A DNA stretch of 64,000 bases from Octopus vulgaris. Its lineage: Eukaryota. The stretch's first letter is position 1; every line of letters begins with the position of its first letter. Position numbers and translations under genes: made by a program. Below are positions 1-64,000 of the stretch, piece after piece. The DNA lies in the NCBI GenBank assembly GCA_951406725.2, contig OX597830.1, forward strand, positions 7,750,001 to 7,814,000, in the 5' to 3' direction. A model generated the notes under the pieces. The model was given only the letters and a program-made list of their open reading frames with translations, made no database searches and was not told the origin of the DNA.

Positions 1-261
1 TCGAACAAATCGATCCCTGGACTTATTCTAAGTTACGGTACGCAAACGCAACAACATCGGTTGTCAATCGATGGTGGGTGGGACAAACATAGACAGACAT
101 GTATATATATATGTATATACGACGAGTTTCTTTTAGTTTCCGTCTACCAAATCTAATTACAAGGCTTTGGTTGACCCGAGGCAATAGTAAGGTGCGATGC
201 AGTGGAACTGAACCCAGAACCATGTGGCTGGTAAATAAACCACACAGCCACGCTTACGCCT
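1..261 (-). mobile_element. tRNA-derived SINE family A, partial copy cut by the window edge
   Basis: Same body as the 262-659 copy, with an internal deletion; the minus strand shows a B-box-like GGTTCAGTTCC. Confidence 0.85.
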
Positions 262-659
262 ACTCTTTACTCTTTTACTTGTTTCAGTCATTTGTCTGCG
301 GCCATGCTGGAGCACAGCCTTTAATCGAGCAACTCGACCCCGGGACTTATTCTTTTGTAAGCCCAGTACTTATTTTATCGGTCTTTTGCCGCTAAGTAAC
401 GGTGACATAAACACACCAGCATCGGTTGTCAAGCAATGCTAGGGGGACAAATACAGACACACAAACACACACACTCATATATATATACACATATACGACG
501 GGCTTCTTTCAGTTTCCGTCTACCAAATCCACTCACAAGGCATTGGTCGGCCCGAGGCTATAGTAGAAGACACTTGCCCAAGGTGCCACGCAGTGGGACT
601 GAATCGGGAACCATGTGGTTGGTAAACAAGCTACTTACCACACAGCCACTCCTGCGCCT
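262..659 (-). mobile_element. tRNA-derived SINE family A, full-length
   Basis: Minus strand begins AGGCGCAGGAGTGGCTGTGTGGTAAG (A box) ... CGATTCAGTCCC (B-box-like), then a CORE-like TTGGGCAAGTGTCTTCTAC and an internal (AT/GT)n tract. About 15 copies occur in the window; this one is near-identical to 21511-21941. Confidence 0.92.
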
Positions 660-800
660 ATGTATATATATATAATGTTTATTTAATTTAGTGATTTTTA
701 GAATAATATTTATTATAATATATTTAATTTTTTTCTATATTATTTAATATAGATAATATCTTTCAATATCAATTGAATTGCTTAATAGAAGTTATTTCTC

Positions 801-870
<70 letters not shown>

Positions 871-884
871 GCCTTTTTGTGGCT

Positions 885-1082
885 GCGTTTGTATCCGAAC
901 ACAGTTTGATGACCGATGCTGGTGTTTACCTCCCTATAACTTAGTGTTTCTGCAAAGGATACCGATAAAATAAGTACCAGACTCTAAAAAGATACTGGAT
1001 TCGATTCGTTCGTCTAAAATTCCTCAAGCTGGTGCTACAGTATGGCCACAGTCTAATGACTGAAACAAATAGATATAAAAGG
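885..1082 (+). mobile_element. SINE family A, diverged 3' half
   Basis: Matches the family 3' region (gaccgatgctggtgttta ... atggccacagtctaatgactgaaacaa). Confidence 0.75.
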
Positions 1083-1271
1083 TGAAAGATAATCTGGAGG
1101 AATTCAAGTGTTTCCTTTCGGCTGATCAAGCTTCCGGCTGTTCTTCTAGGAAACACCACGTTCGCAGGAACACAATGTGTCCTACCATATTACATATACT
1201 TTTCACTCCTGTATTGGTTTCTGCCGGAGGCTTCAGTAAATCATAATGCAATTATTTGTGTAGGTTGCGTT

Positions 1272-1329
<58 letters not shown>

Positions 1330-1704
1330 GTTTCTCACTTGAAAATTAATTTCTGATGTATTTTGATAAAAATAATAAAAAAACTCTGTATGTATGTATC
1401 AGTGCGTGTAAGTATTTATATATGTATACACATGTATATTTACATCTAACAATACATATATTATACGTATACATACATATATAATATATATATGTACATA
1501 TATAGAGAGGGAGAGAGAGGGAGAGAGAGAGGGGGAAGTGTTCTAGTTCTTGTATATGAATGCGTTATATACAGGTATGTCCATATGTGGAAACTGTACA
1601 CTTAAGTATGTCATACCAGAGTGTATAACTACTCATGCAATTTAAAATGAGTGTATGCACCCGTTCACTATATATGTGTTTATGTATGTATTATAGAGTT
1701 GTGT

Positions 1705-1793
<89 letters not shown>

Positions 1794-2076
1794 AAGACGT
1801 GTATGCAAATACGCGAAAGGCCTAAATTTGCGTGAAACCGATTGCGGTGCGTATATGCATTTATGAATATACACAGCCTATGGTTGTACATTTTTCACTC
1901 TGCGTGTATATCTACAGAGGCGCGTGCATGCCTGACCCTCCCTCTCCGCCCCCTCTCTTTCTCTCTCTCTCTCTCACTGTATATATATGTGTATATGTAT
2001 CACCCTCTCTCTCTCCCATGTTCTCTTTATATATGCTTATGTATGTAACTACATTTCTATATATATAATATATACA

Positions 2077-2142
<66 letters not shown>

Positions 2143-2336
2143 CGCGTGCCTGTATGTATGTAATAGAAATTAATATAACTTAATACAAACAACACAACAA
2201 CATTGGATGAACGTAAGCTTATTGTTTGACACGTTAATAATGCAACCAAATTACCTGTCAACGAAATTTTAATATCATTTAACTCCGAATTTTGATAACG
2301 TGTACAGGACACGGACAATACTGCCGCATAATATAC

Positions 2337-2402
<66 letters not shown>

Positions 2403-2462
2403 CTATATATATATATATATATAGCGGTGTGTACGGGCGTACATGTATATGTATGTATACAT

Positions 2463-2520
<58 letters not shown>

Positions 2521-2729
2521 TGATGTTTGATGGATGAGTCGTAGGGGTATTTAAGCGCCGATGGTGGCGTTGAGGATGGAAATATATTAACAATTATGAT
2601 TTATTTGCAACTGAAATATAAAATTTTTATTCAGTAGGTTTTTTTTCTTCTTTTTTATACTTATTAATTCACGTCTTTTCTTCATCTTTATTCATCGAGC
2701 TTCGAGCTTCGCCAGCAAAATCTCCATTT

Positions 2730-3356
2730 TCTTCTTTTTTCTCTTTTTTCTCTTGTTTCTCTTCTTACAGTTTTGCCTCCTTCTCCTCCGCCACCCCTCC
2801 TCTATTTCTTCTGCTTCTCCCTCTTTCTTTTTATTCTTCTTTCCTCCATACTTTTCGTTCATTATTTTCCTTTTCTTTATTCCTCTTCTCCTTTGTTATC
2901 ATTCTGTTTTTCTTACCATTCTTTTGTTTTCCTCCTCCACTTCTGTATCGTTCCTTCCTTCATCTCCCCTTCTTCTTTTTCTTTTCCTCTTCCATTTCGT
3001 GTTCTTCTTCTTCTTCTTTTTCTTTTCATTCTTCTTTTCCTTCTTCTTCTGCGTCTCTTTCTTCTTCCACTTGTTGTTGTTTTTCTTCTTCCACTTGTTG
3101 TTGTTTTTCTTCTTCCACTTGTTGTTGTTTTTCTTCTTCTACTACTACTACTACTTCTTTTTCTCCTTCATCGCGTTCTTCTTCTTTTCCCCCTCTTCCT
3201 TCTTCTTCGCTTTCTCTTCCTCTTCTTCCACTTCTTGTTTTTCCTTTCTCTCCTTCTTCTTCTTCTTCTTCTTCTTCTTCTTCTTCTTCCTTTCCTACTT
3301 CTTCCTTTTCTTTCTCTTACGTTTGTTTCTTTCCATTCTTTTCCCTCTTCATTCTT
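2730..3356. repeat. Polypyrimidine (CTT/TTC) low-complexity tract with a 24-bp unit x3 at 3061-3139
   Basis: Direct reading; unit cttcttccacttgttgttgttttt. Confidence 0.9.
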
Positions 3357-3769
3357 AACAATCAATTGTTAGCGTTATTAATGTTTTTTTTAGTTGTTTT
3401 TGCTGTAACGTTTTGTCATTATTAATATTGTTGTTTTTGAAATTATTAACTCAACGTTATCGTCAAATGTGCGCGTGCGCGAGCGCGTGTGTGTATGTGT
3501 GTTCAGATGTGTGATTGAGTGAGTGACAGAAAGAGAGAGATTGTGTGTGTGGGTTTATGTGTTGATTTCAATAACCTTCCGCAACGCTCTGTATCTCACA
3601 ATATCTGTATCTGTATATCTATCAATCTACATATATATGTAGATAGATAGACAGATACATACATACATGCATAGATAGATAGATAAAGAGATAGATAGAT
3701 AGATAGATAGATACATACATACATACATACATACATACATACATACATACATACATACATACATAGAAT

Positions 3770-3845
<76 letters not shown>

Positions 3846-4539
3846 GTGTGTGCAAATAGAAACATATCTACTTCTATCGTTTTAGCTATGCTCGCTCCAT
3901 CTGTGTGTATGTGTATGTGCGTATGTGTGCTTGCGAGCTTGCGTGCGTGGGTGTGTGTATGTATGTATGTATGTATGTATATTTGTATGTATGTATATAT
4001 GTATATACACACACCTGTATGAATATATTTGAGTGATGAAACTTTCAAAAGCCTGAATTTTCCACATTTTAGAATTCGGACAACTCTGTTATAATTTGAA
4101 CCTAATTTTTGCTTTCGGGGATTTAAAAATATTCAGAACACATTTCCTGTCCACTATTGTTCGGGGTTTTATTAACCCTAAACTACACACCCGAACTTGC
4201 GTCCTATCTCCAAGGTGTCTATGCAAATGGAGAATATACCACATGCCACCTAACACCATTTCTATCCTTTGACTGGTGAATCAAGTCGCTAGGAAGACAT
4301 TTAAACTAATCATCCGTGTGTTGAAGATGCTGTTGTGTGTCACTCCGAACGCAGGAGTCGGTGTCTCATCGGAGATGAACCAGCCCTGTCGATGTTTCAG
4401 CTGCTTCCACCGTGACACCAGACTAGCCCTGGAGTCACCCACTTATTTGGCAAAATTCCCACACAACACCACGACATTTCTTGAATTAGATGTTGTGTCT
4501 CTAGGCCAGATGTTTCTACCATCCTCAATGCGCGTTCTT

Positions 4540-4760
4540 GCTGTACCATTCGGACTCTTTCTTGAGCCAGATATAATGGTTTGGATTCTCAGTGGGTTTT
4601 TGATCATTTTCTTCGTCGCTAGTCCAAGTCCCTTGAACATCGAGTGAACCTTGATTCTAATAACGCCTGACAAGTATCTCAACTGGAAGGCGCATTTCCC
4701 TCCGTCCATTGTTTTCCATAGTTCAACCAATTCACAGTAATTTTTTCGTTCATGACGAAA
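4540..4760 (-). mobile_element. HERO-like (restriction-like endonuclease) non-LTR retrotransposon, C-terminal remnant
   Basis: Frameshifted minus-strand translation HERKNYCELVEL / GRREMRLPVEILVRRY / SMFKGLGL / HYIWLKKESEW matches the AHERK-xY-xEL, PVEVGCRGF and WIWLKR motifs of HERO-type C-termini. Confidence 0.6.
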
Positions 4761-4839
4761 GCTTTTTATTTTCAATTAACATTTGCTTAAGATATCGCCT
4801 TCCACAGATGGAGAGGGTTTAGATTCGAACATATTTTAG

Positions 4840-5360
4840 AATAGCACTCAAATTCTTCGGTGCGTCAAAAATATTGCAACGGTGTGGAAGTGTACGATTT
4901 AAATATATGGAAGTAGCGTGGAAGCAGTTTATGAAATCAGTTTCTAAAACGTTGTGTTCCTAAATTTGCCGCTTTTGATGCAGAAGAGTTGCATGGATAA
5001 CATTAAGGATTTCGTAAAATCTATCAAATTAAAAGTATAACTGGATGATGTTGACCAGTTGTTAGGTGAAGAATCCAAAGACATTTTCAAACGAAGGTTT
5101 CATTGAATTAGAAGCAGAGAGCAAGAAGAAAGAAAGGAAGTGAAAGAAAACGAGCCAAGGAATCTGTCCACAACAAAAGGGTTAGTAGAGCCATTTTCTC
5201 TCTTTAATAGAGGTCTTGCCCGCTTGGAAATAATGGCCAAGAATGGCGGAAATTTCGCCAAGATAGAAAACAAAAGAAGCAATACGATGTTATCAAAAAG
5301 AAATACTCGAAGGAGAGAATTCAGACATATGCAGCGATTTTTGGAGAAAGCTGCAAGAAC
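4840..5360 (+). mobile_element. Tigger/pogo (TIGD1-like) transposase C-terminal remnant
   Basis: LDDVDQLL, FIELEAE and EPRNLSTTKGLVEPFSLFNRGLARLEIM...FAKIE...MQRFLEK resemble the Tigger1/TIGD1 C-terminus (EPKRFT..MARGFSLFEEAL..FE..DPN.ERYTKV...LDRFF). Stops and frameshifts are present. Confidence 0.7.
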
Positions 5361-5779
5361 TTGCTCTGCAATGATATCATTCTCGACCCAAAAGCAAATT
5401 CGTCATCGTCAAGTAAATATGTCTCCGATCTTGAAAATTCAGCTGTTTGTCTTTGTTGTTAAGGAACCGATAAATTTTCAGTTTCCAAAGGCGCAAATTT
5501 CCAACTACTATATATACGTATGTATGTAGGTATGTATGTATGTTTCTATGTATGTATGTATGTATGTATGTATGTATGTATGTATGTATGTATGTATGTA
5601 TGTATGTATGTATGTATGTATGTATGTATGTGTGTGTGTATGTATGTATGTATGTATGTATGTATGTATGTATGTATGTATATGTATTTATATGAAGTAT
5701 ACATATATAATCTTCTGGATTAGACATTCTATCGTTATGATTCCCCATCAATATTCACAATATTATAACTATCTTTCTG

Positions 5780-5869
<90 letters not shown>

Positions 5870-5891
5870 TGTATGTATGTATGTACGTATG

Positions 5892-5923
<32 letters not shown>

Positions 5924-5976
5924 TGTATGTATATATATATATATGTATGTGTATATATATATATGTATATATATAA

Positions 5977-6017
<41 letters not shown>

Positions 6018-6772
6018 CACGTGTGTGTACGTAGCGCAAGAATTTCACTATATGCATGTATGTATGCATACATGTACGTATCTACGTATGTTTGTATATG
6101 TAAACATGCAATACACATGTATACATAGATATTTGCAAACAAATATGTATTTATATATCTATATACAAATATATGTACATGTGTGCGCATGTGTGTGCAT
6201 GCATGTTTGAAATATATATACTCAGAAAGGGATATATATTCATACCAAATATACGTATCTATGCACTGAAACGAAAAAAATCTACATACATACTTAGACA
6301 TTGACAAACATACAGACATACCAGCATACGTACATATTCATACATGATCAGTAAATATTGAGAAGACGCCATATTAGGAAACAGAAAGTACACAGAAAAT
6401 TATCCGCAATACTAACATCAACAACATCAGCAAAACAATCTCAGCAACAATGAAAACCAATCGAAAAACAAAAAATTATAAATAACTTGTATATAATATA
6501 TATGCTTGTGTGTCTACGGATATCTATATAGAGATATATATGCAAATATATATATATGTAGATGTATGTGCGGCTATACACATACACACACATATATACG
6601 AATACATATTTTTAAAAAATACGCAAGAAATAGCTAAACTTCAAAAAAAAAACTGATGGAGAATATCAAACAAAGCTTATCCAACACACCGACTCACTTA
6701 ATCCACACGTAGACACACACATACACACATATGTATATCTGTATACATATACATATACACGTACACATGTAA

Positions 6773-6817
<45 letters not shown>

Positions 6818-7023
6818 TATATACTTATACATATATTTACACATATATAAATAAATATATATATCTATACATATATATGTATATATATATATGCATATAT
6901 ATGTATATATATATAAATATATATATGTATCTATATATATATATATATATACATATATGTACATATATATATATATGTATATATATTCATATATATATAT
7001 GTATCTAGATATATATACATATA

Positions 7024-7060
<37 letters not shown>

Positions 7061-7501
7061 ATCATACATTTAAAACTTCAAGACGTATACAAGTGAAGAA
7101 TACATTCCAGGTAAAATAATGTTAGAGGCTATAGATCGAAGTGACGTCTGGTGGAATATTTTGATGTTGGTTTTCATTGATTTTGCTTTGTTTGATTTTT
7201 TATTGTTTATTTTTATTCTTTTCTTCTTTGTCATGTTTCGGGTTAAAGCTGAAATGTCATCGAAGAATCTTCCTACCGAACACAACATCCGGGTAATTAT
7301 TTCAGCAAGTTTACTCAAAGTTTTGTTTTTTTTTTCCCCTCATTTGCTTTTTTCTTTCTTTCTTCTTTTCCTTTTTGCAAAGCTGGATTCTGTGTATACA
7401 AATAGAAAGTTATCTACACATTTGCACAGGCATTTAAGAACACTCAAACGCAAACACACAGACACACGTGTACATTAATATTACACATGTCTCTCTATAT
7501 G

Positions 7502-7551
<50 letters not shown>

Positions 7552-7779
7552 GTATGTATGTATGTATGTATCTATGTATATATGTATGTATATATGTATG
7601 TATATGCACTCATATATAGGCACACATATCGAGGTACATATACAGTTATATATGTATATATATATATATAGAGAGAGAGAGAAAGAAAGAGAGAGAGAGA
7701 CAAAGAGAGAGAGGATGAAGGAGCGAGTGAGAGAAAACGGACAGACTTTCACGCACTCACAACCCACTCACTCGCCCAC

Positions 7780-7853
<74 letters not shown>

Positions 7854-8117
7854 ATATACATATATAAACATGTATATATATATAATATATATACATATAT
7901 GCGCGCACGAGAGTGAGCTTTTGCTGGTGTGTGCATATTAATACACACACGCGCGAACACGTATATATGTTGCTCAAATTTCTACTGGAATGTATCGATC
8001 AGCACCATCTATTAAAGGGGCCCCCTATGAAAAAGAGTTTATATTGTTCTAATTATTTCATAGAGTAACTGAATAGGAACAATTCAATATATATATACAA
8101 CTATACATACATACATG

Positions 8118-8169
<52 letters not shown>

Positions 8170-8178
<9 letters not shown>

Positions 8179-8400
8179 GTGTATGTGTTTGAGTGTCTTT
8201 GTTTGTCCCCCCACCATTGCTTGACAATCGATGCTGGTGTGTTTATGTCCCCGTAACCTAGCGGTTCAGCATAAGAGACTGATAGAATAAGTACTAGGCT
8301 TATAAAGAATAAGTCCTGGGGTCGATTTACTCGACTAGAAGGCGCTGCTCTAGCATGGCCGCAGTCAAATGACTGAAACAAGTAAAAGAGAGTAAAGAGA
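8170..8400 (+). mobile_element. SINE family A, 3' half
   Basis: gtttgtccccccaccattgcttgacaatcgatgctggtg ... gactgaaacaagtaaaagag. Confidence 0.88.
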
Positions 8401-9029
8401 TATAATACTGGGACACGATGATATTTCTGCAAACGTAGAGCGTTCATAGGCCACACCAATAAGCTCTTCATCTATGAGAAAACTCATCATATGAATTGAA
8501 AGTACCCAACATATTATAAACCAGTGACAATGAAATTGCGAACTACAAGGTTTAAGAATTTTATGGAGACTTCACAGAAATGCGTTTACCGTTTATAAAA
8601 AGACAATAATCACATGGAGTGACAACGAGTACGATTGATTATGATATGCTGTCAACTGGTAATCTTAAAGACAAGCTCTACTCCTGATAGCATTTTGGTT
8701 ATTGGGGACTGGAGTTATTACTCTTGTTTGATGTGCTTACATTTTGAACACCGTCCAGAGGGAGTTTTATGGGGTATTTGCAAGGATAATTTTCACTCTC
8801 TATATTACGTATCTTTAATTCTACCGTATGCATAATTAATAAGCAGTATGAGTCTCTGAGTTATTAGATCGGATTTGTGTGTGTGTGTGTGAGTGTGTGT
8901 ACGATTGCGCGCGTGTTCAGGCTAAATTAAGCAGTTTGTATTAAAAGAAACGAAAACAATAATATCCGATCCAAAAATACAAGTAATTTTTAAAACAAAC
9001 AAGAATATTCATTAGATTATATATGAGAG

Positions 9030-9680
9030 GTAACAGTTAACTCAAAATGGCCGCCCTCATTGTAACACTACGTCCTCAAGACGGCTCTGGATCCTGGTGC
9101 AAGCGTTTCTCTCTCTGTCACTGGCAAGATCTTCGAACACCTCCTTGACTTTGGCAACCACCTCGGCTGCAGGCAGAGCAGTTGGTATCTTCTCAACTGC
9201 ACCCCACATATAGTAAGCCATAGGATTACGATCAGGGGAATTAGGAGGTCAGAAATTGGAAATGGTTAAGCCAAAGGAAGTATCCGGCAATTACTTCTGA
9301 CTCTTCTCAGAGGAATGGCAAGGAGTCAAATTCTGCTGCCACATATATGACCTTCTAGGAACAACCCTCTCCAGGCAGGCTTTCATTACAGTCCCCACCT
9401 GCTCCACATAGCCGTTTAAATTTAGCCTCAGACTTTGTTTATCAGATAATGGATTTAATCCGGCGTGTGAACGCAATCAGAACACTTCTTGTGTCCATTC
9501 CACTGGCCACGGATTCGTAGTCTCTGTTGCGGATGTCCATGTCACGTCCTACAGCTTTTACAGCATTCACAGATCATTGAGCAGTAGTCATGGTGTCAGC
9601 ATTTTGATACCCGATGTGAATTATCATAATTCCGGCAACTCTTTCCCAAATTTCAGATGGCTTCCAGTCATCAATGACTG
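9030..9680 (-). mobile_element. Tc1/mariner maT (DD37D-like) transposase remnant, internally deleted
   Basis: Minus strand: SLRLNLNGYVEQVGTVMKACLERV..RSYMWQQNLTPCHSSEKSQK* ... F*PPNSPDRNPMAYYMWGAVE, i.e. the QQDxAPxH and WPPNSPDLNPLDY motifs. An N-terminal-like segment lies at about 9470-9670. Confidence 0.8.
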
Positions 9681-10219
9681 CTTTTCTCAACTACAACTTT
9701 AATCTTTATGCTCCCCAACGCCGTTGACTGTTCACTAATACACCAAGCCTTTCCTAAATTAGGAAACGTCTAATTTAGTACACACACATTCATACACACA
9801 CACTGTGTACGAATGTGTGTGTGATCTGGTAATTAAAAGCAGTTCGTGTCATTATCACAAGGCCTGGGGAACAATTCCTAAACTCGGTGCAATCAATCCT
9901 TAAGCAAGGCACTTCATTTCACGTTGTAATATAATGAGTACTACCCAGTCGCTGTTGCAGCTTTCTCACACCTTCAACTGTCATGTATCGGATGCTCCTT
10001 CGGCTCAAGTTCTGTAAAACAAAGAAAGGGAAACCTATCACGCTACGACTTGATAATAGAATTGAATAGATCTTCAGCGTTACACAAACCATACATTACA
10101 TTTAAATACCATAAGTATAATTTTCTTGCTATTTCCAAATGCAACTTAATAAATCGAGTCAAATATGAAATAAATATGACAAGTAAATAGTGTTTTAGTT
10201 TCCATCGTGTTTAGCATTA

Positions 10220-11010
10220 GGCAGGTCAGATGTTTCAAGGTGATTAATATTCTATCCCAGTAATATAGACAATAAGCAACTTTGTAAATTTTTCGTATTT
10301 GAAATCGTAGAACTCTATCTGTCGCTGAAAAGCTTTTTGATTTGGTAGATGTTTTATTCCAATTAGTGTTTCTGCGATTAATGGTATTATACAAATAATG
10401 AAATGTTTTCTATTTTACGATAATTATTTTAGTGTTAAACATAATGGCCATGTATTGTTTGATGTAGCTACAAAATCTGGTGATGAGGCTGAGGTCGGTC
10501 AATTAGTAGCATTACATATTTGACACAATTAGTAAAATCAAAAGTGTATTTCCAACTCTTTCTCTGACGAGAAATCCTTTCGTCTAGCCTCTGATTCCTA
10601 CAATGCTGTTTTCAATAGCTGCGGCGAGATCGATAGAATGCATTACACATTTACATATGAAATAATACAAATATTGATATATCTAAAGATAATATGGTAC
10701 AATCCTCTTTTTAGTTTAAGTGATCATTCAAATATAACATAATTTTCCTATAAATTATAAGGAAGCATTTACCTATAGGCCATGGATATCATTATATTTT
10801 CACCGAAAATAACAGTAAGGTTTACTGAACATGCACCAAATGCATCGATGTTCCGAAACCAATATTAAGTAGGAGAAACTTTTTCATTATAAATTCACGA
10901 AAACTGTCCCTGTTCTGGAATTGTTACAATCGTTATATCTCTGTCAATGGTATATGTCTTTCTACATTATTAGTTGACAGTGAAACAAAAAGTTGTATAT
11001 GCCTCAAAAA
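10220..11010 (+). mobile_element. Naiad-type Penelope-like element, highly degenerate RT-to-EN remnant
   Basis: Collinear fragments NIDNKQLCKFFVFEIVELY, LFDVATKSGDEAEVGQLVALHI (cf. [22 protein letters not shown]), SDEKSFRLA, IIWYNPLF, IIRKHLPIGHGYHYIF and VNGICLS. Confidence 0.75.
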
Positions 11011-11016
11011 CTCCAC

Positions 11017-11076
<60 letters not shown>

Positions 11077-11162
11077 TCAATAATATAGACATTTGAACAT
11101 GCACAAAGATGCCATGCTACTTCACTCTCCACATATATCTAGTATGTAAAAGGATAATAATA

Positions 11163-11378
11163 TTGGTTTAAAATTTTGACAGAATGTTAGCAATTTCGCG
11201 GGAGGGGAACAGTCGATCACATCAACCCCAGTGTACAACTGGTGCTTATTTTATCGATCACAAAGGAATGAAAGGCAACGCTGGCCTCTGCGTAATTTGA
11301 ACTCAGAACGTAAAGACGGACGAAACGCCACAAAGCATTTTTCCCGGAGTGCCAACGATTTTACCGACTCACCGCTTT
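11163..11378 (-). mobile_element. tRNA-derived SINE family B (Meta-domain-like core)
   Basis: Minus strand has GAGTTCAAAT (B box) and GCCTTTCATTCCTTTG..ATCGATAAAATAAGCACCAG; about 11 copies in the window. Confidence 0.82.
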
Positions 11379-11699
11379 ATTAAAGGATAATAATATCAAC
11401 AACAATAAGATCGATTGATTCTTTATGAAATATACATCTCTTAACATTATTGATTTTCTAAAATCTTCGACCGCTTTCTTTCGGAGGAGTATAATATTGC
11501 ATTGCCGCTTTTGTATTTTTGAACAAAACATCTGAAACAACGTTGAAATATTGCAAACACTTCCGTGTCCGTTTATTGAAGAATTCCTCTCTACGAAGTT
11601 TGAAAATTTCCTGCCTCACCTAAAATACATTTATCAATCACTGAAAGATTGTTTTAAAAACATTCATTATTCATCAACATTAAGATGTCCTTCGATGGG

Positions 11700-12310
11700 T
11701 ATATATCCCGGGTGGGGAACGTGTGTGAATGTTTCAGCATGTTACTGAGCAGGTGCAAACTGATGACAGAAAGGTTCACACCATACCGTATCGTCTTACT
11801 TAAAGGGAAGTCGACACTAGACAATGCCATCCAACTTTCGATGCGATGGTCACAATATGAATACCTTTGATGATAAAGGTCTGTAGTAAAGGGTTCGAGA
11901 AAGGAATTGGGCCTAAACAACAGCACCAATACCATCAGTTGACGGTCTTCATTATTTCGCAACATCTTACGACTAAACTCAGAGACAGAATTTAGTGGTG
12001 CGCAGCCTCTTCAAAAATCCCTTATTCTTATGGTGACCTCAGTCTTGCAAGGTTTCGAATTTCTCTTCAGGATCAGAACCTCATTTATATTTGAAGCGTT
12101 CCTGTTCCACTACAGGCTAATTTCTCGCCCATTCAAGAAGATGAATCATAGATATATGGAGTCAAAGTGGAACCATGTAGGTAGCATCCATAAAAAGGCC
12201 ATCCGACACACTGATGAAATTTAAGTCACCATCATCCTAAGACATCTTACAAACAGGCAACCTGCGTCCACTCCTCGTCCCTCTTACCGTTACAAACTAT
12301 GTCGTCCATA
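11700..12310 (-). mobile_element. Possible very degenerate L1/Tx1-like LINE fragment
   Basis: GC-balanced unique tract with only weak minus-strand hints (*WNRNAS cf. YWKLNxS; TVN*WY); no clean motif. Confidence 0.25.
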
Positions 12311-12918
12311 TTAACGCCTACTAGATACGCCTCCTTTATGCAGATTCATAACACTTATGAATATTGATATTTGCATATTTACATATATGTGCTTCTGATT
12401 GTATGTGCGCATGAATGTGCATGTGTCCGTGTATGTGTACATACACGTCCAGGCAAAATGCATACTGCATACATATTTATAAGTTGCATGAATAATTAAT
12501 AGATACACACATATACATATGGGTGTATGAATACATATATCGTTGCATTACGTGTGTCTGAGTGTGTGTTTATGTCCGTTGATTGCATGAGTGTCTTTCC
12601 TTGGAAAAAGTACGTGGAATGGAATCTTGTCGTAAGCCCGGCTGAATGAAACATAAATGAACGCACACACACATAGACACATACTCGCACACACGCACAC
12701 ACGTGTAGTCGTATAAAACGCATAGGAGCCTTCAATACCACAGGGACACACATGCACGTATACATTCATATACACACCTTTATATCACCAAACCCAAAGA
12801 CCAAGTCAGAGACAAACATTCAACCTTATAACTTACGTAGTCACAGCGACTTCTCTCTTCCGAAGCACACAGAGAAACACTTTGGACAACGAAATACACT
12901 CGTGCGCGCGTGTATATA

Positions 12919-12978
<60 letters not shown>

Positions 12979-12980
<2 letters not shown>

Positions 12981-13046
12981 GGAGTAAACACATAAATGTG
13001 AAACAAGGTGGAAAAAAAGAGTACTCAAATACCAGTGGTAGAGTAA

Positions 13047-13047
<1 letters not shown>
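12979..13047. mobile_element. Short (AT)n-embedded element, truncated copy (family with 13098 and 22358)
   Basis: ccggagtaaacacataaatgtgaaacaaggtggaaaaaa...gtactc occurs three times in the window, each time directly after (AT)n. Confidence 0.75.
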
Positions 13048-13097
<50 letters not shown>

Positions 13098-13098
<1 letters not shown>

Positions 13099-13256
13099 GC
13101 CGGAGTAAGCACATAAATGCGAAACAAGGTGGAAAAAATAGTACTTGAATACCAGAGGCAGAGTAATATGCTTTATTGAAAAGCAGCAGAAATATCACAA
13201 AAACTCATACTCAGGGTTTCACATTCCCGTTCGTCGCAAAGTTTTGCTTAGTAAAG
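13098..13256 (-). mobile_element. Short (AT)n-embedded element with a degenerate hammerhead core (PLE pLTR-like)
   Basis: Minus strand of about 13207-13240 reads gCGACGA-acgggaatgt-GAAAC-cctga-GTA; flanked by microsatellites. Confidence 0.6.
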
Positions 13257-13258
13257 TA

Positions 13259-13296
<38 letters not shown>

Positions 13297-13319
13297 CCTA
13301 TTGTATTTATCTATCTGTA

Positions 13320-13355
<36 letters not shown>

Positions 13356-13367
13356 ATCTATACATAT

Positions 13368-13502
<135 letters not shown>

Positions 13503-14490
13503 GCTGATTTATCATTCGTTATTAATATACATAGTGACACACATTCCCGCATTCATATATACGAATGTATATATGTGTGTGTATGTATAGATATATCGAT
13601 AGATAGATAGAGAGAAAGAGAGAGAAGGAGAGAGAGAGATGGATATATATATATATATATGAACACATATGTGTTTACACATACTTACACATACATACAC
13701 ACTCGCATAGACAATAATTCAAGAGTTGGAATACTAAATCTATACATATATAAACCCAAGCACACACACACACAAATATATATATATATATATACGTACA
13801 CATACACACATACACATATATATATACACACACACCATAACATTAATGTCTGACTAGTCATATATTCGACATTCCTGTCTCAATTTTAATATCCAAATAA
13901 AGTGTACGTGGTTCGAAGGTGACTGGCAGGGTTGGAGTGAGAGACGCTGTTACTAATCTTGTTTTTATTTTTATTGTTAGTTTTACTTGTATTTTTTTTG
14001 TTTGTTTTTGGGTTGTTCCAGAGAGTGAGTGGACAGTTACAGGGGCCACAACTAACAGCTGAACAGCCGACAATCCTGCCAGTACCACCACCACCACCGC
14101 CATCACTAGCACCAACAAAACAAGAACAACAATGCCACTATAACTACGATGATGATGCTGTTGTGGTTGTAGTTGTTACTGCTGCCAATATCCAGACAGC
14201 CAGACGACAGATATGACAAGTAGGAGTGGTAAAAACAAAAGAATTAGAAGTACATGCGTGTATATATATATGTCTGTATATGTAGATACACGTATGTATA
14301 TATATATATATATATATAGATATAGAGAGAGAGAGAGAGAGAGAAATAGTTAGATGCATACACACACATATATATATATACATGTGTGTATGTGTATGTG
14401 TTTGTGCGTGTGTGTGTGCATGTATGTATAAAGATCTATATATGGGTATATATTTACATTTACATATCTATATAGGAACATATTATTTAT

Positions 14491-14544
<54 letters not shown>

Positions 14545-14549
14545 TGTAC

Positions 14550-14586
<37 letters not shown>

Positions 14587-14849
14587 TACAAGTATATATA
14601 TATGTGTATGTGTGCGTGTGAATGTATGTATATAAGCAAACAGTCTCCACACAGATACACATGTTTGTAGGGATTATTTGTATTAATACATACATTTTAA
14701 ACGTACTTATATGTATAAAAATATACATATATATATTCATGTATATATATATACGCTTGCATAATTTAGATGTTGACTGAGATCTGCATTACTAAATGTT
14801 TCACTGACACAAAAGTATTATTTTAGCGCTTGCTTGGATATAATAACTC

Positions 14850-15250
14850 CTCTACGTCCACTGGCATGGAAACGCAGAATCAGTGAAGCGATTCTGTTTT
14901 TGCTGGGCACCAGTCCATAAGGTGACACTTCTGCTGTCTGATTATATTCCCAGGAGCTACACAGATAACATAACCAATGATTCCAAGAGATGGCTCACTC
15001 AGAATATGCACAACCTCAGCTTAATGGACGGAAAGATTTCACTTCACTGTTGCATTTTCTCTGGATACTTCGAAGCCAGCATAATGATTTGTCTAATACA
15101 ACCTGGAATATTCTCAACATGGCCTTACATTACTCACCCATAGCGCGCAACCTCTATCTTTATCATTTTGACAAATTGTACATTTATTACATCCCTTATA
15201 CACTTTAACCAGAAAACAGGAACATTCTTACAGCTGCCACCAAGAGAACT
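14850..15250 (+). mobile_element. Naiad-type PLE GIY-YIG endonuclease remnant (degenerate)
   Basis: RSYTDNITNDSKRW / KDFTSLLHFLWILR..TTWNILNMALHYSPIARNLYLYHFDKLYI aligns by eye with the better-preserved EN at 15531-15980. Confidence 0.6.
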
Positions 15251-15274
15251 CACTGTCAGATAATTTAATTCCAT

Positions 15275-15395
15275 AGGCTATAAGGCACGAAATTTGATCC
15301 CCAACCACATGGTGCCGGGTTCAGTTCCGTTGCATGGAAGTATCTTCTACAATTGCTTCGGTTCGACTAGAGCCTTGTGCGTGGGTTTGGTAGAC
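15275..15395 (+). mobile_element. SINE family A, 5' head fragment
   Basis: ccaaccacatggtgccgggttcagttcc ... gccttgtgcgtgggtttggtagac. Confidence 0.75.
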
Positions 15396-15440
15396 CCATG
15401 ACGTCAGTGCTGACTTTCGTCCAGCTTCCGGCCAGCAGTC

Positions 15441-16076
15441 ATGAAGTCCCTGATTCCACAATGTGTCCTGAACTGGATAATCGCTCAGGATTTTTGGCTT
15501 ACTCAAATTTTTAACTCTGCAGGAACAGCTGGCTGTTTCTGCAGAGTTAAAAAATTGTGCCTGCTAGATGGAGCTTGTATGACCGAGGCCATCATTTATG
15601 AAGCCACCGTAAACTCTACAACCACTAAGGACATAGTTTCGTCAAGGAAATATCTGGATCTCACAGAGGGAAATTTTAAAGCCAGGTTCAACAATCACTC
15701 CTCAAGATTCAAACTCTGGGATAAAAGGAAAATAACCATATTATCCAGTTATATATGGTCCTTAAAAGAAAAAGGTGTCAACTATAAGGTTCACTGGAGG
15801 ATCTTGGACAAGTGTAAGCCTTGCACCAACGACAGTGGAAAGTGCGGTCTTTGCGATATGGAAAGATGGCTCATCTGGAAAAGTTCTTTAGCCTCCGCTA
15901 CATGTTTAAATTCAAGAGCTGAAATTTTGGGGTCATGTCCACACATGGCAAAACATTTGCTACGTTCTTGGACGCCCCCAAAGATAGAAACTGCTTCAGT
16001 TCTATATTCAAGAGATGAGGAATTATGTACATTATTTACATTATTTACATTCGACGGCTATTTGTCCTCATCTTGA
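15441..16076 (+). CDS. Open frame encoding a Naiad-type Penelope-like GIY-YIG endonuclease domain (homology about 15531-15980; RT absent)
   Basis: CxC-x5-C-x5-C knuckle (GCFCRVKKLCLLDGAC), IIYEATV, KYLDLTEGNFKARFNNH, TILSSYIWSLK, VHWRILDK, CGLCDMER and LNSRAEILGSCPH are typical of this PLE clade's C-terminal EN. The ORF ends read into unrelated flanking sequence. Confidence 0.85.
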   Translation: MKSLIPQCVLNWIIAQDFWLTQIFNSAGTAGCFCRVKKLCLLDGACMTEAIIYEATVNSTTTKDIVSSRKYLDLTEGNFKARFNNHSSRFKLWDKRKITILSSYIWSLKEKGVNYKVHWRILDKCKPCTNDSGKCGLCDMERWLIWKSSLASATCLNSRAEILGSCPHMAKHLLRSWTPPKIETASVLYSRDEELCTLFTLFTFDGYLSSS

Positions 16077-16306
16077 TTTTTGTTAACACAACGTTTCAGC
16101 TGATATACTCTCCAGCTTTCATCAGGTGTCTTGGGGAAATTTCGAACCTAGGTTCTCATACCTAAGGCATTTTTCGATGTTGTTATTATTATTGTTGTTG
16201 GTGTTGTTGTTGTTCAAGTCACTGCTTGGAATCGAACTCGGAATCTTGGGGTTGGTAGCCATGCTCTTAACCAATACACCATATACCCGTAGGCATATGG
16301 CGTAGT
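16001..16306 (-). mobile_element. tRNA-headed SINE-like element carrying a hammerhead ribozyme
   Basis: Minus strand: A box TGGTGTATTGG (16281-16271), B box GAGTTCGATTCC (16239-16228), an (AAC/AAT)n spacer, then an HHR at 16129-16086. A short inverted copy of the head lies at 16292-16306. Confidence 0.75.
16086..16129 (-). ncRNA. Minimal type I hammerhead ribozyme motif
   Basis: ACAC-CUGAUGA-a-AGCUG(gagaguauau)CAGCU-GAAAC-GUU-GUGU: stem I ACAC/GUGU, stem II AGCUG/CAGCU and a loopless palindromic stem III (ACGU). Confidence 0.75.
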
Positions 16307-16394
16307 CCACTATATCCTATATCAGAAACACCTGTATGCTAATGAAATACATAACATAACCATTGTTTTTCCTGCGCCATCACTTTTCCTTATT

Positions 16395-16557
<163 letters not shown>

Positions 16558-16614
16558 ATATATATATATACATATATATACATGTCTGTGTGTGTGTGTG
16601 TATTCTTTTATTCT

Positions 16615-16830
16615 TTTGTTTTTTCTTTTATTTGCTTCAATCATTTGATTGCGACCAAGCTGGAGCACCACCTTTAGTCGAACAAATCGACCACAGGACT
16701 TAGTCTTTGTAAGCCTAGTACTTATTCTATCGGTCTTATTTGCCGAACCGCTAGTTACGGGGACGTAAACACACCAATAATGATTGTCAAGCGATGGTGG
16801 GGGGAACAAACACAGACCCACAAATATAGA
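16615..16830 (-). mobile_element. SINE family A, 3' half
   Basis: ctggagcaccacctttagtcgaacaaatcgac ... gtcaagcgatggtggggggaacaaacacaga. Confidence 0.85.
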
Positions 16831-16864
16831 CATATATATTACCTTTATATATTACTATTATTAC

Positions 16865-16927
<63 letters not shown>

Positions 16928-17130
16928 CATCATCATCATCATCATCATTATTATTAGGGAATTTTACTTCCGTGTACTCAGGAAAAAGACATTCAAATTA
17001 GATGTACAAAAATGACCATCTCTCAATGTTTAATTCGTATATACAAAAGTAGTTTTGGAATCAGAACCACCTTCGACTCAACCAACACCGAAAGATGATT
17101 GAGTTGAAGGTGGTTCTGTCTCTAAAACTA

Positions 17131-17166
<36 letters not shown>

Positions 17167-17287
17167 GTTTTCGTTTCTCTTTGTGTTCGACGTCCCTTTG
17201 GTGTCCTGTACTCATATATGCGTGTATATGTACATGTAGAGGTAGGTACGTACATATATGTTTATATATATGCATATGTTTTATTTC

Positions 17288-17335
<48 letters not shown>

Positions 17336-17792
17336 GACGAGCTTCTTTCAGTTTCCGTCTATATATAAGTAATTCAGAGGACAAACTTAGGTACGTTACT
17401 TATTACTCTTTCTTATATTAATTGTCCTTCTCTTATTTAGGGGTTCATCAAGTCTTCTGCCGTTTCTGTGATCCAGTTTTGGAAACGGTGCTACTACGGT
17501 GTCTCTCCTGACCTCACCAACTCGATGACCTTTCTACCGTTTCATTTCACATTCTTTTCTGTTAAGGTCACCAACTAAGGTCGAATCTCATATGACCTCA
17601 CTTCAACTTTACTCATATACACACACATACACACACACACGAAAGAGCATACGCGAATGCACATATATGCATACACACGTTTACACAAACTGTGTATATG
17701 TGTGTATACATATATATAAGTATACGCCACGCATTATACGAATGCACACACTTATATATATATAGATATATATATATATACATATATACATG

Positions 17793-17871
<79 letters not shown>

Positions 17872-17946
17872 GATATATAAATATACATACATATATGTGT
17901 GTGTGTGTGTGTTTCTACATGCACACACATCACATACGTTTATATT

Positions 17947-17977
<31 letters not shown>

Positions 17978-18274
17978 TGACATACATATTGACATGCATA
18001 TACAAATAGCTTTGCTAAAAATAGCAGTCAAAAATACTCCGAAGCCACAAGAAATAACACTAAATTTTTACACGCTTGGTTGGAAAAAACTAAGTGAATA
18101 AGGATTGTGTCTTGCCTCTGCAAAATTGCAAGAAGGAATTTCGGTTACCCTTGTATCATGATTTTGAATTTAGCTCCAAACGCACTTGATTCTCTTCAGC
18201 CAAGTCTACTCATAACAATACCTCTATTTCACTTCAACCAATACGTGTGTTCGTTTGAGAAACGGAATCTGCAT

Positions 18275-18335
<61 letters not shown>

Positions 18336-18417
18336 GGTCCCTGGTTGAGTCGGGGTTAACCACAGTAAATAAGGTACTCAATACATAGCAGAGTAAATTA
18401 ATTTATTTTATAGAAGG

Positions 18418-18468
18418 AGCTTCTACAGGACTAGAAGTGTTTCATTCAAAAGAAATCATCAGGAAGCT
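18418..18468 (-). ncRNA. Type I hammerhead ribozyme (minus-strand copy)
   Basis: AGCUUC-CUGAUGA-uUUC(uuuu)GAAu-GAA-ACA(cuucuagucc)UGU-A-GAAGCU; one substitution relative to the + strand copy. Confidence 0.75.
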
Positions 18469-18590
18469 AGGTGACAAGAATAGATTCCGTTTCTCAAACG
18501 AACACACGTATTGGTTGAAGTGAAATAGAGGTATTGTTATGAGTAGACTTGGCTGAAGAGAATCAAGTGCCAAAACTATTCTTGTCCCCT

Positions 18591-18641
18591 AGCTTCCTGA
18601 TGATTTCTTTTGAATGAAACAGTTCTAGTCCTGTAGAAGCT
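18591..18641 (+). ncRNA. Type I hammerhead ribozyme, complete
   Basis: Stem I AGCUUC/GAAGCU, CUGAUGA at 18597-18603, stem II UUC/GAA, GAAA, stem III ACAG(uucuaguc)CUGU, and a GUA cleavage triplet (predicted cut after 18635). Confidence 0.82.
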
Positions 18642-18660
18642 CTTTCCATAAAATAATAAA

Positions 18661-18831
<171 letters not shown>

Positions 18832-18841
18832 TAAAACAAGT

Positions 18842-19125
18842 GGAGGCGCAATGGCCCAGTGGTTAGGGAAGCAGACTCGCGGTCATAGGATCGCGGTTTC
18901 GATTCCTAGACCGGGCGTTGTGAGTGTTTATTGAGCGAAAACACCTAAAGCTCCACGGGCCGGCCTTGTAACTCTCTGTGTCTCGCTGAATATCCCCGAG
19001 AACTACGTTAAGGGTACACGTGTCTGTGGAGTGCTCAGCCACTTGCACGTTAATTTCACGAGCAGGCTGTTCCGTTGATTTGGATCAACCGGAACCCTCG
19101 TCGTCGTAACCGACGGACTTCCTCC
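18842..19125 (+). mobile_element. tRNA-derived SINE family C, with target-site duplication
   Basis: A box TGGCCCAGTGG and B-box-like GTTTCGATTCC; flanking direct repeat ATGAGTAAAACA at 18827-18838 and 19126-19137. Confidence 0.9.
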
Positions 19126-19334
19126 ATGAGTAAAACAGCTAGTTTTAAATCTCTGAATGAGGTCGATAACCAACTGGAAAACATGTTTTGCTGGAGTTAA
19201 AAGGTAGTAATATGGTCCTGCGCAGGACTGCCACCTTATGTTGGCAAATAGATTTTACTGTATGTATATATGTATATACATATATGTGTGCGTGTGTGTG
19301 TGTATACATATCTATATACATATATACATGTTTG

Positions 19335-19369
<35 letters not shown>

Positions 19370-19581
19370 TCTTCTATTGGTTTCAGTCATTTGACTGTGG
19401 CCACGCTGAAGCACTGCCTTTAGTCGAACAAATTGACTCCAGGTCTTATTCTTTATAAGTCTAGTACTCATTCTATCGGTCTCTTTTTCCGAACCGCTAA
19501 GTTACGGGTATGTAAACACACCAACATCGGTTGTGAAGTGATGATGGGGTGACAAACACAGACACACAAACATATACACAC

Positions 19582-19612
<31 letters not shown>

Positions 19613-19725
19613 CGACAAGCTTTTTTCAGTTTACCAAATCTACTCACAAGGCTTTGGACTTGCCCAAGGTGCTTCGCAATGGGATTGAACCCAGAACCAT
19701 GTGGCTGAGAAGGAAGCTACACACC
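19370..19725 (-). mobile_element. SINE family A copy with deletions
   Basis: Collinear with the 262-659 copy. Confidence 0.85.
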
Positions 19726-20019
19726 ATATATTGGGACTTTTGTGTTGAGTTATAATAGAAACGACATTACATTAAACTGAATGATTACTCTCATTATGAT
19801 TGTAGATTTTTTATTGTTTTGTTTAACAAGTAGTGTTGACTGTGACTTCGAAGTTTTGCCCCCTCTCAAAATTCTGGAACTTTGAATTTGCAGCGGACTG
19901 GTTTCCCATTCAGGAGATGTGTGTTATGATGTCAATCATAATATGCCATGCAAGCAGGGTAACCAACTTTCTGTGTCCCAGGTCTCGAGAAAAAAACAGA
20001 AGGAAAGAAAGATGTATCT

Positions 20020-20640
<621 letters not shown>

Positions 20641-20688
20641 GGTATGTATAAATCACTTTCTCTATTTCTCTCTCTTTCTCTCGCTCCC

Positions 20689-20750
<62 letters not shown>

Positions 20751-20770
20751 AGTCTATCTATATCGATCTA

Positions 20771-20849
<79 letters not shown>

Positions 20850-21510
20850 GACTCCGTCTGTCTCTATTTCTAGTCTCTACTTCATCTTATTTCCTCCTCA
20901 TTTACCCCTTTATTTGTCTCTACTCCTTTCCCCTTTAACCCCTCCCCACGGCGAAATCCCCACAGAAAAAATGACCACATTCGGAAATCTATATTTTAAT
21001 ATCATCTGCACAGCATTACAAACGACACGAACCCGTTTAATCTGCGTCCGCGTCTGCCGACGTCTGCCTCGGACCAACGTGTAACGACGACTTTTCTCAC
21101 GGACATTTGCCGAACAAGGGACGACGACGACGGGAAGTGCAAACTGGTGTCAAGTGTCATTGGGTTAACCGCGTCGTCTGGTGGCACACGTGCCATAACA
21201 AACGGGACCACACGTGTCCTGTTGTTGTTCCTTTTCTTTACCACAACCTTCTGTTCACATTAATCATGCCGAAAGATCGTTGAGTGATAGTCAGAACTTA
21301 ACACTCCTAATTTACATACTTATTTCAATTGTTGTTCATGTTGTTGGGGTGGTTGTTGTTACTATCGCTGCTACTGTTCTTCTTACTCCTACCGTTGTTA
21401 GGATCCTTCTCTTATACGTCTGTCCTTATTGTACGAGTTATTATTATTGTTGTTGCTCCTGCTATTTCTAGTTTTATCGTTGTTGTTATTGATGTTGCTG
21501 TTTTTGATAT

Positions 21511-21720
21511 ACTCTTTTACTTGTTTCAGTCATTTTGACTGCGGCCATGCTGGAGCACCGCCTTTAGTCGAGCAACTCGACCCCGGGACTTATTCTTTTG
21601 TAAGCCCAGAACTTATTATATCGTTCACTTTGGCCGAACCGCTAAGTGACGGGGACATAAACACACCAGCATCGGTTGTCATGCAATGCTAGGGAGACAA
21701 ACACAGACACACAAACACAC

Positions 21721-21778
<58 letters not shown>

Positions 21779-21941
21779 GACGGGCTTCTTTCAGTTTCTG
21801 TCTACCAAATCCACTCACAAGGCTTTGGCCGACCCGAGGCTATAGTAGTAGACACTTGCCCAAGGTGCCACGCAGTGGGACTGAACCCGGAACCATGTGG
21901 TTGGTAAACAAGCTAATTACCACACAGCCACTCCTGCGCCT
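21511..21941 (-). mobile_element. SINE family A, full-length young copy
   Basis: Intact A box TGGCTGTGTGG and B box GGTTCAGTCCC on the minus strand; near-identical to 262-659. Confidence 0.93.
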
Positions 21942-22096
21942 GTTATGCTTGTTATTTTAATACTTGCTGTTGCAGAGTTTAGTGACGCTGTTGCGTCTAT
22001 TGTTTTTCTTCTTCTTGGGCCACCCTTTGTCACTGCAACTGTGGCTGTTGTTACTATTGTTGTTGTTGTTGCTGCTGCTTCTGTTATTGGTGTTGC

Positions 22097-22127
<31 letters not shown>

Positions 22128-22264
22128 GGTGGTGATAATATTGTTGTTTATGTAGTAGCAGTTGCATTAATGTTACCAGAAGTGAGAAATATGGTAGATT
22201 AGCCTCTGTGGACTTCGTTGTTGTTCTTCATTTTTTATGGTTTACACATCATATGTATGTGGGT

Positions 22265-22357
<93 letters not shown>

Positions 22358-22359
<2 letters not shown>

Positions 22360-22468
22360 GGAGTAAACACATAAATGTGAAACAAGGTGGAAAAAAAAGT
22401 ACTCAAAAACGGCAACGGGAAACTCAGAGTAACAGGTTTTGTTGAATTTTCTGCTGCTTTAAATAAAG
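22358..22468. mobile_element. (AT)n-embedded mini-element of the 13098 family with an internal inversion
   Basis: 22358-22406 matches the 13100 head. 22407-22468 is the reverse complement of the about 13171-13231 segment and carries the HHR 3' half GAAACTCAGAGTA. Confidence 0.7.
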
Positions 22469-22565
22469 TATATATATATATATGCGTGTGTGTGTGTATA
22501 TATATATATACATACATATGTGTGTGTATATATGAATGCATACGTATATTTATATATGTATATAT

Positions 22566-22612
<47 letters not shown>

Positions 22613-22938
22613 CGTATGTATTTATATGTACATATATATATATATATTTATATACTGTATATATATATACATATATTTATATATATATATAGAGAGAGAG
22701 AGAGAGTTTGATAAATGTTTGTATTTTCCCTTGTTAACAATTAACACGGAAAAAACAGACAAGTAGTTACCAGGGTAGCAAAAGATCACACAGGTAAAAA
22801 GGTTGTAACTCCTTGTTCTTAAAGGTTGAAACTCCGGGTTTACGTGAAATATTATTCCTTTGGAATAATACCAGTGATATGTTCGAAACATGTGCCGGAA
22901 GTAACAGAATTTGAATAACCCCTGCGTTTAACTCCATT

Positions 22939-22972
<34 letters not shown>

Positions 22973-23123
22973 TGTATGTTTGTATAATGTATATATTATA
23001 TATGTGTATGTATGTAGTAAATGCAAAAAGAAAACGAAGAGCAAACACAAGAAAAAAGCAACAAAGTGAAAACATGCTACAGGCAAAGTATTAGCAGACG
23101 CTCAGGAAAGGAAAGAAAGATGG

Positions 23124-23156
23124 TTTAACGTTTCGAGCAAATCTCTTCTTCAGAAA
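23124..23156 (-). ncRNA. Minimal hammerhead ribozyme motif in a short repeat (about 23015-23270)
   Basis: UUU-CUGAAGA-a-GAG(auuug)CUC-GAAAC-GUU-AAA; the flanking gacgctcaggaaaggaaagaaaga is shared with the 43151 element. Confidence 0.65.
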
Positions 23157-23666
23157 CGGAAGACAAAATGAAGATGGAGGGGAAAAATCGCCAACGATTC
23201 ACATATGGTTACATTTTGAAATGACCGGAAGGGAATGGGTGAAGAAATAGTTCTTTCTAAGACAGGAGAGTGTAAGAGAAGAAGGTATGTGTGTGCATGT
23301 GTGGGTATGTAGGTGCGCGCAAGTCTGTGTGTGTATGTGTGTGTGCGTGTGTGTTTATGTTGTGTGTGTATGTTTTGTGTGTGACGTGTGCATGTGTCAG
23401 TGTGTGTGCACGTGCGTGTGTGCGTCTACCTATATGTGTGTACGAGTATGTGCGTGTGCGTGTGCGCGAGCGAGTGTGTGTGCGTGTATGTACCTGTGTA
23501 TATGTACGTGTATGCATACCCATATGTATATAAATGTATAGGTATAGATGTGCGCGCATATATAATTAAATATAATACATAAATGTGTTTTGTGCATAAA
23601 TACCAAAAATTTGCATGCCTGCACACACAAATGTATATATGTATATATATATATACCTCAACAAAC

Positions 23667-23743
<77 letters not shown>

Positions 23744-23757
23744 CATATATATACATA

Positions 23758-23901
23758 TATACGACGGGCTCCTTTCAGTTTCGGTCGGCCTGAGGCTATA
23801 GTAGAAGATACTTGCTCAAGGTGCCACGCAATGTGACTGAACCCGGAACCATGTGGTTGGTAAGCAAGCTACTTACTTATCACATTGCCACTTCTGTGCC
23901 T
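23758..23901 (-). mobile_element. SINE family A, head portion
   Basis: acgacgggctcctttcag ... actgaacccggaaccatgtggttggtaagcaagctac. Confidence 0.85.
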
Positions 23902-24984
23902 ATATGTATTTATGTACATACATACTCATACGCACATATATACATGATGACATATATATATATATATATATATATTCATCACTTTTATGGAGTGTTTGTA
24001 TGTGCGTTTGTATGCATTCAATTCTCTGCGCGGGCGTGTATGCGTGTGTGTGAGAGAGAAAGAGGGGGAGGGGGAGGGGGAGAGAGTAAGGGAGCGTGTG
24101 TGAGTGTGTGTCTCCTAAAACAAAAGCCTAACATTACACAGCTGAAGCAGCTGTAGATATCTTTTGATATCAAAGATATCCCATCATGCATGAATAATTG
24201 ATCACTTACTTCCGGACATTTTGACACAAGATCCTTTCTGTGGTGTGTGACTCCCATCCCCTTCCCTGTGTTGATAACTAGCGTAAAACTTTCACTCTTG
24301 GCGAACAATTAAACGCAACGTACGAACACTTTGAGCGTGTTGTGGTCCATGTAGATATTGGCGATATAGGGGTTTCGCTTGGTAGGCAGGGTATTGAGGT
24401 GAGGACATTAATTTGGATAATTAATTTTGATAATATTTTATGGAAGGTCACTGGAAAACTATAAATGATTCACTCAATTTCGCATATTTTACCCTTGATC
24501 AATTGAAGGCAAAAAATAAAATAAATTTATTAAACAAAGATAATAATAAATAAAATAAAATGAATTAATGAGTTAATATAAAGTATAAAATAATGAATGT
24601 AACCATTGATAGCAAGCGTCTCAGACTTGACACCAACAGAGGAGCGTCCACGTGGTCACTCAACAGGCTAGAAATAGCAGCCAAGTTTCCTTTAAAGCAC
24701 ACACTTCCTGCCAAACAGTGAAACTGGGTTCAATTTACATAGGTAAACAACAGGTTGGTCATTGAGGGAATGCCTTTGATCATTGATGGAATGCCCCAAC
24801 TGGAGTTATGCAGCACAAGCAGCAGCAGCGATAAATTCTTGAAACTTAAAATGAGTCTTATAATCCTTATACCGATCATCTGTCAATTTATCTCTCTGCA
24901 AACACGCCCGTATATGTATATATATATGTATGTATGTATGTTTGTATGTATGTATGTATGTATGTATGTATGTATGTATGTATG

Positions 24985-25016
<32 letters not shown>

Positions 25017-25104
25017 CATACATATATATCACGCGCATTTATATTTCTCCTCCTGCTCATATCACACTTTCTCTCCCTACCCCTCTTTCTCCCTCTCTCT
25101 ATTA

Positions 25105-25191
<87 letters not shown>

Positions 25192-25194
<3 letters not shown>

Positions 25195-25740
25195 CAGTAC
25201 CAGGCAATGGCTCTCATGGCTTCTGATCTTAACTGATTGGAAGTGTTATCATGTACATTGTTTTGTCTTGGTTTAAAAGATGGGCTACAGCAAATATTCT
25301 GCTCAATACCACAGATTTGCTTGTCAGTTGTTTGGCCTTAACCAGTTGAGCATGTCCCTTGGTGGCTGACTATATGTGCAACTCTGATTACGAGCAGAAT
25401 TAGTGGGGGGAGCATCATAGCCATGTGTTGAGAGGGACTCTTTGGAGTTTGAATAATTCACCTCTGGAAACATGGGTGTTTCGTTCAAAATCCTTAAACC
25501 TTATTCGAGAACCTTTTGAGCGGGATGGGCTACTCAACTCGAAGAAAATTCTAACTGGGTCCTACCTGCAAGATCATGCGCTGTTTATCTTGATATGAGA
25601 TCACCATGTTGCGCACATGTAGTTGTGATGCATGTTCCTAGTATACCCCTATCAGACGGATAGTCATGGTGGGTATATTAGCCTTCGTGTAATTGTACCC
25701 CAGTGTCATTTTCATGGCACGCACTGCTCTCCCACTCAAT
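25192..25740 (+). mobile_element. ~545-bp non-coding retroposon in AAT/AGT triplet repeats, copy 1
   Basis: Six related copies in the window; begins tgcagtaccaggca directly after (AAT)n and ends ctcaat followed by a triplet repeat. Confidence 0.85.
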
Positions 25741-25750
25741 AGTAGTAGTT

Positions 25751-25810
<60 letters not shown>

Positions 25811-26140
25811 ATAATAATACCCTGATGAGATTCTTACCCCAAATATTTCCATATGAATTCTTATGAATTTGTTGTTAGTTTTTTTGGGGGGAGGGGGGGC
25901 GTGCATAAAAGCAATTGTAGAGATTATATTTATTTTTACATTGTAATAATAATATAATATTATGTTAATAAATTAACATATGTCAATTTGAAGTCTGCAC
26001 TTTCCTTTTATTATTGTGTATATATACCCATTTATATTGGAGAAATTCTACTAAATATTGTATATTGGGTGTTGAACAGTTAACCAGTGAAAATTAAATG
26101 TTTTACATCCTTATAATAGGAGCTTGTTTCCTTGCATTGG

Positions 26141-26171
<31 letters not shown>

Positions 26172-26323
26172 TACAGAGAGAGAGAGAGGGGGATGGTGAG
26201 AGAGAGAGAGAGAGACAGACAGACATAGACAGAGATGCCTGCGTGTGTATGCGTCTATATACATATAGAAATGCATATATACACATAAACTCACACACAC
26301 ACGCACACACAATATACACACAC

Positions 26324-26392
<69 letters not shown>

Positions 26393-26847
26393 CATGCATG
26401 TATGTATGTATAGTAATAGTCGTATTATTTAACTATTTCACTTTTATTTTTACAACTTTATGAAAAAGAAAAATTCGCCTATCAATTGACAGGCGACAGA
26501 TCGTGTCATATCACCATTCCTTGACAGAACTATATATAGATATCTGCTGCATCTTGCATTCAGCACCTCAAAAATATCGAAGCGTTGACAGCCATCTCTT
26601 TTTCCTTTCCTTTCGCAGTTTCATTTTTTTTTTTTTTACCATTCCATCGTATTTTTCTTTTTCCCACATTTAGACCTAATCCACTGACCTGTATCAAACG
26701 AGTGGGTGTCCATGACGTGAAGAAACACTTTTTTTCTCTTTTTTTGTAATGTTTTGCTTTCCACTATATAAATGTTGACAACATTTTTGCGCTAGTTCTA
26801 GCACCGAAGTCATTTTCAATCTTTTTCTAGTCCTATAATTATACAGA

Positions 26848-26910
26848 TTCTTCATTCTACGCATTCTTCATTCTACGCATTCTCCATTCTACGCATTCTT
26901 CATTCTACAC
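26848..26910. repeat. 16-bp tandem repeat x4 (ttcttcattctacgca)
   Basis: Direct reading. Confidence 0.85.
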
Positions 26911-26954
26911 AATAGGTAAGAAAACGTCAAAAACTACATGTAAATCTTTCTCCT

Positions 26955-27147
26955 GTAGGTACAAGGGAAGGGAGGGGGTATAATCGATTATATCGACCCA
27001 GAGAACTGTCGGTACTTATTTTATCGACGACGAAAGGAGGAAAGGTCAATTCGAACTCAGCGGAATTTGAGCTCTGAACGTAAAACCGGAAAAAGTGCTA
27101 CTATGCATTTTGTCCGGTGTGCTAATGACTTTGTCAGCTCACCACCT
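26955..27147 (-). mobile_element. SINE family B, diverged
   Basis: tcgacccagagaactgtcggtacttattttatcgac ... ggaatttgagctctgaacgtaaa. Confidence 0.75.
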
Positions 27148-27183
27148 CAATAATAATGATGATGATGGCAATAATAATAACAT

Positions 27184-27214
<31 letters not shown>

Positions 27215-27394
27215 AAGAAGAAGAAGAAGAAGAAGAAGAAGAAGAACAGCAACAACAACAACACCAACAAATTTGATGATGATGATGATGATGATCACGA
27301 CGACGACGACGATGATGATAATAATAATTTTAATAATAATAATAATGATAATAATAATAATAATGATAATAATAATAATAATGATAATAATAAA

Positions 27395-27935
27395 TGCCCT
27401 GATGCAGCACAAGGCAGTGGCTTCCATGGCTTCTGATGTTAACTGATTGGAAGTGTTATCATTACATTGTTTTGTCTTGGTATAAAAGATGGGCTACAGC
27501 AAATATTATGCTCAATGCCACAGATTTGCTTGTCAGTTGTTTGACCTTAACCAGTTGAGCATGTCTCTTAGTGGCTGACGATATGTGCATCTCTGATCAG
27601 GAGCAGAAGTAGTTGGGGAGCATCATAGCCGTGTGTTGAGAGGAATTCTTTGGGGTTTGAATAATTCACCTTTGGAGACATGGGTGGTTCGTTCAACATC
27701 CTTAAACAACCCTTATTCAGGGACCTTTTGAGCGGGATGGGCTACTGAACCTGAAGAAAATTTCAACTGGGCCACACCTGCAAAGTCATGCGCTGTTTAT
27801 TTTGATATGAGATCACCATGTCTCGCACATATGGTTGTGTACCCTTATCACACGGGTAGTCATGATGGGTATACTGGGCTTCGTATATTTTACTCCAGTG
27901 TCACTTCGATGGCATGCACTGCTCTCTCATTCAAT
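27395..27935 (+). mobile_element. (AAT)n-associated retroposon, copy 2
   Basis: Collinear with 25192-25740; flanked by (AAT)n and (GAT)n. Confidence 0.88.
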
Positions 27936-27945
27936 GATGATGATG

Positions 27946-28032
<87 letters not shown>

Positions 28033-28039
28033 GTAATAC

Positions 28040-28212
28040 ACCTTTCCGCTATAGGCACAAGGCCTGAAATTTTGAGGAGGTGTCTAGTTGATTAAATTCG
28101 ACCCCAGTATTCTCGACACTGAAAGGATAAAAAGCTAAGTCAATCTCAGTGGAATATGAACTCATAACGTAAAGCCGGCAGTACGCTAACGATTCTGCCA
28201 GCTTACCGTCTC
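28040..28212 (-). mobile_element. SINE family B, diverged
   Basis: aggcacaaggcctgaaattttg ... gctaacgattctgccagct. Confidence 0.7.
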
Positions 28213-29375
28213 AAAATGCTACCTAATATAACTGGTGCACACAATAAGTCCTCAGACCAGATCACGTGCATAAAAGCCGCAGTTGAGTAATTTGATGCAG
28301 GATCTTCAGAATCAAGAGTTGGCTATAAGGAGTTTGGAGGTGCTTGGCCTGGTGAAGAAGGTGCTGCACGCATGATGGGCTGATGAGGATGGGCCGAACT
28401 GGACGGTGTCTTGTACTCTTCTGCAAAACACTTCTGAAAAACACTTCATTCCCCGTTGCTCCCCTCCATTCACCCGGCAGAAATGCGTAAACCCTGCGAC
28501 AGACCGGCATCTCATTGATAGAGTTTTTTGATCTCGCTTACTTATACGCCATGAAAACCGGATGACCGGAAAACCGGATGACCTGTTCTGAGAGACACAG
28601 AAATTGAGACAAAAATGTATAGTCAAGTTGAATAACATAACAGATGAACACGTAGGCTGACAATTCCACTTGTATTTTTACGGGTCACAGTCTTGAAGGG
28701 CTTTGGTCGAACAAACTGCAGCGAATATATTTTTTAAAGCCCGGTACTTATTCTATTGGTCTCTTTTGCCTAATCGTTACGTTATAGGAACGTAAACAAA
28801 CCAACACTTTCGGCAAGTCAATAAAAGATTCAATGCGAGTGATCAGGGTGTTTGACTCACAATCGTAGTCTTGACTGTGTTGTGTTTTGTCCTTTAGGTA
28901 GGTACATTATTTCACCTTGTTCCAAGTTTTTTCAACTGAAAATGAGTCCCAACAAAATTCTGCGGTTTCCCGCTTCCTCTTTCAGGTTCCGCATCCTCCA
29001 TGTTCCGCTGCAACACATAGTGAGAAGACAGAGGAGATGGCAGAGTCTGCTCGCAACTACAGACACATTTGAAGCAAGTACCAAGATATACAAGTACCAA
29101 GTCGCTTGCCAGTGACGACTGAGCATATGTGCGTGTGTGTGTGTGTGTGTGTGTGTGCGTGTGTGTGTGCGTATGTGTGTCCGTGTCTGTGTGTATGTGT
29201 GGCTGTAGGGATGGAGGAATATGTTGAACGTTCTGGATGATTCAAAGAATGATATAAATTAGACCCAGAGAGTAGTTAGACGAATTCTTCAGATTTGTAC
29301 CAGTAACACAGTCTATTCAAATGAAAATCATTCACGCATACATACACAAACATACACACATACACACATACACAC

Positions 29376-29414
<39 letters not shown>

Positions 29415-29543
29415 CAAACATATATATGTACATATATAAATAGGTAGATATAGGCAGGTAGATAAACGCATGTGAGTGCGTATGTATGCATTATGTACGT
29501 AGGTATGAATGTATGTATATATGTATGTATGAATGTATATATA

Positions 29544-29579
<36 letters not shown>

Positions 29580-30002
29580 TGTATGTATGTATGTATGTAT
29601 GCATATGTGTATGTAAGCTTGCATGCATATATATGTACAAAATAAAAGTGACAATTAAAGACAGTCCACTTCGGCCGATATCCATAGCAGCCTCATTTCC
29701 TCTCGTCTGTAATTCTTTCAAGTCCATTCCATGTAATACCATTTCGACTCTTTATTAACATTAAATTCTTCCACTTTTTTTTGATTTTCTTGTTGCTTTC
29801 ACTTTTTCTTTTCTCATTCCTTTCTTTCTTCTCTTCGTTTTTTTTTCCTTCGCTCTTTGATTCCATTTCGTTATATTTTATGTTCCACCAAAACTGCCCA
29901 ACCATTTGACTAAGACTGATATGCATATACATACACAGATAGACACGCCCGAATATATCTACACACACACGCACACACACACATATATATATATATATAC
30001 AC

Positions 30003-30036
<34 letters not shown>

Positions 30037-30108
30037 GTGTGTATATATATATATATGTATATATATATACATACATACATATATATATATATAATACATA
30101 TACATATA

Positions 30109-30165
<57 letters not shown>

Positions 30166-30753
30166 ATACATATACACATGCATGCATACACCTGCGTTTC
30201 AGAATCTCCATTTCCTTGAATTTCATTTGGAAGCTACCATTAAACCGGAAATTACCACTCCAATCTTCCCCGGTCTGGTTTCCGGTTCCAGCCCAGCAGA
30301 GGTAGGAAAAAAAATTATCATTTCTTTTCTTTCGTTCATTTTTTTTTCTTCTTTCCATTTTTACTCTTCTCTCTTTTTTTTTCTAATGATTTTTTTTTTC
30401 CATATTTCAATTTTTAGTTCTTTAATGTCTTACATTTGATCTGAGTATTTTTCTTTTTCTTTCTTTTTTATTTCGCTTCTTAAAAATTGTTCGATAACAA
30501 GCTTGCTTTAGTTTCAAAGCGATGGTTTGGAAAAGAAGAAAGAAGAAAATTATTAAATAAATAAATATATAAAAAGAAAAATAATAAAAAAAAAGCAGTG
30601 AACAACGTTACTGGCTATTTATAAGAATTTAATTTTATTTCTTCGAAACAAAAACAACTACAACAACAAACTAAAGTAAAATAATTAAAAAAAAACAATC
30701 AGACAAACAGAAGCAAAGATTAGTTAAAAGATTAAAATGCTTGAATTAATAAA

Positions 30754-30783
30754 AATAATAATAATAGTAGTAATAATAATAAC

Positions 30784-30850
<67 letters not shown>

Positions 30851-31016
30851 GTAACAAAAAAATAAGAGTAGCAACAACTATGAAAATATGTCATAATTTT
30901 AATGATAATATTATTAATATTGATAACATTACCAAGTTTGATGATAATAATAGTAATGATATTTATAACGGTAATCAGGATGATATTGATTAATAATAAT
31001 AATTATGATGATGATG

Positions 31017-31077
<61 letters not shown>

Positions 31078-31165
31078 CACAAAAAATAACTATTATAATA
31101 ATAGTAAGAATAAATATAACAAAGATGAATATATGATAAAATATTTCATAATAATAATAATAATA

Positions 31166-31235
<70 letters not shown>

Positions 31236-31246
31236 TAATAATAATG

Positions 31247-31325
<79 letters not shown>

Positions 31326-31341
31326 TAATAATAATAATAAT
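30754..31341. repeat. (AAT)n microsatellite cluster
   Basis: Several long AAT runs. Confidence 0.95.
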
Positions 31342-31921
31342 ATTGATGTGGATGATGTGGATGATGTTGATGATGATGTTATGTGGTTAATGTAATGATA
31401 ATGATGGCGATAGTAGTGATATCTTTTGGTTTGTAAAAATGTAGAGAGAGAAGAAAACAGAGACATTTTTTTGCTAAATGCGAAGGTCTGGAAATAGAAA
31501 TAAGCAGAAAATGTTTGAAATTATGGTCAAAAGAAACTATTTCTATGATCAGAAGGATCCCGAAAAGCAATTAAAACCGAAACCCGAAATCAAAGATGCA
31601 ATGAAAACAAAACAAAAAAAAAAAACAGAAAAGAAAGTTTTTATAAAATGTGCAGTAAACGAAAATACCGATATGAACGAAACTTGAGGTAAACCTCCAA
31701 TACGTGATCTTGAAAATGTAGTATTCCAATGGAGTGCATCCTTTAGTAAAGATTCAAGGACTGACAACAAAAAATCAAACGGAAAGAAATGAAGGTTTAT
31801 ATAACAACAGACAAATTTGTTTTAATGTTGATTCTAATACTACACTGAGAGTGTTCCATATTTATCCTACCTTGATTAAAGTGCACAGCAGGATCAACAA
31901 TAACACGCCTGTTAAAACAAA

Positions 31922-31953
<32 letters not shown>

Positions 31954-32065
31954 GCAACGGACTTGAAAGTGCGAATGTGTTCCAATCACGAATAGCCAAC
32001 GAGAAAGAAGAATACTCTACATGGAATTACTTGGTCAGCTCCACTGTGAAACTAACAACTTAAAC

Positions 32066-32660
32066 CACCAGGAAGCATCATGGAGGTGGCTCAGCGAAGG
32101 TGACCTTAAAAAGAAGACTGAAAGCTAAATCATCGCTGCCTAGGTTCAGGCATTGAACACCAACTCAATGAAAACGGATGTATACCACACGAGTGCAACG
32201 AACCCCGGCAGAGTGTGTGGGAAGAGGGTCGAAAGCGTTACTCACATTGTTAGTGCTTGTGAAAGTCTTGAGCAGAGACGACAAGGAAGCCGAAAACCGT
32301 CACTGGCCACTCTGCAGGGAGTATGGATGAGGTAACGGGTGTTTGGTACCAACATTCAGTGGAAAAGGTAATGGACGAAAAAAGGAGGGCAAACATCCTC
32401 TGGGACTTTGACTTCAAGACAGACAAAATGCTAGAGCACCGAAGGCCGGATATAGTAGCCTTTAAGAGAGACAAACAAGAGTGTCAAACAATCTAAGCGG
32501 CAGCACCAGATCAACATATTATCATGAAAGAAAAAGACAAGATTGATAACTGTGGATAAATGGTAGTTAAGAGAGCTATGATGTGGCAGTTACGAGAGTC
32601 AAACATAAAGGTTGTCCCTATTGTCAGCGGAGCATTCAATACCACCCAACCTGAAGAAAC
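32066..32660 (+). mobile_element. R4/Dong-clade non-LTR retrotransposon, C-terminal zinc-knuckle and RLE remnant
   Basis: SWRWLSEGDLKKKTES*IIAA*VQALNTN, RVCGKRVESVTHIVSAC, ILWDFDFKTDKMLEHRRPDIV and KVVPIVSGA; stops and frameshifts are present. Confidence 0.88.
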
Positions 32661-32737
32661 TTTATGGACAAACCTCCGCTAGATACAATATCTTCAATCA
32701 ACATCACGATATTGGATATTGCGCAACATCTTAAATG

Positions 32738-33685
<948 letters not shown>

Positions 33686-33691
33686 AACTCA

Positions 33692-34122
33692 AGATTTGCC
33701 AATAATCCAGTTGTTTGACCTTAACCAGTTGAGCATGCCCCTTAGTGGCTGACGATATGTGCATCTCTGATCACGAGCAGAAGTAGTGGGGGAGCATCAT
33801 AGCCATGTGTTGAGAAGGATTCTTTGGGGTTTGAATAATTCACCTCTGGAAACATAGGTGTTTCGTTCAACGTCCTTAAACAACCCTTATTCAGGGACCT
33901 TTTGAGCGGGATGGGTTACTCGATCTGAAGAAAATTCTAACTGGGCTCCACCTGCAAGGTCATGTGCTGTTTATCTTGATATGAGATCACCATGTCGCGC
34001 ACATATGGTTGTGATGCATGTGCCTGGTGTACCCTTATCAGACGGGTAGTCATGATGGGTATACTGGGCTTCGTATATTTTACCCCAGTGTCACTTTGAT
34101 GGCATGCTCTGCTCGCTCACTC

Positions 34123-34125
<3 letters not shown>
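33692..34125 (+). mobile_element. (AAT)n-associated retroposon, copy 4 (5'-truncated, apparently identical to copy 3)
   Basis: From cagttgtttgacc onward it reads the same as 33193-33611. Confidence 0.88.
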
Positions 34126-34205
<80 letters not shown>

Positions 34206-34236
34206 CGACAACAACAATAATAATAATAATAATAAC

Positions 34237-34684
34237 TGCCATTGATGCAGTACCAGGCAGTGGCTCTTATGGCTTCTGATCATAACTGATTGGAAGTGTT
34301 ATCATGTACATTGTTTTGCCTTGGTATAAAAGATGGGTTACAGCAAATATTCTGCTTAATACCACAGATTTGCTTATCAGTTGTTTGACTTTAACTAGTT
34401 GAGCATTACTATTGAGTGAGAGAGTCGTGCATGCCATCAAAGTGGCACTGGGGTAAAATGCACAAAGCCCAGCAGACCTATCGTGACTACCCGTCTGTTT
34501 AGGGTACACCAGGTACATGCATCACAACCATATATGCGTGACATGGCATCAAAACCATATGTGCGTGACATGGTATTGAGCAGAATATTTGCTGTAGACC
34601 ATCTTTTATACCAAGACGAAACAATGTACATGACATCACTTCCAATCAGTTAAGATCAGAAGCTATGAGAGCCACTGCCTGGTG
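34237..34684. mobile_element. Two (AAT)n-retroposon pieces in opposite orientation (+ 34237-34405; - 34409-34684)
   Basis: A head on the + strand, then an internally deleted copy on the minus strand. Confidence 0.8.
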
Positions 34685-34715
34685 TTTATTTTTATCATTA
34701 TTATTATCATTAATT

Positions 34716-35050
34716 AAGGTGGTGAGTTGTAAGAAACTTTAGCACATCGGTCAAAATTCTTAGCGCCATTCCGTCAGTCTTTACGTTCTGAGTTGAAATT
34801 TTCCCCCAGAGTTGACTTTGCCCTTTTTCCTTTCGAGGTCGATAAAAATAAGTACCAGTTGCTCACTAGGACCAACGCAATCGACTCGACCGTTCCCGCA
34901 CCCTGGACGAAGTGCTTGGCGGTATTTCGCACTTCGCTACGTTCTGAGTTCAAATTCCACCGGGTTCGATAAATTAAATACCAGTTACATACTGGGGTCG
35001 ATATAATCGACTGCTCCTCCCCTAAAATGTCAGGCCTTATGTCTATAGAA
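34716..35050 (+). mobile_element. SINE family B, two tandem copies
   Basis: aaggtggtgagttg...ttacgttctgagtt...gtcgataaaaataagtaccag, repeated from about 34905. Confidence 0.78.
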
Positions 35051-35204
35051 GAATCTGTGGAGAAATGAGACGAAAGTACTAACCACCTGTTGAGTGAACG
35101 TTGTAAGTAAAAAAAGAGTACATTGAGATGTTAGTTGAATCCTTGGATTCAAAAACAGAAAAGTGATATGGAGAAGGGCCAGAGACTGTGAGAGAGAACA
35201 AAAA

Positions 35205-35410
35205 TAGTTTCAAATTATGGCACAAGGCCAGCAATTCAGGGGGATGGTTTATGTCGATTACATCAACCTCAGTATTCAGCTGGTACTTATTTCATCGACT
35301 CGAAACGATGAAAGGGAAAGTCGTCCTCGAGGATACTTAAACTCAGAACGTAAAGACGGATGGAAAAACCGCAAATCATTTTGCCGGGCGTTCGAACGAT
35401 TCTGCCATCG
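35205..35410 (-). mobile_element. SINE family B
   Basis: tttcaaattatggcacaaggccagc ... aactcagaacgtaaagacgga ... cgattctgcca. Confidence 0.8.
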
Positions 35411-35414
35411 TGTC

Positions 35415-35780
35415 GGGGTTTTATGGAATTCCCATAAAGACTGACCATCTTTTATTGAAGCAAGAAGACCAGACGTGATAATAAAGGTTAAAAGAAAGAA
35501 ACAGCGTAAGATCAAATTCTTTGCTGTACCGTTTCAAAGAAACTGAAAGATTAGAATTCTCAGAAATTAGGATTATCAGAACCTACGCTGATAGACGAAG
35601 AGACTGTGGAAGACTAAGACAACGATTGTCATTGGAGTGATTGGTGCACTTGGTATGGCACCAAAACCGCTACCTAAGAGTCAGCAGGATATGTGCACAA
35701 ATGTGCCATCCTGCATTCTGCAAAAATCCTAAGAGAGGTTCTTGTGATTTGAGGAGGCCTGTTCTCATCAAACTTCAAGA
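35415..35780 (+). mobile_element. R4/Dong-clade RLE remnant, degenerate
   Basis: IEARRPDVII, KRLWKTKTTIVIGVIGALGMAPK and CAILHSAKILREVL. Confidence 0.75.
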
Positions 35781-35816
35781 CGTCATCGGTGCTAATATAG
35801 GATATAGCGGGCGGGA

Positions 35817-36060
35817 GAAGAAGAAGAAGAAGAAGAAGAAGAAGAAGAAGAAGAAGAAGAAGAAGAAGAAGAAGAAGAAGAAGAAAAGGAAGAAGAAGAA
35901 GAAAAGGAAGAAGAAGAAGAAGAAGAAGAAGAAGAAGAAAAAAAGGAAGAAGAAGAAGAAGAAGAAGAAGAATGAGAAGAATGAGAAGAAGAAAAAAAAG
36001 AAGAAGAAAAGGAAGAAGAAGAAGAAGAAAAAAAAGAAGAAGAAGAAGACGAAGAAGAAG
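35817..36060. repeat. (AAG)n microsatellite
   Basis: Direct reading. Confidence 0.95.
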
Positions 36061-36202
36061 AATCGCTTCAAACCTTGAACAATTTTAGGAGAGGGTTTGT
36101 TGATTCCATCGGCCTTAGCATTTATTGTTACTCATACATATATTGTCTATACATGCACACACAAAAACACACACATACATACATATACATACATACAAAC
36201 GA

Positions 36203-36550
<348 letters not shown>

Positions 36551-37313
36551 GTATTTCGCAAGAATTGCATGCAAATACACACGCAAAGAGTTGCGTTCGC
36601 CCAACTGTTGAAAGAAAGTGAATGTTCAAAGTGGGAATGGACAGCATGAAGAGCAAAGGCAAGAATGGGCAGTTAAAGACACCGTTTCCAGTAGACGTCA
36701 TTAATTCTGATGTCTCTTAGACATGCTGCTCTTAGAATATCGATCACATTAATTCTGAAACCAAGCAAACAACACACGCATACGTAAACACCCACACACT
36801 CACATAGACTTGTTCAGACGCATATTTGCAATCAGTCACGTATACACGGGTGCACAGCCTCATGCAAACACGCACGCACACCTCTATGAAGAGATTCTCG
36901 ACTCAGTACACGTAACACTTCTATTTCAACGAATCCAAAGTGCACAAACATACACATAAATATACTACACGCACGCACAGCATAGACACACACACACACA
37001 TATATATAACTATATATGTGTATGTATTTCCGACCACTTAAGGTCACTGGAGAAAAAGATGAAGCAAATAAACAGCATAATTAAAGACAGCATGAAATTT
37101 TTCCTATCAATTTTCGAAGCAGTAGGCAGAGCGCCATTGACGTCACAGATCACGTGGCACGCGACTATCCTGTCTCTCCTTCCAAAACGACGACCAAACA
37201 TCGCTAAAGGCTGTTGTGTCCACATTTCTAAATCTAGCGCGAGACTATGATATCAAAGTAAGTACACATCACATTTGCGTGTGGGGCGGGGGTGCATATA
37301 AATATATAGGTGT

Positions 37314-37349
<36 letters not shown>

Positions 37350-37394
37350 CTATACACAAATGCACCCGTATATATATGTTTGCATATATATATG

Positions 37395-37441
<47 letters not shown>

Positions 37442-37507
37442 CATACATACATACATACATACATACATACATACATACATACATACATACATACATACAT
37501 ACACACA

Positions 37508-38109
37508 CAGGGTGTTCAAAAAGTCTCTCCGCAGTAAGTATTTTATTGCAAAATAAATATTTTACAAGATGGTATAAGACTACAAAAGAATATATTAGAC
37601 TTCACAAGACTTTAAAAAAACTTTATAAAAGATGTTGAAAGTGTTGTCCTTCATTTTCAATACATAAAATTTAAATTCTTTTTTACTGCCGTATGAGCAC
37701 TTCCTCAGATGATTTCCGCTTCATGTGACAATTTGACGGGTTTACCAACAGTTTATCAGAAATATTAGAGAGTGTTTCATCTGAAAGAACAGAAGGCGTA
37801 CCGCTTCTTGCTGCGTCTTCCACTCAGCCTATGTTTCTAAATTTTCTTATCAAATCCTTGCACAGTGTCACGATGTGGAACAACAGTATTTGGAAAAGTT
37901 TCACTGAACTTCTGTTTCACAGTATTTGTGTATTTGTTTCCAGCTCGAAACACCCATTCAACTAAAAAAAAGGTACGTTCTTCAATGGTTAGAAGGGTAC
38001 ACAATCATTGAGGGACAATGGCTGACACCCGGCCGGCCACGTAGTGATAGCCAAGTTGCGCATGAACAGGATGAAAAATTCACTGCGTAGAGACCTTTTG
38101 AACATTCTC
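37508..38109 (-). mobile_element. Internally deleted mariner (rosa/DD41D-like, DUF4817-type HTH) with both TIRs
   Basis: TIRs CAGGGTGTTCAAAAAGTCTCTCCGCAGT (37508-37535) and reverse complement AGAATGTTCAAAAGGTCTCTACGCAGT (38082-38108). Minus-strand LTIEERTF..KQKFSETFPNTVVPHRDTV..LIRKFRNIG*VEDAARSGTPS and C-terminal [12 protein letters not shown]. Confidence 0.85.
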
Positions 38110-38308
38110 TCTATATATAAAAGAAGTGTGTATAATTATGAATAAATCACTATTATAACGGAGAGGGTTGCAAAAAGACCCTTACATGTCTAGAAATAGC
38201 AACCAAAACTGCTATAAAGCCACAATAACCACTGATATTTTATCTCTTCATTATAAAGTTGTCGGCAGGCGACATGACATAATATTCAAAACTTAAATAA
38301 AAAGTTAG

Positions 38309-38368
38309 TCTTCTATTGCAATTTCGAAGTTAGGAACCAAAACAGTTCCACTCTTCTCTTCAGGAGAA
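38309..38368 (-). ncRNA. Type I hammerhead ribozyme motif with a palindromic stem III
   Basis: UUCUC-CUGAAGA-GAAG(agu GGAAC uguuuug GUUCC uaa)CUUC-GAA-AUUGCAAU-A-GAAGA; stem I has one mismatch. Confidence 0.65.
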
Positions 38369-38689
38369 CATTCAATGTAGATACAAATTAACATGAAAAA
38401 ACAAACCTTAGGGCTTCCATCTGTCCTGACCGGCAAGAATAATGTGTCGACCTCTATCTACACAATTCATATTCTGAATCCCAACGTCATGCACGGCGTT
38501 TATAAGAAAAAACCCAGGAAATCGAGCCACAGCGATAAACTGTGGAAAATGAAATAATTAAAGAAGAATGTAAAAATACATTACGAAAGATATATCGTAA
38601 AGAATTCATAATTATTTACGAATATATTAATGGCCAAACGTGTAATCAAAACTTTCATAAAAGTGTGTATAATTATGAATAAATATAAA

Positions 38690-38960
38690 TATAAATAAGG
38701 CCCAATTGGTTTCAACAAGAAATTGCCAGACATACCTAAGACACCAGAAACACTAACAGAAACAACCCCCAAAAGAAACATCATCTGGTTCAACCCACTC
38801 TTCACCCTAAATGTAGCAAGGAATATAGAACACACCTTATTCAATAGAAATAATACAAACATTTCTAGAGCTGCATAGAAGACATAAAACACACGCCACG
38901 TGTCACGAACAATAACATATAAAAAATCATGCGAAACAAAACTGCAGATTCATACAACTT
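38690..38960 (+). mobile_element. Naiad-type PLE fragment
   Basis: PKRNIIWFNPLFTLNVARNIE ... FNRNNT matches the RNIIWFNPPFS..V.TN and IFNRN motifs. Confidence 0.7.
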
Positions 38961-39775
38961 TAAAATAACAACCTGGTCATTACATGTAAACTGTTTTCAA
39001 GTAAGCATAGTCTAAAAAGCAAGCCTGTTGGAAATTGAACAAACCTAAAAAACAACATCGAGACTACTTGTGACACCTTTAAGAACAGTTACACACAGTA
39101 AATACACATACATAGAATCCTCTGTGTGTCACTGAAATATAACGGATAATTACACAAAACGCACACTCTAGACAAGAGGGATGAAACCAAATCTCCTTAA
39201 CTTGATGACATTTAGAGCAAGCTTTCACTCATTTGTGGCTTTGCGATAACATAAACAGGACTCACTACGATCGCTTTCAAAGTCCGATGCAACCAACATT
39301 TACACTTGTTCAAATTGTGAGGCAGAAAATTGAAGCTATTTATCACAACATTTAGAAAAAAAGGAGATAAATAAACGTCTTCTTCTAATGTAGAACAAAG
39401 TAACTTCGTACACAAAGATAATTAGATTTTGCTGGTTATGTTTAACTGAAAAAAAAAAAAACAGATTCTGAAACGGCCAGCAAGATAGCACCTCTTTTCT
39501 TTTAATGACACAAATGACAAATTCTTTTTGGCAGCTTTTCTCCAGAATACCCACGATATTTCCAAATTCTTAAAAATTGGTAAATATAAAATTCTAAAGT
39601 GGAGTAGTTTACTTTGTCTCTCATAGATTAACCAGTGCTCTAGCAAATACTCATTGAGATTACGTGCTAACAACTTTCACAAGAACATTATGCTTGCTAC
39701 TACTGGAGTAAACTCCCTAATGTGAAAATATTCATCTAGTTCCTCACGAGCAATAGATTTCAGCTCGACATCACG

Positions 39776-39867
39776 TGGTAATCATCACATAGTAATCATT
39801 CCATGGTAATCATCACATAGTAATCATTCCATGGTAATCATTCCATGGTAATCATTACATAGCAATC
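39776..39867. repeat. Short tandem repeat built from ~14-bp (t)ggtaatcattcca / tagtaatcatcaca-type units
   Basis: tggtaatcatcacatagtaatcattcca occurs twice, plus partial units. Confidence 0.8.
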
Positions 39868-40231
39868 AAACATAAATTTGCTTTGATAGCCTTAGCATAT
39901 TTTTTTCCAAATCCAGAAACGCACATCTATATTCACCGATAAACCTTTAAAAATTTGGTTTCCATAAGACATGAAACGAGACAACAGCTAATTTCAAAGT
40001 TCATTTATCTAAAAACACGTGATAACTTAATATAGTGAAATTTGTGGAAATAATTTTATTTGATAAAACAATTTTTTGTTAATTATAAAAGAAACAGTGA
40101 CCTTTGACCTGAATGACAAGAGAATTGCACCAGCATACTTATATGTGTGTGTGTGTGTATTTATGTACATACACAAGTAAATGCCTCTCGGTGTGTGTGT
40201 GTGTGAGTGTGTGTGTGTGTATCTTTAAATA

Positions 40232-40640
40232 TAGGTGGGGCTGTGTGTGGTAAAAAGCTTCCTTACCAACCACATGGTTCCGAGTTCAGTTCCACTGCAC
40301 GGCACGTTCGACCAAAGCCTTGTGAGTGGATTTGGTAGACAGAAACTGAGAGAAGCCCGTAGTATATAGATGTCTGTGTGTGTGACTGCGCGCGTGTGTT
40401 GTGCACGTGCGCGCGCGTGTGTGTGTGTGTATGTATGTATATGTTCGTGTATGTGTTTGTCCCCCCACCATCACTTGACAACCGATGTCGGTGTGTTTAC
40501 GTCCCCATAACTTAGCGATTCGACAAATGGGCCCAATAGAATAAGTATTAGGCTTACAAAGAAATGGTCCAGGGGTCGAGTCGTTCGACTAAAAGCGATA
40601 CTCCAGCATAGCCGCAGACAAATTACTGAAACAAGTAAAA
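40232..40640 (+). mobile_element. SINE family A, near full-length
   Basis: ggctgtgtgtggtaa ... GAGTTCAGTTCC ... actgaaacaagtaaaa. Confidence 0.87.
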
Positions 40641-40728
40641 TAAATACGTATATGATATATGGTACTGGACCATCGCTTTTTCAAGGCGGTACTCCAGCAT
40701 GGACGCAGGCAAATACAATATATATGTA

Positions 40729-40773
<45 letters not shown>

Positions 40774-40789
40774 TACATAATGTATATGT

Positions 40790-41276
40790 AGGAAAAGTGA
40801 GTTGAGAGGTTAGGAGAGAGAGAGAGAGAGAGGAGAGAGAAAGAAAGAGAGAGGAGGAGAGAAAGTAACTAAAAGAAAAGCGGTGAGCGGGTGAATTGGA
40901 GAGTCTGGTACTAAGAAATATTCTCTCTCTGCGAATGGTGTGTGTGTGTGTGAAATTCATATATACATTATATATATACATATATACATACGTATATATT
41001 ATATATTATTATATTATAATACATATATATTACATGTATTAACATGTAATATATATGTATTATTATATGATAATATATAATATATACGTATGTATATATG
41101 TATATATATAATGTATATATGAATTTCACACACACACACACCATTCGCAGAGAGAGAATATTTCTTAGTACCAGACTCCCCAATTCACCCGCTCACCGCC
41201 TTTCTTTTAGTTGCTTTCTCTCCTCCTCTCTCTCTTTCTTTCTCTCTCTCTCCTAACCTCTCAACTCACTCTTCCT
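40790..41276. repeat. 487-bp near-perfect palindrome (fold-back inverted duplication) with a 4-nt spacer
   Basis: Arms 40790-41037 and 41042-41276 are reverse complements, with a few substitutions and microsatellite length differences; spacer ATTA. Confidence 0.92.
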
Positions 41277-41629
41277 CTCTCTCTCTCCTTCTCTCCTTCT
41301 TTCACATTACTCTCTTCCTCTCCACCGATCTCTGTGTGTCTGTGTGTCTATAAGGAGAGCATTTCGAATAAGGATGTCTTTCTTATATTGCGAACGCAGT
41401 CACGCACCGACGTCCTGATGGATGGCTTTAGCAGTTCGGGTCATTAGCGTCTAATCAAGTGTCAAAAGTTAGCATAATTGCACCTCCACCCCTTGCCACT
41501 ACCCCACCACTACGACCAAAACTACTAACACCACCACCACCACCACCTTCATCATACCACCTCTACTATCTGCATGTCTGCCAGCACCACTACCAACATC
41601 AACCGCCACCGAAACCACTAACACCACTA

Positions 41630-41771
41630 TAATAATCATCATCATCGTTGTCGTCGTCGTCGTCATCGCTGTGATCAGCGTCATCACCGTCATCATCATC
41701 ATCATCATCATCATCACGCAATCATCGCTACGTTCGAAAATCTGCATCATATTCATCATCACCGTCATCAC

Positions 41772-41811
<40 letters not shown>

Positions 41812-41848
41812 GTGGTCGTCGTCGTCGTCATCGCTATCATGATCGTTG

Positions 41849-41911
<63 letters not shown>

Positions 41912-42030
41912 GGTGGTCATCGTTATCGTCGTCGTTGTCGTCATCATCATCATTGTCATCACCATCATCATCAACATCATCATCATCATCATCATCATCA
42001 ACATCATCATCAACACCATCATTTCATCAC
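41630..42030. repeat. (CAT)n/(CGT)n microsatellite region
   Basis: Direct reading. Confidence 0.92.
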
Positions 42031-42109
42031 TATGACCACAGCCATCGTACCGTCGTCATAAATTTTATTGTTGTTGTTGTTTGTGTTGTTGTTGTTTCTC
42101 TCACTGATG

Positions 42110-42265
42110 CGGAGAATTGACCAAATCGTTGGTGCGTCGGACAAATCACTTAACGGCATTTCTTCCGTCTCTTTATGACGAAATAAGTACCAGTTGAGCA
42201 TTGGGGTGAACGTAAGCGACCTTCCATTCGGCCAAGAATCACGGGCCTTGTGCCAAAATTTAGAC
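42110..42265 (+). mobile_element. SINE family B, diverged and deleted
   Basis: aaatcgttgg ... cggcatttcttccgtctc ... aaataagtaccagttgagc ... ggccttgtgccaaaattt. Confidence 0.65.
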
Positions 42266-42269
42266 ACAG

Positions 42270-42333
<64 letters not shown>

Positions 42334-42397
42334 TATCGTCATCGTTGTCATTGTCATCATCATCATCGTCATCATCTTTATCATCGCTATCATCACC

Positions 42398-42720
42398 AGC
42401 CGTGGCCGTGTAGTAAGGAATTCGCTTCACAACCACATAGTTCCAGGTTCAGCCCTACTTGGGCAAATGTCTTCTGCTACAACCCCGGGCTGGCCAAAGA
42501 CGTCTGAGTGGATTTGGTGTGTTTGTGTCGTTGTAGCTCCGTTTTTTCACCAACCACCACTTAAAAACGGTGTTGGTGTGGTTCCGTCTCCTTAACTTAA
42601 CCGCTCGGCAAAAGGGGTCCAATGGAATAAATAGCAGATTTTTTTTTTTAATTAGGCACTGAAGTCGATTCGTATAACTAAATGTCTTAAAGACAGAACC
42701 CCAGCAAGGTCGCAGCAAGA
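42398..42720 (+). mobile_element. SINE family A, diverged
   Basis: gtggccgtgtagtaagg ... GGTTCAGCCC ... ttgggcaaatgtcttctgctac. Confidence 0.72.
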
Positions 42721-42755
42721 TACCAAGGTACCATAGTCTTGCGTTCTAGATACAT

Positions 42756-42827
<72 letters not shown>

Positions 42828-43052
42828 TATATATGTGTGTCTGTGTGTGTGTATAATATTATATATATATATACACATACATGCACATATATATATTTTA
42901 TACACAATTCGCGAGAAAAATATGATTCTCGAAAATTAATTTGATAAGATATTATTGATTCTGTTATCACCTGGAATGACTGATTTAAAAAATGGTAACA
43001 AAATTTATAATATAGGCGATCGCAGACCCAAGAAATACATACATACATACAT

Positions 43053-43153
<101 letters not shown>

Positions 43154-43251
43154 TTAATCCAAACATGAACAAAGAGAAAACGCAACTACGCGAGGACGTG
43201 GAACAAGTATAGCGTTATTGGACGCTCAGGAAAGGAAAGAAAGAAAAAGAA

Positions 43252-43284
43252 TTCAACGTTTCAAGCGGAGCCCATCGTCAGAAA
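43252..43284 (-). ncRNA. Minimal hammerhead ribozyme motif in an (AT)n-adjacent element (about 43151-43300)
   Basis: UUU-CUGACGA-u-GGGC(ucc)GCUU-GAAAC-GUU-GAA; same family as 23124-23156. Confidence 0.65.
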
Positions 43285-43406
43285 CATAGAAAAAGGAAAG
43301 ATATACATCTGTAATTGTAATATTTGACAATTATTCCGCAGCCATGATAAAACTCCGAGTTTCGGATGTCGGGGTGGAATATATATATGTATACACTTTT
43401 ATATAT

Positions 43407-43441
<35 letters not shown>

Positions 43442-44296
43442 CACACATATTTGTATGCTTCTTTATGTATATATGTATGTATGTACGTATGTGTGTGTCT
43501 ATGTTTATGTGTGTGTATATATGTGTATATGTGTGTGTATGTGTGTATAAGATCATGATGGTGTTGGTGATGACTGTTTGATGATGATGAAGATGGTAAT
43601 GATGATCCCCTCCGCTTCAGCGCGCATGCGCGTGTGTGAAGGTGGCGTAGGTTTGGGAATTTGGGGAGACAACGTCCAGATATGATGTATCGTCCATTTT
43701 CTCGGAGATATGGAATCACCCACTCACCTACCCCCGGTCCTTTCTGTCCCACTCTCTTACCCAAATACACCTCCTCAGCCCTCTCTGCGCCCACCCTCCT
43801 TGTCAATTCTCATATATGTATGCGCATACACACAGGGATACAAATACATATACATCATACACACACGTGCAATAATGCATACACGCAATGACATACATAC
43901 ACACATACACACGGACTCTCTCACACACACACACAGACCCTCTCTCTCTCTTTCTCTCTTTTTCTCTTTTTCTCTCTATCTTTCTCTTTCTCGCTTTCTC
44001 TTTCTCTCCCTCTCTCCCTCTCTCTTTCTCTCCTTTATACACACATACACACGCACACAGATACAGCCGGAGACGTCCATAAGTCCATACGCTTAGACAC
44101 AGTTTCGTACACACATGCGGTTGCTCACACACACACACTCACACTCTTAAATGCTTGTAAACATCTATGTATGAGCGTGTGTGTGAGTACGCATGCGTGT
44201 TTATCTGTCTGTCTGTCTGTCTAGTTCTCTATTTAGAATTTTGATAGTCATATTCCTACATATGTACAATGATACGCAACCGCATATGTATCTGTG

Positions 44297-44337
<41 letters not shown>

Positions 44338-44621
44338 GTATGCATGTATGTGTGTATGTTTGAATGTATGCAGAAATACAAAACATGCATACCAGAAGAA
44401 TGTCACTTATCAAAACGTGGGAATACACACATACGCGCGCACACACAAACCCACACGCACACACACACACATATATTTAGATAAGTATACAGACACATGG
44501 TGGGTGTATGTATCCATGCGTTGACTTAAAAGAGACAACACACACGTATGCATGTACATTCATGCACAGACATCCACACATACACCCACTCACACACTCA
44601 CACACTCACACATACACACAC

Positions 44622-44698
<77 letters not shown>

Positions 44699-44784
44699 AT
44701 GTATATATATATAGTGTGGATGTCTGTGCATGAATGTAAATGCATATAGTCAACCATGAGATATATATATATATATATATATAT

Positions 44785-44820
<36 letters not shown>

Positions 44821-45189
44821 AAAAATACATATATATATATATATGCATTCAACCATCTGTGCATCCACATAGATATATACTATACATGTACATGTGTGTA
44901 TAGATCGAGCTGACCTCACAGCTCAGACCATGAAAGGTGCAGTGCTTGGCACACGCAAAACCCTGTTGTGGTACTTCTGAAATCTCGAGTGTTGCGTGTT
45001 ACGAAGTTGACGCACGTGACTGGTTTATTCCGGGGCAGAAGCGTGTTGACGGTTTTGGAAGGAAAAAAATATTCACACGCTCCCGTCCTCCGTCACACGA
45101 ACACTGAGACATGAAACACACGCTTGTAGTTATTTCACTGCTTCCCAGAAATTGAGTAAGAGGAAGAGAAGAATCTTCTCCAACGCAAA

Positions 45190-45320
45190 AACTGGTACTT
45201 TATGTATCGACCACAAAAATATGACAAACAAAACTGACCTCGATAGGATTTGAACTCAGAGCTCCGCAAGTATTTGCGCAACGCAAGTTGTGCGTGGTGT
45301 TCTAACGATTCTGCCAGTTG
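45190..45320 (-). mobile_element. SINE family B, diverged
   Basis: actggtactttatgtatcgacc ... ggatttgaactcaga ... ctaacgattctgccag. Confidence 0.65.
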
Positions 45321-45439
45321 GTTGTGTGGTGTATATATATGTCAGTGTATGAATATAAGCATGACTATGTATGTATGGATTCTATGTTATGTATGTGCGT
45401 GTTTATGTGTGTGCGTGTGTGTGTGTATGTTCTATATCG

Positions 45440-45797
45440 TGGCACTCCGTCGGTTGCGACGACGTGGGTTCCAGTTGATCCGATCAACGGAACAGCCTGC
45501 TCGTGAAATTAACGTGCAAATGACTGAGTACTCCACAGACACGTGTACCCCTTAACGTAGTTCTCGGGGTGTGTGACAAGGCGGACCCTTTGAAATACAG
45601 GTACAACAGAAACAGGAAGAAAGAGTGAGAGAAAGTTGGGGTGAAAGAGTACAGCGGGGTTCGCCACCCCTCACCTTCCTGCCGGAGACTCGTGGAGCTT
45701 TCACTCAATAAACACTCACAACACCCGGTCTAGGAATCGAAACCGCGAACCTACGACCGTGAGTCCGCTGCCCTAACCACTGGGCCATTGCGCCTCC
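45440..45797 (-). mobile_element. SINE family C, full-length
   Basis: Minus strand GGAGGCGCAATGGCCCAGTGGTTAGGG ... GGTTTCGATTCC; same tail as the 18842 copy. Confidence 0.9.
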
Positions 45798-45799
45798 GT

Positions 45800-45855
<56 letters not shown>

Positions 45856-45865
45856 CCTATATATA

Positions 45866-45929
<64 letters not shown>

Positions 45930-45938
45930 GTATGTTTG

Positions 45939-45979
<41 letters not shown>

Positions 45980-46501
45980 GTATATGTTTTCTATATATGT
46001 CTTGTGTATTTGCGTGTCTTTAGTTTGATATAACTTTTACCGTTAAGACATGCTACCGCAACGCCCTCTCAGCTAGCTGAATATTAAATGTCTTTTGTGT
46101 CGTGTCTGTATCTCTCTAAACTTAACTTTACAATATTCTGCTGGTTTATTTTTTTTATTTTCTTCTGAACATGTTACATCATCGAGTTAATGGAGGCTGT
46201 TCGGCTTTCGTTGTTGCCTTAAGCACGTGACTTACCGTCTATATGAATCTGTTTCTTTCCAATGTGTGCAAAATGTAGGAAAACATTAGAAGGAGTAGAT
46301 TTTGAATGAAAAATACATAGAAGTTCGCAGTTAGAGTTTTCCACGGATGTTGTCTCAATGCATAACACTCACCGCAAAAACATATATGTGTGTGTATGTA
46401 TATATACATGCACATACACATAGATAGATAGATAGATAATTACATATAAGGTAGTATGTATACACATATGTTGTGAATTTATGTATCAATCCATTTATAC
46501 A

Positions 46502-46551
<50 letters not shown>

Positions 46552-46638
46552 CATATATATATGTGTGTGTGTGTGTATGTGTGTGTGTGTGAGTGTGTGT
46601 ATGTTTATATATAAAACTATCCATCTATGTAACTTTAT

Positions 46639-46688
<50 letters not shown>

Positions 46689-46741
46689 GGGCATACACAC
46701 ATAGATATATGTGTAAGCATGTCTTTGCTTGTATGCTATGC

Positions 46742-46775
<34 letters not shown>

Positions 46776-46808
46776 TGTGTGTGTGTGCGAGAGAGAGAGA
46801 GAAAGATT

Positions 46809-46868
<60 letters not shown>

Positions 46869-46933
46869 CATGCATACATACATACATACGTAATAGAGAG
46901 ATAGGTTGATAGATGGATAAAAAGACACGTATA

Positions 46934-46969
<36 letters not shown>

Positions 46970-47141
46970 ATGAAAAAATATCAGAAACATTAACAAAAAC
47001 AATAACAATGACGGCCAGATCTGTGTAATGGCATCCTCCATCTTGTTTCTGTCGCGTACGCTTTGGATTTGCGACTTATGGTGAAATGTTGGCCTTAAAT
47101 ACACACGCGCACACACGCGCACACACTCACGTGTGTGCATG

Positions 47142-47206
<65 letters not shown>

Positions 47207-48025
47207 CATGTCTTTCTAATAAATTTCATCCATCCATTTATTTTGGTATTGTATTTTATTCATCTTTTTCATCTTCTTTCCCTTCTTCTTCTTCTTCTTC
47301 TTCTTCTTCTTCTTCTTCTTCTTCTTCTTCTTCTTCTTCTTCTTCTTCTTCTTCTTCTTCTTCTTCTTCTTCTTCTTGTACTACCGAAGACTTTTGCTTG
47401 CCTGATTTCCAGCTTCATCTGGCCGGCCCACCAAATCTCCCGCCTTTCCTAAACTACCCACCTCTCCTTACTATCCCATCCTACACAACGTACGACCCTT
47501 CCAGCCTTGAGACAGCCATGACACTTCTATCAACTAACCTACGTTCTGTGCCATCATTAGCTTAATAAATCTTACTCTCACTCTCTCTCCCCCTTTCTCT
47601 CTCTCTCTCTGGCTTTCACCCTTTCTCTGACTCCGTCTCTGTCTCTTTGATTCTCTCTCTCTCTCTCTCTCACTCTCTCTCTCTCTCTCTGTCTTTCTCT
47701 TTTTCTGTCCCTCTATCTCTCTATCACTTGCTTGCTACACACATATATATATATGTATATACGCACACACAAGCACATATATACATATATAGATAGATAC
47801 ACACGCATATAAAGATATATATATATATATATATATAAATACACACACACACATTTACAATACATGCACACATATGTACGAATATAGTATATATATATGT
47901 ATATGCATATATATATGTATGTGTATATATATATATATATGTACACACACACATATATATATATATATGGATGTTTAGATATAAATATATATAAATATGT
48001 AAGTATATATATGTATATGTGTGTG

Positions 48026-48060
<35 letters not shown>

Positions 48061-48176
48061 ATGTATGTATATATATATATATGCATGTATGCATGTATGT
48101 ATGCATACATCAATATGTGAGTGTGTGCATGCATATGCGTGTGTGTATATATAATGTGTGTATGTATGTAAGTATG

Positions 48177-48236
<60 letters not shown>

Positions 48237-48904
48237 CATTTTTGCATGTATGTATGCAAGTATATATAGAGAGATAGGTAAATATGTGTGTGTGTGTGAG
48301 TGTGTGTCTTTGCGTCTTCGCGTTCTTTATCTGTATTTCTATAGATCTAATTCGTTTTGTTATTTTTTTTACGCCTGCCGAAAGGGGGCGTTCGCGCGTG
48401 TTTCTATGTCGTATTGCAAGAGCGAAGACATTAATTTCGTTGCGTCTTGCCGAACCAAGGAAGATAATTCATTCGAGGTGGCGCAGGCAAACATGGCGGC
48501 CAAGGTCTAATGTGGCGCGCAAACAGTCTTGGCGAGCGTTAACTTAATAAAGATGGACAGGAAAAATTATCCGTGAATTAGTTATTCTATAAAAATATAT
48601 CAAAAATCAGGAGGCGTGTCTTTCTATCCTTATTCACTTTCTCGTTGCTGCATTTTTACCACTTTCTTTCTCGGCATGTGTGTGTGTGTGTGTGTGTGTT
48701 TGTGTATGTGTGTGTGTCTGTGTGTCTGTGTGTGTATGTGTGCGTGCGTGTGTGTGTGTATTTATTTATATCGGGAGAGATAGTTTGATAGCCATACATA
48801 TTACATACACGCACATCCTCATACAATCTTACTAAAACACACACATACACACATATATATATATATATGTACATGTATATGTGTATATATATATACAAAT
48901 AAAT

Positions 48905-49760
48905 TCCTTCTCTTTCATTCGTTATTGCCTTCACACAAACACTCGTTCTCTCCCAATCCTTCATTCACCTTCTCTCCTTCTTACCTTTTGTTCCACTTTC
49001 ACTCTCTCTTTCCTCATACTATCGCCCCATCCAAGTATCGATCTTTATCTAGCAATATCTTATTCTGTATCTATCTCCTTCTCTCTCTTTCTTTCTCTCT
49101 CTTTCTTTCTCTTCCCCCTCTGTCTTCTCTCTCTTTCTTTATTCTCTTGTTCACTCTTCCTAATTCATTCTTCTTAAACTTTTTTTCCTTTTGCTTCTTC
49201 ATTTTCCATCATGACTCCTTCTATTTCTCTCACTCTCGTTATTTTCCTCCTTCTTTTACTGGTTATTCCTTCCACTGTTTGTCAACATCTTTCTTTTTTC
49301 TTTCTTACATCCATCCATTCTTAGATTTCTTACTGATCCTTTTTTCTCCCCTTTTCTCCCTTTCTTCCTTCCTCACACTTTCTCCTTCTCACCCTCTCTC
49401 CATCTTCCTTTTATTCTCCTTCCCTTCCCCCATCGTTTATTTCTCTCTTCCCTTCTTTCCCTCGTCCCATTCTTCGGTTTTTCTCTCATCCCCCTCCACT
49501 CTCTTTCTATTATTCCTTTTCTCTTTCATTCTTCTCCTTATTCCTTCAATATTCCTCATCTTATCTTTACCATTTAACAATGGTGCTGATTCTATCCGTC
49601 TTTTCTGTTCGTGTTTACTAATCATATCCATTTCTTATCATCCAGTTCTGGCGTTGTCTACACTTAAATAACGTTCTCTAAAGAATTATTCCACCATTTT
49701 TCTTCTTGCCTCTTCTTCATCCTCCTACTTCTTCTCCTTCTTCTTCCATCTCACTCCTCG
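48905..49760. repeat. Polypyrimidine low-complexity tract
   Basis: CT-rich; the ORF 48925-49671 is a compositional artefact. Confidence 0.85.
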
Positions 49761-49865
49761 AAACCATTTTGAGGGTTTATATTCAGCATTTGGTCCTCAT
49801 TTCTATTTTCATATTGTTAAAATAATCTATTTCTTTATTTGGTATATACGTATGCACATAACCGT

Positions 49866-50265
49866 CTCGTCTCCCACGGATCATGCTCTACGGAGAACTT
49901 GCAATCGGACCAAGACCCGAAATTCCGTTTTAAAGACCAGGTCAAACGGACCTTGGCTCAAGCTAACATACTGCCATCCTAATCGGAACAGCTTTCCATG
50001 GATAGGACAGCCTGGAGGACAGCTATTCGCAATGGAACCAGCTCCTTCGAACAGAACAGACAAGAGAATGAGGTGGCAAAACGCAAAAGAAGAAAGAAGC
50101 GCCTTCAACATCCTCGACCTGCATCGACCACCCCGTGCGAGCTCTGCGCACGACTCTTTCACCACCGACTTGAACTCCAAAATCACTTTCGGCACAAACA
50201 TCAGTCGAGGACACTGGATGGAAACTGAAGAGCCCAGTGCTCGAATACGTGCTGGAGCCGACGAT
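49866..50265 (+). mobile_element. RTE-clade LINE, 5'-truncated 3' end with a 16-bp TSD
   Basis: RLPRIMLYGELAIG, KFRFKDQVKRTL, DRTAWRTAIRNGTSSFEQNR and the C2H2 finger CELCARLFHHRLELQNHFRHKH. TSD GTATGCA(C/T)ATAACCGT at 49850-49865 and 50266-50281. Confidence 0.9.
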
Positions 50266-51389
50266 GTATGCATATAACCGTTTCCTTATTATCATTTTTT
50301 CATTCTTTTCTCCGGAAGATATGAATAACACATCATTTTAAATTAATTGTCTATATTTCAATAAGAAAATCATATAATAAAGTTGTATTTCATTGAAACA
50401 GCAGTAGAGATTGCATTATGAACTGTAAGTGAAACATATGGTTTTCATTCTCATCCTTCTCTCTCCACCCTCTCTCTCTCTGAATATATATGCGTGCCTG
50501 TCTGTATGTATGTATGTATGTATGTATGTATGTATGTATGTATGTATGTATGTATGTATGTATGTATGTATGTATGTGTGTATGTGTGAATTTTTGTGAG
50601 TGTGTATACATTCTTTTGAACCATATATAATTATATACACATGCTTGTTAATCTACAGTCATTCTCTGAAACGTCAGAGTGCCTAGTTGTTCTTGTTCAT
50701 CATACGATCTATTTGTTTCCTTAGCCTGCCACTATTACTGACTGGGCTAAACATAGAGGTAACGTGACTCACCTCTAGCAACTCCTGTTCTTCCATTACT
50801 ACAGCGATCTTGCCATTTAACACGAGTTGATACGTGGCTAACAAAGAACTTCAATCTTTACGATGCAAATTTCCACTCCAAACTCTGTGCATACATCATA
50901 AACACCATCTACTAAGCTCTGCATCTACAATACACATGAAAACACTTTTTAAGTATATCTCGATAGCATTTAAAGCCAGGACTGAAAGTTACGATGTGAA
51001 AATTGGTCTCTCCAATAGTGTTACTCCTTTAAACTTAGCGGCTATTTACGCAATGCATTCGTGGATGGTTAATGGGTTGGATGGGTGCTGGTGAAGGCAC
51101 CAAAACTCCTGGAATATGGTATATGCACCAATTACTTATTTTTCTATCTTTGATTGCATTGTTTATATAAACATATTCGTATACGACACGTCGTAACTTT
51201 CAATGTTGGTTCTAAATTCTATAGAAATTCTGTAAAGATACACTTTAAAAATGAAAACAACGCACTGTTAATACAAAGTAGGGCACTGTATAGTCTTATG
51301 GACCTTTAATATTCTTGGTAGTATATTATGGTTGCAAAACGAAACGCAGTGCCCCTACAAGCAATTAATAGCGATGTAATTCTCATCAA

Positions 51390-51870
51390 ATAACATTTTC
51401 TCATTAATCTCCATGTGGTATTGGTCTTAGTGTTGAGACATGTCATTTAAAACATCATAACGATGTCCCCATTAAGTGTTGTAGCTATTGCAATATCCCG
51501 TCGCAATCCTCGGTCTTTCCAGTTGATGATTTTTCAGGACCAATAAAGGGCCGAAGAGGACGATCTGTAAACTAAAATGGTGGTAGCTTCTCGGAACTCA
51601 ATGATTAGGGCCTCAATGGAATTTTGTTCCGCTCTTTAATGCTGATTCGATGATTGTCCCATTTTTCTGCTAGGATGATGCGTCCGTATTTCTCGGGTGG
51701 GCTTTCAATGAGGGTGGTACCTTCAGCAATGGGCCAGAAGTTTTGGTCCACATTACGCTTGTTGTAGATAGAGAACATCACAATAATCATCTTTGCATTA
51801 TTTTGAAACAAGCTCTTTAGACGCAGGCAAACCTTCAACGTCCACAGGTGTCATAGTCCATACTGGTATT
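51390..51870 (-). mobile_element. Vingi/Ingi-like LINE, degenerate APE N-terminal remnant
   Basis: Minus strand VDVEGLPASKELVSK*CKDDYCDVLYLQQ, IESPPEKYGRII, IIEFREATTILVYR and GYCNSYNT*WG (cf. NVEG..K..L....CDVLCLQE, ERPH..YGSAIF, GDFNSH...WG). Confidence 0.6.
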
Positions 51871-52070
51871 AAAGCTGGACATGGGCCTCTCTTCCTGCTC
51901 CAAACTTGAGGTTCTTCTGACATCTGTTGAGATTTTAGACATCGTTATTGTTCAACTGAGCAACGAAGTGTTTAGTAGAATTCCCAGGCAATATTTGGTA
52001 TTGCTTGACAGGAATTGCGACGTGAAAGCTTCTGTCTTGATCACCTACACAATAGCAAAATACACCCTAT

Positions 52071-52303
52071 ATATTTCTTTATTGCCTACAGGGGACTACA
52101 CACAGAGGGGACAAACAAGGACAGACAAAAGGATTGAGTCCATTATATCGACCCCAGTGCATAACTGGTACTTATTTAATCGACCTCGAAAGGATGAAAG
52201 GCAAAGTCGACCTCGGCGGAATTTGAACTCAGAACGTAGCGGCAGACGAAATACCGCTAAGCATTTCGCCAAGCGTGCTAACTATTCTGCCAGCTCGCCG
52301 CCC
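52071..52303 (-). mobile_element. SINE family B, young full-length copy
   Basis: Minus strand GGCGGCGAGCTGGCAGAATAGTTAGC ... GAGTTCAAATTCC ... GCCTTTCATCCTTTCGAGGTCGAT. Confidence 0.9.
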
Positions 52304-52318
52304 TAAAATACACATTAT

Positions 52319-52738
52319 AGGCGCAGGTATGGCTGTGTGATAAGGAGTTTTGTTTCCTAACCATATAGTCCCGGGTTTAATCCCACTGCGTGCTATCTTA
52401 TGAAGATTTTTCTCCCTATAGCCTTGGACCGACCAAAGCCTTGTGTGTGGATTTGGTAACCGGAAACTGAAAGAAGCTCGTGATATGTGTGTGCGCGCAC
52501 GCATATCATTGTGTAAATGTTAGTCGCCACCCACCACCGCTTGACAACCGCTGTTGGCGTGTTTAGGTTGATGTAACTTAGCAGTTCAGCAAAAGAGTCC
52601 GATAGAATAGATACCAGGCTTTACAAAAAATTATAAGTATTGGTGGGGGTCAATTCGTTCGACTATAAATTCTTGAAGGCGGTGCTCCAGCATGGCCGCA
52701 GTCTAACGACTGAAACAAGTCAGAAGATAAAAAGGTAA
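52319..52738 (+). mobile_element. SINE family A, full-length
   Basis: AGGCGCAGGTATGGCTGTGTG ... GGTTTAATCCC ... gactgaaacaag. Confidence 0.87.
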
Positions 52739-53797
52739 AAAAGAAAGCTATGTCACCCCCACCCCAACCCTACCTCGTGACCAAAACTACTCAAAATGAC
52801 TTCGTCAACTTCACATTAAAAGTATTCTTTACACAATTCGTCACCTCATATAACTAGCTTCGCCTTATACGACAATATCCTTTATACCACTTCCCCCCGC
52901 CACCTTATACATTATATCGCCGCCCCACCTTCTATAATACTCTACATACGACATACCCCACGACCACCCCCTACAAACACACATTATATTAAGCTAATAA
53001 GCAATTATTTACCAAACACTATTTGTGTTCATATAATTTTGATTTAATTTTTTCTTTCTCTTATCAATTTTTTTAAACTTTATCATATTTCTGTTTGTTT
53101 TATTTATTCATTTATATTTTTCTCTTCGATATTCGGGGTATAAGGGGTGGTGATTTTATCAGGATTTTTACCATTCTTTAGTTTCCGCCTTCTTATGTGG
53201 TGAAATTTTCAATATTTTCTCTACATTCTAAGTTCCATGTTATTTTTGCTAGCCACGACAGAAAATCCGTTGCTATTTTACTGCAGTTCCTATATTTTTT
53301 CTTTTCCTTTTTTCTGTTTTTTTTTTTCTTTTTTTTTTTTTGCTTATTCTCTTTTCATTTTTTTATGCTGTTGTCTTCGATTTCTTGTCGAAGAAGGAAA
53401 AAAAAATCAATATTCCAATTAGTGGCAAGCCCTTCAACAAAAACATTTTTATAACCAGGTGGAATTGGTAAAAGCAAATAAGGAGGGGTTTCGTGTGATG
53501 ATGAAATCTATAGATTTCCGTTTCTCTTCCGTAGACATCGTTAGAGTAAGTACAATATGGCCGTGCAAAAGAAGTAATTGAAAATGATAACAATAATAAT
53601 AATAATGATCATAATAATAATAATAATAATAATAATAATATTAATAATAATAATAATAATAATGATGATGATGATAAAGATGATAGTAATAATAATAATA
53701 GTAGTAGTAGTGATAATAATAATAGTAATAATAATTCTACCAGGAATGAGAAGAAAAAACCTGAGTTAAATCAATATAATACTACTACTACTACTAC

Positions 53798-53920
<123 letters not shown>

Positions 53921-53924
53921 CATT

Positions 53925-54200
53925 GTTTGACAATTATCCCTGTGGTAATTGGTACATTTGGCACAAAATCCAAACTGCTGCAAAAGACACTGAAGAATAT
54001 TGGAATTACGACTCACATTGTCGACCTGCAAAAAATAATAAATAATAAATAAATAAATAAAAAGTGTAATCTTGTATTCTGCAAGAATCCTAAGACACGT
54101 TCTTCAGTTTTGAGATTGCATCTCCCTAAACCTAGAGACAATATCGCTGCTAATTAAGATGGCGTGTAATAGTTACATAATAATAATAATAACAATAATA
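53925..54200 (+). mobile_element. R4/Dong-clade 3' end with a (TAA)n tail
   Basis: TIIPVVIGTFGTKSKLLQKTLKNIGITTHIVDLQK [AT-rich insert] SVILYSARILRHVL*, then a UTR and (TAA)n. Confidence 0.75.
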
Positions 54201-54289
54201 ATAATTATTATTATTATTGTTGTTGTTGTTGTTATTTTAGCACAAATGTAGTAATGTTGCTGGAGCTGCAGTTATGAGTCAAACGTAGA

Positions 54290-54810
54290 CCAAGATTGGG
54301 TGTTTGGAATCTGGAATTTTGCCGGGTGCTCACTGCATTGTGCCAGTTGGAGAAAGCTGTTAGCGGGAAAACAACTCAAGATTTTTAAAGAGGTTTAGTT
54401 GAGGGGTATGAGCGACGCTGGTTTAGGATTGACTATTGTCATCGACGAGAACAGAGTGAGTGGTCTCAACTGGAGGACTTTCGAGTCAAAGATCATGGGC
54501 AATTTCCAAAGGCCTTTAGCATAGCCGTGCTATGGGAGGGAACTGCCTGTTCGAGACAAGCTCTTGAAGCATGGAAGTGTCAACAGCTGAATCTGTCCGA
54601 GATGCATGAAGGGAGACGAAACAGTCCTACAAGTAATTGTTCACTTTGCGTGCATTAGCGACTTGTGAGTTTGTGTTGAGCAGCTGCTTTCTCGTGTTAG
54701 ACGAATCCAGCTGCCCACCGAGTGTATACTGAGATTGATATACCACATTCCTTTAGCAGAGAAGAGAGGCAGATCTTCCTCTGCTTAGAGGCTGAGGCTA
54801 AGCAACTTAG
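54290..54810 (+). mobile_element. L1/Tx1-like LINE ORF2 C-terminal (zf-RVT) remnant
   Basis: NFQRPLA*PCYGRELPVRDKLLKHGSVNS*ICPRCMKGDETVLQVIVHFACISDL*VCVEQLL matches the LPVRDRL...CPRC...ET..H...C...W pattern. Confidence 0.75.
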
Positions 54811-55014
54811 TGTTTTTATTTCGATCGCTGTCTCGGAACGAAAATAGGTGTTTTGCGTAAAGTCTTTTAAAATTGCCTTCGCATACACCTACTAATTGTT
54901 CTTTTCAGTTAAATTATCTTGAAGCACTGCTGTGACTTTTGTCTCATAGAAGACTTAGCCTACCTAATGGTCAAGCCGCAGGGTCTACAATTGTGAGTGA
55001 GTTCTTGGTAAGGA

Positions 55015-55345
55015 TTAAGAGTGACTATGTCCTTCAGATTGGTGCAACAGGTGTATGACAATTTTGTCGAACGCCTATTAAAAATCTTTCTGTATTTATG
55101 GATTAATGGGAAATGCTTATCTGAAGAAGCCAGGAGTTTCTTGCATACGTTAGTGTTAACATTTAGGGAGAAGCGGGAGCGAACCATATTATTTTCCAAA
55201 GTGTACGTTTAAGTTTCATATTTTAATTTAAAAGTTTTAAGATATTTGAAGCCGTTGCTGGCTACGGCATTCTTATTGTAGGGGACAAATTTATCGAATA
55301 TTTCCTTTGAATAGGAGAGATTAGATATCCTATTACTGATGTAGG
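55015..55345 (-). mobile_element. Naiad-type PLE remnant (thumb/linker region)
   Basis: FSLNVNTNVCKKLLASSDKHFPLIHKYRKIFNRRSTKLSYTCCTNLKDIV; upstream ISNRISNLSYSKEIFDKFVPYNKNA. Confidence 0.8.
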
Positions 55346-55430
55346 CTATTAAGTTTTTAAACACTGTAGGAGCCTACAAGACTGTTTGGTCTTTGTGCCT
55401 GTAGTAGAAATGATTGTTATTATTATCATT

Positions 55431-55532
<102 letters not shown>

Positions 55533-55533
55533 G

Positions 55534-55911
55534 TTATTACCTCCGCCTTACCGAAGGCGAGAGCATTGTTTACAGCCCTGTTGGTTTGTTTGTTCGCTCG
55601 TTTGCTTGTTTGACCGTGGACAAGATATCTCAAGAACTACTGGATGGATTCGAATGAAACTTTGAGGGATGTTTGGCCTCGTGACTGGCACAAACTGATT
55701 AGATCTTGGGATCGATCCAGTACCGGACAAGAATGCTGGACTAGCTTTCCTGCTCTTTTACTAAATTTTTGAGAGCGGTCGGGTTCATTTTTAGTATTCT
55801 CGTTTGTGAGAGCAGTCGATTTTATTTCAGATATTCTCATTTCAAAAATCATGTCCAGTTAATCGATGATGTTGCCTTGGCGGAGGTTTGCGCTCTCTCA
55901 GTGCTCTTGTT
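55534..55911 (+). mobile_element. Helentron-associated non-autonomous element (HINE/DINE-1-like)
   Basis: Subterminal inverted repeats ACCTCCGCC (55539-55547) and GGCGGAGGT (55879-55887), an internal (GTTT)n tract, an ACTACTGGATGGATT..ATGAAACTT core and a 3' stem-loop GCGCT-ctctc-AGTGC. Confidence 0.8.
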
Positions 55912-55921
55912 ACTATCGGTA

Positions 55922-56010
<89 letters not shown>

Positions 56011-56032
56011 GTTGTTGTTGTTGTTGTTGTTG

Positions 56033-56108
<76 letters not shown>

Positions 56109-56904
56109 GCGCAGACCACTCACATATATTTGTTTTCTGATCCATTGTAGAGATTTTTTACTGATAACGGTGTAGCGTTGTTTATTGCCGGTGTAGCATA
56201 AGTGCGATCTCCTGTTGTCTTACGTTCCCCTTAATGAAGCCTTCTTGATTACATCTTGCTGCGAATCAATCATGGCGATAACGACGAGAAAGGAACGGAG
56301 CTGAAGAGGAATGGACGATGCTCGATAAATCAACGAGAGGAAAGAAAAAAAACTCTTGACGCAGTAGAAGTGATAGTTGGGACTGCCGTCTTGTTTGTCC
56401 TACATGCGACCGCCATCATCATCATCATCATCATTATCGTCATCGCCATCATCATCGTCATCGTCATCATCATCGTCATCGTCATTATCATCGTCATCAT
56501 CATCATCATAATCGTCGTTGTCATCAACATCAGCTGCAGCAGCAGCAATATCGTCCTCATCATCAATATTACCGCCACTAAACCATCATAAACACATCAT
56601 CCTCCTATATCATCATAATCCTCATCTTCATCGTTATCACCATCAACACCATCATCATTATCGTCGCTGTCATCATCATTATCATCATCATCATCACATC
56701 CACCTCCACCGCCACTACAACCATCAGTAACAGCAGCAGTAACATTGTCGTCATCATCATCATCATCATCATAGTGATCATAGGCGTCATCATCATCATC
56801 ATGTCTAGGGAGAGTGACATCGCCATAAATGAAATAGCATCCAGATAAAATATATTGTACTTTATATACTTGTTACGCTTATCTCTTTCTCTCTCTCTCT
56901 TTCT

Positions 56905-57195
56905 CTCTCTCCCAATCTCTGTTTTACTCTCTCTCTCTCTCGCGCGCTTACTCTCTCTCTTTCTTTCATTCTTTCTCCTTCTCTCTCCTCCCTTTCTCAG
57001 TCTCTCTCTCACCCTCTCTTTCATTCTTTTCACTTTTCTCTCTCTCTCTCTTTCAGTCTCTCCCAATCTCTGTTTTACTCTCTCTCTCTCGCGCGCTTAC
57101 TCTCTCTCTTTCTTTCATTCTTTCTCCTCTCTCCTCCCTTTCTCAGTCTCTCTCTCACCCTCTCTTTCATTCTTTTCTCTTTTCTCTCTCTCTCA
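56905..57195. repeat. ~150-bp tandem duplication within a CT-rich tract
   Basis: cccaatctctgttttactc...cgcgcgcttactc...ctcagtctctctctcaccctc occurs at about 56911 and 57062. Confidence 0.8.
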
Positions 57196-57547
57196 CTCTT
57201 TTAGTCTCTTTCGCTCTCTATTTCATTCTTTCTCTTTCTTTCTCTCTCTCCCCCTCCCTCTCTTTCTCTCTCTTTCTCTCTCGGTCTCTTTGTCTTCCTT
57301 TCACCATCAGTTTCTCTCCTTCACTCTTTCTTTCGTTCTTTCTTTTTCTCTCTTTCTCAATCTCTTTCTACTCTCTCTCTCTCTTTATCTCTCACGCTCT
57401 CTTCCCCCATCTATCTGTCTATCTATTTATCAATCTCTCGTACCTATCAACACAACTTCATTCTGATGATGACACCGTCAAGGTCCACCAGTATACATGA
57501 AGACTTTGTTAATTCTACATTTCGAAACAATTACAAATAACTCTTAT

Positions 57548-57782
57548 TTATTTCTTTATTGCCCACAATGGAGTTAAACATAGAAGGGACAAACAATGAC
57601 AGACAAAGGGAGTAAGTCGATTATATCGACCCCAGTGCGTAACTGGTACTCATTTAATCGACCCCGAAAGGATGAATGGCAAAGTCAACCTCGGCGGGAT
57701 TTGAACTCAGAACGTAGCCGCAGACGAAATAATACCTCTAAGCATTTCGCCCGGAAAGCTAACGATTCTGCCAGCTCGCCGC
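57548..57782 (-). mobile_element. SINE family B, young copy (same tail as 52071)
   Basis: Closely similar to 52071-52303. Confidence 0.9.
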
Positions 57783-57817
57783 TCTTCAAATAACCCTTAT
57801 TAATATGAAATCCATCC

Positions 57818-57995
57818 AAGGCGGCAAGCTGGTAGATTTTTTTACACGCCGGCAAAATACTTAGCGGCATTTCGTCCGTCTGTACGATCTCGGTTCAAAT
57901 TCCGCCGAAGTCCATTTTACTTTTCATACTCTCAGGGTCAATAAAAGAAGTACAATTTGAGCACGGTCGTATATATAATCCGCTAGATTCTCCCC
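57818..57995 (+). mobile_element. SINE family B, head-to-head with the preceding copy
   Basis: aaggcggcaagctggtaga ... cggcatttcgtccgtc ... GGTTCAAATTCC. Confidence 0.8.
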
Positions 57996-58098
57996 CAAAT
58001 GACACAGAATAAGGGCTAGGCTTACAAACGGTAAGTTCAGGGGTCGACTTGTTTGACTAAACCCGGTGCTACAGCATGGTCGCAGTCAAAAGAATATA

Positions 58099-58146
<48 letters not shown>

Positions 58147-58462
58147 TATATGAATATACACGCACTCACTCACACATACTCAGGTATATATGTATATAAA
58201 CATAGGGATATTAGCGTACATTATAATTCTGTAGCAAAATTGGAATAATTTTTAGTTGCCTATTTATATTAATGTGTGTGTGAATGTGTGTGTGTTTCTG
58301 TGGGTGAATGATTGCGTATGTGATTCGTGCTTCTGTGTGTTGTAGGAAATGTGTGTGTAGGCATATAGATTTTGATTTATTCATAAACATGAATGCGTAT
58401 GCACATGTATGTGAATAAATGCACGTTCTATATATATATATCTGTGTGTGTGTGTGTGTGTT

Positions 58463-58493
<31 letters not shown>

Positions 58494-58663
58494 ACATGTA
58501 TCCATATTTACATGTACAAAAAGAGCGGAATATACATACAAGTATATGTATAAGCTAATTCAAATTTAATACTGCAGATACAAAAGATTTTATACATTGA
58601 CCTTTATACAAGCATAAATACATACATACATATATATATTTATATTTATATATACGTATATAT

Positions 58664-58760
<97 letters not shown>

Positions 58761-58766
58761 TATATT

Positions 58767-58799
<33 letters not shown>

Positions 58800-58950
58800 G
58801 CATATGTACTATGTATTTATATATATATATATTTATAAATACGCATAAATATACAAATATACGTGCTTGTATATTTATTTATGTACACATACACCTGTTA
58901 TATATGATATATATATATATATATGTGTGTGTGTATATATATATATCCCG

Positions 58951-58981
<31 letters not shown>

Positions 58982-59867
58982 GTGTGTGTGCGTATGTGTA
59001 TGTGTGTATGTGTATGTGTGTGTGTATGTCCACGCGCATATTTGCGCATACATATATTTGAAAGCTTTATGTAGAATTTAAATTTTGAGTGCCATGCGTA
59101 TATGTATGTATCGCATATATCTATATATAAAATTTCTTCTATGTATACACACACACACACACATACACACACACACACATACACACACACACACACATAC
59201 ATACAAGCACACATATGTAGGTATTTGAAACTAAATCTAAAACTTCAATATCACACACACGCACACACACCCTTCCCCCAGCGCCACCACTTCGTATGAT
59301 ATGCTTTGGTTTAGCTTTATATTTCTTGTTCGTTTAATGCGTACATTTAATGTTTCGACAATGACAAATCGTAATTATTTCCTTATTTTACATATTTCGT
59401 TTTTTCCTACACAACGAAGAATTTCAAAACCGGCCGACAATTCAAAACCAAACAACAGCAACATAGACATCATCAAAACATCAAGTGTACAGATTTACAA
59501 ATAAACAATAGACAAAACAAACAGATAAACAATATGTTATAAGAAAAATAAAATGTACGTAAATGGTAAGATATGTAAAGTAATTTTTAATGTATGGACG
59601 TCGGAGAATTGAAATAAAATGTGATAAAAGACAAGAAAGAGTGCATAAGATTGTAGGAACGACGGAAGAATCTTTAGATGAAAAAAAAAAGCGATGAAAA
59701 TGGCGGATTTATGCACGCTTTATGTTTTGTGTTTTCTGTTTGGCAGATGTGGAGAACGGGTGTGAAAGGGAGATAAAAATGTTTTAAGAAGTATTATTTT
59801 TTTTATATTAACATATTTACGTAGTAACCTATATGTATGTATGTATGTATGTGTGTGTGTGTGTGTG

Positions 59868-60035
59868 TGTATGTGTGTATGTGCATATATGTGTTTTTAT
59901 ATGTATGGCGATATGTATGTGTGTGTGTGTGTATGTGTGTATGTGCATATATGTGTTTTTATATGTATGGCGATATGTATGTGTGTGTGTGTATGTGTGT
60001 ATGTGCATATATGTGTTTTTATATGTATGGCCATA
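59868..60035. repeat. ~60-bp minisatellite, about 3 units
   Basis: gtgcatatatgtgtttttatatgtatggc recurs at about 59881, 59943 and 60003. Confidence 0.85.
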
Positions 60036-60160
60036 TGGGGGATTTGTGGGAGGCGTGCGCGGGGGTAACGTAAATGGGGATAAGTAAATGGATTTTAATG
60101 TGTGCGTGTACATATATATACACACATACACATACTTATATACACATAAGCCTTAAGTGT

Positions 60161-60298
<138 letters not shown>

Positions 60299-60797
60299 CC
60301 ACCTTACTCGCAGATAGACAAAAATGCATATTAATACATAAATATATGCATAGATATCCAAATACACGCATTCACTCGTACATACATACATACATACATA
60401 CATACATACATACATACATACATACATACATACATACATACATACATACATACGTTGAAAATATCAAGAACAACTGAAAGATAGTTTACTCCGAAACAAT
60501 TTTCCTGTATTCTATAAAACAGAAATAATTCTGTATATATACATTCGATTATCTTAAACATTAATATGTATAAACTTACATTAACATATATTAACATATA
60601 TTATCATATATAAATAGGAAAACGTAAATAGTCAAAACACTCTCGCTATCTTTTTCACAGTAAGACAAAGAATAAATGACAGAGACGTTAAATATATTAT
60701 AATGAATATGCATTAATTAATTGCATTTCTTAATCAATGCCTGCTTGACCTTTTGCACTGTCGTCTCTATAAGTATACATTAAATATATATATATAT

Positions 60798-61121
60798 ATT
60801 CTTTTATTTGTTTCAGCACCGCCTGTAGTCGAACAAATCGGCTCCAGGACTTATTCTTTGTAACCCTAGAACTTGTTCTATCGGTCTTTTTTGTTGAACT
60901 GCTTGATTACAGGGATGGTGGGGGATAAACACAGATACACAAACATATATACACACATACACAAACTTATATATATATATACGACTGGCTTCATTCAATT
61001 TCCGTCTACTAAATCGACTCACAAGGTTTGGGTCAGCCCGAGGCTATAGCAGAAGACCCTTGCCCAAGGTGCCACGCAGTGGGATTGAACTCGGAACCAT
61101 GTGGTTGGGATGCCTGCACCT
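60798..61121 (-). mobile_element. SINE family A with deletions
   Basis: gtcgaacaaatcg ... gcccaaggtgccacgcagtgggattgaactcggaaccatgtggttgg. Confidence 0.85.
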
Positions 61122-61938
61122 ACATATAATGTATATATATATATACATTCCTACATATGCATATATGTACACACGCACATACACACTCATACACACAAAC
61201 ACAGACACACAAACACACAGACACATATATACACACATACATACGCATATATATGTGTGTGTGTGTGGGTGTGTGTGTGTGTGTGTGTGCACATACATAT
61301 AATCGAGGTGCATGGCTTAGTAGTAAGTGTGTCACACCCATGATCGTAAGTCACTGGTTTCGATTCCTGGACCGTTGTATTGTGCAAAACATTTCATTTC
61401 ACGTTGCCCCAGTCCACTCAGCCGGCAAAAATGAGCAACAATAGTCCGGCGTACCCTCTGGGTGGAGTACCCTCTTTCCCTCTCTTAACACTTCCTCTTC
61501 CATACCACGTGACCAGTGACCGGAAAAAGCGTATTATTATCATTGTCGGTGAAATCTTGTATGATGTAGTACTTTGCAGTGAAACATGGTTTGCACCGTT
61601 CAAAACCATTACTGAAAAGTAAAGATGAAATAATGTAGATTCAACATTTTTCCCAGATCGATTTATATGCTTCATTCGTCATATTTTCATTGGGTTGCGG
61701 TGGACTGGTGCAGTATGTAGATACACAATTACTCTCAGGTTAAATCAAAGCAGTGAATATATTTGAAAGCAAAGTGAAATGAAATACATTGCTGAGCAGC
61801 GCAGGATCGAACCCACAAGTTTACGATCATAAGTCCAATACTCTAATAATATATGTGTGTGTGCGTGTGCGTCTTGCATAAATATTTACATTTTTAAACA
61901 TAAATATAAACACAAAGACACACACGCACACATATATA

Positions 61939-62060
<122 letters not shown>

Positions 62061-62199
62061 CATTATTTGGGGAGAGATTTGTGGTTTTAAAAAAACGCTT
62101 ATATAATAAAAGAAAAGAAACTGTATTTTTATAAAAATAACATAAAGTTATCAATTTGATAATTTTATTCAATATAACCACCAAAAGCATTGATAACTG

Positions 62200-62640
62200 C
62201 CTCTATGATGGGTGGAAATCGCTTACAAGCTCGGATTAAGTGGTCCTTGTTCATATCGGACATGACTCGAACTATGGCCGCTTTCAAAGAATATTTGGTG
62301 TTATGGGGTGTTCATTGATATTTTTCTCAGCGATGCTCCAAACATAGTAGTCCAGTGGATTGAGATCTGGAGAATTAGGAGGCCAAATGTTTTGAGGTGA
62401 TGTGATCATACAAATTATCGGCCATCCATTCTTCTGTCATTTGAGCTTTGTGTGATGGTGCAGAATATTGTTGAAAGACAGAATGCCTTCCATTGCATAC
62501 ACTGTTGATCCAAAGCTTAACAACTTTATCCAGAACTTCGATATACGGAGCCGCATTCATCCTAAGGCTTTGTGGGAAAAAGTGAAGAGGTATCACATGT
62601 CCTTCATCGCTAACAACATCCAAAACCGTGACACTTTCAG
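62200..62640 (-). mobile_element. Tc1/mariner maT (DD37D-like) transposase catalytic-domain remnant
   Basis: VVSDEGHVIPLHFFPQSLRMNAAPYIEVLDKVVKLWINSVCNGRHSVFQQYSAPSHKAQMTEEWM, then (frameshift) WPPNSPDLNPLDYYVWSIAE. Confidence 0.88.
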
Positions 62641-63336
62641 AAAACGATAAATTTATTAATCACGATGGTTCATTTATTTTCGTTCAGTATCTGGCGGTCA
62701 TCTTAGAGGTGTCCCGTGTCAAAAAATATCATTCGTAGCAGACGTTCTCTCGACGTTGTTCACACATGCCTGACTTGGGATCAGAAGTTACAGCCTGAGT
62801 TGTTATTTGTAATCGTAAAAATTGAAAGCAATTGAAATTCAATGTTTTCTTGAAACAATAAATTTCTCTAGAGATTAGGATTTGAATTCCAATCTATGAA
62901 AAGATTCCATTCTGCAATATCCTTAAAGGGATGAAACATTATCCAACAACTCGGGCTAATACGAACGAGCCTGGTAGATGTAAAAGACTAACTGGCATCT
63001 CTTGTCAAGAGTAGAGGCGATGGTCAGATCGCTGGTGTTTGTTGTGCACTCTGCTGTCGTTATTTGATTGCTGTTATTCTGTGCATGTGTGAGCAAAGAT
63101 CAGTTGTGATTTGCGGGGTTGCTTTGTTTTAATCCTTAACTTAGAAATGGAGAAAGACATAGTGCTAGATGTAAAAAAAAGTAAGCCATCGGGGGGCAGA
63201 AAATATTGCAGAAAAACATGAAATTCTTTGAGCAAGCATGTGCCTTATGCGAAATCTGTAATGAGCCTGAGTAACACTGATGACCTGAAGTCGCCTCTGG
63301 TACATACACACATACATACATACACACACACATACA

Positions 63337-63367
<31 letters not shown>

Positions 63368-63387
63368 GTGTGTGTGTGTGTGTGGTT

Positions 63388-63693
63388 CGAGGTGCAATGG
63401 CCCAGTGGTTAGGGCAGCGGACTCGCGGTCGTAAGATTGCGCTTTCGATTTCCAGACCGGGCGTTGTGAGTGTTTATTGAACAAAAACACCTAAAGCTCC
63501 ACGAGGCGCCGGCAGTGGTGGGGGGGCGATTCCTGCTGTACTCTTTCGCCACAACTTTCACTCTTTCTTCTGTTGACCTGCTCGCTTAGCCAGCGGGGTG
63601 GCGTCATTTGAAGGCTAAAACAATGCGAAGCGCATTGTGACCAGCGATGTGTTGTAACATCTGACAGCCCGGTCGGTATCGTGATTACGTGAT
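63388..63693 (+). mobile_element. SINE family C head and core with an alternative 3' tail
   Basis: GAGGTGCAATGGCCCAGTGGTTAGGG ... TTTCGATTTCC; diverges from the 18842 and 45440 copies after about 63575. Confidence 0.85.
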
Positions 63694-64000
63694 ATATATT
63701 TATATATATATATATGCTAGACTTGGTGTCATGTCCGTGTGTGTGTATATATATATACATATATAAATATGTGTGTGTATGTATAAATATCATTTATATA
63801 TATATATATCTTTATATCACATATGCACACAGTGTAGGTACTAATATGTACACTCACACAAACATTCAAACTCACAATGACATATACTAGCAGACGCATT
63901 TACAAATATATACACATTATTTGGTCTTAAGTCCGAGTAGAAAGAGATTGCGTATGTGTCAGTGTTTTTGTGTGTGTTTTTGCTTGCATGTGTATGCGCG

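Follow-up and report, generated by a model that had tools for sequence, protein, structure and literature searches.

A probable flank-derived junction filler in a truncated Penelope-like element insertion of Octopus vulgaris

Introduction

Penelope-like elements (PLEs) can carry a hammerhead in the pLTR, an inverted truncated 5' copy and a one-sided tail, and those of the Hydra clade have a (TA)n target (PMC8557442; this and all other published systems are cited for the available portions of the sources). Completion of PLE integration and formation of the inverted arms are still called undefined (PMC8557442). In vitro, the protein of a Poseidon PLE cuts and extends both strands and uses two reverse transcriptase (RT) start sites (PMC11167929).

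Templated insertions are known for the retroelements L1 and R2. During L1 integration, local DNA (<250 bp) is copied in, in a twin-priming context, from templates typically within 15 bp of the site (10.1101/2024.08.27.596794; PMC11702581). At R2 junctions, snap-back onto cDNA or nearby rDNA has been described (PMC11371274). In SD-MMEJ, snap-back leads to inverted repeats and in-trans priming to direct repeats (PMC9303309). Host DNA between pLTRs was found in Penelope elements of Adineta vaga, either as 0.9-1.5 kb spacers or as whole genes moved to new sites (PMC3846280).

Here we analyzed a locus of Octopus vulgaris in which a piece of neighbouring DNA is repeated, in inverted orientation, between the two arms of a PLE copy. 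The window is the whole analyzed stretch of 64,000 nt (GCA_951406725.2, contig OX597830.1, forward-strand positions 7,750,001 to 7,814,000). The feature is very likely real, an ordinary two-arm PLE insertion with a templated junction filler, and of modest mechanistic interest. Similar templated insertions recur in about 3% of the copies of this PLE family. Unlike the L1 data, these are fixed genomic copies of another retroelement class; unlike in A. vaga, it is the flank of the target itself that is duplicated in the filler, which has stayed in place. In the literature searched (mostly excluding subscription journals), we found no PLE fillers described as copies of local flank, and the available text on Hydra-clade PLEs mentions no target-flank filler (PMC8557442).

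Results

Structure of the Insertion

In total, 332 bp were inserted within an (AT)n tract, forming a truncated PLE copy (Table 1). The source of the filler, A, lies 62-150 nt past the 3' end of the element and 6 nt past (AT)28. In the initial annotation, A and A' were described as exact reverse complements and B and B' as inverted arms differing at a few positions. Both descriptions were borne out. A and A' match at 89/89 nt with sharp limits, the match being extendable at neither end, and B (- strand, 18403-18486) is 94% identical to B' (+ strand, 18573-18656) over 84 nt. Three substitutions are private to B'. The 70-nt tail of the element had been overlooked. The filler is located exactly at the inversion junction, originates from the local flank and shares microhomologies of 3 nt and 2 nt with the arms.

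Table 1. Features of the insertion and its flanks (window positions)
Feature	Positions	Strand	Comment
MITE-like inverted-repeat element, old and unrelated, one end	18008..18259	+	Target-site flank containing most of A; 49 other matches
A, host flank and filler source	18182..18270	+	Exact reverse complement of A'
(AT)28 target microsatellite	18277..18332	.	3' side of the element
PLE tail, 70 nt	18333..18402	-	Sense arm only; 18333 is the fixed 3' end of the family
B, sense arm, 3' end of pLTR	18403..18483	-	18482-18483 is the 2-nt microhomology with A'
Type I hammerhead motif in B	18418..18468	-	Predicted cut after 18424
A', inverted copy of A, 89 nt	18482..18570	-	At the inversion junction; 84 nt minus both microhomologies
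B', inverted 5' arm	18568..18656	+	Ends at the second fixed point of the family
Microhomology shared by B' and A', 3 nt	18568-18570	+	Overlap of both parts
Type I hammerhead motif in B'	18591..18641	+	Identical to the form usual in the family; cut predicted after 18635
Extra A/T-rich bases, 8 nt	18657-18664		Between the end of B' and (AT)82
(AT)82 target microsatellite	18665..18828	.	5' side of the element

A Young Family of Penelope-Like Elements

The - strand sequence of 18333-18481 has 780 first-look candidates genome-wide, and the 40 of them that were scored are 98-100% identical. Two exact patterns, each consisting of (TA)n followed by the inverted arm and representing two end variants, were found at 490 and 90 genomic places. 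For the survey, 189 loci were used: the first 100 listed of the 490 places (two of which share a locus) plus the complete second set of 90. Both ends (with the 3' end within 1.5 kb) were found in 142 of the 189 insertions. The median length is 196.5 nt, and 128 of the 142 two-ended copies are ≤260 nt; the remaining 47 of the 189 are longer or have no such 3' end. The majority of copies are direct hairpins with zero spacer. The commonest insertion is a near-perfect palindrome of about 190 bp consisting of two hammerhead halves (L058-L087 and most of the 142). The joint between these halves is often the AGCT of stem I, which is self-complementary, and hundreds of such hairpins are present in AT tracts.

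Two fixed end points, separated by 70 nt, characterize the arms: the sense arm starts at the end of the tail and the inverted arm 70 nt inside. The inverted start was fixed by the search patterns, yet it was also seen in copies retrieved with the sense arm as a query. These two start points match the two RT start sites, and the extension on both strands, of a Poseidon PLE in vitro (PMC11167929). Among the printed copies from the sense-arm query, which were not AT-selected, the 3' ends pass into AT repeats.

In the tandem copies L046 and L047, the tail stretch continues into an open reading frame (ORF). The ORF of the full-length copies, frameshifted in L046 and L047, contains RIRWR, SDKT, YRDD and a C-terminal VY...YIG motif, together with a CxCx5C linker (CNCPDKTTC), a late CxxC (CDLC) and a CxH (CMH). 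Its nuclease core has no CCHH, with a single Cys between VY and YIG. No RT or nuclease match was found for the ORF pieces in Pfam and PDB; the PLE assignment therefore rests on motifs read by eye. The C-terminal GIY-YIG-like domain, RWR/DKT, CxCx5C and (TA)n target are shared with Hydra-clade PLEs, as is the layout of a pLTR hammerhead, an inverted truncated 5' copy and a one-sided tail (PMC8557442). Unlike in that clade, the tail measures 70 nt instead of 30-40 nt, the unit is 4.3 kb and R replaces K of RWK (PMC8557442). The unit of L047, with a hammerhead in both pLTRs, comprises 4340 nt, versus a Hydra-clade tendency of <3 kb, and exceeds 3 kb because of its long simple-repeat 3' UTR.

Judged from these motifs, the arms appear to be the 3' end of a young, high-copy PLE of the Hydra-clade type that inserts into (TA)n, and the earlier proposal of a PLE-type insertion into (AT)n is supported. 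The 3' UTR of L047 (L047:4930-6900) consists of about 2 kb of mixed TA/TG/TATG repeats, and through it the family would spread its own kind of target sequence. The two arms of one insertion often carry the same rare variants (L059, L061, L064 and L117, among printed copies only), which would fit a single template and could equally be due to later conversion. Repeated short re-priming stutters of element sequence were found at the inversion junction of L125, L094, L155, L159, L167 and L188, which suggests that synthesis and release took place several times. In the short-read runs X4, X5 and X6 (two other species labels), the depth of the hammerhead arm is very high; the family is abundant in relatives too.

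Fillers in Sister Copies

Other copies were collected, as proposed in the initial annotation, to look for inverted local flank, and copies of the local flank do recur at the same junction. A spacer of at least 50 nt consisting of neither simple nor element sequence was found in 7 of the 142 two-ended copies, and 4 of these 7 are at least 98% identical to their own flank. Flank-derived fillers are thus present in 4/142 copies (2.8%, 95% interval 0.8-7.1%). They are 79-172 nt long, three being inverted and one direct, and 3/142 are located strictly between two arms. The filler of L018 (172 nt, inverted) originates from +410 to +588 from the 3' end, that of L117 (82 nt, inverted) from +191 to +273 and that of L111 (79-83 nt, direct) from about +558 to +640. 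The filler of L144 (134 nt) is inverted, a fold-back into the 5' flank, and is placed before a short tail piece. Among the 47 other loci, L136 and L250 were found by eye to have inverted 3' flank in place of the missing normal 3' end. The strict filter retrieved only L111 and L117; L018 and L144 were added by a gap-based search.

Sources of the fillers lie up to 0.6 kb from the insertion. As a background, a local twin of the same quality exists for 1.4% of flank bases, in 13 of the 142 loci. Between sister fillers and their sources there are 0-6 differences, as would be expected of real DNA that has aged. Microhomology at unique-sequence junctions is 0-4 nt in the sister copies and 3 and 2 nt here (raw counts without chance control). 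A few untemplated bases are present in L111, and one junction of L018 is located inside an AT tract. The 3' flank is the source in 6 of 7 cases including the window locus, a bias that is not significant (p 0.125).

Several other candidates were not counted. In L064 (G000:C1:18642808-18645845), a truncated copy ends in a short stutter followed by a 1.1-kb direct duplicate of the 5' flank; the duplicate is 97% alike and probably reflects a tandem duplication. L156 and L198 probably contain other inverted-repeat elements nested in AT tracts, and L114 and L173 are probably element variants. L058, L130, L167, L221 and a small number of others match other local repeats, L109 and L155 contain brief stutters of the element's sequence, and L105 and L200 contain A/T-rich simple sequence. 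No source within 10 kb was found for the 170-nt filler of L062; it was left out of the count too and speaks against the explanation preferred below. This filler, between the arms at insertion positions 66-233, is SINE-like and may stem from a switch to a different RNA or to a locus far away.

As with the L1 templated insertions (10.1101/2024.08.27.596794; PMC11702581), a piece of local DNA under 250 bp is present within the insertion, here in a probable twin-priming context. The distances differ. L1 templates are typically found no more than 15 bp from the site, whereas 3 of the 6 other cases here (L117, L018 and L111) have templates 190-560 nt away. At the window locus the distance is 6-62 nt, set by the place of the nick in (AT)28. 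The rate of 4/142 compares with 22/3598 for L1 in one data set, which its authors call an undercount (p 0.016; 10.1101/2024.08.27.596794), and with 3/235 in another (p 0.43; PMC11702581). A 3' end that primes on its own strand or on nearby DNA is proposed here and known from R2 and SD-MMEJ (PMC11371274; PMC9303309); the fillers and loops here are longer. That the fillers exceed the short-range SD-MMEJ events of the available text in length and in distance from the break (PMC9303309) counts against the proposed copying.

Origin and Timing of the Filler

We consider it probable that the insertion is a truncated PLE copy in (AT)n whose 89-bp middle part is neighbouring host DNA, copied while the two arms were being joined. 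Under this explanation, the element endonuclease would cut both strands of (TA)n, and each 3' end would prime cDNA synthesis on one RNA; starts at the end of the tail and 70 nt further in would give head-to-head arms. This priming would leave two 3' flaps, and the flanks (5' strands) would be resected. The end of cDNA B could then snap back on its own strand through 2 nt and, heading outward from the break, copy 89 nt of A. After release, this end would anneal to cDNA B' through 3 nt, and the gap would be filled.

The same scheme could be applied to the sister copies. Inverted fillers would result from snap-back of the end on the same side (at the window locus and in L018, L117, L136 and L250; on the 5' side in L144), and the direct filler of L111 from the opposite cDNA priming in trans on the same exposed strand. 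SD-MMEJ has this same rule of orientation (PMC9303309), and R2 snap-back (PMC11371274) and the L1 templated insertions are similar. All cases can be read as synthesis on a single remaining exposed strand, moving away from the break. We infer this single-strand rule by parsimony, each filler having a second formal reading with the other primer and the other strand. Either host Pol theta or the reverse transcriptase of the PLE could have done the copying; both fit the sequence.

A filler added after integration is unlikely, though it is the best of the alternatives. Here a plain B'-B hairpin would have been inserted first, and the palindrome would later have broken centrally and been patched by end-joining with a copy of the nearby flank. 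Near-perfect palindromes are break-prone, and microhomologies of 2-3 nt fit either timing. The arms at the window locus differ at 4/81 sites versus 0/84 for A and A' (Fisher p 0.056; Poisson P 0.03-0.10), and because of this mismatch A' could be younger than the insertion; the identity of A and A' could, however, also come from conversion between them. Against later repair, the fillers of L018, L111, L117 and L144 are not obviously younger than the arms. In L018 the arms match at 103/103 sites and the filler at 97/98; in L117 the arms differ at about one site and the filler matches at 76/77. The sister-copy fillers, with L018 and L117 no younger, thus seem to be about as old as the arms. Moreover, in L136 and L250 the filler replaces the missing 3' end, which is a better fit to failed integration.

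Copying during integration, the preferred reading, can be extended to a tentative and rather doubtful generalization: PLEs would integrate via a true double-strand break whose two ends bear cDNA and whose flank is exposed over up to 0.6 kb, and in about 3% of cases a polymerase, possibly the telomerase-like RT of the element acting on DNA, would copy target DNA into the junction. The hundreds of young copies would in that case naturally record the second half of the PLE cycle, and the fillers would represent a route by which host DNA first comes between pLTRs. Flank fillers in both orientations and up to 0.6 kb away would in themselves constrain the PLE intermediate to one with both strands cut and primed, long resection and closure by microhomology. 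They also yield a prediction that can be counted in PLE insertion assays, with Pol theta present or absent.

Read Evidence

No contig bridging the B|A' or A'|B' junction was found among the contigs listed for eight short-read runs, a filtered set in which the lack of a junction carries little weight outside X1 and X4. Runs X1, X2, X3 and X7 were compared with 18333-18664, and runs X4, X5, X6 and X10 with 18440-18664. An unbranched contig of depth 15.5 in X1 passes through A into its native context, and an unbranched 260-nt contig in X4 (other species label) also passes through A. The simplest reading is a young insertion absent from the X1 and X4 individuals. With no run known as the source of the assembly, an artefact keeps a small probability. 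The private end of B' (18657-18664) has zero depth in X1 and X10, so these samples probably lack the whole insertion and not A' alone.

The lack of a bridging contig and the perfect identity of A and A' would both be consistent with an artefact in the vicinity of the AT tracts, A' being misassembled or derived from a chimeric read. Such an origin is very unlikely, given that A' adjoins neither AT tract and is located at the arm junction, where microhomology flanks it on either side, that the same structure occurs with imperfect identity in sister copies, and that the whole insertion is probably absent from X1 and X10.

Hammerhead Motifs

Both arms contain a stem I of 6 bp, CUGAUGA, GAAA and GUA, and in both the type I core (C3 U4 G5 A6 N7 G8 A9, G12 A13 A14, A15.1-U16.1 and H17) is satisfied. 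The initial annotation had assigned a complete type I hammerhead with a GUA site to each arm. The cores are indeed present at the positions given there; completeness is qualified by stem III on the - strand, by stem II, by the folding of the monomers (see below) and by a search of Rfam, in which no hammerhead was found at the gathering score or at E up to 10. In the - strand motif of B, C.C replaces G-C in stem III, a private G>C substitution that breaks the outer pair; G at this position is the family letter (printed copies and read data). Stem II of both arms has just three Watson-Crick pairs and U.U at 10.1-11.1, and U.U in place of the G10.1-C11.1 pair is also found in the printed family copies.

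The opposed pair of hammerheads reported earlier is present, but its presentation as a peculiarity was overstated, since it is the default of the family and has been published for PLEs. Dual PLE hammerheads are located on opposite strands 100-700 bp apart, with a quasi-palindromic helix III/loop 3 and dimer pairing (PMC4209133), and the motifs here resemble them. Unlike those, they have a stem I of 6 bp, a stem II of 3 bp and U.U for the conserved G-C (PMC4209133).

As monomers, the predicted hammerhead with helices I/II/III of 6/3/4 bp on the + strand lies 1.9 kcal/mol above the free ensemble, and that with 6/3/3 bp on the - strand 4.8 kcal/mol above it. Monomer folding is no better than that of shuffles (z +0.20, +0.55, -0.08 and -0.11). 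The helix III region of the + strand is predicted to pair with a second copy (dimer, -12.8 kcal/mol). For an RNA comprising 18333-18664 only, the hammerhead fold is predicted to cost about 80 kcal/mol on either strand, because on either strand the antisense arm precedes the hammerhead and the two pair. In a longer RNA including A, the cost falls to 2.7 kcal/mol (+) versus 8.4 kcal/mol (-) in a fold model without pseudoknots or folding kinetics. The drop on the + strand occurs because the A-A' helix competes with B-B' pairing. The + strand ribozyme alone is a plausible cutter in these models, and the A' filler would help it. It is doubtful that a transcript from either strand would be cleaved, as suggested earlier: whichever strand is transcribed, the antisense arm comes ahead of the ribozyme, and stem III of the - strand copy is broken.

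These predictions bear on the proposal that the PLE polymerase captured host DNA between ribozymes, yielding a cassette cut from either strand and able to be remobilized. Both hammerhead cores are present, a long + strand RNA starting upstream of A would free the + hammerhead at 2.7 kcal/mol through A-A' pairing, and host sequence between pLTRs, including a mobilized gene, is known from Adineta (PMC3846280). Such a cassette is nevertheless most unlikely. The insertion-only RNA bears the cost given above on either strand, and stem III of the - motif is broken. Single metazoan PLE hammerheads cleave poorly or not at all in vitro (PMC4209133), and PLE insertion in vitro did not require hammerhead cutting (PMC11167929). 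The B|A' junction and likewise each B' variant were found only once in the 2.8-Gb genome. The composite has not been remobilized or spread. What had been described as host-DNA capture is here a dead-end local duplication, because the B|A' junction is unique; the product, a single locus without evident function, is probably a dead end. Under the preferred explanation, the hammerheads are passengers near the cDNA start points.

In L058, L059, L061, L097, L109, L117 and L144, the subfamily changes of the hammerhead are mainly in loop II and at N7, which are free positions. Among the printed copies (uncounted, and with the 3' half fixed by the search pattern), this hints at possible selection on the ribozyme.

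Origin of the Copied Flank

No match of A to the element library exceeds 12 nt, which confirms the earlier view of A as target flank and not part of the element consensus. Most of A is contained in the end of the old inverted-repeat family, for which 49 other matches were found at 71-90% identity, several of them as inverted pairs. Copies of this family are 77-95% identical to A over at most 78 of its 89 nt, and the only perfect match to A' is the local copy. That A and A' are simply the two terminal inverted repeats of a MITE-like element of this family, around which PLE pieces landed, is barely credible in spite of the position of A inside it, because the paired arms of the family are 73-86% alike and not 100%, A' has 11 nt past the family match without the outer 174 nt, and the unbranched X4 contig, from another organism, passes through A without A'.

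On the insertion's opposite side, (AT)82 is directly followed by a repeat (window positions 18829-19128), which we take to be tRNA-like and of the SINE type. It terminates with a short repeat of its upstream bases.
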